Positions 1 to 64,000 of a DNA stretch of 64,000 nucleotides are shown here, one piece after another. Location: NCBI GenBank assembly GCA_000182565.2, contig KQ257456.1; one strand, 5' to 3'. The notes beneath the pieces were generated by a model that made no database searches, was not told the origin of the DNA, and saw only the letters and a list, made by a program, of their open reading frames with translations. The position numbers were made by a program, and so were the translations under genes. Source of the stretch: Spizellomyces punctatus DAOM BR117 (lineage: Eukaryota). The first letter of the stretch is position 1. Every line of letters starts with the position of its first letter.

Positions 1-361
1 TTGGCAGAACATGAGTCCAAAAAGCCTGGATAGCTCTTCTATCAAATTCACCTTCTAACAGTTCTTTGGGTCTGACTTTTTCTGAAGGTTCAACCGCTCC
101 TGGTGCTTTCCCGGTGGCATTCGGCTCGATGCTCTATAAATCGTAGGTCAAGGCCCAGACGTGTCACTAACAAAAATATTCTTATACCGATTTGACAATC
201 ATAACTGACCTCTCCACCCGATGTTACTTCCTCCTTTGTTGGTTTCCCTCCCTTGTTCCAAAAAGACCTGCCTTCCACAAATGAACATTCAGTTCCGAGA
301 AGAATGCAAAACTTCTCAATGAATAACCATACGCAAGCGTCATTTGCTTCTTCCCGGCCAT
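1..361 (-). CDS. 5' part of a gene with an N-terminal PCNA-interacting (PIP) box; possibly DNA ligase I or uracil-DNA glycosylase (runs off the window edge)
   Basis: ATG at 361. Splicing the GT-AG intron 268-332 gives MAGKKQMTLASFWNKGGKPTKEE...; QxxLxxFW fits the PIP consensus. The next exon (SIEPNATGKAPG...) is open in frame. Confidence 0.55.
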
Positions 362-597
362 GTTTCCCACCTACTACAGTTTCGTAGGGTTTGACTCGTC
401 TGGAAAGTTGGAAGGTAGGACACCAAGAATGTCAAATGCCAAATGCTCGCGGGCGCTGACGATGTCGGACAACCATCTGGACGTCATTTAACCCAAAATG
501 GGTTCCACTGAGTCATCACCGACCCATCGTGGGATGCGCGATCGTTGCTGATCTCACCATTTCAGCAGCGGATTCTCTGAGAATATAACGACATAAA

Positions 598-2140
598 ATG
601 CTAGTCCCACCGCTTCGCCCATTAGCTACTTTAAACCTAGAACCGAACATCCGATCGCGATTGCACAATGCCGGCTACCGCACGACTGCGGACTTGGGGA
701 ACGTTACCGCTGAAGCTCTTGCGCAAGGTGTGTAGTGAGGTCTCGTCACGGGCATAGTGAGGCTGATTGTAATCCAATCTCGAACATTTTCAAGAACTCG
801 GAGTACCATTACACCAAGCAAACTCGGTAGTTCAGCAGCTGAACAAGGGTATTCCGTTAGTTCGGTGGCCACCAATTAACTATAGTTCCGAGGTTAACCA
901 ATTGGCACATACCCAGATACAGTCGTGTCAATCTCCGCATTAGAAGCTCTAGCGCGAGAACGTCGCCGATTGTCTATAAGTACATTCTCGAAGGCGTTTG
1001 ACAGTATGCTGGGTGGGTCGGGCGTTCCCACTGGACGAGTCACAGAAATATGCGGAGCACCGGGGATGGGAAAGACGCAACTCGGGTAAGCTCTACGCAC
1101 TACCGATGACTAGCACTTTCAACCCTGAAAAAGACATGACTATTTCAACTTGTAGTATGCAGCTATGTGTTAATGTACAGATTCCGATATCCTGCGGCGG
1201 GGCCGAAGGAGAAGCGATCTATATTGGTGCGTTCTCACATCATTTTGCGTAGCGTGAATAGAATAATGAGCTTTCCCGATAGATACAGAGGGAAGCTTTG
1301 TAGTTGAACGGGTTGCAGAGATTGCTCGGGCGACATACAGATCCGTGGGCGGCAGTGAGGAAAACGAGAAAGAGCAAGTCGATGAGTACCTCTCCCGAAT
1401 ACATTATTTCCGAATACACGGATACTTGGAGCAAATAGCTCTGATCAATCAAATGGATCAGTTCCTGAAGAAGCATCCAAACGTAGGTTCTCTCGGTCTG
1501 CGTTACGTTGGCGCCTGCAGGTGTTGAACCGAATTCTTGTGACAGGTTAAGCTCATGGTAATCGACAGTATAGCATTCCATTTTCGTCAAAATTTCACAG
1601 ATATGGGATTACGAACCCGACTGTTGAATGGGATGGCTCAAAATTTTCGGCGATTTGCGGATATGTCCGATATGGCTGTCGTGCTCATGAATCAAATGAC
1701 GACACGGATTACTCGCGGAGAGCAGTCAAATAACAATACGGCAACGCTTGTCCCTGCCTTGGGTATAGATCCATATTCAATTACGGTACATTGAAGCAGT
1801 TCCTAATGAGCACTTTAATGGAGTGCAGGTGATAGTTGGGGACATGCAAGCACCAACCGCATAATTCTCTTCTGGCAACGAGAATTGCGGTAAGGACCGG
1901 GAGATAATTCTCGCAAGGGCAAATTGAGATTGACACGGATTTCCCAGGCATGCAATGATAGTCAAATCTCCTAACCTCCAGCAGCGTACCATTCAGTACG
2001 CAGTCACGGTAAGTGAGAGACGCAGGCGTTTTCCGTTCGATATTCTCAAAGGACAGTCCGGGTAGGGAGACGGAATTCGCGACCCTCCAACAACCAACCC
2101 TACTCCAAACAATCCCCGAAAGAGGCCGTTAGATGAATGA
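598..2140 (+). CDS. RAD51C: RAD51 paralogue C (RecA-family DNA repair ATPase), multi-exon
   Basis: Exons encode GGVPTGRVTEICGAPGMGKTQL (Walker A), MQLCVNVQIP, YIDTEGSF, VIDSIAFHFR (Walker B), VVLMNQMTT and LVPALGDSWGH. Confidence 0.9.
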
Positions 2141-2335
2141 TGCTTAAACATCAATTATAATCCGGATGGACGACGGCTCAATTACAAAATGTCATTTCCC
2201 GAATCAGTGCCATAAGACTGCTGCGGGCGTTCCTATGGAGCTATTAACTGACCTATCGACGACACTACGTTATTGGGAAGAAGCACTGTTTCCACACCCT
2301 AACTGAGCTCAACTGTCCAACTCTCAATTTACTAT

Positions 2336-3601
2336 TTAACGGCGAGGTGATCTCGAGCGACGCCGCGGTGATGGGGAACGGCGACGAGGAGACACAGATC
2401 GGCGTCGCGATGATCTGTCCGACCGACGCTGGGGGCTTCCGGATCGCTCCTGCTCATGTTGTCCTTATAGTCTGCGGGGGTTTGCACCAGAGATATAACT
2501 TGTCTTACCTCCTTCACACTTAGAGTCTGGCCTTCGTAGTCATAGTCTTGGAACATGCGCATAGCCTCCTCCATATCCGATAGATTGGAAAACTCCACGA
2601 TACTAAGTTGGCAATTCAGTACACACCTTTGTAAATACATGAACCATGATCATGCTCACCCTTCGCCTTCACGTGAGACGTCGGTATAAATAACTTCTCC
2701 GGCTTTCCGCATAAGATCTTTCAAATCCTGAATCCCACGGCGTTGTTAGATAAGTCGATCTATCGAATATAGAGTGCCTCGAAAGTCCGTGAACCAATGA
2801 GGCCGTCCCGGTTTCCAAGGCCAGACAGGAGAGGAACTCTTGCGAGAGAAGTCACACAGCAGCACGTGGAAGACCCAAAAGATGGAAGCCAAATACGAAG
2901 ATCCCGTTTTGCCAAGTGTGGTGAAGGTCGCCAAGATAGATCAAGAGACGGCACTCCCACGGCACAACTACATCGGACATTCTTGGCTCAGCCCATAGTT
3001 GCGACATACCCATATACAGTCGCCAGACGACACACCCATCCTGCTTGCTCCCAAATTTTATGCGGGGTTCTTTGCTTACCTGCCAGGACGTGCGGTTGGG
3101 CAAGTTCTGAACGATGATCCTATATAGAGGTACGATCAGATGCCAGCTACTCGAAACAAGTGGAGACAGCTAAACCTACCGGTGGGAACTACGTCCGCCA
3201 CGTCGGGTTGTAGTTGGGACATATTGGTCGCGCCTTCTGCGGTCCGCTTGAGTATGCGCAGGTTCAACAATCAATCTAGAAACAAACACGAGCTGTAGGG
3301 CTGCAGACTGTAAAATTTTGGAAAGAATTATAGGCTCCCTACCTTGCATGGTGGAATTTCTCACCATCGAGAACTTTGACGCAGTCTCGGGCGTCTTGCT
3401 CGTTCTCAAACTCAACGAAAGCATATCCACTGAGGATACGATACTCAGCGACCCTGCCAAACTCGGTTACGAGTTTCTCAACCTCCCTCTGCGTAACGTC
3501 GTTTGGCAGTTTTCCTGTTTACAACCATGCCATTCGTTAGCAAGAAACAAAAGAGTGGCCTCTACAGTCTACTGACCAATGTATACTCTTCTGTACGGCA
3601 T
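2336..3601 (-). CDS. SR splicing factor with two RRMs and an RS tail (SRSF4/5/6, Srp2-like)
   Basis: Spliced product MPYRRVYIGKLPNDVT...GYAFVEFE (RRM1), IIVQNLPNRTSWQ/DLKDLMRKAGEV (pseudo-RRM2 SWQDLKD), and a C-terminal RRSRSPRR stop at 2336. Confidence 0.9.
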
Positions 3602-4013
3602 CCCTAGTAGATCCTTTGTTCAAGTAACAAAAAAACTGGGACAGATGAATCGCTTCTTTTGCGTTGGGAGATCTCCAAAAAGGCTTGGCCTCCTCTACCA
3701 ACTCCTTGGTACACGTCAGTAACGTGATAGGTAATCACGGCATGACACGCGGGATTGAAGGAACAGCTTTTGGAGGACGCCATTTGGCGAGCTTTCGCCA
3801 TTGGTTTTTTCAACAGATTGTTATCCCAGGCATTGGCATTTACACGGCAGAAGTTTACGTATATTGACGGCTCAAAAGTCAAGTTATCGAGTGGCCTCAT
3901 TCCTGTCCTGGTGGGGTAAGAACTTCCCCGCGAGACTGGAGCGTATTGACTTGTCCGCAGTTCTACAATTCCCTCACCATTGACTCTCACGGCTAGTTTG
4001 CCCTCGGCAGTAA

Positions 4014-6927
4014 ATGTTTTGGGTAGCCAGGAAATTTACATCAACCATTGTACATACTCTTCCTTCGATTCATACCGCTCTTACAACCGATACTCCGTCA
4101 TCTCAACAGTCACATTCGGTTCAAACTGTAGGAGACTCTCCGCAATCAGAGGAGCCTTCAAGTGAAAATCAAGTTACCGAAGAAAAAGATTCCTCGTATC
4201 AACCCCCTTCTACCACTACCGTAGCAAACCCACCAAATACTGGTACTGGACCCTCTGAGACAGCCACGCGTGCAGTACCTCGGCCAGTTCCAGAGCGAAT
4301 AACACTCCCCGTGCGTCCTCGATCCGCTGTTCAGCCAGCATACCAACGTCTTGCAGTCGTCATGTCGCATCTAAACGGTGTAAACGGTGTAAGCCTATCT
4401 GGCCGAACACCCTCTCCGCAACTGGCCAACGGTCCAGTTTATACACAGCCACAGGACACACAGCTACTCTCCGCTGACGGATTCCTGGAAACTAGCGCGT
4501 ACGCTAACCGCGCTCGCCGTCTTATAAAGATGGTGAATACTATGCGCGATGCTGGTGCACATATGGATCTAGACTTGCCTACCATCGTGGTTTGCGGAAA
4601 CCAAAGTGTTGGCAAAAGTAGCGTCATTGAAGCACTCTGCGGAGTTGTGCTTCCCCGGAACGAGGGAACTTGTACACGATGCGTAACCGAAGTGCGTCTG
4701 TCCGAACTTGACCGAGATGGGAACAGTGCTGGTCTCACTGCCGCGCCTTGGTCTTGTACCGTGAAATTGCGTTATGAATTCGATTCAGCCGGAAGACCAT
4801 TAAAAGCCGTAAAAGAATTAACATTCGGAAAGGAGACTTTCAACAAAGGAGACGTGGATATACTGGTCCGCCGAGCTCAGAAGGCCTTGCTAAATCCTTC
4901 TACTGACCCTGTACGATATCTCGATTACATGTTTGACGACTCATCTGCCGCGACACGTGATAAAGAAGCTGCCAGCAATGAGCTCAAGTTTGTAAAAAAC
5001 GTGGTCTGCTTGGATATCCGTGGCGCTGGTGTCAATTTGACACTGATTGATCTCCCGGGGATTATACGAAGCGTTGACAAGAGGGAGGATTCGCAGTATA
5101 TAGATCTCGTGCAAGATTTGGTACGCTCTTATATCAGCAAGGACAGGGCCATAATTGTTGCCACCATCACATGTAAAGATGAAATCGACAATCAAGTGAG
5201 CTACAGCCGGTAACCTAGCTTCCTATATCTTAAGAAACTCATCAGTATACTCCTACTATAGGCTGTCGTCCATATGGCGAAGGAGGTTGATCCTCACGGA
5301 ATGCGCACTCTCGGTGTTCTAACGAAACCAGATACCATAGAAGCGGGAACACATGACCGATGGCTGCAAATAATGCTTGGGCATCAATATGCTCTAAAGC
5401 TTGGATATTGGATGATCAAGAACCCCACAAAAGCGGATCTTGATAAGGGTATCACATTCGAAGATGCCAGGCAATTGGAGGAAGCCTTCTTTTCCGGACA
5501 GCTGCCATGGTCGACTATCCGTCGCCAACTTGATCGGTTCGGTATTGATTCTCTACGGCGAGAGTTGAGTCGTCAGCTTACCATGTTGACCGAGATGTCA
5601 ATACCGGAAATGCAAAGCCGAACGGAGGAAGCCATACAAGCAACAGCTTTGGAACTGAGTAATCTGCCGCCCTCACTTGGAGAGAACTCTCGAATCGAGC
5701 TTTTGCAAATGATCCGACATTTTTGCACTCTGATCAATTACAATGTGACGGCACATCAAGACTTTAAGCAATTTTACCAACAGATTCGTGTACATTTTGA
5801 TGTCTTCCGCGAAGCAGTTGCTGCTACCCGTCCCACATTTGCTATGGCGCAGAAAGGTGGCCAGCCGACGGCCCCACCCCTGTCTTTATCATCCTCGATC
5901 TCGTCCTCCATATCTTCAGTGGTAGGATGGGGAAGCTCAGGGGACGATGCGCGACGAAAAGACATTCCAAAGCATGCCAAAATACATAGTGCTGATGCAA
6001 TGGAAACTGATTTGAAGAAACCCCTCACTGTAGCCGACGTCCGACGTATAATTGACGCCCAGAAAGGCAGGGAACTGCAAGGATACTCTGCATATGACGC
6101 TTTCACATATGTCGTGACCGCCTTTCAAGAGGAGTGGGCGAAGCATGGACAAACGTGTTTGGCGGCGGTATCCCATGAGCTGCATACCTTGGTTGGAAAA
6201 CTGACAGAGGATGTATTTGGACGTTTTGTTAACCTGCAAGGGCAAGTGAGGTAACAATCATGAAAGCGTAACTTGCAAAAGCAAACAAATTTATTCCGCT
6301 CACCTCGCTTACCTTGATGATAGGTTTGTCATTCAAGCTTTCCAAACTGAACTGTATCGTTCAACGTCAGAAGTCGTTAACAACCTGGTAGCTATGGAGC
6401 GACGATATCCATTCACAATGGGCTCTGAAGAATTTACTCGAACAAAAGCTGCCGCTTTGAACGAGTTCCGCTCGCAATTGGAAGCGTCTCGCGCAGGGAC
6501 AACAGCCGGAGCTGCAGCCGCAAGTTCCCAATCAAAGGCCGAAACCGTTAACAAAGCTCTAGCTGCTCTTGCCGAAGCTGGCTACACAGGTTTAACGGCT
6601 CGAGACCTCAGCCGTCTCCGCGCAGAGTCACCCGACGATGACGAAGTTCTCCATGTGATGTCGGCCTCCCACGCTTATTTCCGGGTTGCATGTCGACGAT
6701 TCAGCGACAATGTCCCCATGAGCGTCGATTTCCATTTCTTGTCCCGCTTTGCAGAGTTGTTGGAAAAGGAGTTGGTGGGACGATTGGGTCTTTTGGAAAA
6801 AGATAACGCTGCTGTACGTTTTATGTTGCAAGAAGATAGATTTGTTGCCGAGCGGCGAAGGGCTCTGGAAGAACAGCGAGTGAGACTGGAAACAGTTTGG
6901 AGGAGCCTGCACGAATTTGGATTTTAA
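4014..6927 (+). CDS. Mx-like dynamin-family GTPase (GTPase, stalk, GED); true start uncertain
   Basis: LPTIVVCGNQSVGKSSVIEAL, LPRNEGTCTRC, LTLIDLPGI, RTLGVLTKPD and a GED-like YFRVACRRFSDNVPM...LQED...ERR, over three large exons. Confidence 0.88.
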
Positions 6928-7175
6928 GGAAGTAAATATTGGATATGAATGTTTGCTGCGTAGGTAGAATCAGAGAGATGAAATAGGGAATGCTTTTTCC
7001 ATGTTATGTGCCCCTTTAGTACAGGGGGTCGTTTTACTACTTTTCACTGTTGCTTAATGTAGTTATTCTCAATTCTCAAAATTGCAACCTATTTTGGAGC
7101 TGAGGACCAGGCTGCACTATCTGTCAGGTTATTTTTTCAGCTTTTGCAAACCCAAGCTAAATGTAGTGAGTGGTG

Positions 7176-8702
7176 TTATGTACCGCTTTCCTCGGGTTTC
7201 ATGTTATCTGAAACGGAATGAACAAAGGTCCATGCCACAACCCATCTCACTGTCTTGGCCTGCCTTAGTGTCTTTACCACATGGCTAGCACCTTGTGTCC
7301 CCTCAATAGCCTCAGTAATGAGCGCAACATCCTCTTTTCTCCCTACCAAGGACGTAAACCACCCCACTCGCGTCCTCACCAAAGGCTGTTGACTCTCCTC
7401 AAGCATTCGAAGTATGAAACTAGCTTCTCCGCCTTCAGTAACCATTTCGGATGCTGAACCGGTACAGACAGCAAAGGGTTCCAAGCGCTTGGTCGTTCGC
7501 GCCTTGTGCATTTGGTTTTTGCTAGAATAGAAAGGGGGGTTGCACATGCAAAAGTCGTACCTGCAAATAACTTGGTAAATGCTATCAACGTTAAAATGAT
7601 ATCAATATGGTTACTCACCGATCCCTCCAGATCGTATCCAGCAGTGGAATGGGCAAGACGTCCTCTGTCTTATTTAGGACGACATGGATGCGAGAGTGTA
7701 ACTTGTTTCGTTCGACATTGGAAGTCGCGTATGCCGTGCTTCGTGGGTCGATCTCTGTGGGATCAAGCACTTTATGAGCAATGATTTGCGTACACGTCTA
7801 ATTGCATCTTTTCACATTATGGAAAAATGCCGCTTGTCAGCCAAGTCGATACAGAAAAGTCTTCACTCATTCCCATCAGCATAATACTGGAGTGAACCTT
7901 GGAAAGTGCAACCAATATTTTTCATGCATCCCCGCACCTTGCCTTCAGAAGGCACTGTCGAAATCACAAATAGTAGAATACTTGAGGGCATTCTGGTTTG
8001 CCACTACATACCGAGGGCAACCATCTCCCATTTGGCGTTAGTGGAGCAGGCCAGCAATGGATAGATGCAGGATGCGCCCGTTCCGCTGTTGAAAGTGCAA
8101 AAAAAGTTTGAGTACTGCACACGAGTTTTCAGAACTGGTTTCCAAGTACCGCACATGTCAATTCCTCGTATCTTAGCATCTGCCGAACGACTGGTATCTT
8201 CTGCCAACAGGTCTTGGATCAAGAGGACGTAATCTAACCTTGAAGGGCATTTCCGTGAATACACTGAAATTTGCTGTACAGCTAATGGTGAAGACCGGCT
8301 TCGCACCTGTTAGGCACCTGAAGGACCGAGTACAGAGTAAAAATCAAGTCAACTACAGAGCAAAGGGCATTGGTCCACTGCATCAACCAACCGGCGGGCA
8401 AAGAGTATCCAGAGGAATCTCCAGTCTCAATCCAAAATCCACCCACAAGAGTGCATACGTTAATTCCCTCACTGCCTTTGGGTCTTTGAAGTCTATTGTA
8501 GATTGCCCATATTTGTTTTTGCGAATGCTATTCCAAATAAAAAGTGATTTAGTGAGGAAGACGCCATAGGAAGTCACAGTAGTCTACAGTAAGAGCATAG
8601 ATGAAGGAGACACGTGGCGGCTTACTAGGGACGTAGATGCTGGTACTTTTCAGCTAGTGCTCCAAAGTCTGGACGGTCGCTGTACGGATTCCGCTCATGC
8701 AT
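7176..8702 (-). CDS. METTL16: RNA m6A methyltransferase, METTL16/RlmF family (U6 snRNA methyltransferase)
   Basis: MHERNPY...PDFGALA, IDFKDPKAVRELT, LCPPVPSRLDY, GIDIGTGASCIYPLL, catalytic MCNPPFY, GGEASFILRM, WFTSLVG, RWVVAWTF. Confidence 0.9.
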
Positions 8703-8931
8703 CGCAATCTCAAAGTCTGGGATGTCAACGAGCTGTCATCACTGATGGGTCACGTGCGAATATCACATCCTAGCCTCAACTTTCAGAAGACGACCGACTT
8801 GTTTTTATTTTCTATATTCAACTATCTTTATATTCATTAAATACAAGTGTTCCTACTCCATGCCGTATTTCAGCGAGCCAAGGCTTATTCTGTCCCTATC
8901 TAAATTACGCCAGTATCCGTAAACTAACAGC

Positions 8932-9914
8932 TCACCATAACAGCATACGCGCAAGCTGTACAGACAATGCCAGCCCTACAGACACGCCAATCAATTTGGC
9001 CGAGCGCTGACACCAGCTTCCATCTTTTCCCCTAGGTTCAGGTCCAACAATTTCCATACCCGAGGGAAGTAATGCATCGAGTTCATCAAAGATCTTGGCA
9101 TTGAGCTCAAATGCGAGCTTGGCTTCTTCCACAATGGCGGCTGGATGTCAAGATAGAGTAAGCGTGTCAATCATAACGAACCTTTGAGGCAAGGAAATTC
9201 TTACCATGATACTCCTCCGGCACCTCGTCCAATCGACTTCTATATAAACTTTTAAACTCTTTCATGGTGGATGGCAAATGAGTAAACGAATAAAAATGAC
9301 TGCCTTGCCCGTCTGCGGGTAAGGATAGCGCTTTTCGTATTTTACGAGATAAAATCTGGCCTCCTGAGAGGTCACCAAGATATCTGACATAGGCATGCGC
9401 TACGAGCAGTTCCGGTTGGTATTTGCTAACGTGGCGGATGCGGGAAACGTACGCCAGAGTGGCGGTGGATTGCGTAGAGGGTGTGCTTGTAGAGCCAGTC
9501 AAGAAAGCCAGATCTGATTGGATCCATAACGAGTTCAGTGGATGTGGGACATTGACAACTTTCAGAAACGGATTTTCTCACCGGCTACTATGCTTTCGAG
9601 TCGATCCAGCTCTCGCGGAAAATGAATCTTTTGTACAGCAAGATGCTTGCTATTCTTTTCTAGTTCCTCTTCCAAGGCACTGCAAGCACATTGATCCACG
9701 TCAGCTTTCCGGCCCAGGTGTTACCTCAGGCCGATAGAGGTTTTCCTCACCTATAGATTTCCTGAAACGATGTCAGATAGCTGATATAGGTCCTCTTATC
9801 GACATTACACCTTAAAAACTCTCGTGTGAAATGCGAGCGCTCTGCATTACGGTGCGCCTCCGCTGTGCCCTCTCGCAGCGCACGGGCAAGACTGATCTCG
9901 TCTTGCATGTGCAT
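8932..9914 (-). CDS. Heme oxygenase with C-terminal membrane anchor
   Basis: LREGTAEAHRNAE (proximal His helix), LLVAHAYVRYLGDLSGGQIL signature, EEAKLAFELN and a hydrophobic C-terminus. The start could extend upstream. Confidence 0.9.
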
Positions 9915-10226
9915 GGTCGGTGGTAGGTAATTGTTGCGACAAAAGGTTGCAGACTGGGGAGAGACAAGAGATTCAAGTTAGGATGAACCGGTAGCGAACG
10001 GACATGCGCAAGAGGATTTCCCGTCGGAAGGCATGACCCAGGTGGAAGCAGCGCTGCAAAGCGCAAACTTCAAATTGCGGGGACAGTGTCGCAAGCTTAG
10101 TCATCAAGCTAAGCCACTCAATAGCAGCCGTTTGGTTGGACTTTCCTGACGGAACAAAAAGTGACGGAAAGGCGGAACTTTTGGTGCAATTTCCAACCCA
10201 TTTCGGCTTTTGGTGCGGAGGGGATC

Positions 10227-10956
10227 ATGGCTTCCTTTGGGCATTGCTCGACGGTATTTTGCTTCTTCCTTGTATTCTTTGCAGGTAACAAAGCCGTTTG
10301 TTGAGAGTTGCGTCACATGTTTGGAGAGTAAACTCACACCTTTTTGATTGACAGCATGTACACTCACCTCGGTATCGGCCGGTAATCTCACAATAACATG
10401 CTCCCCAAATCCATGCCCAAAGTCCATTCCCTACAACTCCTCCCTTTCCCTCCTCGTCGACTATAGTCCAACCGTTGCAAACACAGCTCTTCGCAATTTA
10501 ACCGTCTCTTACACATTAACCTACATTCCGGCGGGACAAACTCAACCACAAACAGCATCATACATGAATACGTCTCGTCCAACTAGCGAAAAAAACATTA
10601 CTCTGCAGATTTCGCCTAGCACGCAGCTAAATTTGACTGCACCGCTGCAAAACAATGGCCAGCTACGGACGAGATTTCTGTACACTGAAGTGTTTCAACA
10701 CGATGGAAGCTTTGCGGGAGCAGCTACAGAAGATGGAGCAGAGTTTGAGGTGTTGGGTGTAAACGCAAATAAAGCGGAGGGAACGACGCCGACTCCCTCA
10801 GCGCCTGGGACGGGTTCCTCAACAGCAACCGCTACTCCACCTCGAAGTGTGCTAGTGTTGGGAAGTGCCGCCATGCCAACTGCAAGGGCCGGTGAAGTAG
10901 CAAAGGCTTTGGGTAGCGCGGTGGCGGCCGGAATGGCAGGAATGTTCCTCTTATAA
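10227..10956 (+). CDS. Secreted, probably GPI-anchored Ser/Thr-rich cell-surface protein
   Basis: Exon 1 is a signal peptide (MASFGHCSTVFCFFLVFFA) spliced to ORF 10348-10956, which has a T/S/P-rich stalk and a hydrophobic C-terminal tail (AVAAGMAGMFLL). Confidence 0.7.
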
Positions 10957-11230
10957 GCGTTGTGTTTATCTCTATGTACAGTATATGTTCATAGGCGTCG
11001 TTCAACGCCATTCCGAGGCGAAAGAGAATGACGCAGTGTATTTCTTTAATTGGGCTTTTTGTTTAGATAGTCTTGTAGTTACCATCATCATCGATAGAAA
11101 TATAATTATGCAACTGCTAGAGTCACTCTGTTAAAGAGAGAAGGCAAAAGTACAGCTACACAGGAATAACATCGCACTGCGCAACAACAGCTTGTAAACT
11201 CAAACTCAAGACACAGACAAATGCACTAAA

Positions 11231-12656
11231 TCAACGGGAATCCACGCTAGCGCTTCGCCTCCTGCGATAAGGCGACGGAGACCGACGTCGACGAGGCGAG
11301 TAAGATGGTTCCCTACGGCGACGGTAGTCGCGGTCGCGATCGTCATAATCGCGACGGTAGCCACCTCGAGAGCGTGAGCCTCCCCTGTCGAGATCCCTAC
11401 CCATGTAACGGCCGGGTGTAGGGCTGTGGGGCCGCTGAGTCAAAGAGAAATCGACTCGCATAGGCCGGTCATGCAGGAACTATTATCACAATAAGGAAAT
11501 ACAGGGCTTGGTTAGCCTGTTTGGATTCCCACGAAAAGCCCACCAAATAGGACATACCGTTCCGTTGAGTTCCTGCCTGGCTGCAGTAGCCCCTTCGACG
11601 TCCGCAAAGGTAATGAATCCAAAGCCACGAGACTTCCGGGTCTGTAAAAAAATGTTACGAGTTGCACAACACTATACAAGACAGTGAGCATCAGAAAGAC
11701 CCACCCAATGGTCGTAGATAATTGTGCAGCTCTCGATACGGCCATAAGTGCTGAAGAGCCTTTCAAGGTCTTCTTCTTGTGTATGCAAACTCAACCCAAA
11801 CACACCAAGAACTTTGCTTGGCGTAGGATGTTCCTGAGAGGACCAAGTCAATGTTAACTTGACTGCAGGTGTAAGGCGGCGATCAAATTGTTCACCAACC
11901 CTGTCTTCACGAGGTCCCCTGGGAGGACGGGGAGGTGCACGTCGGCCGTAAGGAGATCGGGAGCGACTTCTTGACCTCGACCTAGAACTGAGAGAAACAT
12001 CCGTTAGAGTGTACAAGAATTGCAGATCTTGCACCAACATTTTTAACTTTACCGGTGGGATCTGAATGTCGACAAGAATCCGAGAAGCAATGCATGAAGA
12101 AAGCAAAGAGCCTTTTAGAACTTGAACGGATGGCAATTACAAAGCGTCATCGTCTGTAGATGTTCTGTCGCGTTCTTTCAGCGTAGACAATTCTTTATGT
12201 TTTGACATGCTTCTGCTTCAAACGCCTTCACATGTTCTTTCTTGCGACGCGTGAAGGTTGATGCTTCTTGCGTTCTTTCCGCTTCAAAGAGACATCTTGA
12301 AGAACTGTTCCCATTTCTTTCCCTTCCTTCCCTAGCACTTTCTGCGTTTTTTCTCGGTCATGAACCGTGATGTTGCCTTATTCTTCGCTTCCTTCCCAGA
12401 CTATTTTGTTCTCTACCCATGAACACAAAAGGACACCATCAAACCACACCACCAAGGGTTGCGTTCCAAACTCTCTAACACACTCTCCCGGTGCAGTGAG
12501 GAGTATTACTACATACCTCCGCTTTGTGTACCTGTCCCGTGAAGGGCTGCGGCTCCTGCTGCGGTCACGTCCACCACTTCGCTTTTTCTCACCGCGAGGA
12601 CTGCGGGAGCGAGAGCGCGAAACAGACCGGGCCCGTGGAGACCGTTCCTGAACCAT
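11231..12656 (-). CDS. TRA2: Transformer-2-like splicing regulator (RS-RRM-RS)
   Basis: N-terminal RS domain, [23 protein letters not shown], and [20 protein letters not shown] (Tra2-specific motif), followed by a C-terminal RS/RD domain. Confidence 0.92.
12053..12412 (-). other. Candidate AGAA-rich poison cassette exon inside TRA2 intron 1
   Basis: TAG acceptor at 12413-12415, about 13 AGAA motifs, in-frame TGA at 12358-12360, candidate donors GTAATT (12140) or GTAAAG (12052). Confidence 0.6.
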
Positions 12657-13084
12657 TTGAGCTCCAATGTCAATACACGGCGTAGATGTTACCGCTTGCT
12701 AGAGTGCATACTTACGCTGTGGCCGTTCATTGCTAGTGTTGGAAAATGCTTGAAAAAAAAACGCTGCCGGGTTGATCGTCGAGATCAGAAACTTTCTCCC
12801 AACCTCCATCAACAAAAGGGGGGTTGGCCACAAATTGAAAGCGCAGTTCACGTGCTCTCATTTGATCGAATTACTGCGCCACATTAGCTAATATATTATC
12901 AAATATCGCGTTGTTTTCGTGTGGTGGAACGCTGGCAGCTGTAGTGCCCCCAACTGACTCGCTCAAATCGGGACGGTTGGCCCTAATGCCACTGGTCCAT
13001 TTTTTTCCAGTTTTGCTCGAATCGTAAGGAGCTTATAAGCGCTTGCCAAGTGCTGGTCGCTTGTTATCCTTCCTGCTCCTCGCC

Positions 13085-13453
13085 ATGTCCGGTAACGCCT
13101 TCACGTCCCTTACGTCCGCAGCCCTCATTTCCCTTAGCATTCTGGGTTCTGCATACATTGTTACCCATCCCAACCTTACAGTACCAACAATTTCTTCGAT
13201 TGTCCCTACAGCGGCTTCGAAAGCAGAGGTCCCAGTTTCTAAGGCATCCCAGTTGGCAAAAAATGCGTCCGCTGTATTGAGCAAAAGGGCTGGTGCGATC
13301 ATCATGGGTGCAATCGTCACCGTTGGTCTAGGTCTAGGAGTTGTCTCCTACAGAAGGAGTAAGTCACCTCTGATATGTTATTAAACATGTGTAATGTACT
13401 GACAAAAAGCTGGTGTAGAGCGGTCAAGCATCCCCAAACCCCCCAGAAAATGA
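13085..13453 (+). CDS. Small two-TM membrane protein of unknown function
   Basis: MSGNAFTSLTSAALISLSILGSAYIV... and GAIIMGAIVTVGLGLGVVSYRR; a GTAAGT..TAG intron leads to KRSSIPKPPRK stop. Confidence 0.6.
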
Positions 13454-13815
13454 TCGGGGTGCATTCCCTGCCATTTCACAAAACAGAAAATCACATTAGT
13501 CGTATCCTATTTTTATATATACTGCTAGCAGAACTCTGAGACTATTGTTTTAACCTAGGCACAATGAACGAAATATAATAGATGTAGCAAAGAGTTGTTC
13601 ATTGGGGTGGATAGATTACTTCTTCATTCTTGGTTACTTGAATTACCTGTCCTAATGACAACATCTCCAACCTCAATCCGCCGACGGTATGCTCGAGGGA
13701 AGGTCTGGCTCGAAGGATGGCGATGACTCAGCCGTTGGTATATCACGTGATGTCGACTGAGCCCGTAAAGCTCTCCTCGCTGGTCAAAGGTCGATCTTGC
13801 TTCCACTAGCTTACC

Positions 13816-16746
<2,931 letters not shown>

Positions 16747-17484
16747 CAAAAACACAATAAACACTATGTCTTATTGGACATGAAATTGCCCCCATTGTGA
16801 AAAGTTATGACAGCGCCTGCTGTCTGTATCTGACATGACATTAGGAAATTTATGGAATGTTTTGATGCTCGAGATCGACCCTTTGACCCTGAAGGGAGCC
16901 CTTCACCCCTGTTGAGATCTGTAACTTTGGGTGTGAAGTTATGGATTTTTGAATGTTTTGACGGTCGTATTGCCCCGGTTGCTTTCATAGTGGTTTTGTG
17001 ATGTCCTCCTTTTTTCTCGTCACCCATTGATGATTTTATAAAAGACTAGTCTGCAAACTCCAAACCCCAGTCGCAGGGTATTCCACCACAGCCCGACCAG
17101 TCTCAGCACGTCATCACGTCACTCTGACCGACAGAAGTCCCCACGACTCCTTGGTTCCAAGACGTAAGGTGAGCCAAGCTTCACAATTCATAAGCCTCTT
17201 GTGACAAGTCTTAACGGACATTTTGCATGCATTGTCATTGCCATCTCATCCAGATACAGTTTTGCGCGTTGAATGACAATTTGCCCTGCGAGGTATTTCG
17301 AGAGCGGTGGACAAGAGACCTTTGAAAGGATTTGTCTCGTTGACATAACAGGAATAATAAGCAAAGCATCTGAACCGATAATATCATCTCTGGCATTCGT
17401 CAAGCGACTTTGTCACAAAGTCAGTTTCATCTGCAGGTTGTTGAGAATCTCCCGCGCGCGGTTTGCTCTGCCATTGTCTTCAGT

Positions 17485-20400
17485 ATGTCAACACCCCCAC
17501 CGGACACTGTTCATGCACCAACACCATTCCTCTACTGTCCCGGTCCCATCTTTTTTCCCAACCTTCACGTCTTCTCGCCATGCTTCCTACACACGCTCAT
17601 TCCTACTATTCTGATCCTGTATCTCCTCGCCGTTCATATCTACCGTCGCTGGTTTCCAGCAGGCGGAAACCAACCGTCGATACATATATCGTCTGATGGG
17701 AGAACCAGAAACGGGAATGATTGGTCTTTTGGGCGGTTTCTGGGACGAACATCATGGTTTTGGCGGAGACGGAGTGGGCGAAATGGCCATCGGGGATCTG
17801 GTAACGTCGCAGGGCGGGGGGATCAAGGGTTGTATGCCCATGAAGTGGATGCAGAAGATGAGCGGTTACTGAATGGCGATGGTGAGTGATTTGTATGCTT
17901 TCGGGACGGTGCGGCAAAGCCGTTGCAAGGGCAGCGAGGAAGACTGACGGAAATGTTTCTTCTATAGTGCCAAATAACCTCGACCCAGAAGATCTGGTGA
18001 CGGAGGGGGAGGTAGGGCCAGACGAGAGCGTGGGAGAATCCTTGGCGGAAACTCCTCCGACGCCGACATCAGAGGCGCCGTCCGGTGTGGTGCACGGGAT
18101 TCAAATATCGCCGGCATATCAGCGACTTGTCAACATGAGCTATACCTTGGTCATATTCATTATTCTTGCTCACACCTTTGAGGCTCTATGGATTGCCGGA
18201 CGCTTCCTCCCAAATAGCTCTAAGATGCCGCCATTCGAGACGCCGCGACCACCCGTGTACTATATAAGTATATATTCGCTCGTCGTCATACCATGGATTG
18301 TGCACTATCGTGAAATGCTACGTGATGGGAAGCAAACCGGATTGAGTTTCAGCATATCGTTCCAAGCCGGGCCGGCATCGGGACGAATCAAAGGGTTCTG
18401 GGTACTAGCATTCATTCTGTATCTTATCGAGCTAGCACACATCATTGTGTATTTGAGACACACGCCCACCATTGGGGATGAGTCTGCTTACACCTTCTCT
18501 ACAGCGTTCGTCATAAGCTTCTTCGTTCGGTTGTCCCTAGTCTCAATCCTGCTTGTTCTGGCTGCGGCCATCGATGTCCATGCGAGGGCTGTGCAGGCCC
18601 AAGGCAGTTACTATATCGACGCCGAGTCCGGTGGCCCAGGTTCTACCGAAACACCTATTCCCGATATCTACCAGCCGCCGACGACGTTCGGAGAGTTTGC
18701 AGCTCATTTCAAAAAACTCTTGCCGTTTATATGGCCCAAGGGAAAGCACGCTCTCAAGCTTCAAGTTATGATCGTCGCGTGCTTCGCATTGCTCATAGTG
18801 GGGCGAATCATCAACCTTCTCGTCCCGCTTCAGTATAAGCGGGTTGTCGATGCACTTGGTGGATCCTTTGGGTTTAAGGACGGAAAAGATGAAAAAGGGT
18901 TGGCTGGGAGTCAACCAGAAGACATCCCTTATGGAGATATATTATTGTTTGTGTTTCTTCGGTTCATGTCGGGTGGTGTTGGACTTTTGAGTACTTTGCA
19001 GTCATATTTGTGGATCCCAGTGGGACAGGTAGGTGATTCGATAGTCCTTTCCGGCATAGCGGGAACCTCATGGTGGTCGTTTTTTCTTGAAAGTACACAA
19101 CCCGCCAAATATCGGTCAAAATGTTTGAGCACTTGCACAAGTAAGGGGAATGCAATTGGTCCCAAGTTCAGCAGATGCTAATTATGGCTTTTACAGTCTA
19201 TCCCTGCGTTTTCATTTGAATCGCAAAACTGGAGAAATATTGCGAGTACAAGGTGGGAAAATAGTGGGTATGATTTGAGGTCAGATTCGCCCGCTTAACT
19301 GCCATCGTATCAGATCGAGGAGTTGCGAGTATTGTCTCTCTGTTTTCTTCCATTTTGTTTAACATCGTGCCTACACTGGCCGATATCGCAATTGCGTGCT
19401 TTTATTTCACAATTGAGGTACGATTATTTGTCGTTCGTCATGTTGATATGCAGTAGACCTTACGATTCCCTCTTCCGTGCCAGTTCGACATGTATTTTGG
19501 GTTTATCGTGTTCACAACAATGGGATTGTACATTTTTTGCACAATCATCATCACGGAGTGGCGTACAAAGTATCGTCGTATTGCAAACTTGTTGGACAAT
19601 GCAATGGAAGCCAAGGCGGTCGACTCCCTGCTCAATTTCGAAACTGTAAAATACTATAATGCCGAGGAGTTTGAGGTTGACCAGTACACCAAGGGTATGT
19701 CAATGATTTAGATCAACCGTCATGTTCTTGACATCGTACTGAATGCGGCATCTCTCTGTAGCTGTCAAAGAGTACCAAAAGGCTGACTTCACGTCAAGCA
19801 TGACATTATCTGTGCTCAACACTACTCAAAATGTCATTATTCAAGTTGGGCTACTGGTTGGCTGCCTGCTTTGTGCCAAACGCATCGTGTACGACAAAAC
19901 AATGACGGTGGGGGATTTTGTACTGTATCTTAGTTATATCACCCAGTTGTATGGGCCATTGAACTGGTTTGGGGTAAGTTACCTGGAACCTTTGATAAGC
20001 TTACTGACGTCTAATCGTTGGGGCTCGCTTTCTTTCCGGCGCCAGAATTACTACCGCGTCATCCAGGTAAGGCTGCATGCTTGGTTAATGGACAGGATGC
20101 GCATACTTATTTTTCCGTGCAGAAAAACTTTGTCGACATGGAGAAGATGCTGGACCTATTCAAAGAACCCGTTGAAATCGATGACCCGCCGGAACCCAAG
20201 CCTCTGATAGTGAAGGGTGGTGAAGTTGTCTTTGGTATGGCTGGCGCATGACATATCGAGGAAGTTCAGAATTGCGTACTGACGTTGAGTTCCCATAGAT
20301 AAAGTGTCGTTTGCGTACGATCCGCGTCGACCTGTGCTGGAGGATGTTTCGTTCAAAGCCGAGCCGGGGTCGACTATTGCACTTGTAGGACCTTCTGGAT

Positions 20401-21702
20401 CAGGAAAATCGACGATCCTCCGACTGTATGTCTACCTGTAAAATGTTGTCCTTGCTTGCACGTTTCGGCTGCTGATTGCGTAATGGTTAGATTGTTCCGT
20501 TTTTACGATATACAGCAAGGGAGCATTAGCATCGATGGGGTCGATATACGAGATGTTAGGCAAAAGGCTCTTCGAGGGAGTATCGGAGTTGTGCCGCAGG
20601 TATGTAAAATCAGTGTATTCATCTGTCTGGACATGCTGTGACGCATTAATCGACCAGGACACGGTTTTGTTTAACGATACCATTAAATATAATCTGCTGT
20701 ACGGTCGACCGGGAGCATCGGATCATGAAGTGTTTGTTACTGCAGAGGCGGCGCAGATTCATGATAGGATTTTAAGCTTTCCTGATGGTGCGTAGAATAA
20801 TCGTACTGATGCTTACCAGATTTACTGAGACTCTGTGGCACAGGGTACGAAACAAAGGTTGGAGAGCGTGGGCTGCGACTGAGCGGTGGCGAAAAGCAGG
20901 TTCGTATCAAGTACTTCCAACTACTTTGCCTGTGTGGGGACTGAACCGATTTCCATTCCCACAGCGAGTAGCAATTGCACGGACGCTGCTCAAAAATCCA
21001 GCCATCATCCTACTGGATGAAGCAACATCTGCCTTGGACACAAGATCCGAGGCGGCCCTCCAAAGTGCGTTACTGACTCGTTCCCGCACTACCATCGTCA
21101 TTGCACACCGCCTCTCGACCATTGTCAACGCCGACCAAATTCTCGTCCTAAAGGAGGGCAGAATTGTCGAGCGAGGTACACATGAGTCCTTGATGCGCAT
21201 GAGGGATGGTGTCTACTTTGATATGTGGATGAAGCAGCTGAAGGATGAGCAGGGGTTGGGTGGCCTGGCTAGTATGACTTCAATGGATCGGTGGCTATCG
21301 TCTACTCCTAGTGTAGAGGAGTTGAAGGATGATGATCACGATGTCGAGGAGGGAGAGGGCGAGACGGAAGAGGCGACAAAGGCCAAAAGGGAACCGACGA
21401 ACTGGGAAGAGGTTAAGGATGCAGAGCAAGCTGTGAATGAGGATGTTCCATACGAGACTGAGCATATATCAAAGCCAAAGGAGGACGTAACTCCATCCGT
21501 AATGCGAGAGGAGTGTCCATCAAACGGCTCACCAAGACCAAGTGTTCTTACAAATCACGAAGAAGACGACGGCGACGTTGCAACGGAAAATGGGACAAAT
21601 GGAAGAGAGTCTGTTGCGTCTACAGGGAGCGCCAAGCGGACTAAGAAGAAGAAGAAGGGAAAGAAGGGAAAGGGAAACGTGAATGGGGGAGGAGGTGCCT
21701 AG
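17485..21702 (+). CDS. HMT1: Half-size ABC transporter, HMT1/ABCB6 type (heavy-metal tolerance)
   Basis: Extended N-terminal TM region, [35 protein letters not shown], Walker [23 protein letters not shown] and [11 protein letters not shown]. Confidence 0.88.
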
Positions 21703-21874
21703 TGAATGTATGAGTGTACAGCGCAAGGGCCCCTGTGATCGTATGATAGCACAACAACTGTGAATACATCGCACTTCTGCATCGATTTATCTTGTTCACG
21801 GTTATGCGAGACTATTGCAAGCACTTGTGCACATATTTATTTATTCAACTTTTCTCATTACAGCATATGACTTT

Positions 21875-24800
21875 TTAAATGGCGAAAACAACTTTTCCCA
21901 AAGTCCGATAATCGACCTTATCCAAATTGGCATTCATCGCAAAGCGTTTGGCGATAAGGTAAAGCTCTTTCGTTGTCAGTTGGACATGTGGGCTGACAAG
22001 ATTCTGGAGAACTGCCGGGGATACTGTGCCTGCAGGAGTTAAAATCAGGTTCACATCTACCAGCCAAAACAACAAAATGGACAGTAAAGACAAAGTAGTA
22101 ACATACCATCTCGCGCAATATCGTTGTCCTCCAGCTGCTGTTGGATATCCCCCCATCTCTGCCCAATTCTTGTCTTTACTTGCTCCAAAACTCCTTTTAA
22201 CGTCCATTCTTCATCCACCGTCAACGCCAACTCCTTGTCGCTCTGGTCACCCTTTCTCATCACCGCAACATGCTTGTTTGTTCCGCTCTCAGCACATGCC
22301 GGACGCGGTTCGCATCTTTCAGGAGGGAATGGGTCAGGCTCGGCCGTCGGGTTGCTTTCCAATCCTTGTTTAGTGAACACAGATTCGATCTCGGATGTAA
22401 AGTTTGTGTATGTGACTTCTTGAGGGGAGTTGGGAGTTTGGTAGAGTGTTGCGAGCGTTGTGAGCTCGGGCTGCGGTTTTTGCTGGTGTTAGCTTGCATC
22501 TGAGGATAAGCAAAGAATCTGAACGTATACCTCGGTCAAATCAGCAAAGAGGACTTTGAGCGCTCGTTTGAATTCTGACTTGGTCACTCGGCCGTGGTGA
22601 AGAAGATCAAAATCGCTCACAAAGTCTGCTACACGGATGCGCTCTGTTTTTGCCTAAGGCGACAGATGGATATAATGACGGGTCACGATTGTGCACTTAA
22701 CAAGGAAGGTGCAAGTATATACCTTGGTCTTGATCCTCATCAGCAAGTCATGAATTTCTTGATCGGACAGCGGGATGCGGCTCGTAGCAAAATCCCCCTG
22801 TGGGGTTTTGATCGAGGTGAGGAAGATTGGTTGCAGGATGATTCGTTCATGGCGTACCTCATGCGTTGTTGTTGACCCTTCTTTGATCGCCTTGTCTATC
22901 TTGCCTGGTGTCGTAAGTGTGGTTGAGCTTATCGTCGGGCGAACAGGCGACGTCTGCTCCCGCAGCTCAAAAGGTACACCCTCCTCCAGCTCCCTTAGAA
23001 ACGTTACGTAGCAGATCCGCTGAGTATTATCCTGGATGTAATCCCAATTCATCGCAGCATCTTTGATATAATCTTTTGTCGACGCCCCTCTGGAAGCGGC
23101 ATCGACGAGTTTCCGGTTGTCGATGATGGAACTTGCATCGACGCCTGATGCAGCGCCCGTCAAGGGACCAGTGGCTTTGAGGTAGCTCTTGGAAAGAATG
23201 GCGAATTCTTCGTTGGTGAGCGGGCAACGGATGTGAGAGAGACATTGACGGAATTGAGATTTGGTCACATAGCCTGTTCGAAGCTGTTGTGGGTTTGCTG
23301 AGTGAGCCCTGATGTAATGTAGGGACTGATACACTTGCAGCACCTACCTTGTCAAAATCTTTGAAAAAAGGTTTAATGCTCGTCTGCCTCACCTTCAGGA
23401 AGTCACGCAGGGTTTGAAGTGTATCCTGCAGGACTTGGTGTTCCTGCTCTGTAAGTGATTTGTGCGTCAAGAATGGGTCGGGCTGAATGGGAGCTGGTTG
23501 CGGCGCAACCGAGGGTCGGGACTCTAAGTGGCTCTCGCCAAATACTGTAGAATTGGGTTGAATATCGTCTTCGCCGCAGAGGGAAAGGAAAAGACCATTT
23601 CAATTAACACACACCTCGTTCCACATCTTCCTCAAACACCTTCCATCGGCAACAGCCCTTCCGTTTACTATCCGCATATGCATCAACCAAAATGGTATAC
23701 TCGTTATCAGAAAGTGGGACACCAATGCGGTTGATACCCCGAACAAATTCCTTGCGCGGGATAGAATATGAACGGAGTTTGTCGACATCGCGAAAGAATT
23801 CAGAGACCCTGACACGCTTTTGAAGGACGTGAGTGCGGATGGTGTTTAAAAGGATTTCTAGAGAAGGTAGTTGCTGGGGAGGTGGGGAGGTGTTTGTTGT
23901 GTTAGCGAGGGCTCCAGAGGATGACGCCGCCTTCCGAAGGTCGTCAACATATGCTCCATAGGCTGGGTCGAATAATGCGAAACCATTAGACAACATCATT
24001 CAGAGGTCAAAGCAGAATCTCAGAACCCAGCTATGCAGACTTAAACTCACTCTCAGGGTCAACAGCGCGAACAAACTCCATATAATTAATCTGGCCGCAT
24101 TCCCGATCCTCAAACTTCTTAAACAGGATATGTAAATCCCGATCAGACAAATCGAGTCGCATCGTCGAGAGAAGGCGAGTAAAATGCGATCGTGTAACTC
24201 TGCCGATGGTATTCTTGCCGAGGTACTGCACCAGAGGTCTAGTGAGTGATCTGTGGATTGAGGAAGTAGAAGTGGGGAAACCAACCATGTCAAAATCCTT
24301 AAATAGTGGCTCCAGGAGGAGGTGTCGTTCCCTGATTAGAAAATGGAGACGGTCGAGAAGTTGAGCACAGCGGGATTCTTCTTCGGGTGGGAGTTGGTTG
24401 GGACCCTATGGCCATTGCATCAGATATGACTGAAGGATTGGGTTATCACCACTTGTCGATCGAACCTGCACCAAATCCTCTCGAGCAATGGGCCCCACTT
24501 CTACAAGAGGTTGCTTCTCGAGATGGTTGATCGTAAATACTGGATTGCATTGTGTGAGCAACTAGAATACAATGTCATAACAGAGCTAGTGACGCACCTG
24601 TATCTATCGACTCGCAAAAACTCCTATACAAGACTTGCTTCTCAGAGTCTTCATATACAGCAAGTAAGGCCTTCATTTCCTCTTCTTTAAGACGCAACGA
24701 TGCGAGACAGAGTCCGGCACGGAACTGTACACCAACACATACGGCCATTAAGCCAAAGAGGAATTGGAGTAGTGAAGATAACCAAGAGATACCTGGGCCT

Positions 24801-26276
24801 CGGAAACAAGTCCATTATTATGTCGGTCATAGTCTCTGAAGAATTCGATCAAGCGGATCCGATCTTTGTAAACGCCTGGATCCGGAATGGAGCGCTAAAC
24901 ATCTACAGACACTTATTGAAAAGATGCGAAGGACACCTACGCTTCTTTATTTTATCCTCAACTTCGATCCATGATGGCGATTGCGCACCATATGTCTGCT
25001 TGGAAGGGTAGATGAGTTCCTCTGTACCGACTGGGACGTATTGAGCGTGGTAAGCATCTTTCGGATGTTTTTCAATAAGACCCGTGTCGTCAGCGCGTGG
25101 TCTTCGAACTGTGCCAAAAAGTTTAGAACGTTCAGTGATTGTGACAAATCGGGTCCCTCAGGAAAGTAACATGACGCACTCTTTCGATTCACATCTGTGT
25201 TGAGTTTGAAATAATTTACTGTATCTTCTGTGCTGTACTGTTCGATTAACATATCTTCTTCTTCTAGACTCAAGAGGTTTTGCGGCAAGCCTCTGCGAAA
25301 TTGGTTGATGGTAACATATCCTGCGAGTACCTTACATTCAACAAAGCTGACGGTGGGTTTTATGAACTGTATCAATATCATACCATTATTGTGCTTATCA
25401 AAGTGCTTGAACCAGGTTTTGACATCCGAGCCATGCCATTTGACAAATGATCGAAGCTTGGTAATAATCCCCTGAAGGAGAGCTTCAGATGTTGGGGACA
25501 AGGCTCGGAACGGCTTTACCACTGCGATCTCGTGTTAGAAGGCTTGTACGATTGATGACGGTTGCCGATATGCTCGTGCTCACCCTCTTTCGGATGTGGA
25601 ATCTGCTGAGTCGGGGTCTGTTCGAGTTTCTTTGCGCCAAATACTGTGGTACTCTCCGTTACTCTACTTTCAATTTACTCCATTGTAGGTATCCAATGTC
25701 TTGCTCACCCTTATCAATGCTGTCCACAAACGCCGTCCACTTGATCATTCGATTGGCTTTAACATCATATGCGCCCATCAAAACCTCAAATTCTTGCTCC
25801 GTGAGCGGGCACACCACACCCTTATGTAGCATTGCCCCTAGACATCTCCTAAACTGGGTCGCTGTCATGTACCCTGATCGAAGGCGGTCGAAATCAATAA
25901 ACAGGTCCGCCACACGGATACGCTGGGCAAAGACGTGGGCGCGAAGTTTGTTTTCGACTTGCTCTACCGACGGAGGAGGACATTTAGACTGGAGGGCAAA
26001 ATATAGTTGTGGGGGGCGGGGAGTGGATGTTGAGCCGTAGGCGCCAGCTTTACCGGCTGGGATAGATGCAGCGGGTGTGGGGAAAGCTCCCAATGGAGCA
26101 GTATGTGGTTCTGGATATCTAATGGCTGGAAGTTTGACTGTTTCGCGAAGGGGTATAGGGTCGTGCTACGAACATTGAGCTACTGATTAAGCCAAGAGAC
26201 GATAGATGAATTCTACCTTTCAACACATTCTGTAATAACTTACACCCATTGACAGAGCCAATGCAGCAGGAGCCAT
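21875..26276 (-). CDS. Large protein with repeated EF-hand pairs (EFCAB6-like, probably ciliary)
   Basis: At least six repeats of F.DFD.(LR)..G..T..QF.R.L followed by I.Y..F (e.g. FIDFDRLRSGYMTATQFRRCL, FKHFDKHNNGYVTINQFRRGL, FRDVDKLRSYSIPRKEFVRGI). Confidence 0.75.
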
Positions 26277-27091
26277 ATTGCCGCGAGAAGTCAAACAAGA
26301 ATAATAAAAACTAGCCAAAAAGATGAAAAAGAATAAAATCCATCAAAATAAGCTAGTTATTTCATATTTTGGGTGACAAGGAACAAGAAAATCTCCGAGA
26401 AGAAAGTCGTCGGAGTTTTAACCGATACTTTATGACCAAGGCCAGGGCAAAGAGCGAGACCCATGAATCCACAAAGGATCAGAAATGCTACTTGTCTGCA
26501 GACCAAGATTGCAAATGGCATGATATGTCAAGCTAGAGTACTTGCGATATGCAAGCACGTAAAGCCAACGCAAGCAAAAGTGGAAATCATGATCAAAGTT
26601 AATGGCCACAACGAGGAATAAACCAAGGAAGCATCCTTACAATCCTTTTGATATTCTATACTATTTCCTACATTCTGGTCGGTCGAAAGATGAAAATAAC
26701 CAGAAACTATCATTAAAACTGCCCGTCCAAAGTTTTGATGATTTGTCTCGTTCTCGATCTACTTCAAAGCGCAGACAAAAAGTGAAAAGGAAAATACATC
26801 GCCTTGCCCCTTTTGTTTTCTTGTTGTCCTCAACCTGCCCGTCTTCCTTTTATTCCTTCCTTTCGCCTTTCTTGCTGCTCGGCCCGTTTCGCTTTTGCGT
26901 CCGCCGTCCTTGTTGACTTTCGCCGCTTCAAAGTTCTCGAAGGCTGCTGTGCCACCATCACGCTGACAAGCAACTCCGAACTCTTTGGCTACGACCGCCT
27001 TGCGCTTTTATAGACGTTTTGCTTGCTAGATTTCCCCCAGCCGCCATCACTCACCTGCGCCTTCCACTGCTGTTGATGACACCTGTTACAT

Positions 27092-29413
27092 ATGCGCCCA
27101 CTCATAATACCGGAGGACGAGCCCCTACCTCAAGAAGAAGAACGCCAAGTCTCGCCCAATGTTGCCGCCGTCATCAGTCGTAGCAAATCACGTCAAGGCC
27201 CGAGGAGGACGTCCCTTGCAGCGTCATTGGCTTCTCCTGTAGCCAAGTTGAAACCGGTGCCTTTTAGGAGAGCCCAGACAGAAAACTTTACGTCTGCGGC
27301 GTCTGCGGGTTCGGGTTCATTTAGTGATTGGCCGTTGCTCAAGAGAAGCGATACCAGTTTAAGCGGTATGAGTGGGAGCTTTCGGCATAAGAGCGCTCTG
27401 ATGAGGAGAATGAGTAGCTTTGGTGGAGCTCCCATTTACATTCCGCCAACTATTGCAAATGCTGTTGAGGCGGAGGCGGAAGATGCGGGCAGGTTGAGAT
27501 GGGCGATTCTGTTATTGACATGCTTGCTCTTGTTTGGGAACTACTATGGTGAGTAAAAGCCAGTAAAATATGCCTCGGGTGGTGCCATTTTACTACGGTA
27601 TTTTTGAGGTTAGACGCTCATTTCTGTCTGTTTAGCATACGACAATCCCGCAGCCCTTAACCGGCCGCTTCAGCAATATCTTGGTCATGACTATGACACA
27701 TGGCAGTACGAACTGAACCTCCTGTATTCTGTTTATTCCTTCCCAAATATGTTCTTGCCCTTTCTCGGCGGTCAGCTCGTAGACAGGGTGGACGTGAAGA
27801 AGGTTTTGGTCTTCTTTTCGGCAGTGGTGTGTATGGGACAGACGTTATTTGCTGTCGGTGTATCGTCAAAGAGCTTTGGCATTATGCTGCTTGGCAGGGT
27901 TTTGTTTGGGATTGGGGGCGAGAGCATTGGAGTTGTGCAAGCTAGCATTACGACTGCCTGGTTTAGGTAAGCATCAAGTCTTCTCTATACGGTGAGGCGG
28001 CGTGCGCAACCAACCTTCTTTATCGTTGTGTTAGGGGGAAGGAATTGGCATTTGCTTTGGGACTAAGTGAGTACTGTTTTGGCACTGACACTTTGAGATC
28101 TACCCGCTAATTCTCGAAAAGATCTATGCATAGCCCGCTTCGGCTCTGTGGTGAACGCCAATCTCTCCCCTCGGATCGAGAAGCACTGGACATCTGCCGG
28201 AGCAGTCTGGGTCGGCAGTTTAACTTGCTACATCTCCTTCGGCTGCGCTCTCATCCTGGTCGTCTTAATGTCAAATCATTCCCCGTCTAGCGCCAAATCG
28301 AAACGCGATACCTCACCCAAGTTGGACGAAGAACGTCCCCTGTTGACTCGTAATGCCTCATCATCATCAAATGACTTGGGACTCTCCAAAGAGATTGAAA
28401 TCGCTTCATCCAGCAGCGATGAGGATTTGAGCGGTAACAAGAACATAATTGCTGGTTGTCTGAGCGAGATTACACTTTTTCCTGGCGCGTTTTGGCTCGT
28501 ATGCCTTGTGTGTGTGCTGTTATATGGCACAGTTGTGCCTTTTAACAATATTGCATCGGATTTCTTGATGTCGAAATGGTATCCTGGTGACACGCAGACT
28601 GCTGGGACAGTTATGAGGTCAGTGCGTCAGTCATCCATGTATGTCAATCGTCAACTGACACTTGCCGATATTCTCAGCATCCCGGATACCATGTCTGCCC
28701 TTTTAGTTCCGATCTGCGGCGTCTTGGTAGACCGCTACGGCGGCCGTGCTTCCTTACTTATATTCTGTGCGCTTGTCATCGCCGCAGTGCACGCAACCTT
28801 GGGTCTCACAATGATAACGCCCGTGATCCCTCTCGTATTTCTAGGCCTTAGTTACTCTATGTACGGCGTAGCTATTTGGCCTTCGATCGCTACGATCATT
28901 CAACACCGGGAAGCTCAACTTGACTCGGATGTCAAGTTATTGGGAACGGCTTATGGGCTTTCAACCAGTGCACTGAACACGGCATTGACGATTATGCCAC
29001 TTATTGCAGCAAAGGTCAGAGTATGGAGTGGAGATTTCATGTATGTGGAACTTTTCTTTGTGTGCTTGGCTCTCTTGGGTGCCATTGCATCGGCGCTTCT
29101 GTGGGTAGTAGACGTGAAATTTGGAGATGGTGTATTGCAGATGCCTGAAGCTGAGGTTGAAGAACCCGATGCGTCACGCGGTTATTTTGGTGACGAGCAG
29201 TGCCAAGAGCCTGGTGGCTACGGGACGACACAGGAGGACGAATCGCCAAGGCCTGAAGCACCCAAAGACAAGAAAAAACCTAAACCTAGACTGGGTAAAG
29301 CGATTGGAATAAAGGTGAAAAACAGAGGACGATTGGATAAGTTTTTGGAGGATTGTGATGGGTCAGTGTCCCCTGACAGAATAGAGGATTCGATGATTTC
29401 TTCTGGTGGTTGA
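27092..29413 (+). CDS. MFS transporter, MFSD1-like (lysosomal/vacuolar)
   Basis: FGNYYAYDNPAAL, NLLYSVYSFPN, GRVLFGIGGES and WFRGKELAFALG motifs, with about 12 TM segments. Confidence 0.85.
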
Positions 29414-29645
29414 AAAGAAGCATGTTTGGAGCGTGGGCTGTAGATGGAGGGCTACGGACTGCAACTTGTGTATACCCTTCACAATTCAATGTATCTTTGT
29501 ACTAAATTTCTGATGGTAATTGTTGGGACTCTAATAAGAAATAAAAAGGCGACATTGGAACAATGCCAATCCTGGTCGATATTAACAACAAATGCAAAAT
29601 GGACAAGACAACTAGATACAATGGCGTGTTCTCCGCACGCTCAAG

Positions 29646-31509
29646 TTACCCGAATATGCTCCCTTTCAGACCCTCAATCACACTCCTCACTCTAGCTCCT
29701 GCAACCGAAACTGCAGGCCAGACCTCCGCAACCTCATCCAAAATCCTCAAGATACCATCTTCCAGAGGATTCACGCCTTCCATTGGTTCTACACCTGTCA
29801 AAGCATTTGCATAACCATTTCGCAGCAATCGGCCCAATGATGGGAGAAGAAAGACTTGACAAGAAGGTATAACCCATTTTGAGCCCCATCGCGCGAGTAG
29901 AGACGTCTGGTTCTTGTACGCCCAGAGCACACATTCCAAAGACGTTTTGCTGGGTGTGTGGGGCAGAAGGTATGTGCTGGTTTCTCCTTCATCTCGTGAA
30001 TGGAGTAGCGCGACAGCCATGCAGAAACCTAATGCGATATGTACGCCCAGAAATGACAGTTCAACATTGTCCAAGAATTTGAAGTAAGGTGGGAGAGAAT
30101 CGTAATAGGACAAGAGAGCAGAATGAACGACGGATATCGGTGAGATTGTTTGATGTGATCGGGTTATCTGACGGATCAGGATATGAAGGTATAGGAGCAA
30201 TCGTACATCCGATAAAGGTGTGATGAAACTGGCCGTGTCCAGTCCCGGAAAATACATTTGCCAATTGGCCTGTTCTCCATCTTTGACATGGCCCACCGCA
30301 AAGGTAGCCGGATATCTTGTCTCATCCGCCACGGGATCTAGCCCACTTGCTAAACCGGAAACTGTGTCCAAAATCAATAGAGCCCACCAAGCCCGCTGGC
30401 ATTCCATGCTTCGATCTCCTTCTTCGTACATGCACTTCAACTTTTGGGCACTTGTCCATATATCATACAGACCCTCAAATCCGACGTCTCGATGGCATCC
30501 TGCTTTCCACGCGCACAACAGGATTCTAGCGACAAGGTCGTCCAGTTCACAGGAGGAGACAACCGCGGGTTTCTTTGCGTCCTTTTTTAACATTGTAAGG
30601 CTGGACTTGTGCAATGCCATTGACGCCCGATCGGCAAAATATTCGCTGGCCTGATCAGGCGACGTAAAAGGTGGTGTGGAAAGGAGGGCATGAGTTGAGT
30701 ATCGTGTTCCGATGGCATATATGGCGTTTAACCTACATGTGCGCTATTAGTCTCTGTACACTTTGCATTGAACAAGAGTCGCTGACTTACAGCGCATCCG
30801 AATGACAATTGACGGGCACTAGACGTTCGAAAAAAGACTGCTCATAAAGGACCGGCAAGATGGGGTGAAACTTGGTGAAAAAGGCTGCAATGAGGTGGAG
30901 GTATAGCGACGAGGGAATAGTGGGGAGCTCCGGGATAGTTAGATTCATGGGTTGGAGAAAGAGAAAGGGAGGATTTGGAGATATCACTGTTTCAGGTGAG
31001 GTTGGTTGTGGGATCCGTGTGGATGCATCTGTTGCTGTTGCTGTGGATATCGTCGGCACGTAAGGTTCTGCACCGGGTGCCAGATCAAGCGCAAACGATG
31101 TCTCCTGCAGCCCCCATCCAGACATGTCCCACCCAAGTGTATCCATTGCTACACTCTCAGCTTCCAAAAATGTCGCGTGAGCGTCGTCCATCGTTGGCGA
31201 CAACAATCCAAAACAGCCTGCATCCCCTTCTTTCTCCACGGGTGAAGGATAAACTTCTTTTATTTCTTCCACGTCATCTTTTTCGTCGTCTGTCAACAAT
31301 GACGCGACGCTCTTTGCCCGTCTTGCTGAACCTTTCTTTGGTCCCCGTTTCTTTTGCTCAATGAACATGGTGCATTCTGCATGGGCTTTGACACAGTTTG
31401 AACAAGGATGAAACCCATCACAGCGGCGCTTTTTGGCTTTGCATCTATCGCACGATTGTGTTTGACGTTTGCGAGGGCGATGTGTCCGAATCTGGTTTGG
31501 TTCCTTCAT
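29646..31509 (-). CDS. Zn(II)2Cys6 fungal transcription factor with fungal TF middle-homology domain
   Basis: SCDRCKAKKRRCDGFHPCSNCVKAHAEC, KKRGPK, FFTKFHPILPVL and ECQRAWWALLILD. Confidence 0.9.
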
Positions 31510-31973
31510 TGTTTATTTATCAAATCAAGCGACTCAAATCGCGCGAGACGGGAACAGGCCTGTTCGTCTTTTAAATCGTTCTTGTAGCAACCCACAAATC
31601 AAAAAGACCCCGATCTCTGGGATCGGTCCAAACCCAAGAATAAGGCGCCGCTTTGAATTCCTCGATTTCAGTTCCCAATGAGTGACCACAGTTCCCAAAA
31701 AGTTAAACGTCAATTTCCCCTTAAAACTCGCTCACGATCCAAATCCTCGCCTCCTTTTTAAATTCCCTTTAGTAAACCTTCTCCGACTGGCGGTGACGAC
31801 GACGACGGGGGTTAAAAAAAACATTCCGCGCGCAAGGCTCCGAGGTGTGAAGTCTGCGCACAACGATCGATCGGTCGGTGAGGTAAGCAAATGCGAAACG
31901 AGATCGCGATCGCTCTCACGTGTGCAGAACGAGGCTGACGGAAGGGCTTTCGTTCATTGTCATCATTAGGGAA

Positions 31974-32693
31974 ATGTCGCAAGCTGCTCTTCGCAGAACG
32001 AGGGCCATTGCGTCTCATTTGGTCGTTGCACCAACGGGTTCTCAGCGGTGCATCTCCACCCGACCACCGGTTGCAACAAAACCATCCCTCGCGCGGGAAC
32101 GAACAGTGGGATTCTACAAGTATTGGATCGACATCAACACAAGGTACATGTTTGACACGGCTCTTTGTCGACTGTTGTGCAATGTAATAATACTATGAAT
32201 TAATTACAGATGGAAAGATAATGACCAATATGGACACATAAACAGGTGGTCTCAATTGTTTTAATTTTCATAGATCAGTTGCCTCTCAATGTGTGTAGCT
32301 AATCAATGTGGCAACTTTATAGATGCTACATATTACACCTTTTTTGACACTGTCGTAAACTCATACCTCATCACCCACTGTAACCTCAAACCCTCGTCCA
32401 TCCGCACACCCAACCCGGAACCCATTTTCTATGTCATCTCCTCCCAAGCGTCCTATCACGCCCCAGCCTCGTTCCCGGAAAAGCTTCGCGCTGGAATGGC
32501 CGTGGCCAAAGTTGGGACGACGAGCGTGGTGTACAAGGTCGGTGTATTCAAGCAGGTGGAAAGTGGTGAATGGACGTGTGCTGTGAGCGGGGAGTTTGTG
32601 CATGTTTGTGTGGATTCGAGGACCGGACGCCCCTTACCCATGGTAAATGAGGTGAAGGAGGGCTTAGAGAAGGTTGTCGTCGACCAATCATAA
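31974..32693 (+). CDS. Hotdog-fold acyl-CoA thioesterase (4HBT/YbgC-like), probably mitochondrial
   Basis: Basic N-terminal presequence, TRWKDNDQYGHIN, YYTFFDTVVN, KVGTTSVVY and GEFVHVCVD. Confidence 0.85.
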
Positions 32694-32878
32694 ACCAAAT
32701 GATTGATAGAGTCCTCTAACAACTGGACATTTCGTGATATCATCGCAAGTGTTTTGCAAAAGCAGCCAACATTTCTATTTACAAAAAAATGGCCAAAGCA
32801 GCCAAGCAATAAATTAGTTCCATCTGAATCCGCCGCCCAGGGACAGCGGGTTACACCGCACCGATCGTCATTCACCGA

Positions 32879-33307
32879 TTAGGCCTTCCCACTCATCTCT
32901 GGCACATCGTCAAATATGGTTCTCGCCCTTTTCAGCTCCTTATCCAACGCCAAAAGCTCATGCGCCCTCGCCCTCTTTTTTGGGTCTCTTCGTAGCACAT
33001 GAAGAAAATCGGCTGTTTTGGGTTTTGGGTTGATAGACTGTACTTTTTCGCACTGCGGACAAAAGTAAGCGTTTGGCGCGAAAATGTCAAGAAGATATGT
33101 CCAACTCACCATGTCGGATATATATGTTGTGAGCATTTCTTCCATTAGCTCTACAGAATCTTGCGAGGGATGAGCAACATCTCCAAATCCATACATTAAC
33201 AGTCGGACTGTGAAGACAGTTAGTTGAATGAGGCACTGCGAAAAAGGAAAAAGCAAGACTGGGAATTACACACCTTCTCGTGTGAAGACCCTTTTTGGTG
33301 GGCGCAT
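32879..33307 (-). CDS. TAF13: TFIID subunit 13
   Basis: MRPPKRVFTREVRLLMYGFGD...SVELMEEML...DFLHVLRRDPKKRARAHELL...ELKRAR. Confidence 0.9.
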
Positions 33308-33522
33308 GCCGTAAGTAGCAAAGTAAAGTTAGCGGGTAATGGGATCTGGGGAAAACGAGGAATGGGCATTTGCGAGATCGCCAACGATGACACTGGTTGC
33401 GACATTCCAACCAACTTATCCACTCCAAACCGGCGTTTTGTCAACGTGTTGGCTGCATCTCGAGTGAATGTCTGTTGAGATCCGATCCTTCCCATTTCTT
33501 CACCAGCCTCACCACCACAGCA

Positions 33523-34375
33523 ATGTCGGCCAAAAAACAGGTCACGCAGCTCTCGAATAGTGTGCTGTCTTTAAAGGTTCGTATCCTCGCTTATCACTGT
33601 TCAGAACAGTATCTGTAAACCTTTCGAACAGTTCATGCACCGCGCCGACGAAGCCAAAGTCCGACAAAAGCTGGAGGAAGAGCAGCGGAGAGCGCAACAG
33701 GAGGCCCAGTGGGTTGTAGGAGACTTTGATCGTGATGAGCTCGAGAGGTGGGCCGTCTATCTATGTGCATCTGTGGGTGAATGCCACGCAATTGATACCT
33801 GTCGTCTTTATCTGAATAGTGTCCAATTCGAATATGATAACAGTTATGTATCTTTCATGCCAAATACCTTTGGAAGACGATCATTTGGAAACTTCAACAA
33901 GGAGGTGGAGGTAAGGAAAGATTTTCGCGCATAAGTCGATACGGGCGACGGCCGCGCTTGGTCAATAAAAGGCGAGGGAGGCAAAGTACATGATTGTTGC
34001 GAGCCTCAAAGGGAAAACGCCTTCTAGCAAGCTACCCAAATCCTATGTTCGCTTTTCCAAACCCCAACCGATGTCACCAAAAGCCCACCAACACCTCTCT
34101 CCTAGAAACTCTCAGAAGAAGCTACACAAACTGCTCGCCTAGCGTTAGCCCATGAAAATGAAACCCGGGACTCCGTCTCAGATATGGACTTAGCAAAGCA
34201 CTTTAAAGGCATTCAACAAGATAAGAAGCGAAAACGAGACAAAGAAGAAAAGAACGATGCAGGGTCGGATTGGGATGATTTTAAAGGGCGAAAAGCCACA
34301 AGGTTCTCACATGCTGCGACGGCGACTGATGTTGAGAAGAGAAAAGATAGTAAGGTGTTTATCAAGCCAGAATGA
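33523..34375 (+). CDS. MPP6: M-phase phosphoprotein 6 (nuclear exosome cofactor)
   Basis: LSNSVLSLKFMHR, GRRSFGNFNKEVE, VSDMDLA and C-terminal FIKPE. Confidence 0.85.
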
Positions 34376-34860
34376 GATGGGAAGGATTGGGTTTTTTGAA
34401 CCTTAGGTAAGAATGTTGAGCCATCTGCGGTTTTCGTGCCAGGCATCGTTCCGGGTTGATGCCATCGCCCGAAAAATGCAAGTACGGACAAAAACAGTAG
34501 TTTCGCATGAACAGGAAAGGCAGGTTGAGTTTCTTTCCTGGCCTTATACCTCTGCTTTTGCTTTTCATCTACCCTACGAGGTGTAGTATGACCGCGTTAG
34601 AGGCTCGTTATATATCATTTGTATTATAGTAATTTATGCTGGTTTAGAACCCTGATGTGCGTGGAATGGGCCGCTTGGAGACAATATTCTAGGGTTTGTG
34701 GGAATGCTGTACAGTATTGCCTGTTCAATACAAATGTGCGGGCCAATAGTGTAGAGGTGACAGAAACTGGCACTAGCTACTACACCAGGGAATGAACCGG
34801 CGACAACTGGTTCGGAAAAGCTAACTAACTAACCAACTCCTTACAACCAACCAACTACTA

Positions 34861-35141
34861 CTAGGCCCAATGACACACGCAATACGTAACGGTTGGTTCT
34901 AACCGGGTAACTAAGCCCACCACCACGAGAGAAATCCTACTAAGCCCTTGATTCCGAAATTCTTTAGTCGGAGGATGTTCAGATACTAAGGTAACGGGAA
35001 TTAGACTGGGAATATGCATGGGAAAATACAAAGATAATGCATACCTGCGATCGTAGCAATATAGTAGTAGCAGCGTTTGCAAGGGGTTATGTTGTTTTTG
35101 TCGGGAGGGCGAGGTCCTCGACACCAGAGCGGCATTCTCAT
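34861..35141 (-). other. Candidate spliced small-ORF or lncRNA gene (73-aa ORF after splicing)
   Basis: TATAAAAA at 35244-35237, pyrimidine-rich leader, ATG at 35141, canonical 59-nt intron 34986-35044 (GTATGC..CTAAT..TTAG). No recognisable protein family. Confidence 0.45.
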
Positions 35142-35236
35142 GATGATGGACTTGAGAGTGCTGGGTGAGCGTTGCGCAGATGCTTCGAGAGTCGAGGATG
35201 GGTAAAGAGGAAAGGGGAAAGAGACAGAAGGCCCCC

Positions 35237-35244
35237 TTTTTATA
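35237..35244 (-). promoter_or_regulatory. TATA box
   Basis: CTATAAAAAGG on the minus strand followed by a CT-rich tract, about 100 nt upstream of ATG 35141. Confidence 0.5.
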
Positions 35245-36034
35245 GACCTTCCGCATGCACCTCACTGCAGTTTAAAAAAGAAAAACATTACATTAGCATG
35301 CCACACTACAGTTTGGAGAACATTAGCATCCATGCCTCCTCACCGCTTTGAGCAATGATGGGGGTTCTGATTATGCGATATGATTAACCGGATTATCCGG
35401 ATAATAATGGGTCTTAGTGCCATTTTCAATCACCTCCATACTATGTTAAAAGTCACGGGACAATGGACACTGTCCGAAAAGTTGCATTGCGTAATCGACG
35501 GGTACGACGCGATTGATAGTCGCTTTGGTCTTTCAGCTTCGTTTTCCTCCGACTAGTCAACATGTCCAGAAGCAAATCGAATCTCAATCATAACTCGCAA
35601 TGCTAAAAGATGATCTCTTCTATGCTTAATGAAGGCTTGACGATTGGCCATAGACTGCACACCGCTACATTTTCCCGTATGAAACTGTGCACCGTATCGC
35701 GCAAGCTGTTCAGATGAGGCAGGAAACCTTGAAACTTATAGTCTTAACTGATGTACTGTGCTGCATTACGAATATCTAAAAATGGATCAGTCAGTCTTTT
35801 GGAAGAGTATGTGGGGGGTCCCTTAAGTGCTGAAACTCCAAGGGCATAAATCGCTCTTGCAGGGTTCGTTTTGACGCAACGAAACGTTTTGTCGTCATAT
35901 CGATACAGCTCAAGCTGACACCTCAAAAGGAAACGTTCACCCCCACACATCGGTCCCAAGTAAACCCCATCACAAATCCATCTTGTCTTCACGTTTACAT
36001 ACAGCGCACTTGTTTCAAAACGAAACCCGGCAAA

Positions 36035-36711
36035 ATGGTCTCAGCGATTGCCGTTCTAAAAGGCGACACGCAGCCTAATGTGACGGGCGAAGTAATCTTC
36101 ACACAAGATACCCCTTCGGGACCTGTGCATGTAGAAGCCACCATCCGAAACTTGACTGAGGGAAAGCACGGTTTTCACGTTCAGTATGTTCTAGTGTTGC
36201 ATAAAAACGCCGGAGCATTTGACAGAGTCGAGAGCGATAACTGGGTACCGATTAGTGAATTTGGGGATAATTCCAACGGATGCACAAGCGCAGGAGCACA
36301 TTTTAATCCCACTGGACAGGTTCATGGGCACGTTGTCGATCCCGTATCCAACTATTTGATGAATGAGTTGTTGAGCTGTATCTGAAACCTTTACTGTAGT
36401 GACAGGACTGCACCAGTACGTCATGTAGGAGATTTAGGCAACATTGAGGCAAAGGACAGTACTGCTACCTACAAGTGGGATGACCCGCAGATCAAGCTGT
36501 CTGGACCACATTCGATTGTTGGGTAAGTTTCAAAGAGGCTGCCGGCGCTGTTTCACGCCCGATTTCAAATAGATTCTGGATTAGGAGAACCATTGTTGTC
36601 CATGAGAGAGAAGATGACTTGGGCAAAAATCCAAATGACCCCGAAAGTTTAAAAACCGGCAACGCTGGCCCGCGAGCTGCATGTGGTGTGATTGGTTACA
36701 GGAAAGCTTGA
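36035..36711 (+). CDS. SOD1: Cu/Zn superoxide dismutase
   Basis: [65 protein letters not shown]. Intron 2 is GC-AG. Confidence 0.96.
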
Positions 36712-36776
36712 CATTGCATTCTGCCATTTGCGAGTGTATCTACACATGATTGTAAATAAACCATTTTCTGTCTTGT

Positions 36777-38274
36777 TCAACTGGTATCCCGTAACTTTGA
36801 ACGGCTTCGGTCCAATCCCTCTCTAGCCATTCGCACGCCGTTTAAAAACTTGATGTTGGCTGAACGTTCTCGACATTTCAGGTAGTGCTTTATAGAATCT
36901 TTAAATTCTCCTTTCATCTGTCACCAGACAATGAGAATGAACGAACAGAATACGATAAAAAAGGGAGGGAAAGCATACCTCGGTAATCATTCCCAAATTA
37001 CATTCAACAACAGCTGCACACTCGCTGCACTCTTCGTTAGGCACGCTGTCGGCATCTTTCAGTGCCTTTCTTGCCCATTCCTCCGCTTCGGGGACGCGTC
37101 CAAGAGACGCAAACGACTCTGCAATGTTGTTGGAGACGATGGCTTGGCGGCATGTTCGTGTTGTGCGGGCAAGCGAGGTGTCAGCTGGGAGGAGGTTGAG
37201 TGCGCGGAAGTAGACTATCGTGATATTCAAACGTTTGGTTTTAGATTATACGACAGAGCGCTACTGAGAGAAGCACCTACGAGATAGTGCTAGGTCGTTC
37301 CAGCCTTTGATGGCATATACACCGGCGAGAGCCTCTAAGCTCGCTCCTAGGTCACTCGGACTTGCCCATGGTGCATGTTGAAGATTCTTTTGCGGAGCCG
37401 GTGGAGTAGTGTTCACTGGATTGGGGGGAGCGTCGTAGTGTGATTGTTGGGTGTGTGGGTAGAGCTCAGCGTCGGAGAGAAATTCTACGTGGGGAGGGCG
37501 CTCGCCGGCTGAGGTTTCCAGATTACGTGGAATATATCTTGGCGGATCTTGGTGCAGCCCCAACATCGTCTTCACCGACCACTATAAACCATGCAACTAT
37601 CATTTGATCGCTTTCCTCGGTTTATCATCCTCTTAGGACTCATGTCGGTACCTCATAAAACGTTTCAGCCCCTTCCCAATCCTCCACCCCTCGACAAATA
37701 TCCCCAATTCTCTGTGCAATTCCAACAGCCTTCTTTAACCTCGTCCCCTTCTCCTTTTCATCTCCTTGCACGACACTGCCGTAGGGGCCCAGAACCTCCA
37801 TAAAAGTCCGAATGGCGTTCAATGGGCGGTTTAGCTTTAGTTCGTACAGCTCGGCGAGTCGGAGCTTGATACCCGTCACTTCAGCGCTGTTGGGAGAGAG
37901 GCCGCACTGCTGGCACATTTCGATTGCTTCGTTGATAAACGCACATTTGTTATAGGCAGCCGTTCAACACTTTATGATTTGGCGAGTTGCATTCACCTAC
38001 CTTTTTCGTAATACTCGATAGCTTTCTCAGGTGCATCAGAATAATAATGGTTCACCATAGCGATCCTTAGCGGTCGTCGTGCTTCGGGTGGGAATGTATT
38101 ATATGTGTACCAATACCATGCTGCCGAGGCTGCAAGTGGTAGGAGTGCAAGGGCAACGAACCAGGGGCGGGCGTACAGAGGTCGATGGAGGCTCGTGCGG
38201 TCCAGAGTGCGTCTAAAGGTGAAGAATGGACGGACATGAAGGCGGGGATAGTGGCAGACGGCTCGGAAAAACAT
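36777..38274 (-). CDS. Mitochondrial-type TPR protein with a single N-terminal TM (Mgr3/TTC19-like)
   Basis: Arg-rich presequence, TM segment (WFVALALLPLAASAAWYWY), FPPEARRPLRIA, and TPR-like helices (LAELYE, LEALAGVY, NNIAE..A..WA.KAL, ECAAVVECNLG). Confidence 0.65.
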
Positions 38275-38414
38275 TGTAGATGGAATGGAATTTCAACAAA
38301 ACGTCCAAAAGCTTGAACAGCACTGATGTTTAAACCGGTTTGAATCACGGATGGTCGCTGACCAAAGGCTCGAGATCTCTCCCTCCATTGATTCACCCAT
38401 CCCCCGTAACAACA

Positions 38415-39074
38415 ATGAGCTTCACTGACTCCCCAACCACTCCGTCACGACCTCCAGATATACCCTCGACCGATACGGCATCCCCTGCTCCACGTATCGG
38501 ATCCCCAAAGGCGGAACCACCAGACCAAGCCCGGACGCGGTTTTTGCTCGAGTTAGAGTTTGTTCAATGTCTTGCGAACCCCCAGTACCTCCAATTCTTG
38601 GCACATCAACAATATTTTAATGACCCCGCCTTCCTCAATTACCTCGCCTACCTGAGATACTGGCAACAGCCGCAATATGCAAAGTACATTGTATACCCAT
38701 ACTGCCTTCACATTCTCGACCTCCTCCAGCACGCCGCCTTTCGCTCAGCGTGCTCGTCTTCTGAATTTGTGAAATCGATACATGATAAGGAGTTTTGGCA
38801 TTGGAAGACATACCGGAAGAATAGGATGTTGGAAGAGCATCGTGCTCTGGAGATACCTGTGGACCTTATGGACTCTCGGGACGTGTTTGCTGGGGGAGGG
38901 CAAGCAGCATCTCCAGCAGATCGGCCTGCACTGGAAATAGGCAACGGCACGGCGAGACCAGAAGTCAATGGTGAACCGTTGCTGAATGGGCTGACTGAAT
39001 CACCCGTGATGGCAATGGAGACCGATTTCGATTTCGGCAGCGAAGGCGGGCTATTGATGGATGGGCTTGAATGA
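38415..39074 (+). CDS. MED31: Mediator subunit 31 (Soh1)
   Basis: [22 protein letters not shown]...[24 protein letters not shown]. Confidence 0.95.
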
Positions 39075-39236
39075 TATAACCGAGTCTTATTGTACATAGT
39101 TTGAATGGAAGTATATGCGGTGGGTCGTTACTGATCACACCCGTGTTCATTTACGGGCTATATGAAAACATGGACCTCCATCCACATATAGCCCAGAAAG
39201 CACTGGTCAAACGCATCATATTACGTTACTCCGCAC

Positions 39237-39957
39237 TCATAGTTGAATCTCTCTGACGCCATTCTTATCCACCACCTTCACCATAAACTCGGGTAATTGC
39301 GCAATAAACCTAGTCTTCAGCTCTGCAATACACTTTTTCAGCAGCGATATGGCCTCTTCCACCGACAAATCCTCCTTCCAATATCTGTCCATGGTGGACA
39401 TGCAAAAGTAGGATGCGTATCCATGCGCGGCAAAGTTCATCTTCACCATGGCGCCGAGGTAGTCTAGCCAGTACAATTCTGGTTTGCCCGTTTTCGGATC
39501 GGTCCCGGCAATGAGGACGCTTACGTGGTATGGGTTCTAAAGAAGCCCAGCAAGCCTCAGAGTCAGGAAAATCAAATCAATCTCCAGCACGCAGACAAGT
39601 TGTTCCTCACCCGGCTCCTCAGACTCTCTGCAAGCTCCCTCCTCGTGAAATTTGCCGTAGCATGAACTGACAATGGAATTCCGTTTCGAATTCCATATAG
39701 CTGGATGTTCCGTTGAATGTATTCCGCAAACTGGACCGTGTCGCCCGCTTCCCCCGTGTATAGCATTAGAGTGTGCTTGTTCAATTCACGAGACTTGTCC
39801 TCCCCGTGCTTCATAATCACGATTGACCGCGCGGATGTGCGGTCTGATGCTGTGACAACAAAGTCTTTGCCTACTATGCCAAAGAGGGCCTGGACGCCAA
39901 AGATGGTGAGGAACAGCGTGCTGTGGAGCGGCCCAAATTCCGGATATTTACCTCCAT
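39237..39957 (-). CDS. PRE1: 20S proteasome subunit beta-4 (Pre1/PSMB2)
   Basis: GEAGDTVQFAEYIQRNIQLY, ANFTRRELAESLRSR, NPYHVSVLIAG, YWLDYLG and AHGYASYF. Confidence 0.95.
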
Positions 39958-40436
39958 GTTGATTCGCTCCTTTGTGGTGGGTGCTTATTCGGTGGGTCTA
40001 TGTACACTCTAGCAAAAGCCTGCTGGATGACACTTGTTAATTCTCAAAGGTTGATCCCGCCGCGTGTCTACTGGGACTTCATCGCGACGAACGTCAGGGC
40101 TGACTTGTCATGCACTTTAATCGGATGCAATGCAGATTCCAATGATGCATAGGATGGTCTTTCCGTTGCGTTTTTCATCACCAGGACGTCGATCTTTTGC
40201 CGTAATTCTTTTAGGAACGAACATGGAATACTTTGGGATGTATTCTTCCGATCGGGTTCCTGCCAACGAGTAGTCATTGTCCTTTGTCGTGCGTTCATTT
40301 CCATTGTCGAGTGCGGAGCGGCTGTGCATTTCATATCGCTGTGCCACAACGATCGCTGCTGACGGACAGCGTTTCGTCCTCAAGTCCATGTCCCCCAAGG
40401 ACTCAATCTACCCACGCACTTGACCCACGTCACAAT

Positions 40437-40967
40437 ATGTCAAAGTCTGCAGAGGTATGCGCTGAATGGGACAGACTATTCTCATTTGCAAATTCCCGCT
40501 GTACGCAATGTTGTTTGACGGAAACCAGACTTCATCCCAGGAACACACTGAAGTGCTAACTGCCCTGTCCCGCTCGGTGCCCGATCAAACTGGTTTGCTC
40601 ATTCTGAACGCCGTCAACGGAACAGTGTTGGCTGTAAGTTTTACTCTCCAAAATTGCGAGTCGTCTCTTGGGTGACTGTACATCTGGTTGTGAATGCAAG
40701 TCGTCGGGTGACTTGGCGGACGACCCTGCAACAGCAAAAGATGTGTTTGGAATGATACATGATGCCAGAAAGGCAGTTGGAGCTACTGGAAAAAATGAAG
40801 ATTTACAACGAATAAATGGTAGGTCGACAGTAGTTTGGCATGGATTTAAACACCTATTCAACAGTTGATTCACACATCCATGCACGTCAAAAGTGTCTCT
40901 AGGATCATGTGTGATTGTGATAACAGCAGACGAGCGGCATATATATGCTGTAAAGAAGAACAATTAA
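40437..40967 (+). CDS. LAMTOR4: Ragulator complex subunit LAMTOR4 (roadblock fold)
   Basis: Four spliced exons give ...SVPDQTGLLILNAVNGTVLASSGDLADD...LQRINVSLGSCVIVITADERHIYAVKKNN, matching the LAMTOR4 PDQ.G.L.....VLASSGDL pattern. Confidence 0.75.
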
Positions 40968-41072
40968 AGGCCGTGCGGTTTCGCGTGGTTTTCCCAGTGG
41001 CGCTGGTTTTCGCTAGTTCAATGTACAAATATTTACAGGTATCTCTAAAATCTTCAATAAAAATACGTTTGC

Positions 41073-44000
41073 CTACACCTCTTTGGCAACTTCACATCCT
41101 TCTGCGGGTTGAACTTCTCGTAAACGATCTGCCATGTCCGCGACCTTCCTTTTCTGCCACTTTCTCTCAAAAGGCACCCCAGGCAGCTTTCGCACGATCT
41201 CCCCAATCCCTGCATCTATCCTCTTCCTTCTCTTTTTGCCGTGTATACTCTTGAGATCAGGGATGTGGTCCGCAGGGTAAAGATGAAGATGGGCGTCATT
41301 ATCATCAGAATCTTTCCACAACTCGAGCTCGGCCACCTCGGCGGTAACCGTTTCTTTCTCTGCCATTCCGCGTACTTGATCGATGACAGCCTCCTGCTCC
41401 TTTTCAGCTACTAGGGAGCTTCGAAGGAACACCTCGACTTCAGATGGTCGGCGATTTACAAGAAGATGGGGGAATGGTACCATATTCATCGATGCCACGC
41501 GGCTCGTGGCCGTTGTACTCGCTCCTCCTGTGAGTAAAGGTGCCGGCTGTGACGTTCCTGCAGTGGTAGATGTTGATTGGCTTTCCTTCGGTCTGCTCAT
41601 GTGAGATCCAGTGTCTGTTTCCATCACATTTGATGGAAAGATCAATCCCAGAGTAATAAGAGCCTTCTCTGATTCCGTTCTTACGGCAGGAGAAGCATCT
41701 GTTTCCATCAATGTGAAAACCGCTTCCTGAAGGTCTTTTGATGTTGCGAGAAGGCCAAGTATTTGGGCGCTTTGGATCGCCTCTGCGCGAACTGAAGGGT
41801 GGGCATCGTGGTAGAGGGCACATCGGAGAGATTCATGGACTTGTGGGTCAGTGTTCTTGGTCGTTCCTATAGCTACGGAAGCAGGACTGTGTATTAGTCC
41901 AGGTCACCAACCTTGTGGACTATGAGAGTAAATACCTTTGACCGCGTATGCGCGAACTCGCCAATCAAAATCGTCGAAACAATCCAATAGTGCGTTGACA
42001 AGATCTCGGTTTCCGGATGCAAGGATGCAAGCCAGCTTCAATTCACGACAACTGACAATTTCAACCAAAGGGTTAAGCAGCGCAATCGGAGCAGTTCTCT
42101 TACCTTGCACGCTTCCACCCTCACAGTGGCGAACTCATCGCGAAAGCAAGCCAGGAACTTATCAACCGCGTTTTCCGTGACAACCCCTAGTCTTGTTAAT
42201 GACTTGAGAGCGTCGATTCGTTTCAATGGGTCGGGTGAGCTCAGTAAACCCACAATCCAGTCCAGGATATGCTGTCCTTTGCCGAGTCGTCCTAGAGAGG
42301 CAGCAGCAGCGTCACGGACTGTACTATTCCAGTCGTTCCACATAAGGCGGAGGAGTGTTTCGACAGCGGCTTTCACTTGGCGCCGCAGCGTCTGAAGTTG
42401 CTCTCTCCGGGCAATTTCCATGGGGTCTTCTTCCCCCATGGCTTTATTAGATGCGCGAGTGCTTGGACGCGTTGAAGCGCTAGAAATACGAGCTGAATCG
42501 GGTATCATCGATGCTTTGCGGCTGGAGATTCTGGTTTCTGGCGGTGGTTGCTTGGGCTGTTCAAGTGTCAACTGAGACAGCTTTCCCACCCAGCACTCAA
42601 GCAACTCTATAACATCCTGCCGGACTCTCCAGCTAGTGCTGTCAGCGTCACTCAGCAATGCTTCCAGTAGTTGCTCAGCATGACTTAAATCCATCATCTC
42701 TAGACATTCCACTGCCCTCCGTCGCGTCACAGTGTCGACATCACCAAGCTCCCTCCTCAGCTCATCCAAAACCGCAGAATCCACAATCCCCATTGTCGCC
42801 AATGTAACCGCTGCCAAGGCCCGCTCAGAAACGCCTCCATCTTTCAACATTTCGCCCAAGGTTTTCCGGAAAGCAATGCCTTCCCATCTCCCTAGCGAAT
42901 GATGCGCATCCAGAGCAATGAGCAATCGGGAGGCTTCGAAGCGGAGGGGGCGATCTTCCTCCTCTCCTAGTGCAAGTATAAGAGTCTTGCAGAGTGCTAT
43001 GTACCCGGGGGAGTCTGTCGGCGGTATTTGTTCAAGGTTCGTGTATGGCGTTTCTAGGAAGTCAGTCAAAGTTTTTATTATGGGCGCTGAAATGGAGGGC
43101 TCGTGTGATGTTCTCTCGGGGGCTGCTTCCACCTTGGATATTGGATTCTCTTTTGCCCTGCGTTTCACTGGAATCGAGAAGATTTCAGTTTGGCAAGTAA
43201 CCACAATAATTGCACCACACGCAAGTGAAGTTATTTCAGTTCGTGCCTTACTTACGCATTGTGGTCAACCTAGCTACAGAGAAGGACGGTAAATCCGATA
43301 GTACAGCAGGCTTCATATTTGACTTGACGGTTCGGAGAAGCTGTGAAGCACCGAAAACCGAGCTGCGTCTTCTGGTAGGCTAAAAGTGGGCTGAGTGGAC
43401 GTCCACAGACGCGACAACGAGCGCACGTCGCGCGCATGCCTGTACTCACTTTACCGAGTGCTTGAAGAAATTTCATATCTCCATCTGTAGACAGCGATTT
43501 AGGTAGTTCCGTTCCCGGAGGCGCAGGTCTGGATGCATTCGGCCTCAGTTGGAGGGAGTCGTCAGTTACCGTAGACGTATCGTCGTCATCTCTGAATTCT
43601 CGGACATCAGGTATTACGAGCCGTATCCCTCCTTGATCGTCCGCACCGATCGTCCCGTCTGATGCAGTTAGCAGTCGGCCTTCCTCAGCGGCTTTCATGG
43701 CCTTGTGCCATTGTCCAGGCGCGTATGCTCGTCGTTTACGTGGCGGTACCCGTCGCAGTAGGATGGATCGGCCTGATCCAGAGGACCCTCGAGCATAGAC
43801 ATCACTTACCCGCTCCCTACTTTCGAATTCTGCTCCTGTGAGGGTGATTCGCACCAAGGCGTCCACATTCCCATCTGTCAAAACAGTTTGAGTGGGATCC
43901 AATCCTTCTCGTGTCAGTTTTTTTAAGAACCTGACGGTTGAGTGGGAGAGGGTTTTTTCCGGCATTTGTGGGGTGTCGCGGTTAGCTATCGAAGACCTCG

Positions 44001-45129
44001 GCCGATCCGATTTCTGGCTGGATGTATGACCGGATGGGGACTTGGGGATGACTGAGCTCCGCCGTGTAGCAGACCTAATGCTTGGTCTACCATGTGTGAC
44101 GCGCTCATTATCAGCCGAAAATACCCGTCGTCCCGCCGTTGACGGTCGCGATCCTGGTCGTGATCCCATGGAAAAGCGTCCTGATTCAGCCAAATCTTGC
44201 AGTTTGGTATTCAAACTCCGACGGGCGTCTGCAACTCGTCGTGCTTCGTCCTTTGCGTATCCGCTCACTGCCGCCTGTAAATTGATACCCTCTGCGCGCT
44301 GCCATACTTCCAGCATGAAGGGAACATTCCGAGTTGAAAAAGATTCGGAGGGCTTAAGAAGTGGCCTGTCTGTAGTTGTTATAATTCCGTTGCCGACTAG
44401 CTGTTCTAGATCAAATGCAGACCCCAAAGTGTCTGAATTGCCAAAATTGACAGGAAGGGATTTAGGTATCCTCTCATCAATCCTGCGAGTTGCCGCGCTG
44501 TCTCTTTTCCGGACGACATTTTGAAGCCAACTACTTTTATGCATGGTTTGATTTGTGGTAGTAAGATCCACATCCCGATCACGGGTCTCAGCAGATCTGA
44601 CGTTTACTGGCTCGTGGAACAATTCCTTCTGCCCAGACCCAACGTAGTCCCCCATTTCGGCCCTCACTTTGTCATTCACACGCAGCTCTAATTTTGTCTC
44701 CTTCAAATTCTGCTCGACCTCCCTTTCTTTTTCAACCACCGCAAGGGCCGCACGATATCCTTTCACAACATGCACTTGGGCTTCCAACGCTGGCGGGAGC
44801 TTGGGGGGCTGTCGTACAGCCTGGAGCTTGCTTTCAGCAATATAAGGTAGGTCGATAGCCGCGGCAACAGGATTATGATGTTTCCGGTTCACTTCAATGT
44901 TTCCTCCGGTTGCTATCATGGGTGCCCCCAGACTTTGTACCCTCCGTCTAAGGACTGTGTCCATAAGATCTTTCCGATGTGGACGGTGATATTCAGCCTC
45001 AATCGGATTTCTTTCCTCGGCATTTTGCAGAACGATATTCCGGTATCCTCTGGGCGTATGAGCTATACCCAGTACGGCACGGTCTACCTTCGGTGGTGAC
45101 GGAGGACGTACAATGACTGTTTCTCGCAT
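41073..45129 (-). CDS. HEAT-repeat protein with long disordered N-terminus (HEATR4-like)
   Basis: HEAT repeats LMWNDWNSTVRDAAAASLGRLG, FLACFRDEFATVRVEACK and DFDWRVRAYAVK. Confidence 0.7.
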
Positions 45130-45287
45130 TTTTGCGGTGATTTTATTTTTTAGCAGGTTGCCGACACCGATAGTCGGTAATTGTCCAGATGTGGCTTGTA
45201 GCCTTACGTAACCATTTTACGCGCGACTCACGACTGGCCGATCGTTTTGGTCTTTGCTTTCCACAAATATTTCCTCTAGCAGACATT

Positions 45288-48102
45288 ATGTTATGCGCCG
45301 ACCCTCCAGAGGTTAAAAATGAATGTCAGTCGTCATGTCACTGTGAAGATCTTGTACAATCTGCCGAGACCTTGGGTACAGAAACAAACCTGGGGTCACC
45401 GATCACACTAGAAGGATACTACAATGATCGTGGCGAATTTCAATCAATGGGCCAAGAGACGGATGAACTGACTAGCTGCATTTCTGGCGATGAAAGCGAA
45501 AGTCCGGATGCCCAGGAGCTTTTATTTCAGATGATGGCAGAATTGCAGAGAATACAAGGGGTGCTGGAACCCGAAGCCTGCACAGATTTCAATCCGACGG
45601 ACAGTCCTGGCCGCGCGGGTTGTAAGCCGGATGAACATGTGCGCGCAAGATATAATGATGATCATGATGATGTCGTTCTGATGGATGTTGATGAGGTGTG
45701 GCAAACAAATGGGGAATGTAAAACAATCACCAGAAGCCTCATCGGTATTTCATCATGTTAATAGCAGGTAGATTTGGAAGAGGTTAACCTTCCACCTTCG
45801 TCGACGAAAGCAAAGCGGGGCCGTCAGCTATCATCCACCCCTAAGTCTTCACAAAATCACCGCCGAATGATGGAGGCGGCTTCCAAAAAGAAAAACGTTC
45901 TGGAAGCCATGTACAAAGAGAGAAGCAAGTGCGTGGGTCGTGAGGAGTCATATGATCAAAAACAAGATGTTCTAATGCAGTTCATATAGATGCCAAATAA
46001 TAGAGAAAGAGCTCCAAGCCGTCACATCCAAAGTAGCTATTCGCGCAGACATACTACAGTGTGTAGGCGATGTATGGTCACGATCTCTAGAAGAAATGAA
46101 ACTAGAAAGTGAGTCTACGAATTTTCCGGTGTATATTGATGTTTTCTGACCTGATCGATCTGTCATGCATCGTATACCACCAGAAGCACAATTATCTACT
46201 CGTATCGAACAAATCCGGCACAACGTGCAAAAACTTTGGCAATATGTTCAAGCTCCAAAGCCGGGAAATGCTTGTAAGAGACTCAAGGAACAAGCGAAAA
46301 TCCTCTGTTTATGCTTAAGATACACCCGACAGACATTAGCTCGCTAAAGCAGCTTATGGAAACGATTGAGGCAGGCATCCTCGTATTCAAGAATACTGAA
46401 CGAGAAAGGTAAGATACACAACTTTTTGCCCAAAATCGAATATCGCCCATTGAGCAACTGCTCTTGTTCCACGAAAGATACGAGCAGGTGTTACAGCAGG
46501 AAAAAAAGCTGACACAGGAGTTAGCATGCGCGGAAGACCATATCAACTCATGGGGCCAACAGCAAGACGAATCAGCAACAATTACGCAAGGGAAGGATGG
46601 CAGATCTCAACCCAAACGTGCGGCGGCTAACAATGTGCACACCGAAGGCACTTTACTCCCTGAGGCGATCGCTTATCAGGTACCCATGTTGGAGTAAGCT
46701 TGGTTCAATGTTCACTGAAGACTCACGCAATCACCTATTAGAACTTTCTTGCGCGACACGGTGGCCCTTATGGAGGATGGGAGGATGTTACTCACAATGC
46801 ATTTGTGAAATTGCGACAAAAGCACTTTGTAAGCTTGCAGTAACTCATAAAGGCAGTCTCTTCAGTGTAAGAGATCCTCACTTTCTTTGCAGTCAAACAC
46901 CAATGCCTTCCTTCAAGCCTGCGTTTCGAAACTGCCGGGCATAACGATTGAGATGGCTTCGGCTCATGAAGCTTGGTACGAAAGCTTTCTCCGAGTCAGC
47001 GAGGAAAGGAAGATGGCCATCGCCAGGTGGAAGCAAAGTAAAGCGGTAAGCACATATCTCGCGGTCAATACCCGCATGATGTGCTCGAAACAAGATTTTT
47101 GACCAGAAATGTGTGCTTTGCTGCAGGTATCAGCCGAGAAAAACGTCCAAATGAAGGCGGAAACAGAGTCTGGAAAGAAGGAACGTACAAAAGGCGACAC
47201 ACAGAGAAATCGCGCAATGCGAGACAGGCAAAAGGAGATTCTTGCGTGCTGGAAGGTCCGCATTGAAAATGGTTCTTCGATTGAACGCTGCTTCTAACCA
47301 CGGATGACTCTACCAGAGCCAAAAACAGGCCGAAAAAGAGGAGGCTGAGCGAATAAAACAAGAAGAGCTACAACGAGCAAAGGAAGAGCAGAAGAGATGG
47401 CGTGAGGAACAGGTAAGGTTGATAATTCACTATTCCTAAACCTTGAGTGGAATCTCAAATGAAATACATGATCCATGGCAGCGAAACTTGCGTGATCGGG
47501 TGTCTATCTATGTGCAAAAACGCAGTGAAACTCGAAGCCTTCAACAAAAGCTAGACGAGGAAGCTGAAAGACAGAAAAAGAAGTTCACCTCCTTATTAGT
47601 TGCGGAGGAAGCTAAACGACTGGCCCAAAAGGTGCCTTGTGGCAGTGTGACGTGATCGTTCAATTTCAAGCTCCTCCCAACTGACGAATGATCTCTTTAC
47701 TAGAATGCAGAACTTTTGCAACAGCGACGTGAAGCGGTCACCGCGAGAGTAAAGAAGGAAGAAGAGAGGACTAAACGCTTGGAGAGACTTCGAGAACAGG
47801 TACAAAGCCCTGGCATGATACCACATCGAAGAAACTCATTAATAATATCGTAAAAAGGTTGCTGTCGACGTACCGCGAGACCCTTCACGCATTCTTCGAC
47901 CAACCGAAGCATTCCAAAACAAGGTCGAGGGACCCCATGAGGATGCGACTGAAAAGGTCAAGGATCACTTCAAACCGGTTATACTACCTAGAAGGTAAAG
48001 TGGCCTCTGTATTTGTGCATATCATGCCTTTATTCTTCCTCAGTTAATGATTCGCCATCTTTGTGGTTCAGACATATCCCAGATTGGAGGCGAGGATTGT
48101 AA
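45288..48102 (+). CDS. CCDC112: Coiled-coil protein, CCDC112-like (centriolar satellite/cilium associated)
   Basis: HGGPYGGWEDVTHNAFVKLR, AHEAWYESFL...ERKMAIARWK, RDPSRILRPTEAF and terminal IPDWRRGL. Confidence 0.7.
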
Positions 48103-48933
48103 ATAAGACGAAGGCTATGTAGATACATGTGTGAATTTAAGAATCCATAGTTTCCTAATTACTCTCCGCATATACGAGCGTAGGCTACTGCACAGCCATC
48201 TGCTCCACTCCACCTGTCCCACGATCGCATATCGACGGTCTCAAGATGGCAGCTTACCCAATAGTGAAGCTCCCCTTGCGATCAAATTTAAAAAGTAATA
48301 CAGTATTATACCGCCTCATCACTCCCCCCAGCATCAACGACTGAACGACTGTCAGATAAGATCAAGAAAGTGGACATTGAAGGCAAAAAGAAGAAAGGTA
48401 CGTCTGGGGCCTCAATCCCTCCCGGAGCAACTCAAAAGGCCACTCAACAGAAGGGATGGACTTCGCAACAACGCTCTTCCTCCTCTTCGTGCTCCCTTCT
48501 CCCCTAATCCATTCTCTTCATCCAGTCGCTTGAAGTCATAATGACCCAAACATACATTCTCATCGCAACCTGGTGATGCAACCACCATCAACAACCTGGC
48601 GAACACCAGATCATGGGCGGATTCCCGCCTCGTTTCCTCCTAATTCTTCATCCGTAGCCCCATGTATGATACATATATGCTGCGTCAGACAGGCTTTTTT
48701 TGAAAACTGGTTTCCGTCGTGACGGTTGTTTTAGATGGCGATCGCCAGTGCGAAAGAGATGAAAAGTCAAAGCAAAACGCTTGTTCTGTGCTCCTGCCCT
48801 GCCAAGAGTGTGGCTTGGTTGATGATTTCACCCGCGAAAACTTCAATTCCCGCAATTACCCAGCTGCTTCTCTCCAAATTGCGTTTTTCTTTTTGACCAT
48901 CCCTTTGAACCTTCCCGCCGATCGCTCTCAACG

Positions 48934-50137
48934 ATGCCCACCCTGCACGACATATATCATCAATTAGAGCTGCCACATTTGGTAGACCACGGGCATATCA
49001 TTTTGGCATCTGCGATCGGCTGTCAATTCATATACTGGATAGGTTATTATCTATCAGCATGGTCGGGGAACAAGCACTTTGCGGCGCTAAGTCCAATCAA
49101 GAGAGTGGATTGGGGCCTTCATATCGTTTCTACAGTCCACGCTGTTGCCATTTGCCTCCTTGCTTTTCCCATCTTTGGCGAACCGGCGTTGCAGAAAGAT
49201 AAGGTTTATGGTTACGCGCCGAAAGCTGGAGACGTTTATGCGATTGCAACCGGGTACGTTTACCTGAATGTTTGTATGGGCGTGAGATGCAGAAAGAATG
49301 CATGGAACCTGCAGTCATTGCTAGCCATCAACGTGCGGATACGGGGGCATATTGGTCCACACACCGTGATCCTTGGTTAATGTCGTCCCTTCCCTACCAG
49401 GTACTTTCTTTGGGACACTATAATATCCCTATACTACATCGCGCAGTTTGGTGTCGGATTTGCGCTTCATGGCTTGGCGTGTTTGACTGTTTTTGGTCTT
49501 TGCTTCGTGAGTATATTGGGTAACTTTGGGTTGCCGCGAGAGCGGACGGTAGAAGTTAACCGCTGTCTTCCTTTGTCAGAGGCCCTTCCTTATGTACTAT
49601 GGTGCTGTATTCCTGATGTTCGAGCTGAGGTAAGTATTATCGAATGACTCGTTGCTTCCACATGTCTAAGACAGCCCCTTCTTTAAGCACACCTTTCCTA
49701 AATGTCCACTGGTTTTGCGATAAAACCGGTCGAACCGGCACAAAACTCCAACTAGTGAATGGGATGATTCTTCTTACTGTCTTCTTCTTGGCCCGCATCT
49801 GCTTCGGCTTTTACAGCTCGGCTGATTTCTTTGGTACGTGTATCTCTCTTTTCCCAACTAGCTGGGCTTTGCTCCGTGGCTCAATTGGCTTTCCTTTCGC
49901 ATTGTAGTCACTGTCTATCATCGACGTCACGAGATTCCGACTGTGAACATCGCGGTTTACAGTATTGCCAATATCTTGCTCATGGGGCTCAATGTGCTCT
50001 GGTTTTCAAAGATGATCAGGGCAATTAGAAGTCGCTTCTCATCCAAGAATGAAAAGCCAAAAGCAAGACATATAAACGGCGTGCGCAAGGCCAATGGAGT
50101 TAATAAGTCAGCCACTCTTTTAGATAAGGATAGATAG
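48934..50137 (+). CDS. TLC-domain membrane protein (TMEM56/TLCD4-like)
   Basis: DWGLHIVSTVHA, GYFLWD, FLMFELSTPFLNVHWF, FFLARI and LNVLWFSKMI. Confidence 0.88.
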
Positions 50138-50285
50138 CGCATATGGCGCTGGTAGTTTTCTTATAGTAAGTTTTTGAACCTTGTGGCATATCATATATAC
50201 TCTTAAAGGAATAGATGGGCATATTCACATTCGAATGGTTTTGACTGTCACCGAGATGGAACACCTCGCAACAATTAAGAACGTG

Positions 50286-51917
50286 TCACGGTGAATCAGT
50301 ATCGTCATTAAGCTCAACATCGTCATATCCGATGAACTCCAGATCAAGTTCCTCTTCACGACTCGGTCTAGATCCCGCGATGGCATTCACAGGGTGAAAA
50401 CCGTACAAACCCCTTCCTGCAGCTACTAGTCTCGTATCCTCATCCTCCTCATCCTCGTCTACACCTTCCTGAAAAGGTCCTATCGTCTTGCGTGTTTCTG
50501 CTCTATGCTTCTTTCTCATGTGTCGGATCCGCAAGTAATTATATCCAGCAATTCCCGAGATACTAATGATAAGCCCTACTATCTTGTTCGCCGGAAACTC
50601 GTCCCCAAACACCTTTGCCGCTGCAATAATAGTAATGATCTCTTTGAAGATTCCAGCAATAGAAAATGTGACAACGGATGTGGTTGAGATCAGGAAGAAT
50701 TCACTCACAACCATTAAAAACGCAATGAATCCGCCCAAGCATATTGTGCCTAGTATACTGAGAGTCGACCCAAATGTCGCAAAGAACGGTGATTGAAAAA
50801 CTGTGGGGATGCCTTCCATGACGGAGCATGCAATCAAAAGCGACAGCGCCATTAAAGGAGCGAGGAATAGATTTGTAGCCAACGGATTATTCATCCCCAT
50901 TGATTCGCGTTCCAGGAGCATCTGCGTCAAAGCCCAGCGTAAGCCTGACAATACCGTAGCAATCTGAACCTCCACATAACCGGCCCAGTTGAATTCAGTC
51001 TCATTAAGGACCATGAGAAACACGCCGAAGCAAATGACGACTATAACGCCGCTCAATGTCCACGTCGGCCTCTCCAACCCGAATAGGAAAGCAAAAAGGA
51101 GAACAAAGACGGGTGCTCCGGATTTCACCATTGTGTAGAAGGAGAGGGAGATGACCTGATATACTTGTCAGTGCCTTGATACGTCGCACATACCGATGTC
51201 ATCCTCTACCTTTAAACTACTATTTGACAAACCGATATCCATGCCCGTTGCGACACCACATGGCAAAACCTTCGTAAAATAATCTTTCACGGCAGGATGC
51301 CGTGCTGGACGCATTCGCGGCCATATAAATGCGACCGCCACACCAGATAATGTAAACTCTGGGCGAAGCAAAATCGCAGTACAGATCAGTTGTCCGACCA
51401 GAAGGATCAAAAATAGTACTGTTTTAACTTACGCATAATCATGTGTATCATAGTCGTAAAGAGGGGGAATTTAAAATTGTAGTGATCCTCCGAAAAGAGC
51501 CATTTGTTATATAATGACAGCACCAGAGACGTGGTATACCAAGCAAGAATACTACAGAGAGATACATTGGTTAAGAACTCAATCTGGAGAAACAGAAATC
51601 CAAAACGGGCTGACACAAAACCCACCCACCCACACTCACTAGGAGCCTGCCACCAGAGCTTTCCTCATCCATGCCTTCGCAAAACTGTCGGACCCGCCGA
51701 CATCATTCTTAAAGATCCACCGTCGAGCAACTAGCATATAGTTCTGCCACGTATCGCTTATCGAGTTCTCTTTCCAATGTGGTGTTGCGGCTTCTACCTC
51801 TAATGCTTCCCGAAGATCATGTGATGTGGGAAGGAGTTCTGCCGAATCTCGAACGTTAAGGCTCTCCGACGACCATCTCCGGTCGTCGTCCGAGCCCGCG
51901 ACAGAATGCGTGGACAT
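50286..51917 (-). CDS. Triose-phosphate/nucleotide-sugar transporter family protein (SLC35C2-like)
   Basis: WYTTSLVLSLYNKWLF, FKFPLFTTMIH, PCGVATGMDIGLSN, FYTMVKS, SGLRWALTQ and FSIAGIFKE. Confidence 0.88.
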
Positions 51918-52214
51918 ATGCTCGTGCGTTGGCGATTATAAAGTGTTCGTCGGGGATGACGGGCCCGACGTGGGCATGTCGTTCTGGACAGGTGCGGCAG
52001 ATCGTTGTTTCAAGAGGCGAACGCTGTGTTTGTGGCAGGAAGTGTCACGTGACAAGGTGATGCGGAAAACCCAATCTGAATTTCAGGATTCTTTAGATGT
52101 CTTATTTTTCAATGTGGACGCAAGTGTAGGTTTGGTATATGCATAGGCTGCTCTATAAGACTTTGGTCTGGTAGAAGGAGGGCAGTTACTCTGTTCCCGC
52201 TGAGGTGTAGCTGC

Positions 52215-53287
52215 TTAGAAGATTATACATTTCATTAGCATCACGTAGATTGATAGGATTTCCTCATTGATTGTTGCACCTGATCGATGAATTGACTTTC
52301 TTTCACTTTTCAGCTTCGACTTCAAGGTCTGCAACAGCTGATCCATATCAACAATCTCTGACGGAGGCCAAGAATTACCGGAAATGTGTCTATGGCCAGG
52401 GCGAGAAGAACGCGGTAAACTTCTTCCGCCATGTGCGCTCCCTTTAGCACCGCCACCATCAGACGCCGACTGTTTCAAAGTCAATCTCAGTTCACTGAGA
52501 TAATCGTCCAACATGTGTTTAAAGTCACGTTCGTGCTGTCGTAATGCCATATCCATCTCTGCTTCAATGTAAGTTTTGAGACGATCATGGACCTCGGGGT
52601 AAGGGATGGAATAGGGCGCCACATCTCGAGGGTTATGATCATTTGACTCCAAGAGTTCCTTTACTTCGCGTTGCAGTGCATCAAGCTCAATACACATACC
52701 GTCCATACGCTGAGAGATCAATTCTGCATCGCAAGCAATATCATGAGTTACTAAAGAGCTCGCATATGGTTTCTCGTGCTGTCGCGTTGTGGGATCGGGA
52801 AGCCCCTCTGAAGTCAAAAGATGTTTGATCTGAGGTCTTCCTGTAAGTTTTTAGAATCCCACACATCAGCATTTTGCTTACAAACCTGTTTGTGAAGACT
52901 CTCTACCGTTGCCTCCAATCGATCAATGTTCTTCTTTGGTTCTAGCTCCAGTTCTTTGAATGAAACTTGATTCCGCTTCTTGAGACGCGGTCTAGGAGTG
53001 AACGATTGGGCAGGCAGCGGTGCACGGGCTGGCAACGATCCATTCTGACTTGAAAACGTCTTGTTTTTGTTCTCTAATGCGCTCCGCGTCGAAACAAGTC
53101 GTTGGTTCTCCACCTGGTGAATTATGCTTCCAACGTCAGAAGATAAATCTACGTTGAGCGTGGCGTCAAGCTGCTCCTGCCGAGAAGTTCAGTAGTCCGC
53201 AATTGAGGCGCACTGAAAATATCATACCCTTACCTCAAAGTCCCGTACTGACCTCCATAATGGGTGTAGGTCTTCATTCCCGAACAT
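52215..53287 (-). CDS. Hypothetical coiled-coil protein; boundaries uncertain
   Basis: Open exons 53113-52814 and 52817-52215 with heptad-like segments. A putative first exon MFGNEDLHPLWRSVRDFE splices in phase 0. Confidence 0.5.
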
Positions 53288-53605
53288 CTGTTTTCACCTT
53301 TCGACACGCTCTCGGCCAGATAGGCCACGAGTCTTACGTGACCAGCTGTTGGTATGACAACTATTCGGACATATCGGACAAAGAATCTGAGCTGGATAGT
53401 GAGATCTGTCGAGGAATTCCAGCAGCAAACAACCTGCCTACAACGCCTGTAACGCAACAATGACCCCTCCCAGAGTTGAGGATTATGTCGCGCGTCCTTT
53501 GGAAGTCATTTATGAGCTTATCGATCGTACGTAGGATGGAGCAATGGCCTTCTGTTGACGGAAAATCTCGGTTTAATATGTCTTCATATGTTTGTAGAGA
53601 GTAAC

Positions 53606-55481
53606 ATGACAGTGGACAACGTCCGGGATCAGTTTTCCAACGCTTTCCAAACAGATGCAGACTTGTCACGCATTCCCTCCTTGAATCACGCATCACTCAG
53701 CACACTTCCAGACCGCAGCCTGGTTCGTTTTCGTTGTATGGTCCAAGACAACTCGTTCAATGTTCAGGAGTACTTTACCGAAATAACGCTGCGAAACACG
53801 ACCACGGGCGAAGAGGTCAAAGTATCAACCCTCTACTGTGACACAGTACAAGATCGGCCTGGATTTACTGTGGTGGAGGCTGATATGATGAACTTCTCTT
53901 CGAATAACGTCGCAGAGAAACAACCCGTGTTTTGCGTCTCGGTTCCTGGGGAAACTGATTGGGCAAAGGAGGGATTCCGAAGGATTGGGGAAGATGAAGA
54001 TGATGTTTCGTCTGATATTGCCTCGTTGTCTCTCAACGATGCACCTACACATCTCGACGAAAAACTACGAGGCAAATTTCCAATCCCGCAGGACAAGTAT
54101 GCGGTCGGAGCTATGGTGAAGACGTATGGCGAAGACCCACAATTTCATTTGAATGACGTATTGGATGTTGTTGGGGTTTTGGAAAAGGTAGATAATCCGT
54201 CGGACGACAGCCAAGCCGACGATATTGCGGTGGATGCCGCTACCGGAATGGAATTTGCACTGCCACCGGATGGTGCGGAGCAAGCATGCTTTAGCAGCAT
54301 TCCGCGGATTCATGCAGTGTTTTTCCGAAATCTTGGGCGATCGCATATGAATCCTTCTGTTCGTAACCTGAGTCGGGCAAAAGAGCTAGCGTCAGATATG
54401 AACATCATCCTTCTGCGAACGCGGCTTCTGGAACACTTCTGCACTCAACTCTTTGGAGATCGTTTGGCTGCCGAATACCTATTGCTCCATTTGCTTTCAA
54501 AAATGTGAGTATATATCATGAACAGAAGGTGTGGTAGTTTCCCGATCCCTACCTTACTTATTCCTTCCCCAGTCATCACCGCGCAACAGACGACACACCC
54601 ATTGGCTACTTGCCTATTAACATCTGCGGCTGTCCTTCAACCTCCACCCACCCGGATTTCACGTCAAGTATAGCACAGCTCGTCTCAAGTCTTGTACCAC
54701 GATTCCACCGGATAGCGTTGACCTTAAAACACCTTAATGAAGAGACACATCTGGTACCTGCGCAAGGGCGTGACGGGGAGAAGGACGACATTGGTGTTAG
54801 TGCTGGAGAATTGCAATTGGCGGACGGAACATGTATACTTGTGGACGAAATGACGTTGGAAGATGGGATCCTGAAGGAACGAGGGGTGCGCAATGTCGCG
54901 CACCTTGGTGAAGTCATTCGAACGGCGAAACTGCCATACATCATTCGTTATGGAGAGATGAAGCGGAATGTGGATTACAATTTCTTGGTAATAAGCCAAG
55001 GACGATGCATGTTTGCGGTAGGTCTCGGGACAAGCTGCTTCCTGCGTAAAGGGAAATGTAATGCTGACCTCGTATATTTCATTAGATTGACTGCATCATC
55101 CCTCTTATCCCTACGACTGACGAATCCGTTGACACTCCCCTCCCAGACGATCTCAAAAATGATGCGCGGATATTCCTTGGCCTCTTCCCTGAGGAAGACT
55201 ATCAAGTTCCTAGTGACATGGTGGAGCTTATCGGACGGCAATATGCAGAACAACGGGCAGCGGATTTTGAGGCTGGTCGACCCGTGACGACCAATTTGGA
55301 TCTTAGCCGGCGATTGGAAGTTGCACGATTGGTGACAAAAAGCTTTGGGAGAAGCAGTTTGGATGTAGAATGCTGGGACCATGCCGGAATGTTGGAGAGC
55401 GAGAGGATGGCGCGTGTGAGAAAGTTGCCTGAGCGCGGAAGTGTGCGGCAACCGCAGTCAGGGTTGAGTGTCGGACGCTAG
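53606..55481 (+). CDS. MCMBP: Mini-chromosome maintenance complex-binding protein (Mcb1)
   Basis: IPSLN, SLVRFRCMVQD, VPGETDW, PRIHAV, LFGDRLAAEYLLLHLLS, GELQLADGTCILVDE. Confidence 0.9.
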
Positions 55482-55589
55482 GGAGCAGCAATATAATTAA
55501 AATACGAGAACCAATTGCTTCCCCCACAACAGACCTGCTACAGTTTCTACAAGTATTACAATATTAAAAAAACAATTTCCCATACGCAG

Positions 55590-58537
<2,948 letters not shown>

Positions 58538-59911
58538 TACGTTGCGATAGTATCGAACGCTTGCCCCGAGTCCTGGGCCCTGCTCTGCAGAGTAATATTT
58601 CCTTGGAGTTTATGAAGCAAAAGTTATTCTCTTGAATGTTTGTTCCCGAAAACAGTTGTCGAATTTGGACCGTTTGGGAAGATAAGCTTTACACAACGTG
58701 GCGATAATAATAAGGGGTGCAAGCAGGAAAGCAAGGGGTGAGTACGTCTGTGTGCTTGTCAGGGAGGTAAGGGACAAACTACGCAATGAGGGCGGGCGAT
58801 GCGAGAGCGCAATGGCGATTCGGAGGAGTGAAAATGGTCCCCCAAAACTTTACGCAGTTATTTTGCGATAACTGGCGGAAACCAGCTGCGTGGGGCTTTT
58901 GTGCGTGACATGGGCGAAACGCGTTTGCTCCGCGAACGATGGACTTTTTCTTTACCAACGGACTTTGAACTTGCAACCAGAAGCAGAACAGCTCGCCCAC
59001 AAAGTAGTTTTGCTTTGTCTCGTTCGGCGAGCATTTGGTTGTTTGAACGGGCAGGGAGAAATAACAGTGTCAAGCGATGAGAATCAAGGCCCACAAACTT
59101 GTCGAGTTATTCTGCACAATGAAAAAGCACGGCGATCGTCGACCAAATTCCTAAGAACAACAGAATGCAACGTAACAAAGGATGTTACCGGGATACCAAA
59201 GACGGTACTGCCCAAATGCAATTCCATACGTTCCATTCTCCTCGGCAGATCAAATATGCACAAGTATCAGCTGCAAGGGATCTGAGATGGTTGATGAAAG
59301 TGCCTAATTTGATGTTGTGCCAGTGGAATTGGCATATGCACATGGGCATGGATCCGCTTTGCCTAGCCTCTTTGGGACAATGTGATGCATCCTACTGTTG
59401 TTGGTCCACATTGGGACGCTGTTTGATAAATGGCATGTCACTTGCATGGCAAAAAGTAGGCGGGAATCCAAAGACAGTAAAGTTCCTCGTCATGGCGGGA
59501 GAGGGGCAACAAGCCGAGCCTTTAAGAGTCTACCATGATTGCCCCTTGCACGAGGCGACAAGCCGTACATGCACCTAAAGGACTTGCGTGTGCATCCTGT
59601 GTGCACAATTGCGAGGACCATGTGCTGATAATGGGATTCTGCCATCTTTGGGACGTCGTCGCGTTGCAATGAACACGTTGGTGTGGTCAAGAAGCAATAA
59701 AAGTCCCGCGCAGGGTTCTTGGACTCGCCGTCGTCGTCCTCTCAGGTCATCGTCGTCGTCCCGTCAGGAGGGTGAAACGGAGGCAACGGAGCTCAGACTT
59801 TGCGGGCCGTCCAAATACCCGACGCGCTTGAGGGTCTTTCTGGGGGGGCATTTCCATTTGGACATTCCATTGCTGCTTTTTGCTACGAACGCCTCATAGA
59901 ACTTGACAACG

Positions 59912-61624
59912 ATGGCATCTTCAGCTCTTCCCGAGACCTTTCGCAAATATGTTGTTCACCAATTGAGCACCGACTTTGTGAAGGCTACAAAGTTGGAGGT
60001 GGTCAAGGTACGTGGCTCTTGTCATTTATGTTGCCGAGACCAAGATCACCGACTCAACAATGCTTTCCTTTAGACCGCCGACGCCCTCGCGACTCTTGGA
60101 CCACACGACGTGGCCATTCGTCACCGTTACTGGGCCATCAATGCCTCAGATATCAATTATACCGCTGGTCGTTACGATCCCACCAAAAAGCCGTATGTTT
60201 CTGCCGAGGTCAAGTGTTTACGTACTGTAATATCTCACCATTGTATCTTGATTATAGTCCATTTGACACTGGATTCGAAGCCGTGGGAGAGGTGGTTGCA
60301 GTGGGATCAGCTGTCAAGAGGCTCCGCGTGGGGCAGGCCGCCGCCGTCATGTAAGTTACTGATGTCGCTCCAATCATGGCCATGCTATTAAATGTCAGCT
60401 CCATAAACTTGCAGGACCTACGGTGCGTTTACGGAACTTCAAATTATTGATGAGCGAGCGGTTATCCCTGTGCCCGTGAGTCAGCGTAAAGAAGGGAATA
60501 TCTTAAAGAATGGTGTATGAATTTGATGTTCTACACTAGGCTGTACGCTCCGAAGTTCTTCCTCTCCTTGTGTCCGGATTGACCTCCTACCTGGCACTTA
60601 AGGAATGTGGACACATGACAAGCGGCGAAACTGTACTGGTAACGGCTGCTGCTGGTGGTGCAGGTCAAATTGCCGTGCAACTTGCAAAGCAAGCGGGCAA
60701 CCACGTAATAGGGACGTGCTCCAGTGACGAGAAAGCTGCTGTGCTCAAGGTTGGTCTGATGCCTCCACGCATGTGTATACTCCTTGTTGAGCACAGCATT
60801 CTAGAAATTGGGATGCGATCGAGTGATCAACTATAAAACTGAGAATGTGAAGAAGGTCCTCAAGAGCGAGTATCCGAAAGGCATTGACATCATCTTTGAG
60901 TCTGTCGGCGGAAAAATGCTTCAGGATTGTGTGAGCTGGTAAGTGCGCGCAGAGCATGACAAGTTTGAAGTGTTATGCTTAAATATAGAATCCTAGCTTG
61001 GCAGTGAAAGGTCGTTTGATCATCATCGGCGCCATTTCGAATTACAATGATGATGGGTCAGAACATGCGGCTCCTGCTGATACTAATTGATTTTGAGTTA
61101 ACCAGATTCGCTACATGAATAGAGCGAAGGCTACTGGATTTGGCTCCGACGCCGTTTCCACTGTTGCATTGCTGAATCGTTCTGCCACGGTTACCGGTTT
61201 CTTCCTGCCTCAATACGCCCAGGGGTATGCCAGTGCATTGAAAGATATGTTTGACATGGTGGCTAAGGGTAAGTGGATAGTGCATGCTTTAAATGTCGGA
61301 AGACTTTAAGTACTCAAGTCGCATTCAAATTGGCAGGCAAACTTCAGGCATTGGTCGAGATGTCAGACTTTGAGGGTGTAAGTATCAGGCGTCGGAGCGA
61401 TGCTGGTTTATATTCTTGATAAAGTCTCAATTCTTACTCCTCTTTGGCACTGTTAGTTGACGTCCATTCCACGCGCCATTGCCTACCTTCATGTAAGTGA
61501 ACAAGCCTTTACCAAAATATTCTCCATTGCTCTTAGTTCTCACATTCCTTTGCATCAACAGGAGGGCAAAAATATCGGGAAAGTGGTCGTTCCATTCCAA
61601 GCTAAACGTAACTCAAAGCTGTAA
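59912..61624 (+). CDS. MDR-family NADP oxidoreductase (PTGR3/ZADH2-like) with peroxisomal PTS1
   Basis: [59 protein letters not shown]-terminus ...KRNSKL stop. Confidence 0.88.
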
Positions 61625-61943
61625 ATATCAATGTAGACGCCTTTTAGGTCTCGTCTAGCATAGTCCTATAGGAGATAGCTTGTACTCACAGAAACGTGTG
61701 GGTCGTGTCGCTGCGTGAATACTCGTCAAAAGCCTCATCCCTCGTCCCCGTTCCTTTTGCCTTACTTTGGCCAATGATTGCTCACACCAGTAGGCTCTTA
61801 CATCAATGAAAAACGTCCCCAAAAGACAGACGTCTCCGAGAAAGAGCCATTCTTTGGCAATCCAACTAACACGTGACCCCAGATGGAGACCAGCTTTCGA
61901 TGGACGACACAATCTTCATTTCCGTTCACGCACTTACACCGGA

Positions 61944-63169
61944 ATGACTTCGAAGGCCCCCGAGAACCGTACGAACGGTACTCCGCCGAATATAAAAGAA
62001 CTCATATTTTTGGGAACAGGTGTGGACAGAGAATGCATACTGTGGATGGCGGATATCACTGTGACCCGCGAAACTTACTTCTCCAACAGGCACTTCCGGC
62101 AACGTTCCAAACATATATTGCTTGACGAAGGATGTACCCGATTGCAAAGTCTGCATAGCGGCAATGGATGTCAAACCATCCGATGGGCCAAAAATAAATG
62201 GCGTCATCTCGCCGACACCAATATTCAATAAAAACAAACGGCGGACCACGAGCGCGGTAGTACGATATATGCATTCAGACGGGCGAATGAGGTTAGATAT
62301 TGCAATTGCCTAGCGGTACTGCTTTGGACACGTGCAGACCAGCTGCTTGACGGATCGGTCATGTCTTCACGTTTGCAGAACGATCTTGATAGACTGTGGG
62401 AAGAACTTTTACGAATCCGCCCTCACCTGGTTCGTTCACTATCGCCTTCGCCGGATCGACGCTGTCCTTCTAACCCACGGCCATGCGGATGCAATGCTCG
62501 GGATGGACGATCTCCGCCAGTGGACAATTGGTGGTGCAGCTTTTAGCGTTCAAGATCATATCGACGTTTACTGCAATGAACAAACTATGAGTGTTGTTCA
62601 GGGCGCGTTTCCGTACTTGGTTGATAAAGGCAAAGCTACAGGAGGCGGGGACGTGCCAAGTCTCAACTTTCGTATAATGGAAACGACGTCGGAAGGGTAC
62701 AAACGATTTATGATTGAAGAGTTGGAAGTCATTCCGGTGGAAGTGGACCACGGAAAGTATTCGGATGGACAACCGTTCAAATGTCTTGGATTCCGGTTTG
62801 GGGATGTTACATATGTTAGCGATGCTAGCGGGCTACCTCCTCATGCAAAAGAACTGATACGGGGGAGCAAAGTGTTAGTCATGGATTCTCTGCATTGTGA
62901 GTATCTGGATTTATTTCATGGACTGATTGCGGCAATATGACGCTTATATGTTATCAATAGACGGCTCCCATGCATCGCACTTTTCGATCCCCGAAGCGGT
63001 AGAACAATGCGCTTCACTAATCAAACCGGGCGGCCGAGTCTTTTTAACTGGCTTTTCACATCGAGTTGACCATGACACCCTGGCAGAGGAGCTCAGACAG
63101 AACGAGGATTTGAAAAAGGCAGGGGTGAAGGCAGAACCTGCGTACGATGGTCTAAAGGTGGTGATATGA
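61944..63169 (+). CDS. Metallo-beta-lactamase-fold hydrolase (PhnP-like phosphodiesterase)
   Basis: IFLGTGTS, CKVC, ILIDCGK, THGHADA, YVSD, HASHFS and GFSHR..H, ending in PAYDGL. Confidence 0.88.
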
Positions 63170-63376
63170 CAGTTCCCTAGGGTTGGCGCTTTGATAAGTG
63201 CGTCCCCTCGCAAATGTAGAATAGAGTGTCTTTTTAAAGATGTGGATATTGGCAGTTTCACCTCTCGGTTGAATTTTATATGGTTAATGAAAGATTCTTT
63301 CTCGGTACGCACACCTCTCGATATCCAAACATATATGCATAATCAAAAGAAAAAAAATACCAACAGGCTATCTACT

Positions 63377-64000
63377 TTAAAGAATGAGCGACCTGCGCTC
63401 AAAGCCTTCTTGCATGACGGCCAATAGGGTTGTACCATGGCGTCGTTCCCTCCTTGCATTCAGCGCATCCCGGACGATAACTACAACAGCAATCAAACAG
63501 AAAACCACATGCGACACAAACATGATAAAAAAGGGTGCCCCCGAAGTCCACTGATCGAACAGATACCCACCCAATCGAGTGTTGATCAAGATTCCCACGG
63601 CTCCAAAGAAACTGGATACTCCTGCTACACTTCCCCGGATCTGCCGTGGAACATAGGCCGCGGTGACCAGTGAAAGGGACCCGACAACCATGCCGATCTC
63701 CGCGAACCCTATTACGCACATTGCGACATACATTCCGCTTGAGGTCGGGTTTGTGCTGAGAAAGGTCGATAAATAGCTTGCGAGGCCAATGCATCCCGCT
63801 CCCAGGAGAGGAAGGGGGCGATAGCACCGATCTGAAAGCCAGCCTGAAATAATTACAGCTTAACACAAGGTTTTGTCCCACGTCATTTGACTGACTGCTT
63901 ACTGTTCGCTTACCAAAAAGGGGAGCGCCAATCAAAGCAAAAGTTTGGGCAATCCCGGCAAGTATAGATGCTTGCCTATAAGCTTCCCGACAGTTTTCTT
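63377..64000 (-). CDS. 3' part of an MFS transporter (runs off the window edge)
   Basis: Hydrophobic helices, GAPLFGWLSDRCYR, RGSVAGVSSFFGAVGIL and LGGYLFD. Confidence 0.75.

What the first reader, a model, noticed from the sequence alone, without database searches (positions are those of the whole stretch)
2728..3079. Oversized intron at SWQ^DLKD in the SR-protein gene: candidate ancient unproductive-splicing (NMD) switch
Seen: this intron is 352 nt, against about 50-70 nt for its neighbours, and splits the pseudo-RRM motif exactly between SWQ and DLKD. It contains internal splice-like signals on the minus strand (AAGCAG near 3041, a GTATGT donor near 3010, CTGAG...GATGTAG acceptor near 2968). 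Retention reads into TGA at 2852-2854, before the RS domain. Established: SRSF4/5/6-family genes are autoregulated by alternative splicing coupled to NMD, with an RRM2-intron event described in both animals and filamentous fungi. Inference: the same switch persists in a zoosporic fungus.
Basis: partly seen in the sequence, partly recalled or inferred. Interest (0 to 1): 0.72.

Follow-up and report, generated by a model that had tools for sequence, protein, structure and literature searches.

The report
Chytrid SRSF5-type long regulatory intron
A splicing-factor gene of a swimming-spore fungus has one unusually long, well-conserved intron at the same spot where animals and moulds switch the gene off by faulty splicing, so this known ancient off-switch probably also exists in early-branching fungi, though it is not yet shown to work here.

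Summary
The gene is the Srp2/SRSF5-type SR gene SPPG_04708 of Spizellomyces punctatus. Intron 4 is 352 nt (neighbours 57-67; species median 64), phase 0 at SWQ^DLKD, and retention stops at TGA 2854-2852. Vertebrate SRSF5-type poison exons use the same site, so it matches the event of Lareau and Brenner 2015. New support: the interior differs from S. palustris at only 4 of 82 translated codons, less than three real proteins (117 of 1678). All 5 transcript-like glomeromycotan contigs keep this intron while the next is spliced. Against: the listed internal splice signals are at chance level, the TGA is Cys in S. palustris, and one chytrid-like contig has a 57-nt intron here. The only RNA run is 3'-biased and cannot measure retention. 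NMD and autoregulation are untested. The scan had not noted this intron before. Verdict: a new member of a known system, expected from phylogeny.

The parts
2336..3601 (-). Srp2/SRSF5-type SR gene, 7 coding exons, 202 aa (RRM1, pseudo-RRM2, RS tail)
   Evidence: Model equals named protein P0001; two RRM_1 stretches, E 1.7e-29
3080..3119 (-). Exon 4, ends in the SWQ codons
2728..3079 (-). Intron 4, 352 nt, phase 0, SWQ^DLKD; candidate retained NMD intron; single copy in the genome search
2795..3040 (-). Interior stretch whose translation matches the S. palustris gene-model insert at 78 of 82 codons, no indel
2852..2854 (-). First in-frame stop on retention (TGA); Cys in S. palustris
2745..2749 (-). 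Branch-point consensus CTAAC of the main acceptor
   Evidence: CTAAC enriched after strong donors, 25 vs 9
3004..3046 (-). AAGCAG acceptor-like and GTATGT donor-like motifs; would bound a 31-nt frameshifting exon 3040-3010 behind a 39-nt intron without a branch consensus; use unshown
2968..2991 (-). CTGAG...GATGTAG acceptor-like motif; chance level (CTGAG 12 vs 10 in control)
2868..2917 (-). UUGG/UUUGG-rich stretch; weak, post hoc lead for a cis element
   Evidence: E 0.86
2660..2727 (-). Exon 5, DLKD...GEG; followed by the phase-2 intron at GEG^IVEF that is also seen in SRSF5-type genes

Best explanation
Intron 4 is the chytrid copy of the ancestral SRSF5/srp2 unproductive-splicing intron. 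Shown here: position, phase, length, in-frame stop upstream of two further junctions, constraint on the interior, NMD and EJC genes present. Inferred: in a genome of ~64-nt introns a 352-nt intron with exon-like GC is spliced poorly by intron definition, so part of the mRNA keeps it while the other introns are removed; translation stops inside half a pseudo-RRM before the RS tail and the mRNA is degraded by UPF1. Further inferred and least certain: conserved elements in the interior let the SR protein itself, or another splicing factor, set the retained fraction (negative feedback). My odds: retention coupled to NMD about 0.7; feedback by its own protein about 0.4.
For: Same site as the stop-bearing exon of SRSF5-type vertebrate contigs (L077, L086) and a named SRSF5-like isoform that diverges right after SWQ (P0142). 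PMC4379411: the equivalent intron is retained in N. crassa, A. niger and P. placenta, stabilised without Upf1 in N. crassa, and among the longest 1-3% of introns. Length 9 sd above the species mean. Interior 4 of 82 codon differences versus 31 of 459, 69 of 1000 and 17 of 219 in three real protein pairs; simulated neutral divergence of 7.5% gives P 0.003. Of 106 metagenome loci, 12 keep this intron and 2 join a foreign exon to DLKD while the next intron is spliced; all 5 transcript-like glomeromycotan contigs keep it, and L052 keeps only it (tally by hand). Rhizophagus-like and Paraglomus-like introns share a 44-nt block, 84%, E 6e-7. UPF1, UPF2, UPF3, Mago nashi found.
Against: No direct evidence of retention in this species: the one RNA run has no sense depth over 2796-3131 or exon 4. 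The constraint estimate rests on one sister species seen only through a translation, so silent changes are hidden; if neutral divergence were only 3%, 4 differences are ordinary (P 0.40); the SR protein itself differs at just 2 of 202. The TGA is not conserved. A chytrid-like contig (L041) has this intron at only 57 nt (neighbours 25 and 30 nt). No significant similarity between this intron and those of other genera. Splice signals of intron 4 are consensus-like, not weak. Retained-intron contigs may be slow-splicing nuclear intermediates.
Confidence: 0.68

Rival explanations
1. The unproductive form uses internal sites (an animal-like poison cassette such as 3040-3010, or alternative donors or acceptors) rather than full retention.
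For: GTATGT is the commonest donor before CTAAY..YAG in 260 kb of this genome (9 vs 3). 13 of 13 internal AGs and 9 of 13 GT[AG] sites would give a stop over 100 nt before the last junction. The S. palustris model begins its extra exon at the AAGCAG site. YAG and stop triplets are depleted in the interior (5 vs 11 stops, P 0.006).
Against: Signals at chance level; the upstream intron would be 39 nt with no branch consensus; the +6 base of the donor changes in S. palustris; that genome is listed with one HiSeq library and RNA-guided annotation is stated only for S. endobioticum, so its exon is probably a prediction artefact; PMC4379411 saw no cassette exon in fungi.
Confidence: 0.11
2. The intron is detained: incompletely spliced RNA stays in the nucleus as a pool or is decayed there, and NMD plays little part.
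For: Retained-intron contigs are easily assembled from metatranscriptomes, and none of the 7 glomeromycotan-like loci is fully spliced, which suggests a stable species; L022 and L055 keep an upstream intron too. PMC4379411 itself raises slow splicing as a cause of retention.
Against: The N. crassa form is a Upf1 target; the NMD genes are present here.
Confidence: 0.1
3. The intron is spliced constitutively; length and similarity are a relic, reflect locally low divergence, or come from an unrelated overlapping element.
For: L041 shows the intron can shrink to 57 nt; local silent divergence is unseen; opposite-strand RNA reads reach about 2660-2700.
Against: Two calibrating genes whose S. palustris partners lie on a contig of the same length (489,225) as P0002 differ by 7-8%; no Rfam match, no unusual fold (z +1.1); no opposite-strand depth over the intron; same intron long in Aspergillus, Neurospora and Rhizophagus-like contigs.
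Confidence: 0.08
4. The interior is a protein-coding alternative exon (82 aa, as in the S. palustris model) that is broken in this strain.
For: Open frame of 82 codons in S. palustris, in frame with DLKD; stops depleted.
Against: It would split the RNA-binding SWQDLKD helix; all three frames have long open stretches; the changes are radical (L>W, stop>C, C>Y); no Pfam match and no homolog other than P0002 and one chance repeat protein.
Confidence: 0.03

Closest known systems
SRSF5 intron 5 / fungal srp2 retained intron (N. crassa intron 3), Lareau and Brenner 2015, PMC4379411
   Same: Same gene subfamily, same intron site and next intron site, unusual length, in-frame stop on retention.
   Different: Chytridiomycota and Glomeromycotina were not in that study's tables. 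There the intron was 'not notably conserved' among Aspergillus species; here the interior looks constrained in a Spizellomyces pair and shares blocks between Rhizophagus-like and Paraglomus-like contigs. NMD was tested there, not here.
Animal SRSF5/B52 poison cassette exon
   Same: Lies in the intron directly before DLKD (L077, L086, P0142) and introduces stops.
   Different: No evidence for a used cassette exon in this intron; no significant sequence match to the fish-like exon.
SRSF4/SRSF6 intron-2 poison exons
   Same: Same regulatory outcome in the same subfamily.
   Different: Different, non-homologous intron; per PMC4379411 these paralogs lack the SWQ-site intron.

Membership tests
SRSF4/5/6-Srp2 subfamily | Canonical RRM, pseudo-RRM with SWQDLKD, C-terminal RS tail | tested here: met
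SRSF4/5/6-Srp2 subfamily | Closer to SRSF4/5/6, B52 and Srp2 than to SRSF1/plant SR | tested here: met
   Named hits among the best 120 of 292 are SRp55/B52, SRSF5, SRSF6, srp2, and one SF2; RRM1 lacks the 5-6 residue loop insert of SRSF1, SR34 and SF2. A tree was attempted and lost with the script machine.
SRSF5-like gene structure | Introns at SWQ^DLKD (phase 0) and GEG^xVEF (phase 2) | tested here: met
   versus L077 and L089; the N. crassa exon 4/5 primer of PMC4379411 reads GEGFVE when reverse-complemented by hand
SRSF5/srp2 unproductive intron | Homologous to the intron that bears the SRSF5 poison exon | tested here: met
   the paper's own exon-position figures are images and were not seen
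SRSF5/srp2 unproductive intron | Unusually long for the genome | tested here: met
   352 nt versus quartiles 59/64/70
SRSF5/srp2 unproductive intron | Retention gives a stop over 50 nt upstream of a later junction | tested here: met
   286 nt before the last junction
SRSF5/srp2 unproductive intron | Selectively retained in processed mRNA of this species | tested here: inconclusive
   3'-biased run, no sense depth at exon 4; 13 letters of sense depth at 2748-2795. Seen in glomeromycotan-like contigs.
SRSF5/srp2 unproductive intron | Retained form degraded by NMD | not testable with these tools
   Only the genes for UPF1/2/3 and Mago nashi were found
Autoregulated SR poison events | The protein binds its own pre-mRNA and shifts splicing | not testable with these tools
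   Motif hint only: TTGG 7 vs 2.3 (post hoc); GGA not enriched
Animal-type poison cassette exon | Internal exon with used splice sites on both sides | tested here: inconclusive
   Signals at chance level; no read coverage

The most novel reading that the evidence does not exclude
Early-diverging fungi keep a sequence-constrained sensor inside this intron (an array of UUGG/UUUGG sites for the protein's own pseudo-RRM, possibly with an animal-like poison micro-exon). The animal poison exon would then descend from a regulated element already present in the opisthokont ancestor, which Aspergillus lost at the sequence level.
Probability: 0.15. Interest if true: 0.65.

Novelty: new member of a known kind. 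Interest (0 to 1): 0.38.

Why it matters
PMC4379411 left open whether the animal and fungal events share one origin and how the fungal one is controlled. Finding the same long intron in a chytrid, and its selective retention in glomeromycotan-like transcripts, fills the gap between animals and Dikarya and favours a single origin. A constrained interior suggests there are cis elements to dissect, and S. punctatus can be transformed (PMC7213984, PMC10267658; listings), so the question becomes testable. Because the event is known on both sides of this lineage, its presence here is expected rather than surprising.

Tried and rejected
RNA evidence: no listed holder was on record as RNA. Of 7 runs listed I laid 4. 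X1-X3 are unspliced DNA-like contigs. X5 (6% read, 440 records laid, reads up to 60 nt) shows only the intron-6 junction (7 reads) and cannot measure intron 4; the 13 letters at 2748-2795 are about one read and prove nothing. An abundant isoform polyadenylated inside intron 4 was not seen in that sample. RNA structure: z +1.1. Rfam: 0 matches in 3 loci. Coding potential: no Pfam family, only P0002 and a chance Trp-rich repeat protein. Motifs: TTGG was picked after looking; it ranks 2 of 256 4-mers here, 2 in L041, 3-12 in Rhizophagus-like, but 105-187 in L045, L024, L072. TATKTGG occurs 23 times in the window, so sharing it means little. A profile of the Rhizophagus-like block, chosen post hoc, hits 2917-2868 at E 0.86 and other fungal introns at E 0.16-1.3: not significant. 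The genome-wide SWQ-donor pattern was at control level, 58 vs 49. A multi-RRM paralog at L113 has WQ-LK motifs without this intron. No related genomes are held for this window. The tree and scripted tally were not obtained. PMC11649378 supplements do not mention Spizellomyces.

Full report
Observation. The minus strand holds a seven-exon gene whose spliced product (202 aa) is identical to a database protein named SPPG_04708 of Spizellomyces punctatus. Introns are 62, 67, 60, 352, 57 and 59 nt. Intron 4 (3079-2728) is phase 0 between SWQ and DLKD, with consensus donor, CTAAC branch site and CAG acceptor, and GC 0.51 against 0.38-0.46. A published table gives 43,038 introns for this species, mean 69, sd 31, quartiles 59/64/70 (PMC6142364 supplement; column head not seen). 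Retention stops at TGA 2854-2852, 286 nt before the last junction.

Family. The protein has two RRMs and an RS tail. Named hits among the best 120 of 292 are SRp55/B52, SRSF5, SRSF6 and srp2, with one SF2, and RRM1 lacks the loop insert of SRSF1 and plant SR34. A search of the genome with a Rhizophagus ortholog gave 6 matches: this gene first, then a multi-RRM paralog without the intron and three weaker matches that I did not examine. A tree could not be made.

Position. [quoted passage not shown] I tested the site with data. A fish-like genomic contig has introns before DLKD and after NEG (L077). A transcript contig joins a stop-bearing exon from that intron directly to DLKD (L086). The downstream exons are 79% identical to a named SRSF5 and 63% to a named SRSF6. 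A named SRSF5-like isoform leaves the normal sequence right after SWQ and stops (P0142). So intron 4 is at the SRSF5 poison site.

Conservation of the interior. The S. palustris gene model P0002 carries an 82-aa insert between SWQ and DLKD that is the translation of window 3040-2795. That genome is listed with one HiSeq library, and RNA-guided annotation is stated only for S. endobioticum (PMC6572847, passages and supplement rows), so the exon is probably a prediction artefact, but it shows the intron's content. It differs at 4 of 82 codons with no indel. Of 10 candidate single-exon proteins looked up, 3 were found, each with an S. palustris partner, differing at 31 of 459, 69 of 1000 and 17 of 219; these pairs are biased to at least 90% identity. 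With about 7% replacement differences, neutral divergence is probably 8-20% (inference from usual dN/dS, my own knowledge). Simulation gives P 0.003 for 4 or fewer differences at 7.5%, but P 0.40 at 3%. Constraint is therefore likely, not proven. Retention would still end early in S. palustris if the intron length keeps its remainder (inference). The Powellomyces model has a 13-aa insert at the same site ending in Q, which reads like the end of an intron.

Other early-diverging fungi. A scan for the DLKD-MRKAG coding pattern gave 106 loci. By hand: 78 have WQ directly before the motif, 1 is not a homolog, 2 join a foreign exon, and 25 have an AG; of these 12 have the next intron spliced and 13 have it present. 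Seven loci resemble Rhizophagus or Paraglomus proteins: 2 are genomic and 5 are transcript-like, and all 5 keep the SWQ intron (632-654 nt where complete; median intron 78 nt in R. irregularis). L052 keeps only this intron and stops 34 codons in. L022 and L055 also keep an upstream intron. Fully spliced products exist too (P0137). The Rhizophagus-like and Paraglomus-like introns share a 44-nt block near the 5' end (84%, E 6e-7) and a block near the 3' end. Against a universal long intron, a chytrid-like genomic contig has it at 57 nt, about twice its 25- and 30-nt neighbours, with the acceptor TAG as in-frame stop (L041).

RNA in this species. One raw run was 3'-biased: 440 records laid, 7 on the intron-6 junction, no sense depth at exon 4 or over 2796-3131, 13 letters at 2748-2795. 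It shows expression and nothing on retention. UPF1, UPF2, UPF3 and Mago nashi are encoded; EJC-linked NMD is reported for N. crassa (PMC6173133, passages).

Mechanism. Best reading (0.68): a slowly spliced, over-long intron is kept in part of the mRNA, gives a stop before half of RRM2 and the RS tail, and is cleared by NMD. Control by the protein itself is plausible (about 0.4) but rests on analogy. Pseudo-RRMs bind GG, and Npl3 RRM2 binds GNGGA or UGGA (PMC10630445, passages). TGG and TTGG are enriched here (14 vs 9.5; 7 vs 2.3; top 1% of window tiles; 0 TTGG in the other five introns), in Rhizophagus-like introns and in L041, but not in L045, L024 or L072, and GGA is not enriched. The motif was chosen after looking and profile matches are not significant. 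Stops and YAG are depleted in the interior, which fits avoidance of cryptic acceptors and branch sites (inference). Rivals: internal poison sites 0.11, nuclear detention 0.10, no regulation 0.08, coding exon 0.03.

Novelty. Five literature searches (listings only, plus passages of PMC3173450, with no mention of chytrids) found no report of this event in chytrids or Glomeromycotina; the library lacks most subscription journals. The scan's own notes hold nothing on this intron; two unchecked notes describe a comparable long intron in the BBP/SF1 gene. This is a new member of a known system, expected between animals and Dikarya; the constrained interior and the selective retention in glomeromycotan-like transcripts are the additions. 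Interest 0.38.

Noticed in passing
window 2364-2700 (+ strand): Opposite-strand reads, depth 10-26, cover exons 6-7 and introns 5-6 with no joint and fade near 2660. The convergent upstream gene is a Rad51-family gene that by eye ends near 2131, so its 3' UTR may overlap about 500 nt of the SR gene and end just short of intron 4.
   Followed up: partly
window 2450-2508 (- strand): Intron 6 has a second CAG at 2474-2472 that would drop the RS tail by frameshift; sense depth of 1.9 lies in 2460-2507 but only the 59-nt splice was listed.
   Followed up: partly
L052:383-460 and L045:1290-1335: A 44-nt block in the retained intron is 84% alike between Rhizophagus-like and Paraglomus-like contigs, with a second block near the 3' end; candidate regulatory elements in arbuscular mycorrhizal fungi.
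   Followed up: partly
L022:270-526; P0017 versus P0062: Rhizophagus-like genes have a second variable region between RRM1 and RRM2 (an RD-rich stretch present or absent, an intron kept in L022 and L055).
   Followed up: no
L041:1250-1620: Chytrid-like contig with very short introns (25 and 30 nt) and a 57-nt SWQ intron.
   Followed up: partly
G000:C3:1220504-1221283 and C3:1258016-1258795: UPF3 matches occur twice with identical scores 37.5 kb apart: a recent duplication or an assembly repeat.
   Followed up: no
window 4014-6254 (+ strand): Dynamin-family gene divergent from the SR gene, about 400 nt from its start codon.
   Followed up: no

What the first reader, a model, noticed from the sequence alone, without database searches (positions are those of the whole stretch)
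11988..12516. TRA2 intron 1 hides an AGAA-dense poison exon: candidate animal-style autoregulatory circuit in a chytrid-type fungus
Seen: intron 1 is 529 nt (GTATGT at 12516 to CTAAC..CAG at 11988), about 8 times the local norm. Inside, a GT/T-rich tract ends in TAG at 12413-12415. It is followed by about 270 nt of purine-rich sense sequence with about 13 AGAA motifs (AAAGAAC, CAAGAAG, CAGAAC, etc.; about 1 expected at uniform composition). Inclusion gives an in-frame TGA at 12358-12360, before the RRM. Donors at 12140 (GTAATT) or 12052 (GTAAAG) close the cassette; the latter leaves flanking introns of 104 and 65 nt. Established: the Tra2 RRM binds AGAA, and vertebrate TRA2A/TRA2B are feedback-regulated by an AGAA/GAA-rich poison exon after exon 1. 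Inference: the same homeostatic loop exists here, ancestral or convergent. Cassette exons are rare in fungi, and I know of no description of this in chytrids.
Basis: partly seen in the sequence, partly recalled or inferred. Interest (0 to 1): 0.88.

Follow-up and report, generated by a model that had tools for sequence, protein, structure and literature searches.

The report
Chytrid TRA2 gene: AGAA-rich intron block
A chytrid fungus's copy of the splicing regulator TRA2 carries, in its one long intron, a dense cluster of the RNA motif that TRA2 itself binds, which suggests animal-style self-limitation by unproductive splicing, but no RNA evidence yet shows this.

Summary
The sequence observation holds. 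On the minus strand, 12141-12412 carries 13 AGAA in 272 nt. That is the highest density in the 64-kb window on either strand, and 6 of 5000 dinucleotide shuffles reach it. The gene is a TRA2 orthologue of a Spizellomyces-type chytrid.

One correction. RNA contigs show that the "529-nt intron" is a 455-nt intron, a constitutive in-frame 9-nt microexon (12061-12053) and a 65-nt intron.

The proposed acceptor (TAG at 12413) is the first AG after the only branch-like motif in the long intron. Inclusion gives the in-frame TGA at 12360-12358, and retention gives a TAA.

No inclusion or retention junction was seen. The few intron reads in a 3'-biased library cannot be told from pre-mRNA. Conservation in relatives could not be tested.

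My odds:
- Tra2 negative feedback through this block: about 0.55 in total (poison exon about 0.30, intron retention about 0.25).
- Productive splicing enhancer: 0.15.
- No function: 0.20.

If true, it is a new fungal member of a known kind of circuit, with a microexon twist.

The parts
12716..12730 (-). Putative exon 1 (ATG plus 4 codons). The donor GTAAGT follows at 12715.
   Evidence: Read from the sequence. No RNA record reached it. An in-frame ATG at 12656 is an alternative start.
12517..12647 (-). Exon 2, which encodes most of the N-terminal Arg/Ser-rich domain (RS1). It ends in phase 2 (..CGG AG|).
   Evidence: The 3' end at 12517 is fixed by RNA contigs of X1 and X3. The 5' end is inferred from the CAG at 12650-12648. 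Translation.
12062..12516 (-). Long intron (455 nt) of the productive mRNA. GTATGT donor at 12516, CAG acceptor at 12064-12062.
   Evidence: RNA contigs of X1 and X3 join 12517 to the microexon. The gene's other five introns are 63-78 nt and hold 0 AGAA, against 13 here.
12413..12516 (-). GU/U-rich 104-nt stretch ending in TAG (12415-12413). It is the candidate upstream mini-intron of a poison exon. A branch-like TTGAT has its A at 12439, 26 nt before the AG.
   Evidence: TTGAT is the only YTRAY motif in the long intron, and 12413 is the first AG after it. Use of this acceptor was not seen in RNA.
12141..12412 (-). Purine-rich block of 272 nt with 13 AGAA, 25 GAA, AAGAAC three times and GAAAGAAC three times. 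It is the candidate Tra2-binding array and poison-exon body.
   Evidence: counts, shuffles, window maximum; no other copy in the window; no Rfam match; the 59-aa ORF inside it has 0 relatives among 1.84 billion representatives.
12358..12360 (-). TGA, in frame with exon 2 if the acceptor at 12413 is used.
   Evidence: translation.
12378..12380 (-). TAA, the first in-frame stop if the long intron is retained.
   Evidence: (ORF 12378..12698).
12062..12140 (-). Candidate 79-nt downstream mini-intron. It has a GTAATT donor at 12140, then a pyrimidine-rich tract with no AG for about 48 nt, up to the CAG at 12062.
   Evidence: Sequence. The acceptor at 12062 is RNA-proven. The donor at 12140 is not.
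12053..12061 (-). Constitutive 9-nt in-frame microexon (ATCCCACCG). With the flanking bases it reads Arg-Ser-His-Arg inside RS1.
   Evidence: Contigs of X1 and X3 carry 8 extra letters between 12517 and 11988. On the minus strand of the window these letters occur only at 12061, flanked by CAG and GTAAAG. The annotated model of the closest relative (P0001) aligns better with it than without it (score 307 against 276).
11988..12052 (-). 65-nt intron. GTAAAG donor, CTAAC branch site (A at 12004), CAG acceptor.
11900..11987 (-). Exon 3: the end of RS1 and a Pro/Arg linker. Its last codon is the Arg that corresponds to Arg111 of human Tra2-beta.
   Evidence: Junctions in contigs of X1, X2 and X3. 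Translation.
11705..11833 (-). Exon 4: the N-terminal half of the RRM (RNP2, LGVFGL). It holds an AAGAAGAAGA run at 11778-11769.
   Evidence: Pfam RRM_1, E 1.8e-6. Junctions.
11558..11641 (-). Exon 5: the middle of the RRM (RNP1, RGFGFITF).
   Evidence: Pfam RRM_1, E 1.3e-7. Junctions.
11231..11479 (-). Exon 6 coding part: the end of the RRM, the Tra2-type C-terminal extension, RS2, and the stop TGA at 11233-11231. The 3' UTR runs to a poly(A) site near 11103-11106.
   Evidence: 98% identical to a Spizellomyces protein; Tra2 names among the hits. (T-run loose ends at 11103 and 11106).

Best explanation
The gene is the chytrid orthologue of the splicing activator TRA2 (RS1, RRM, RS2).

Its productive mRNA removes a 455-nt intron, keeps a 9-nt microexon and removes a 65-nt intron. 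The long intron holds a 272-nt array of the AGAA motif that the Tra2 RRM binds.

My reading is a negative feedback loop. When Tra2 protein is abundant it coats this array and gives it exon identity. The weak TAG acceptor at 12413 is then used. The exon closes either at the GTAATT donor (12140, a 272-nt cassette) or at the proven microexon donor (12052, a 360-nt extended exon). The transcript then carries TGA at 12360-12358, upstream of at least four exon junctions. It can only encode an RS1 stub and should be removed by nonsense-mediated decay, which lowers Tra2 output.

Shown here: gene identity, the array, the microexon, the 12052 donor and the stop codons. Inferred: Tra2 binding, use of 12413 and 12140, decay and feedback.
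For: - Identity. Exons 4 and 5 match Pfam RRM_1. The best relatives are Spizellomycetales proteins, several named transformer-2, followed by fish and cestode Tra2 (34 proteins with E<=0.001 among 1636 candidates). The three best solved structures are human Tra2-beta RRMs, at E 1.5e-24 to 7.3e-24.
- RNA contacts. Of the 16 residues that Tsuda et al. name as contacting AGAA (PMC3045587, passages), 10 are identical and 3 conservative.
- Array. 13 AGAA in 272 nt is the window maximum on both strands. 0 of 5000 mononucleotide and 6 of 5000 dinucleotide shuffles reach it. AAGAAC, the hexamer used as the single Tra2-beta1 site in NMR titrations (PMC4041419, passages), occurs three times. The gene's five short introns hold 0 AGAA.
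- Splice signals. 12413 is the first AG after the only YTRAY motif of the long intron. The 12052 donor is used in RNA. The putative mini-introns, 104 and 79 nt, are close to the gene's normal 63-78 nt.
- Stop codon. The TGA is in frame.
- Precedent. Vertebrate Tra2a and Sfrs10 (Tra2b) poison exons hold arrays of Tra2-beta sites and act in feedback (PMC3240583, passages; PMC11791180, abstract and passages). The legend of a supporting figure names an Arabidopsis TRA2A orthologue among genes whose poison-exon supporting reads are shown (PMC11357089, passage).
- Not something else. No Rfam match, no tandem repeat beyond 19 nt, no stable fold (z -0.76), no second copy in the window, no protein relatives of its ORF.
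Against: - No read or contig joins 12517 to 12412, or 12141 to 12061. The only contigs that cover the junction (X1 and X3, one study) show the productive form.
- In X11 the deepest intron bin is 12411-12467 (depth 2.44). That bin lies in the stretch a cassette model calls intronic. This fits unspliced or retained RNA better, though it rests on only a few reads.
- The 12413 acceptor has GGG before TAG. The 12140 donor lacks the +5 G that 5 of the gene's 6 other donors have.
- Once base composition is allowed for, the enrichment is only 2.2- to 2.9-fold.
- Conservation in relatives is untested.
- Cassette exons are uncommon in fungi. The one documented fungal SR-gene case uses intron retention with no cassette (PMC4379411, passages).
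- Tyr165, which hydrogen-bonds the last A of AGAA in the human protein, is Thr here.
Confidence: 0.3

Rival explanations
1. The same negative feedback, but through intron retention rather than a poison exon. Tra2 bound to the AGAA array inside the 455-nt intron blocks its removal, as fly Tra2 does on the M1 intron of its own pre-mRNA. The retained RNA stops at TAA 12380-12378 and is either degraded or held in the nucleus.
For: [quoted passage not shown] Tra2 complexes repress from intronic positions and activate from exonic ones (PMC3245930, abstract).
- The fungal orthologue of SRSF5 is regulated by NMD-coupled retention of an unusually long intron, with no cassette exon (PMC4379411, passages).
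- X11 reads cover 12126-12524 in the sense orientation, including the 104-nt stretch upstream of 12413.
- Retention gives an in-frame stop.
- All the array and identity evidence listed for the best explanation applies equally here.
Against: - The X11 library is strongly 3'-biased (depth 556 near the stop against 0-2 in exons 2-4). The block has A-rich runs that can prime oligo-dT internally, so these few reads may be ordinary pre-mRNA.
- No read count can be turned into a retained fraction.
- The branch-like motif with the first AG at 12413, and the mini-intron sizes, are left unexplained by pure retention.
Confidence: 0.25
2. The AGAA array is a productive splicing enhancer. It helps the spliceosome to define the 9-nt microexon, which is too short to carry enhancers of its own, or to pair splice sites across an intron about 7 times the usual length. 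No unproductive isoform and no feedback are involved.
For: - The microexon is constitutive in the RNA seen.
- Its acceptor has no YTRAY branch motif within 8-45 nt, only a long pyrimidine tract, so it looks in need of help.
- The array ends about 80 nt upstream of it.
- Skipping the microexon keeps the frame, so its inclusion would have to be actively maintained.
Against: - Where tested, Tra2 bound in an intron represses rather than activates (PMC3245930, abstract).
- A 272-nt array with 13 sites is far larger than a microexon enhancer would need.
- This would make Tra2 promote its own productive mRNA, a positive loop, which is the opposite of every described SR or Tra2 case.
- It does not explain why the intron is long in the first place.
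Confidence: 0.15
3. No function. The block is neutral purine-rich filler, for example an old insertion that has since decayed, and the AGAA excess in a TRA2 gene is a coincidence.
For: - With composition taken into account the excess is 2.2- to 2.9-fold. 6 of 5000 dinucleotide shuffles reach it, and another 4-mer (ACGC) is more enriched.
- Some of the motif copies come from short internal duplications, such as GAAAGAACGC twice 100 nt apart and GGGAAGGAAG twice.
- No isoform and no conservation has been shown.
Against: - It is the densest AGAA cluster on either strand of 64 kb.
- It sits in the one long intron of the very gene whose product binds AGAA, while that gene's five other introns are 63-78 nt with no AGAA.
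- No repeat copy is present in the window, and no coding or transposon-like relatives were found.
Confidence: 0.2
4. The block belongs to a separate transcript: an intronic non-coding RNA, an internal promoter product, or an antisense gene.
For: X11 depth inside the intron (0.6-2.4) exceeds that of the neighbouring exon 3 (0) and exon 2 (0.3-0.6).
Against: - All intron reads have the same orientation as the gene's exon reads, and none is antisense.
- No Rfam family matches at E<=1.
- The fold is no better than shuffles (z -0.76; 21 of 100 shuffles fold as well).
- No ORF has relatives.
- The depth pattern is explained by the 3' bias and by A-rich internal priming.
Confidence: 0.05

Closest known systems
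Vertebrate TRA2B (Sfrs10) exon 2 and TRA2A poison exons
   Same: - Both sit in the regulator's own pre-mRNA, upstream of the RRM exons.
- Both are a few hundred nucleotides long and packed with AGAA/GAA Tra2 sites.
- In both, inclusion brings a premature stop.
- Both are expected to act as homeostatic feedback (PMC3240583; PMC11791180).
   Different: - Here inclusion has not been observed.
- The block lies inside RS1-coding sequence and next to a constitutive 9-nt microexon whose donor it may share.
- The flanking introns would be about 100 nt, in the intron-definition range, not kilobases.
- Whether the intron position is homologous was not tested. What I know of the position of the vertebrate exon is recalled, not taken from a call.
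- Ultraconservation is a hallmark of the vertebrate exons, and conservation is untested here.
Drosophila tra2 M1 intron retention
   Same: An intron in the regulator's own pre-mRNA carries Tra2 binding elements. High Tra2 blocks its removal and limits the functional product (PMC1669769; PMC3245930).
   Different: - As I recall, the fly silencer elements are not simple AGAA arrays. I did not check this in a call.
- In the fly, regulation is specific to the male germline through dose.
- Here retention is only one of two candidate modes.
Fungal srp2 (SRSF5 orthologue): NMD-coupled retention of an unusually long intron
   Same: A fungal SR-family gene keeps one strikingly long intron among short ones, and that intron is the site of unproductive splicing. 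The retained form is stabilised in an NMD mutant of Neurospora (PMC4379411, passages).
   Different: - It is a different SR family, and the fungi are Dikarya.
[quoted passage not shown]
- That paper does not mention Tra2 (0 occurrences).
Arabidopsis AT1G07350 (TRA2A orthologue) poison exon
   Same: It is a Tra2-family gene outside animals. The legend of a supporting figure names it among genes whose poison-exon supporting reads are shown (PMC11357089, passage).
   Different: It is a plant. I saw only the legend of a supporting figure, with no details of motif content or position.

Membership tests
TRA2 protein family (the host gene) | A single central RRM with the unusual Tra2 RNP2 (L-G-V-F-G-L, Phe at position 4) and an aromatic RNP1 | tested here: met
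   Pfam RRM_1 matches on exons 4 and 5. The alignment to human Tra2-beta RRM shows LGVFGL identical, and RGFGFITF against RGFAFVYF. The features are described in PMC3045587.
TRA2 protein family (the host gene) | Arg/Ser-rich domains on both sides of the RRM | tested here: met
   The spliced translation, 234 aa from RNA-supported junctions, has RS repeats before and RS/RR-rich sequence after the RRM.
TRA2 protein family (the host gene) | Closest relatives and closest solved structures are Tra2, including the conserved extension after the RRM (RVDFS.T.RPH.PTPG.YMG) | tested here: met
   (chytrid 'transformer 2' proteins, then fish TRA2A and cestode Tra2). (invariant columns in the extension). 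(2rra, 2rrb and 2kxn are the best three, E about 1e-24). No phylogenetic tree was built.
TRA2 protein family (the host gene) | Residues that read AGAA are conserved | tested here: inconclusive
   10 of 16 named contact residues are identical (Arg111, Phe123, Gly124, Phe163, Arg187, Arg190, Asp192, Phe193, Thr196, Arg198). Three are conservative (Ser148Thr, Val150Ile, Ile195Leu). Three are changed (Tyr165Thr, Arg188Pro, Lys197Gln). Sources. Binding itself was not tested.
Tra2 autoregulatory poison exon (vertebrate type) | A dense array of Tra2 binding motifs in the regulator's own pre-mRNA, upstream of the RRM exons | tested here: met
Tra2 autoregulatory poison exon (vertebrate type) | Inclusion introduces a premature in-frame stop | tested here: met
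   TGA at 12360-12358 with the acceptor at 12413. This holds only if that acceptor is used.
Tra2 autoregulatory poison exon (vertebrate type) | The exon is actually spliced into a fraction of transcripts | tested here: inconclusive
   One search listed no such joint. Only about 6 in 100 of run X11 was read, the library is 3'-biased, and contigs drop rare forms.
Tra2 autoregulatory poison exon (vertebrate type) | Inclusion rises with Tra2 level, and the isoform is NMD-sensitive | not testable with these tools
   This needs overexpression or depletion, and NMD-block experiments.
Tra2 autoregulatory poison exon (vertebrate type) | The sequence, or at least the motif array, is conserved among related species | not testable with these tools
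   No chytrid genomes are held. The metagenome scan gave only distant cDNA-like loci. The read-through ORF search found nothing.
Tra2-repressed retained intron (fly M1 type) | Binding elements lie within an intron of the productive mRNA, and retention truncates the product | tested here: met
   The productive RNA splices the block out. Retention stops at TAA 12380-12378.
Tra2-repressed retained intron (fly M1 type) | A polyadenylated retained-intron RNA accumulates | tested here: inconclusive
   Sense reads cover 12126-12524 at depth 0.5-2.4, but they cannot be told from internally primed pre-mRNA.

The most novel reading that the evidence does not exclude
Tra2 self-limitation through an AGAA-array poison exon predates the split of fungi and animals. 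On this reading the chytrid block and the vertebrate TRA2A/TRA2B poison exons descend from one ancestral element. In the chytrid, Tra2 acts by moving an exon boundary. It switches a constitutive 9-nt microexon into a 360-nt stop-bearing exon by choosing an acceptor 351 nt upstream. That would be a microexon/poison-exon toggle with no described counterpart.
Probability: 0.1. Interest if true: 0.8.

Novelty: new member of a known kind. Interest (0 to 1): 0.5.

Why it matters
Splicing regulators of the SR family in animals hold their own levels steady through unproductive splicing. The exons involved are among the most conserved sequences in vertebrate genomes. How old each of these loops is, and whether they are inherited or reinvented, remains unsettled (PMC4379411).

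For Tra2, I saw passages or abstracts for vertebrates and flies and one figure legend for a plant. I found nothing for any fungus. 'Tra2' with 'chytrid' returned 0 papers. Of the 8 papers holding 'Tra2', 'poison exon' and 'fungi', 7 were listed, and none addresses a fungal Tra2 by title or abstract start.

A chytrid case would add a third kingdom. It would also give a small, short-intron system in which the motif array, the weak splice sites and a 9-nt microexon can be dissected by simple RT-PCR and minigenes. The microexon is itself a useful correction to gene models. The closest relative's annotated protein is out of frame over RS1, and three other relatives' models lack RS1.

Tried and rejected
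- Whole genome. None is held for this window, so genome-wide repeat status, the intron-length distribution and other AGAA-rich targets could not be examined.
- Conservation, first attempt. A metagenome scan with a Tra2 alignment gave 80 loci (340 of 532 stretches confirmed). None is a close chytrid relative; best-segment identities run 44-83% over short stretches. Most are spliced cDNA-like contigs. Their AGAA peaks lie in RS-coding sequence, in a simple AGA repeat, or far downstream of the gene (6 loci read; 2 more). I dropped this line as uninformative.
- Conservation, second attempt. I searched for gene calls that read from exon 2 into the intron, using residues 47-92 of a 92-aa read-through ORF. 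No candidate was found. This is no evidence either way.
- Coding or transposon remnant. The 59-aa ORF inside the block has 0 relatives at E<=0.001 among 1.84 billion representatives.
- ncRNA. 0 Rfam matches at E<=1 over 11000-13000.
- RNA structure. The 529-nt span folds at -144 kcal/mol against -139.4 +/- 6.1 for shuffles, z -0.76. Short inverted repeats between the array and the pyrimidine tract are what purine and pyrimidine tracts give anyway.
- Tandem repeat. Only a 19-nt, 9-mer x 2.1 array.
- A crude regular-expression catalogue of short introns was bounded by its own length limits, so I did not use it.
- X11 intron depth as proof of a stable isoform. I rejected this because the library is 3'-biased and the block has A-rich priming sites.
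- Supplements of the cited papers were not opened. Those of PMC4379411, PMC6142364 and PMC5560861 may list per-species events or SR orthologues that bear on novelty.
Full report
**What is at the coordinates**

I read 10800-13200 on the minus strand. The region holds a small gene. Its RNA-supported exons are:
- 12517 (3' end of exon 2)
- 12061-12053
- 11987-11900
- 11833-11705
- 11641-11558
- 11479 to the stop at 11233-11231

Poly(A) addition is near 11103-11106. The 5' end of exon 2 (12647) and a 15-nt first exon (12730-12716, ATG) are read from the sequence only. The spliced reading frame is 705 nt and 234 codons, laid out as Arg/Ser-rich, RRM, Arg/Ser-rich.

- GTATGT at 12516
- CTAAC followed by CAG ending at 11988
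- a GU/U-rich tract ending in TAG at 12415-12413
- GTAATT at 12140
- GTAAAG at 12052
- TGA at 12360-12358

**Is the AGAA cluster more than chance?**

The block 12141-12412 has 13 AGAA and 25 GAA, and all 13 AGAA of the span lie in it.

Over the whole window, 272-nt windows hold 1.4 +/- 1.4 AGAA. This locus is the maximum on both strands and the only minus-strand place with 10 or more. The plus-strand maximum is 10, at 34098-34375, in a Lys/Glu/Asp-rich open frame.

Dinucleotide shuffles give 5.9 +/- 1.9, and 6 of 5000 reach 13. The excess is therefore real but 2.2- to 2.9-fold, not 13-fold.

AGAA is the second most enriched 4-mer (z 3.8), after ACGC (z 5.06). GAAG follows at 10 against 3.9. 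AAGAAC and GAAAGAAC each occur three times. Two 10-mers occur twice, so part of the count comes from small internal duplications.

The gene's five short introns hold no AGAA, and the 705-nt coding sequence holds 4.

**What the host gene is**

- Exons 4 and 5 each match Pfam RRM_1.
- The last exon's 82 residues are 98% identical to a protein of Spizellomyces sp. 'palustris'.
- The next hits are Phlyctochytrium, Powellomyces, Gaertneriomyces and Geranomyces proteins, three of them named transformer-2 or SFRS10. Fish TRA2A and cestode Tra2 follow (34 hits among 1636 candidates).
- The three best solved structures are human Tra2-beta RRMs (2rra, 2rrb, 2kxn; E 1.5e-24 to 7.3e-24).

'TRA2 of a chytrid-type fungus' is therefore supported.

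I then checked the AGAA contacts. I used the residue-level account of AGAA recognition in Tsuda et al. (PMC3045587, passages read) and the alignment, transferred to the window's own protein. Of 16 contact residues:
- 10 are identical, including Arg111, Phe123, Phe163, Arg190 and Asp192, which read the G-A step.
- 3 are conservative changes.
- 3 differ: Tyr165Thr, Arg188Pro and Lys197Gln.

AGAA binding is thus likely but not proven.

**The RNA evidence and the correction it forces**

One run search and one lay were allowed.

Contigs from two RNA runs of one study (X1, X3), both identical to the window, join 12517 to 11988 with 8 extra letters between. On the minus strand those letters occur once in the window, at 12061. 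There they are preceded by CAG and followed by GTAAAG. With the ambiguous flanking G they form a 9-nt in-frame microexon, 12061-12053, which adds Arg-Ser-His-Arg-type codons inside RS1.

The '529-nt intron' is therefore a 455-nt intron, a microexon and a 65-nt intron.

The annotated model of the closest relative contains the same three codons in its (wrong) frame. It aligns better with the microexon than without it, score 307 against 276.

The other junctions were supported as follows:
- The 66-nt intron by contigs of X1, X2 and X3.
- The 63-nt intron by contigs of X1 and X3, plus 1 read of X11.
- The 78-nt intron by a contig of X1, plus 3 reads of X11.

**What the RNA does not show**

No joint to 12412 or from 12141 was listed.

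Run X11 holds raw reads, of which about 6 in 100 were read, and 1799 were laid. It is strongly 3'-biased. Depth is 556 near the stop, 12-13 in exons 5 and 6, 1-2 in exon 4, 0 in exon 3 and 0.3-0.6 in exon 2.

Inside the long intron it gives sense-orientation depth of 0.6-1.3 over the block and 2.4 over 12411-12467. The bins that lie wholly inside two of the short introns (11499-11555 and 11841-11897) show no reads in the gene's orientation. The second of these holds a trace (0.33) in the opposite orientation.

This amounts to a handful of reads. The block has A-rich runs that can prime oligo-dT internally. I therefore do not count this as evidence for a stable isoform. If anything, the reads upstream of 12413 fit unspliced or retained RNA better than a cassette.

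**Splice-signal anatomy**

In the 529 nt there are only two YTRAY branch-like motifs. One is CTAAC, 16 nt before the 11988 acceptor. The other is TTGAT, with its A at 12439. The first AG after TTGAT is the TAG at 12413, 26 nt downstream.

The microexon acceptor has no such motif within 8-45 nt. It follows a pyrimidine-rich stretch of about 48 nt with no AG.

If the block were an exon closed at 12140, the three introns would be 104, 79 and 65 nt, close to the gene's norm of 63-78 nt. If it were closed at 12052, it would be a 360-nt upstream extension of the microexon.

The 12413 acceptor (GGG before TAG) and the 12140 donor (no +5 G) are weak. That is what regulated sites look like, but it is also what non-sites look like.

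**What it is not**

- No Rfam family matches.
- There is no tandem repeat beyond 19 nt.
- The fold is no better than shuffles (z -0.76).
- There is no second copy in the window.
- No protein relatives of the 59-aa frame inside it were found among 1.84 billion representatives.

**Mechanism**

The circuit I think most likely is negative feedback. Abundant Tra2 binds the array, and the bound RNA becomes unproductive.

Two routes fit. Fly work shows that Tra2 complexes activate from exonic positions and repress from intronic ones, both favouring exon identity for the bound sequence (PMC3245930, abstract).

- Route A, poison exon. The 12413 acceptor is activated and TGA 12360-12358 is read in frame. 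This mirrors the vertebrate Tra2a and Sfrs10 exons, which carry arrays of Tra2-beta sites (PMC3240583, passages; PMC11791180).
- Route B, retention. Removal of the 455-nt intron is blocked and TAA 12380-12378 is read. This mirrors the fly M1 intron (PMC1669769, abstract). It also mirrors the NMD-coupled retention of an unusually long intron in the fungal SRSF5 orthologue (PMC4379411, passages).

Either way the stop lies upstream of at least four exon junctions. NMD components are reported to be pan-eukaryotic (PMC5560861, passage).

I put feedback at about 0.55 in total, with A at 0.30 and B at 0.25. The alternatives are a productive enhancer for the microexon or the long intron (0.15), no function (0.20) and a separate transcript (0.05).

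Binding, isoform production, decay and dose response are all inferred.

**Comparison and novelty**

As a kind of system, autoregulatory unproductive splicing of an SR-family gene through its own binding motifs is well known in animals. It is reported for a fungal SRSF5 orthologue, and a figure legend names a plant TRA2A orthologue among genes with poison-exon reads.

I found no report for Tra2 in any fungus:
- 'Tra2' with 'chytrid' returned 0 papers.
- 'Tra2', 'poison exon' and 'fungi' returned 8 papers, 7 of them listed. None is on a fungal Tra2 by title or abstract start.
- 'Tra2', 'fungi', 'SR proteins', 'orthologs' and 'evolution' returned 4 papers. I opened two of them. One only records TRA2 as anciently eukaryotic, and the other concerns Smndc1.
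- The broad alternative-splicing survey that includes Spizellomyces punctatus does not mention Tra2, poison exons or microexons in its main text (PMC6142364).

Supplements were not available to me.

If the circuit is real, it is a new fungal member of a known kind, with an unusual coupling to a constitutive 9-nt microexon. Whether it is homologous to the animal exons was not tested and cannot be judged from RS-domain alignment.

**Verdict**

Interest 0.5.

Noticed in passing
P0001-P0004 (relatives' annotated proteins); window 11900-12647: The closest relative's annotated protein (P0001) reads exon 2, the microexon and exon 3 in the wrong frame, so it shows no RS1. The models of three other Spizellomycetales (P0002-P0004) start just before the RRM and also lack RS1. 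This hints that gene predictors stumble at this intron in those species too, which is a lead for a conserved long intron and not evidence of one.
   Followed up: partly
window 11769-11778 (minus strand, exon 4): The RRM-coding exon 4 carries an AAGAAGAAGA run, a strong Tra2-type site inside a constitutive exon of its own gene. It codes for Gln-Glu-Glu-Asp.
   Followed up: no
window 34098-34375 (plus strand): This is the second-densest AGAA cluster of the window, with 10 in 272 nt. It lies in an open frame rich in Lys, Glu and Asp, so it is probably a by-product of coding for charged residues.
   Followed up: partly
window 11100-11156: X11 shows reads of the opposite orientation here (depth about 6), next to the TRA2 poly(A) site at 11103-11106. 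A convergent plus-strand gene probably ends here, so the two 3' ends abut or overlap. There is an open frame at 10348-10956.
   Followed up: no
window 12414-12516 (minus strand): The first 104 nt of the long intron are markedly GU-rich (runs such as GGUGGUGUGGUUUGAUGGUGU), in sharp contrast with the purine block that follows. This could be a binding platform for another factor, or it may simply be the pyrimidine and branch region of the candidate acceptor.
   Followed up: no
L063 3963-4238; also L058, L059, L067 (metagenome contigs of one unknown eukaryote): In a distant Tra2 homologue on genomic metagenome contigs, a sense-strand AGAA cluster (10-11 in 272 nt against a background of 1.8) sits about 1.3 kb downstream of the RRM match, beyond the RS2 coding frame. 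Whether it lies in the 3' UTR, in an intron or in a neighbouring gene is unknown.
   Followed up: partly
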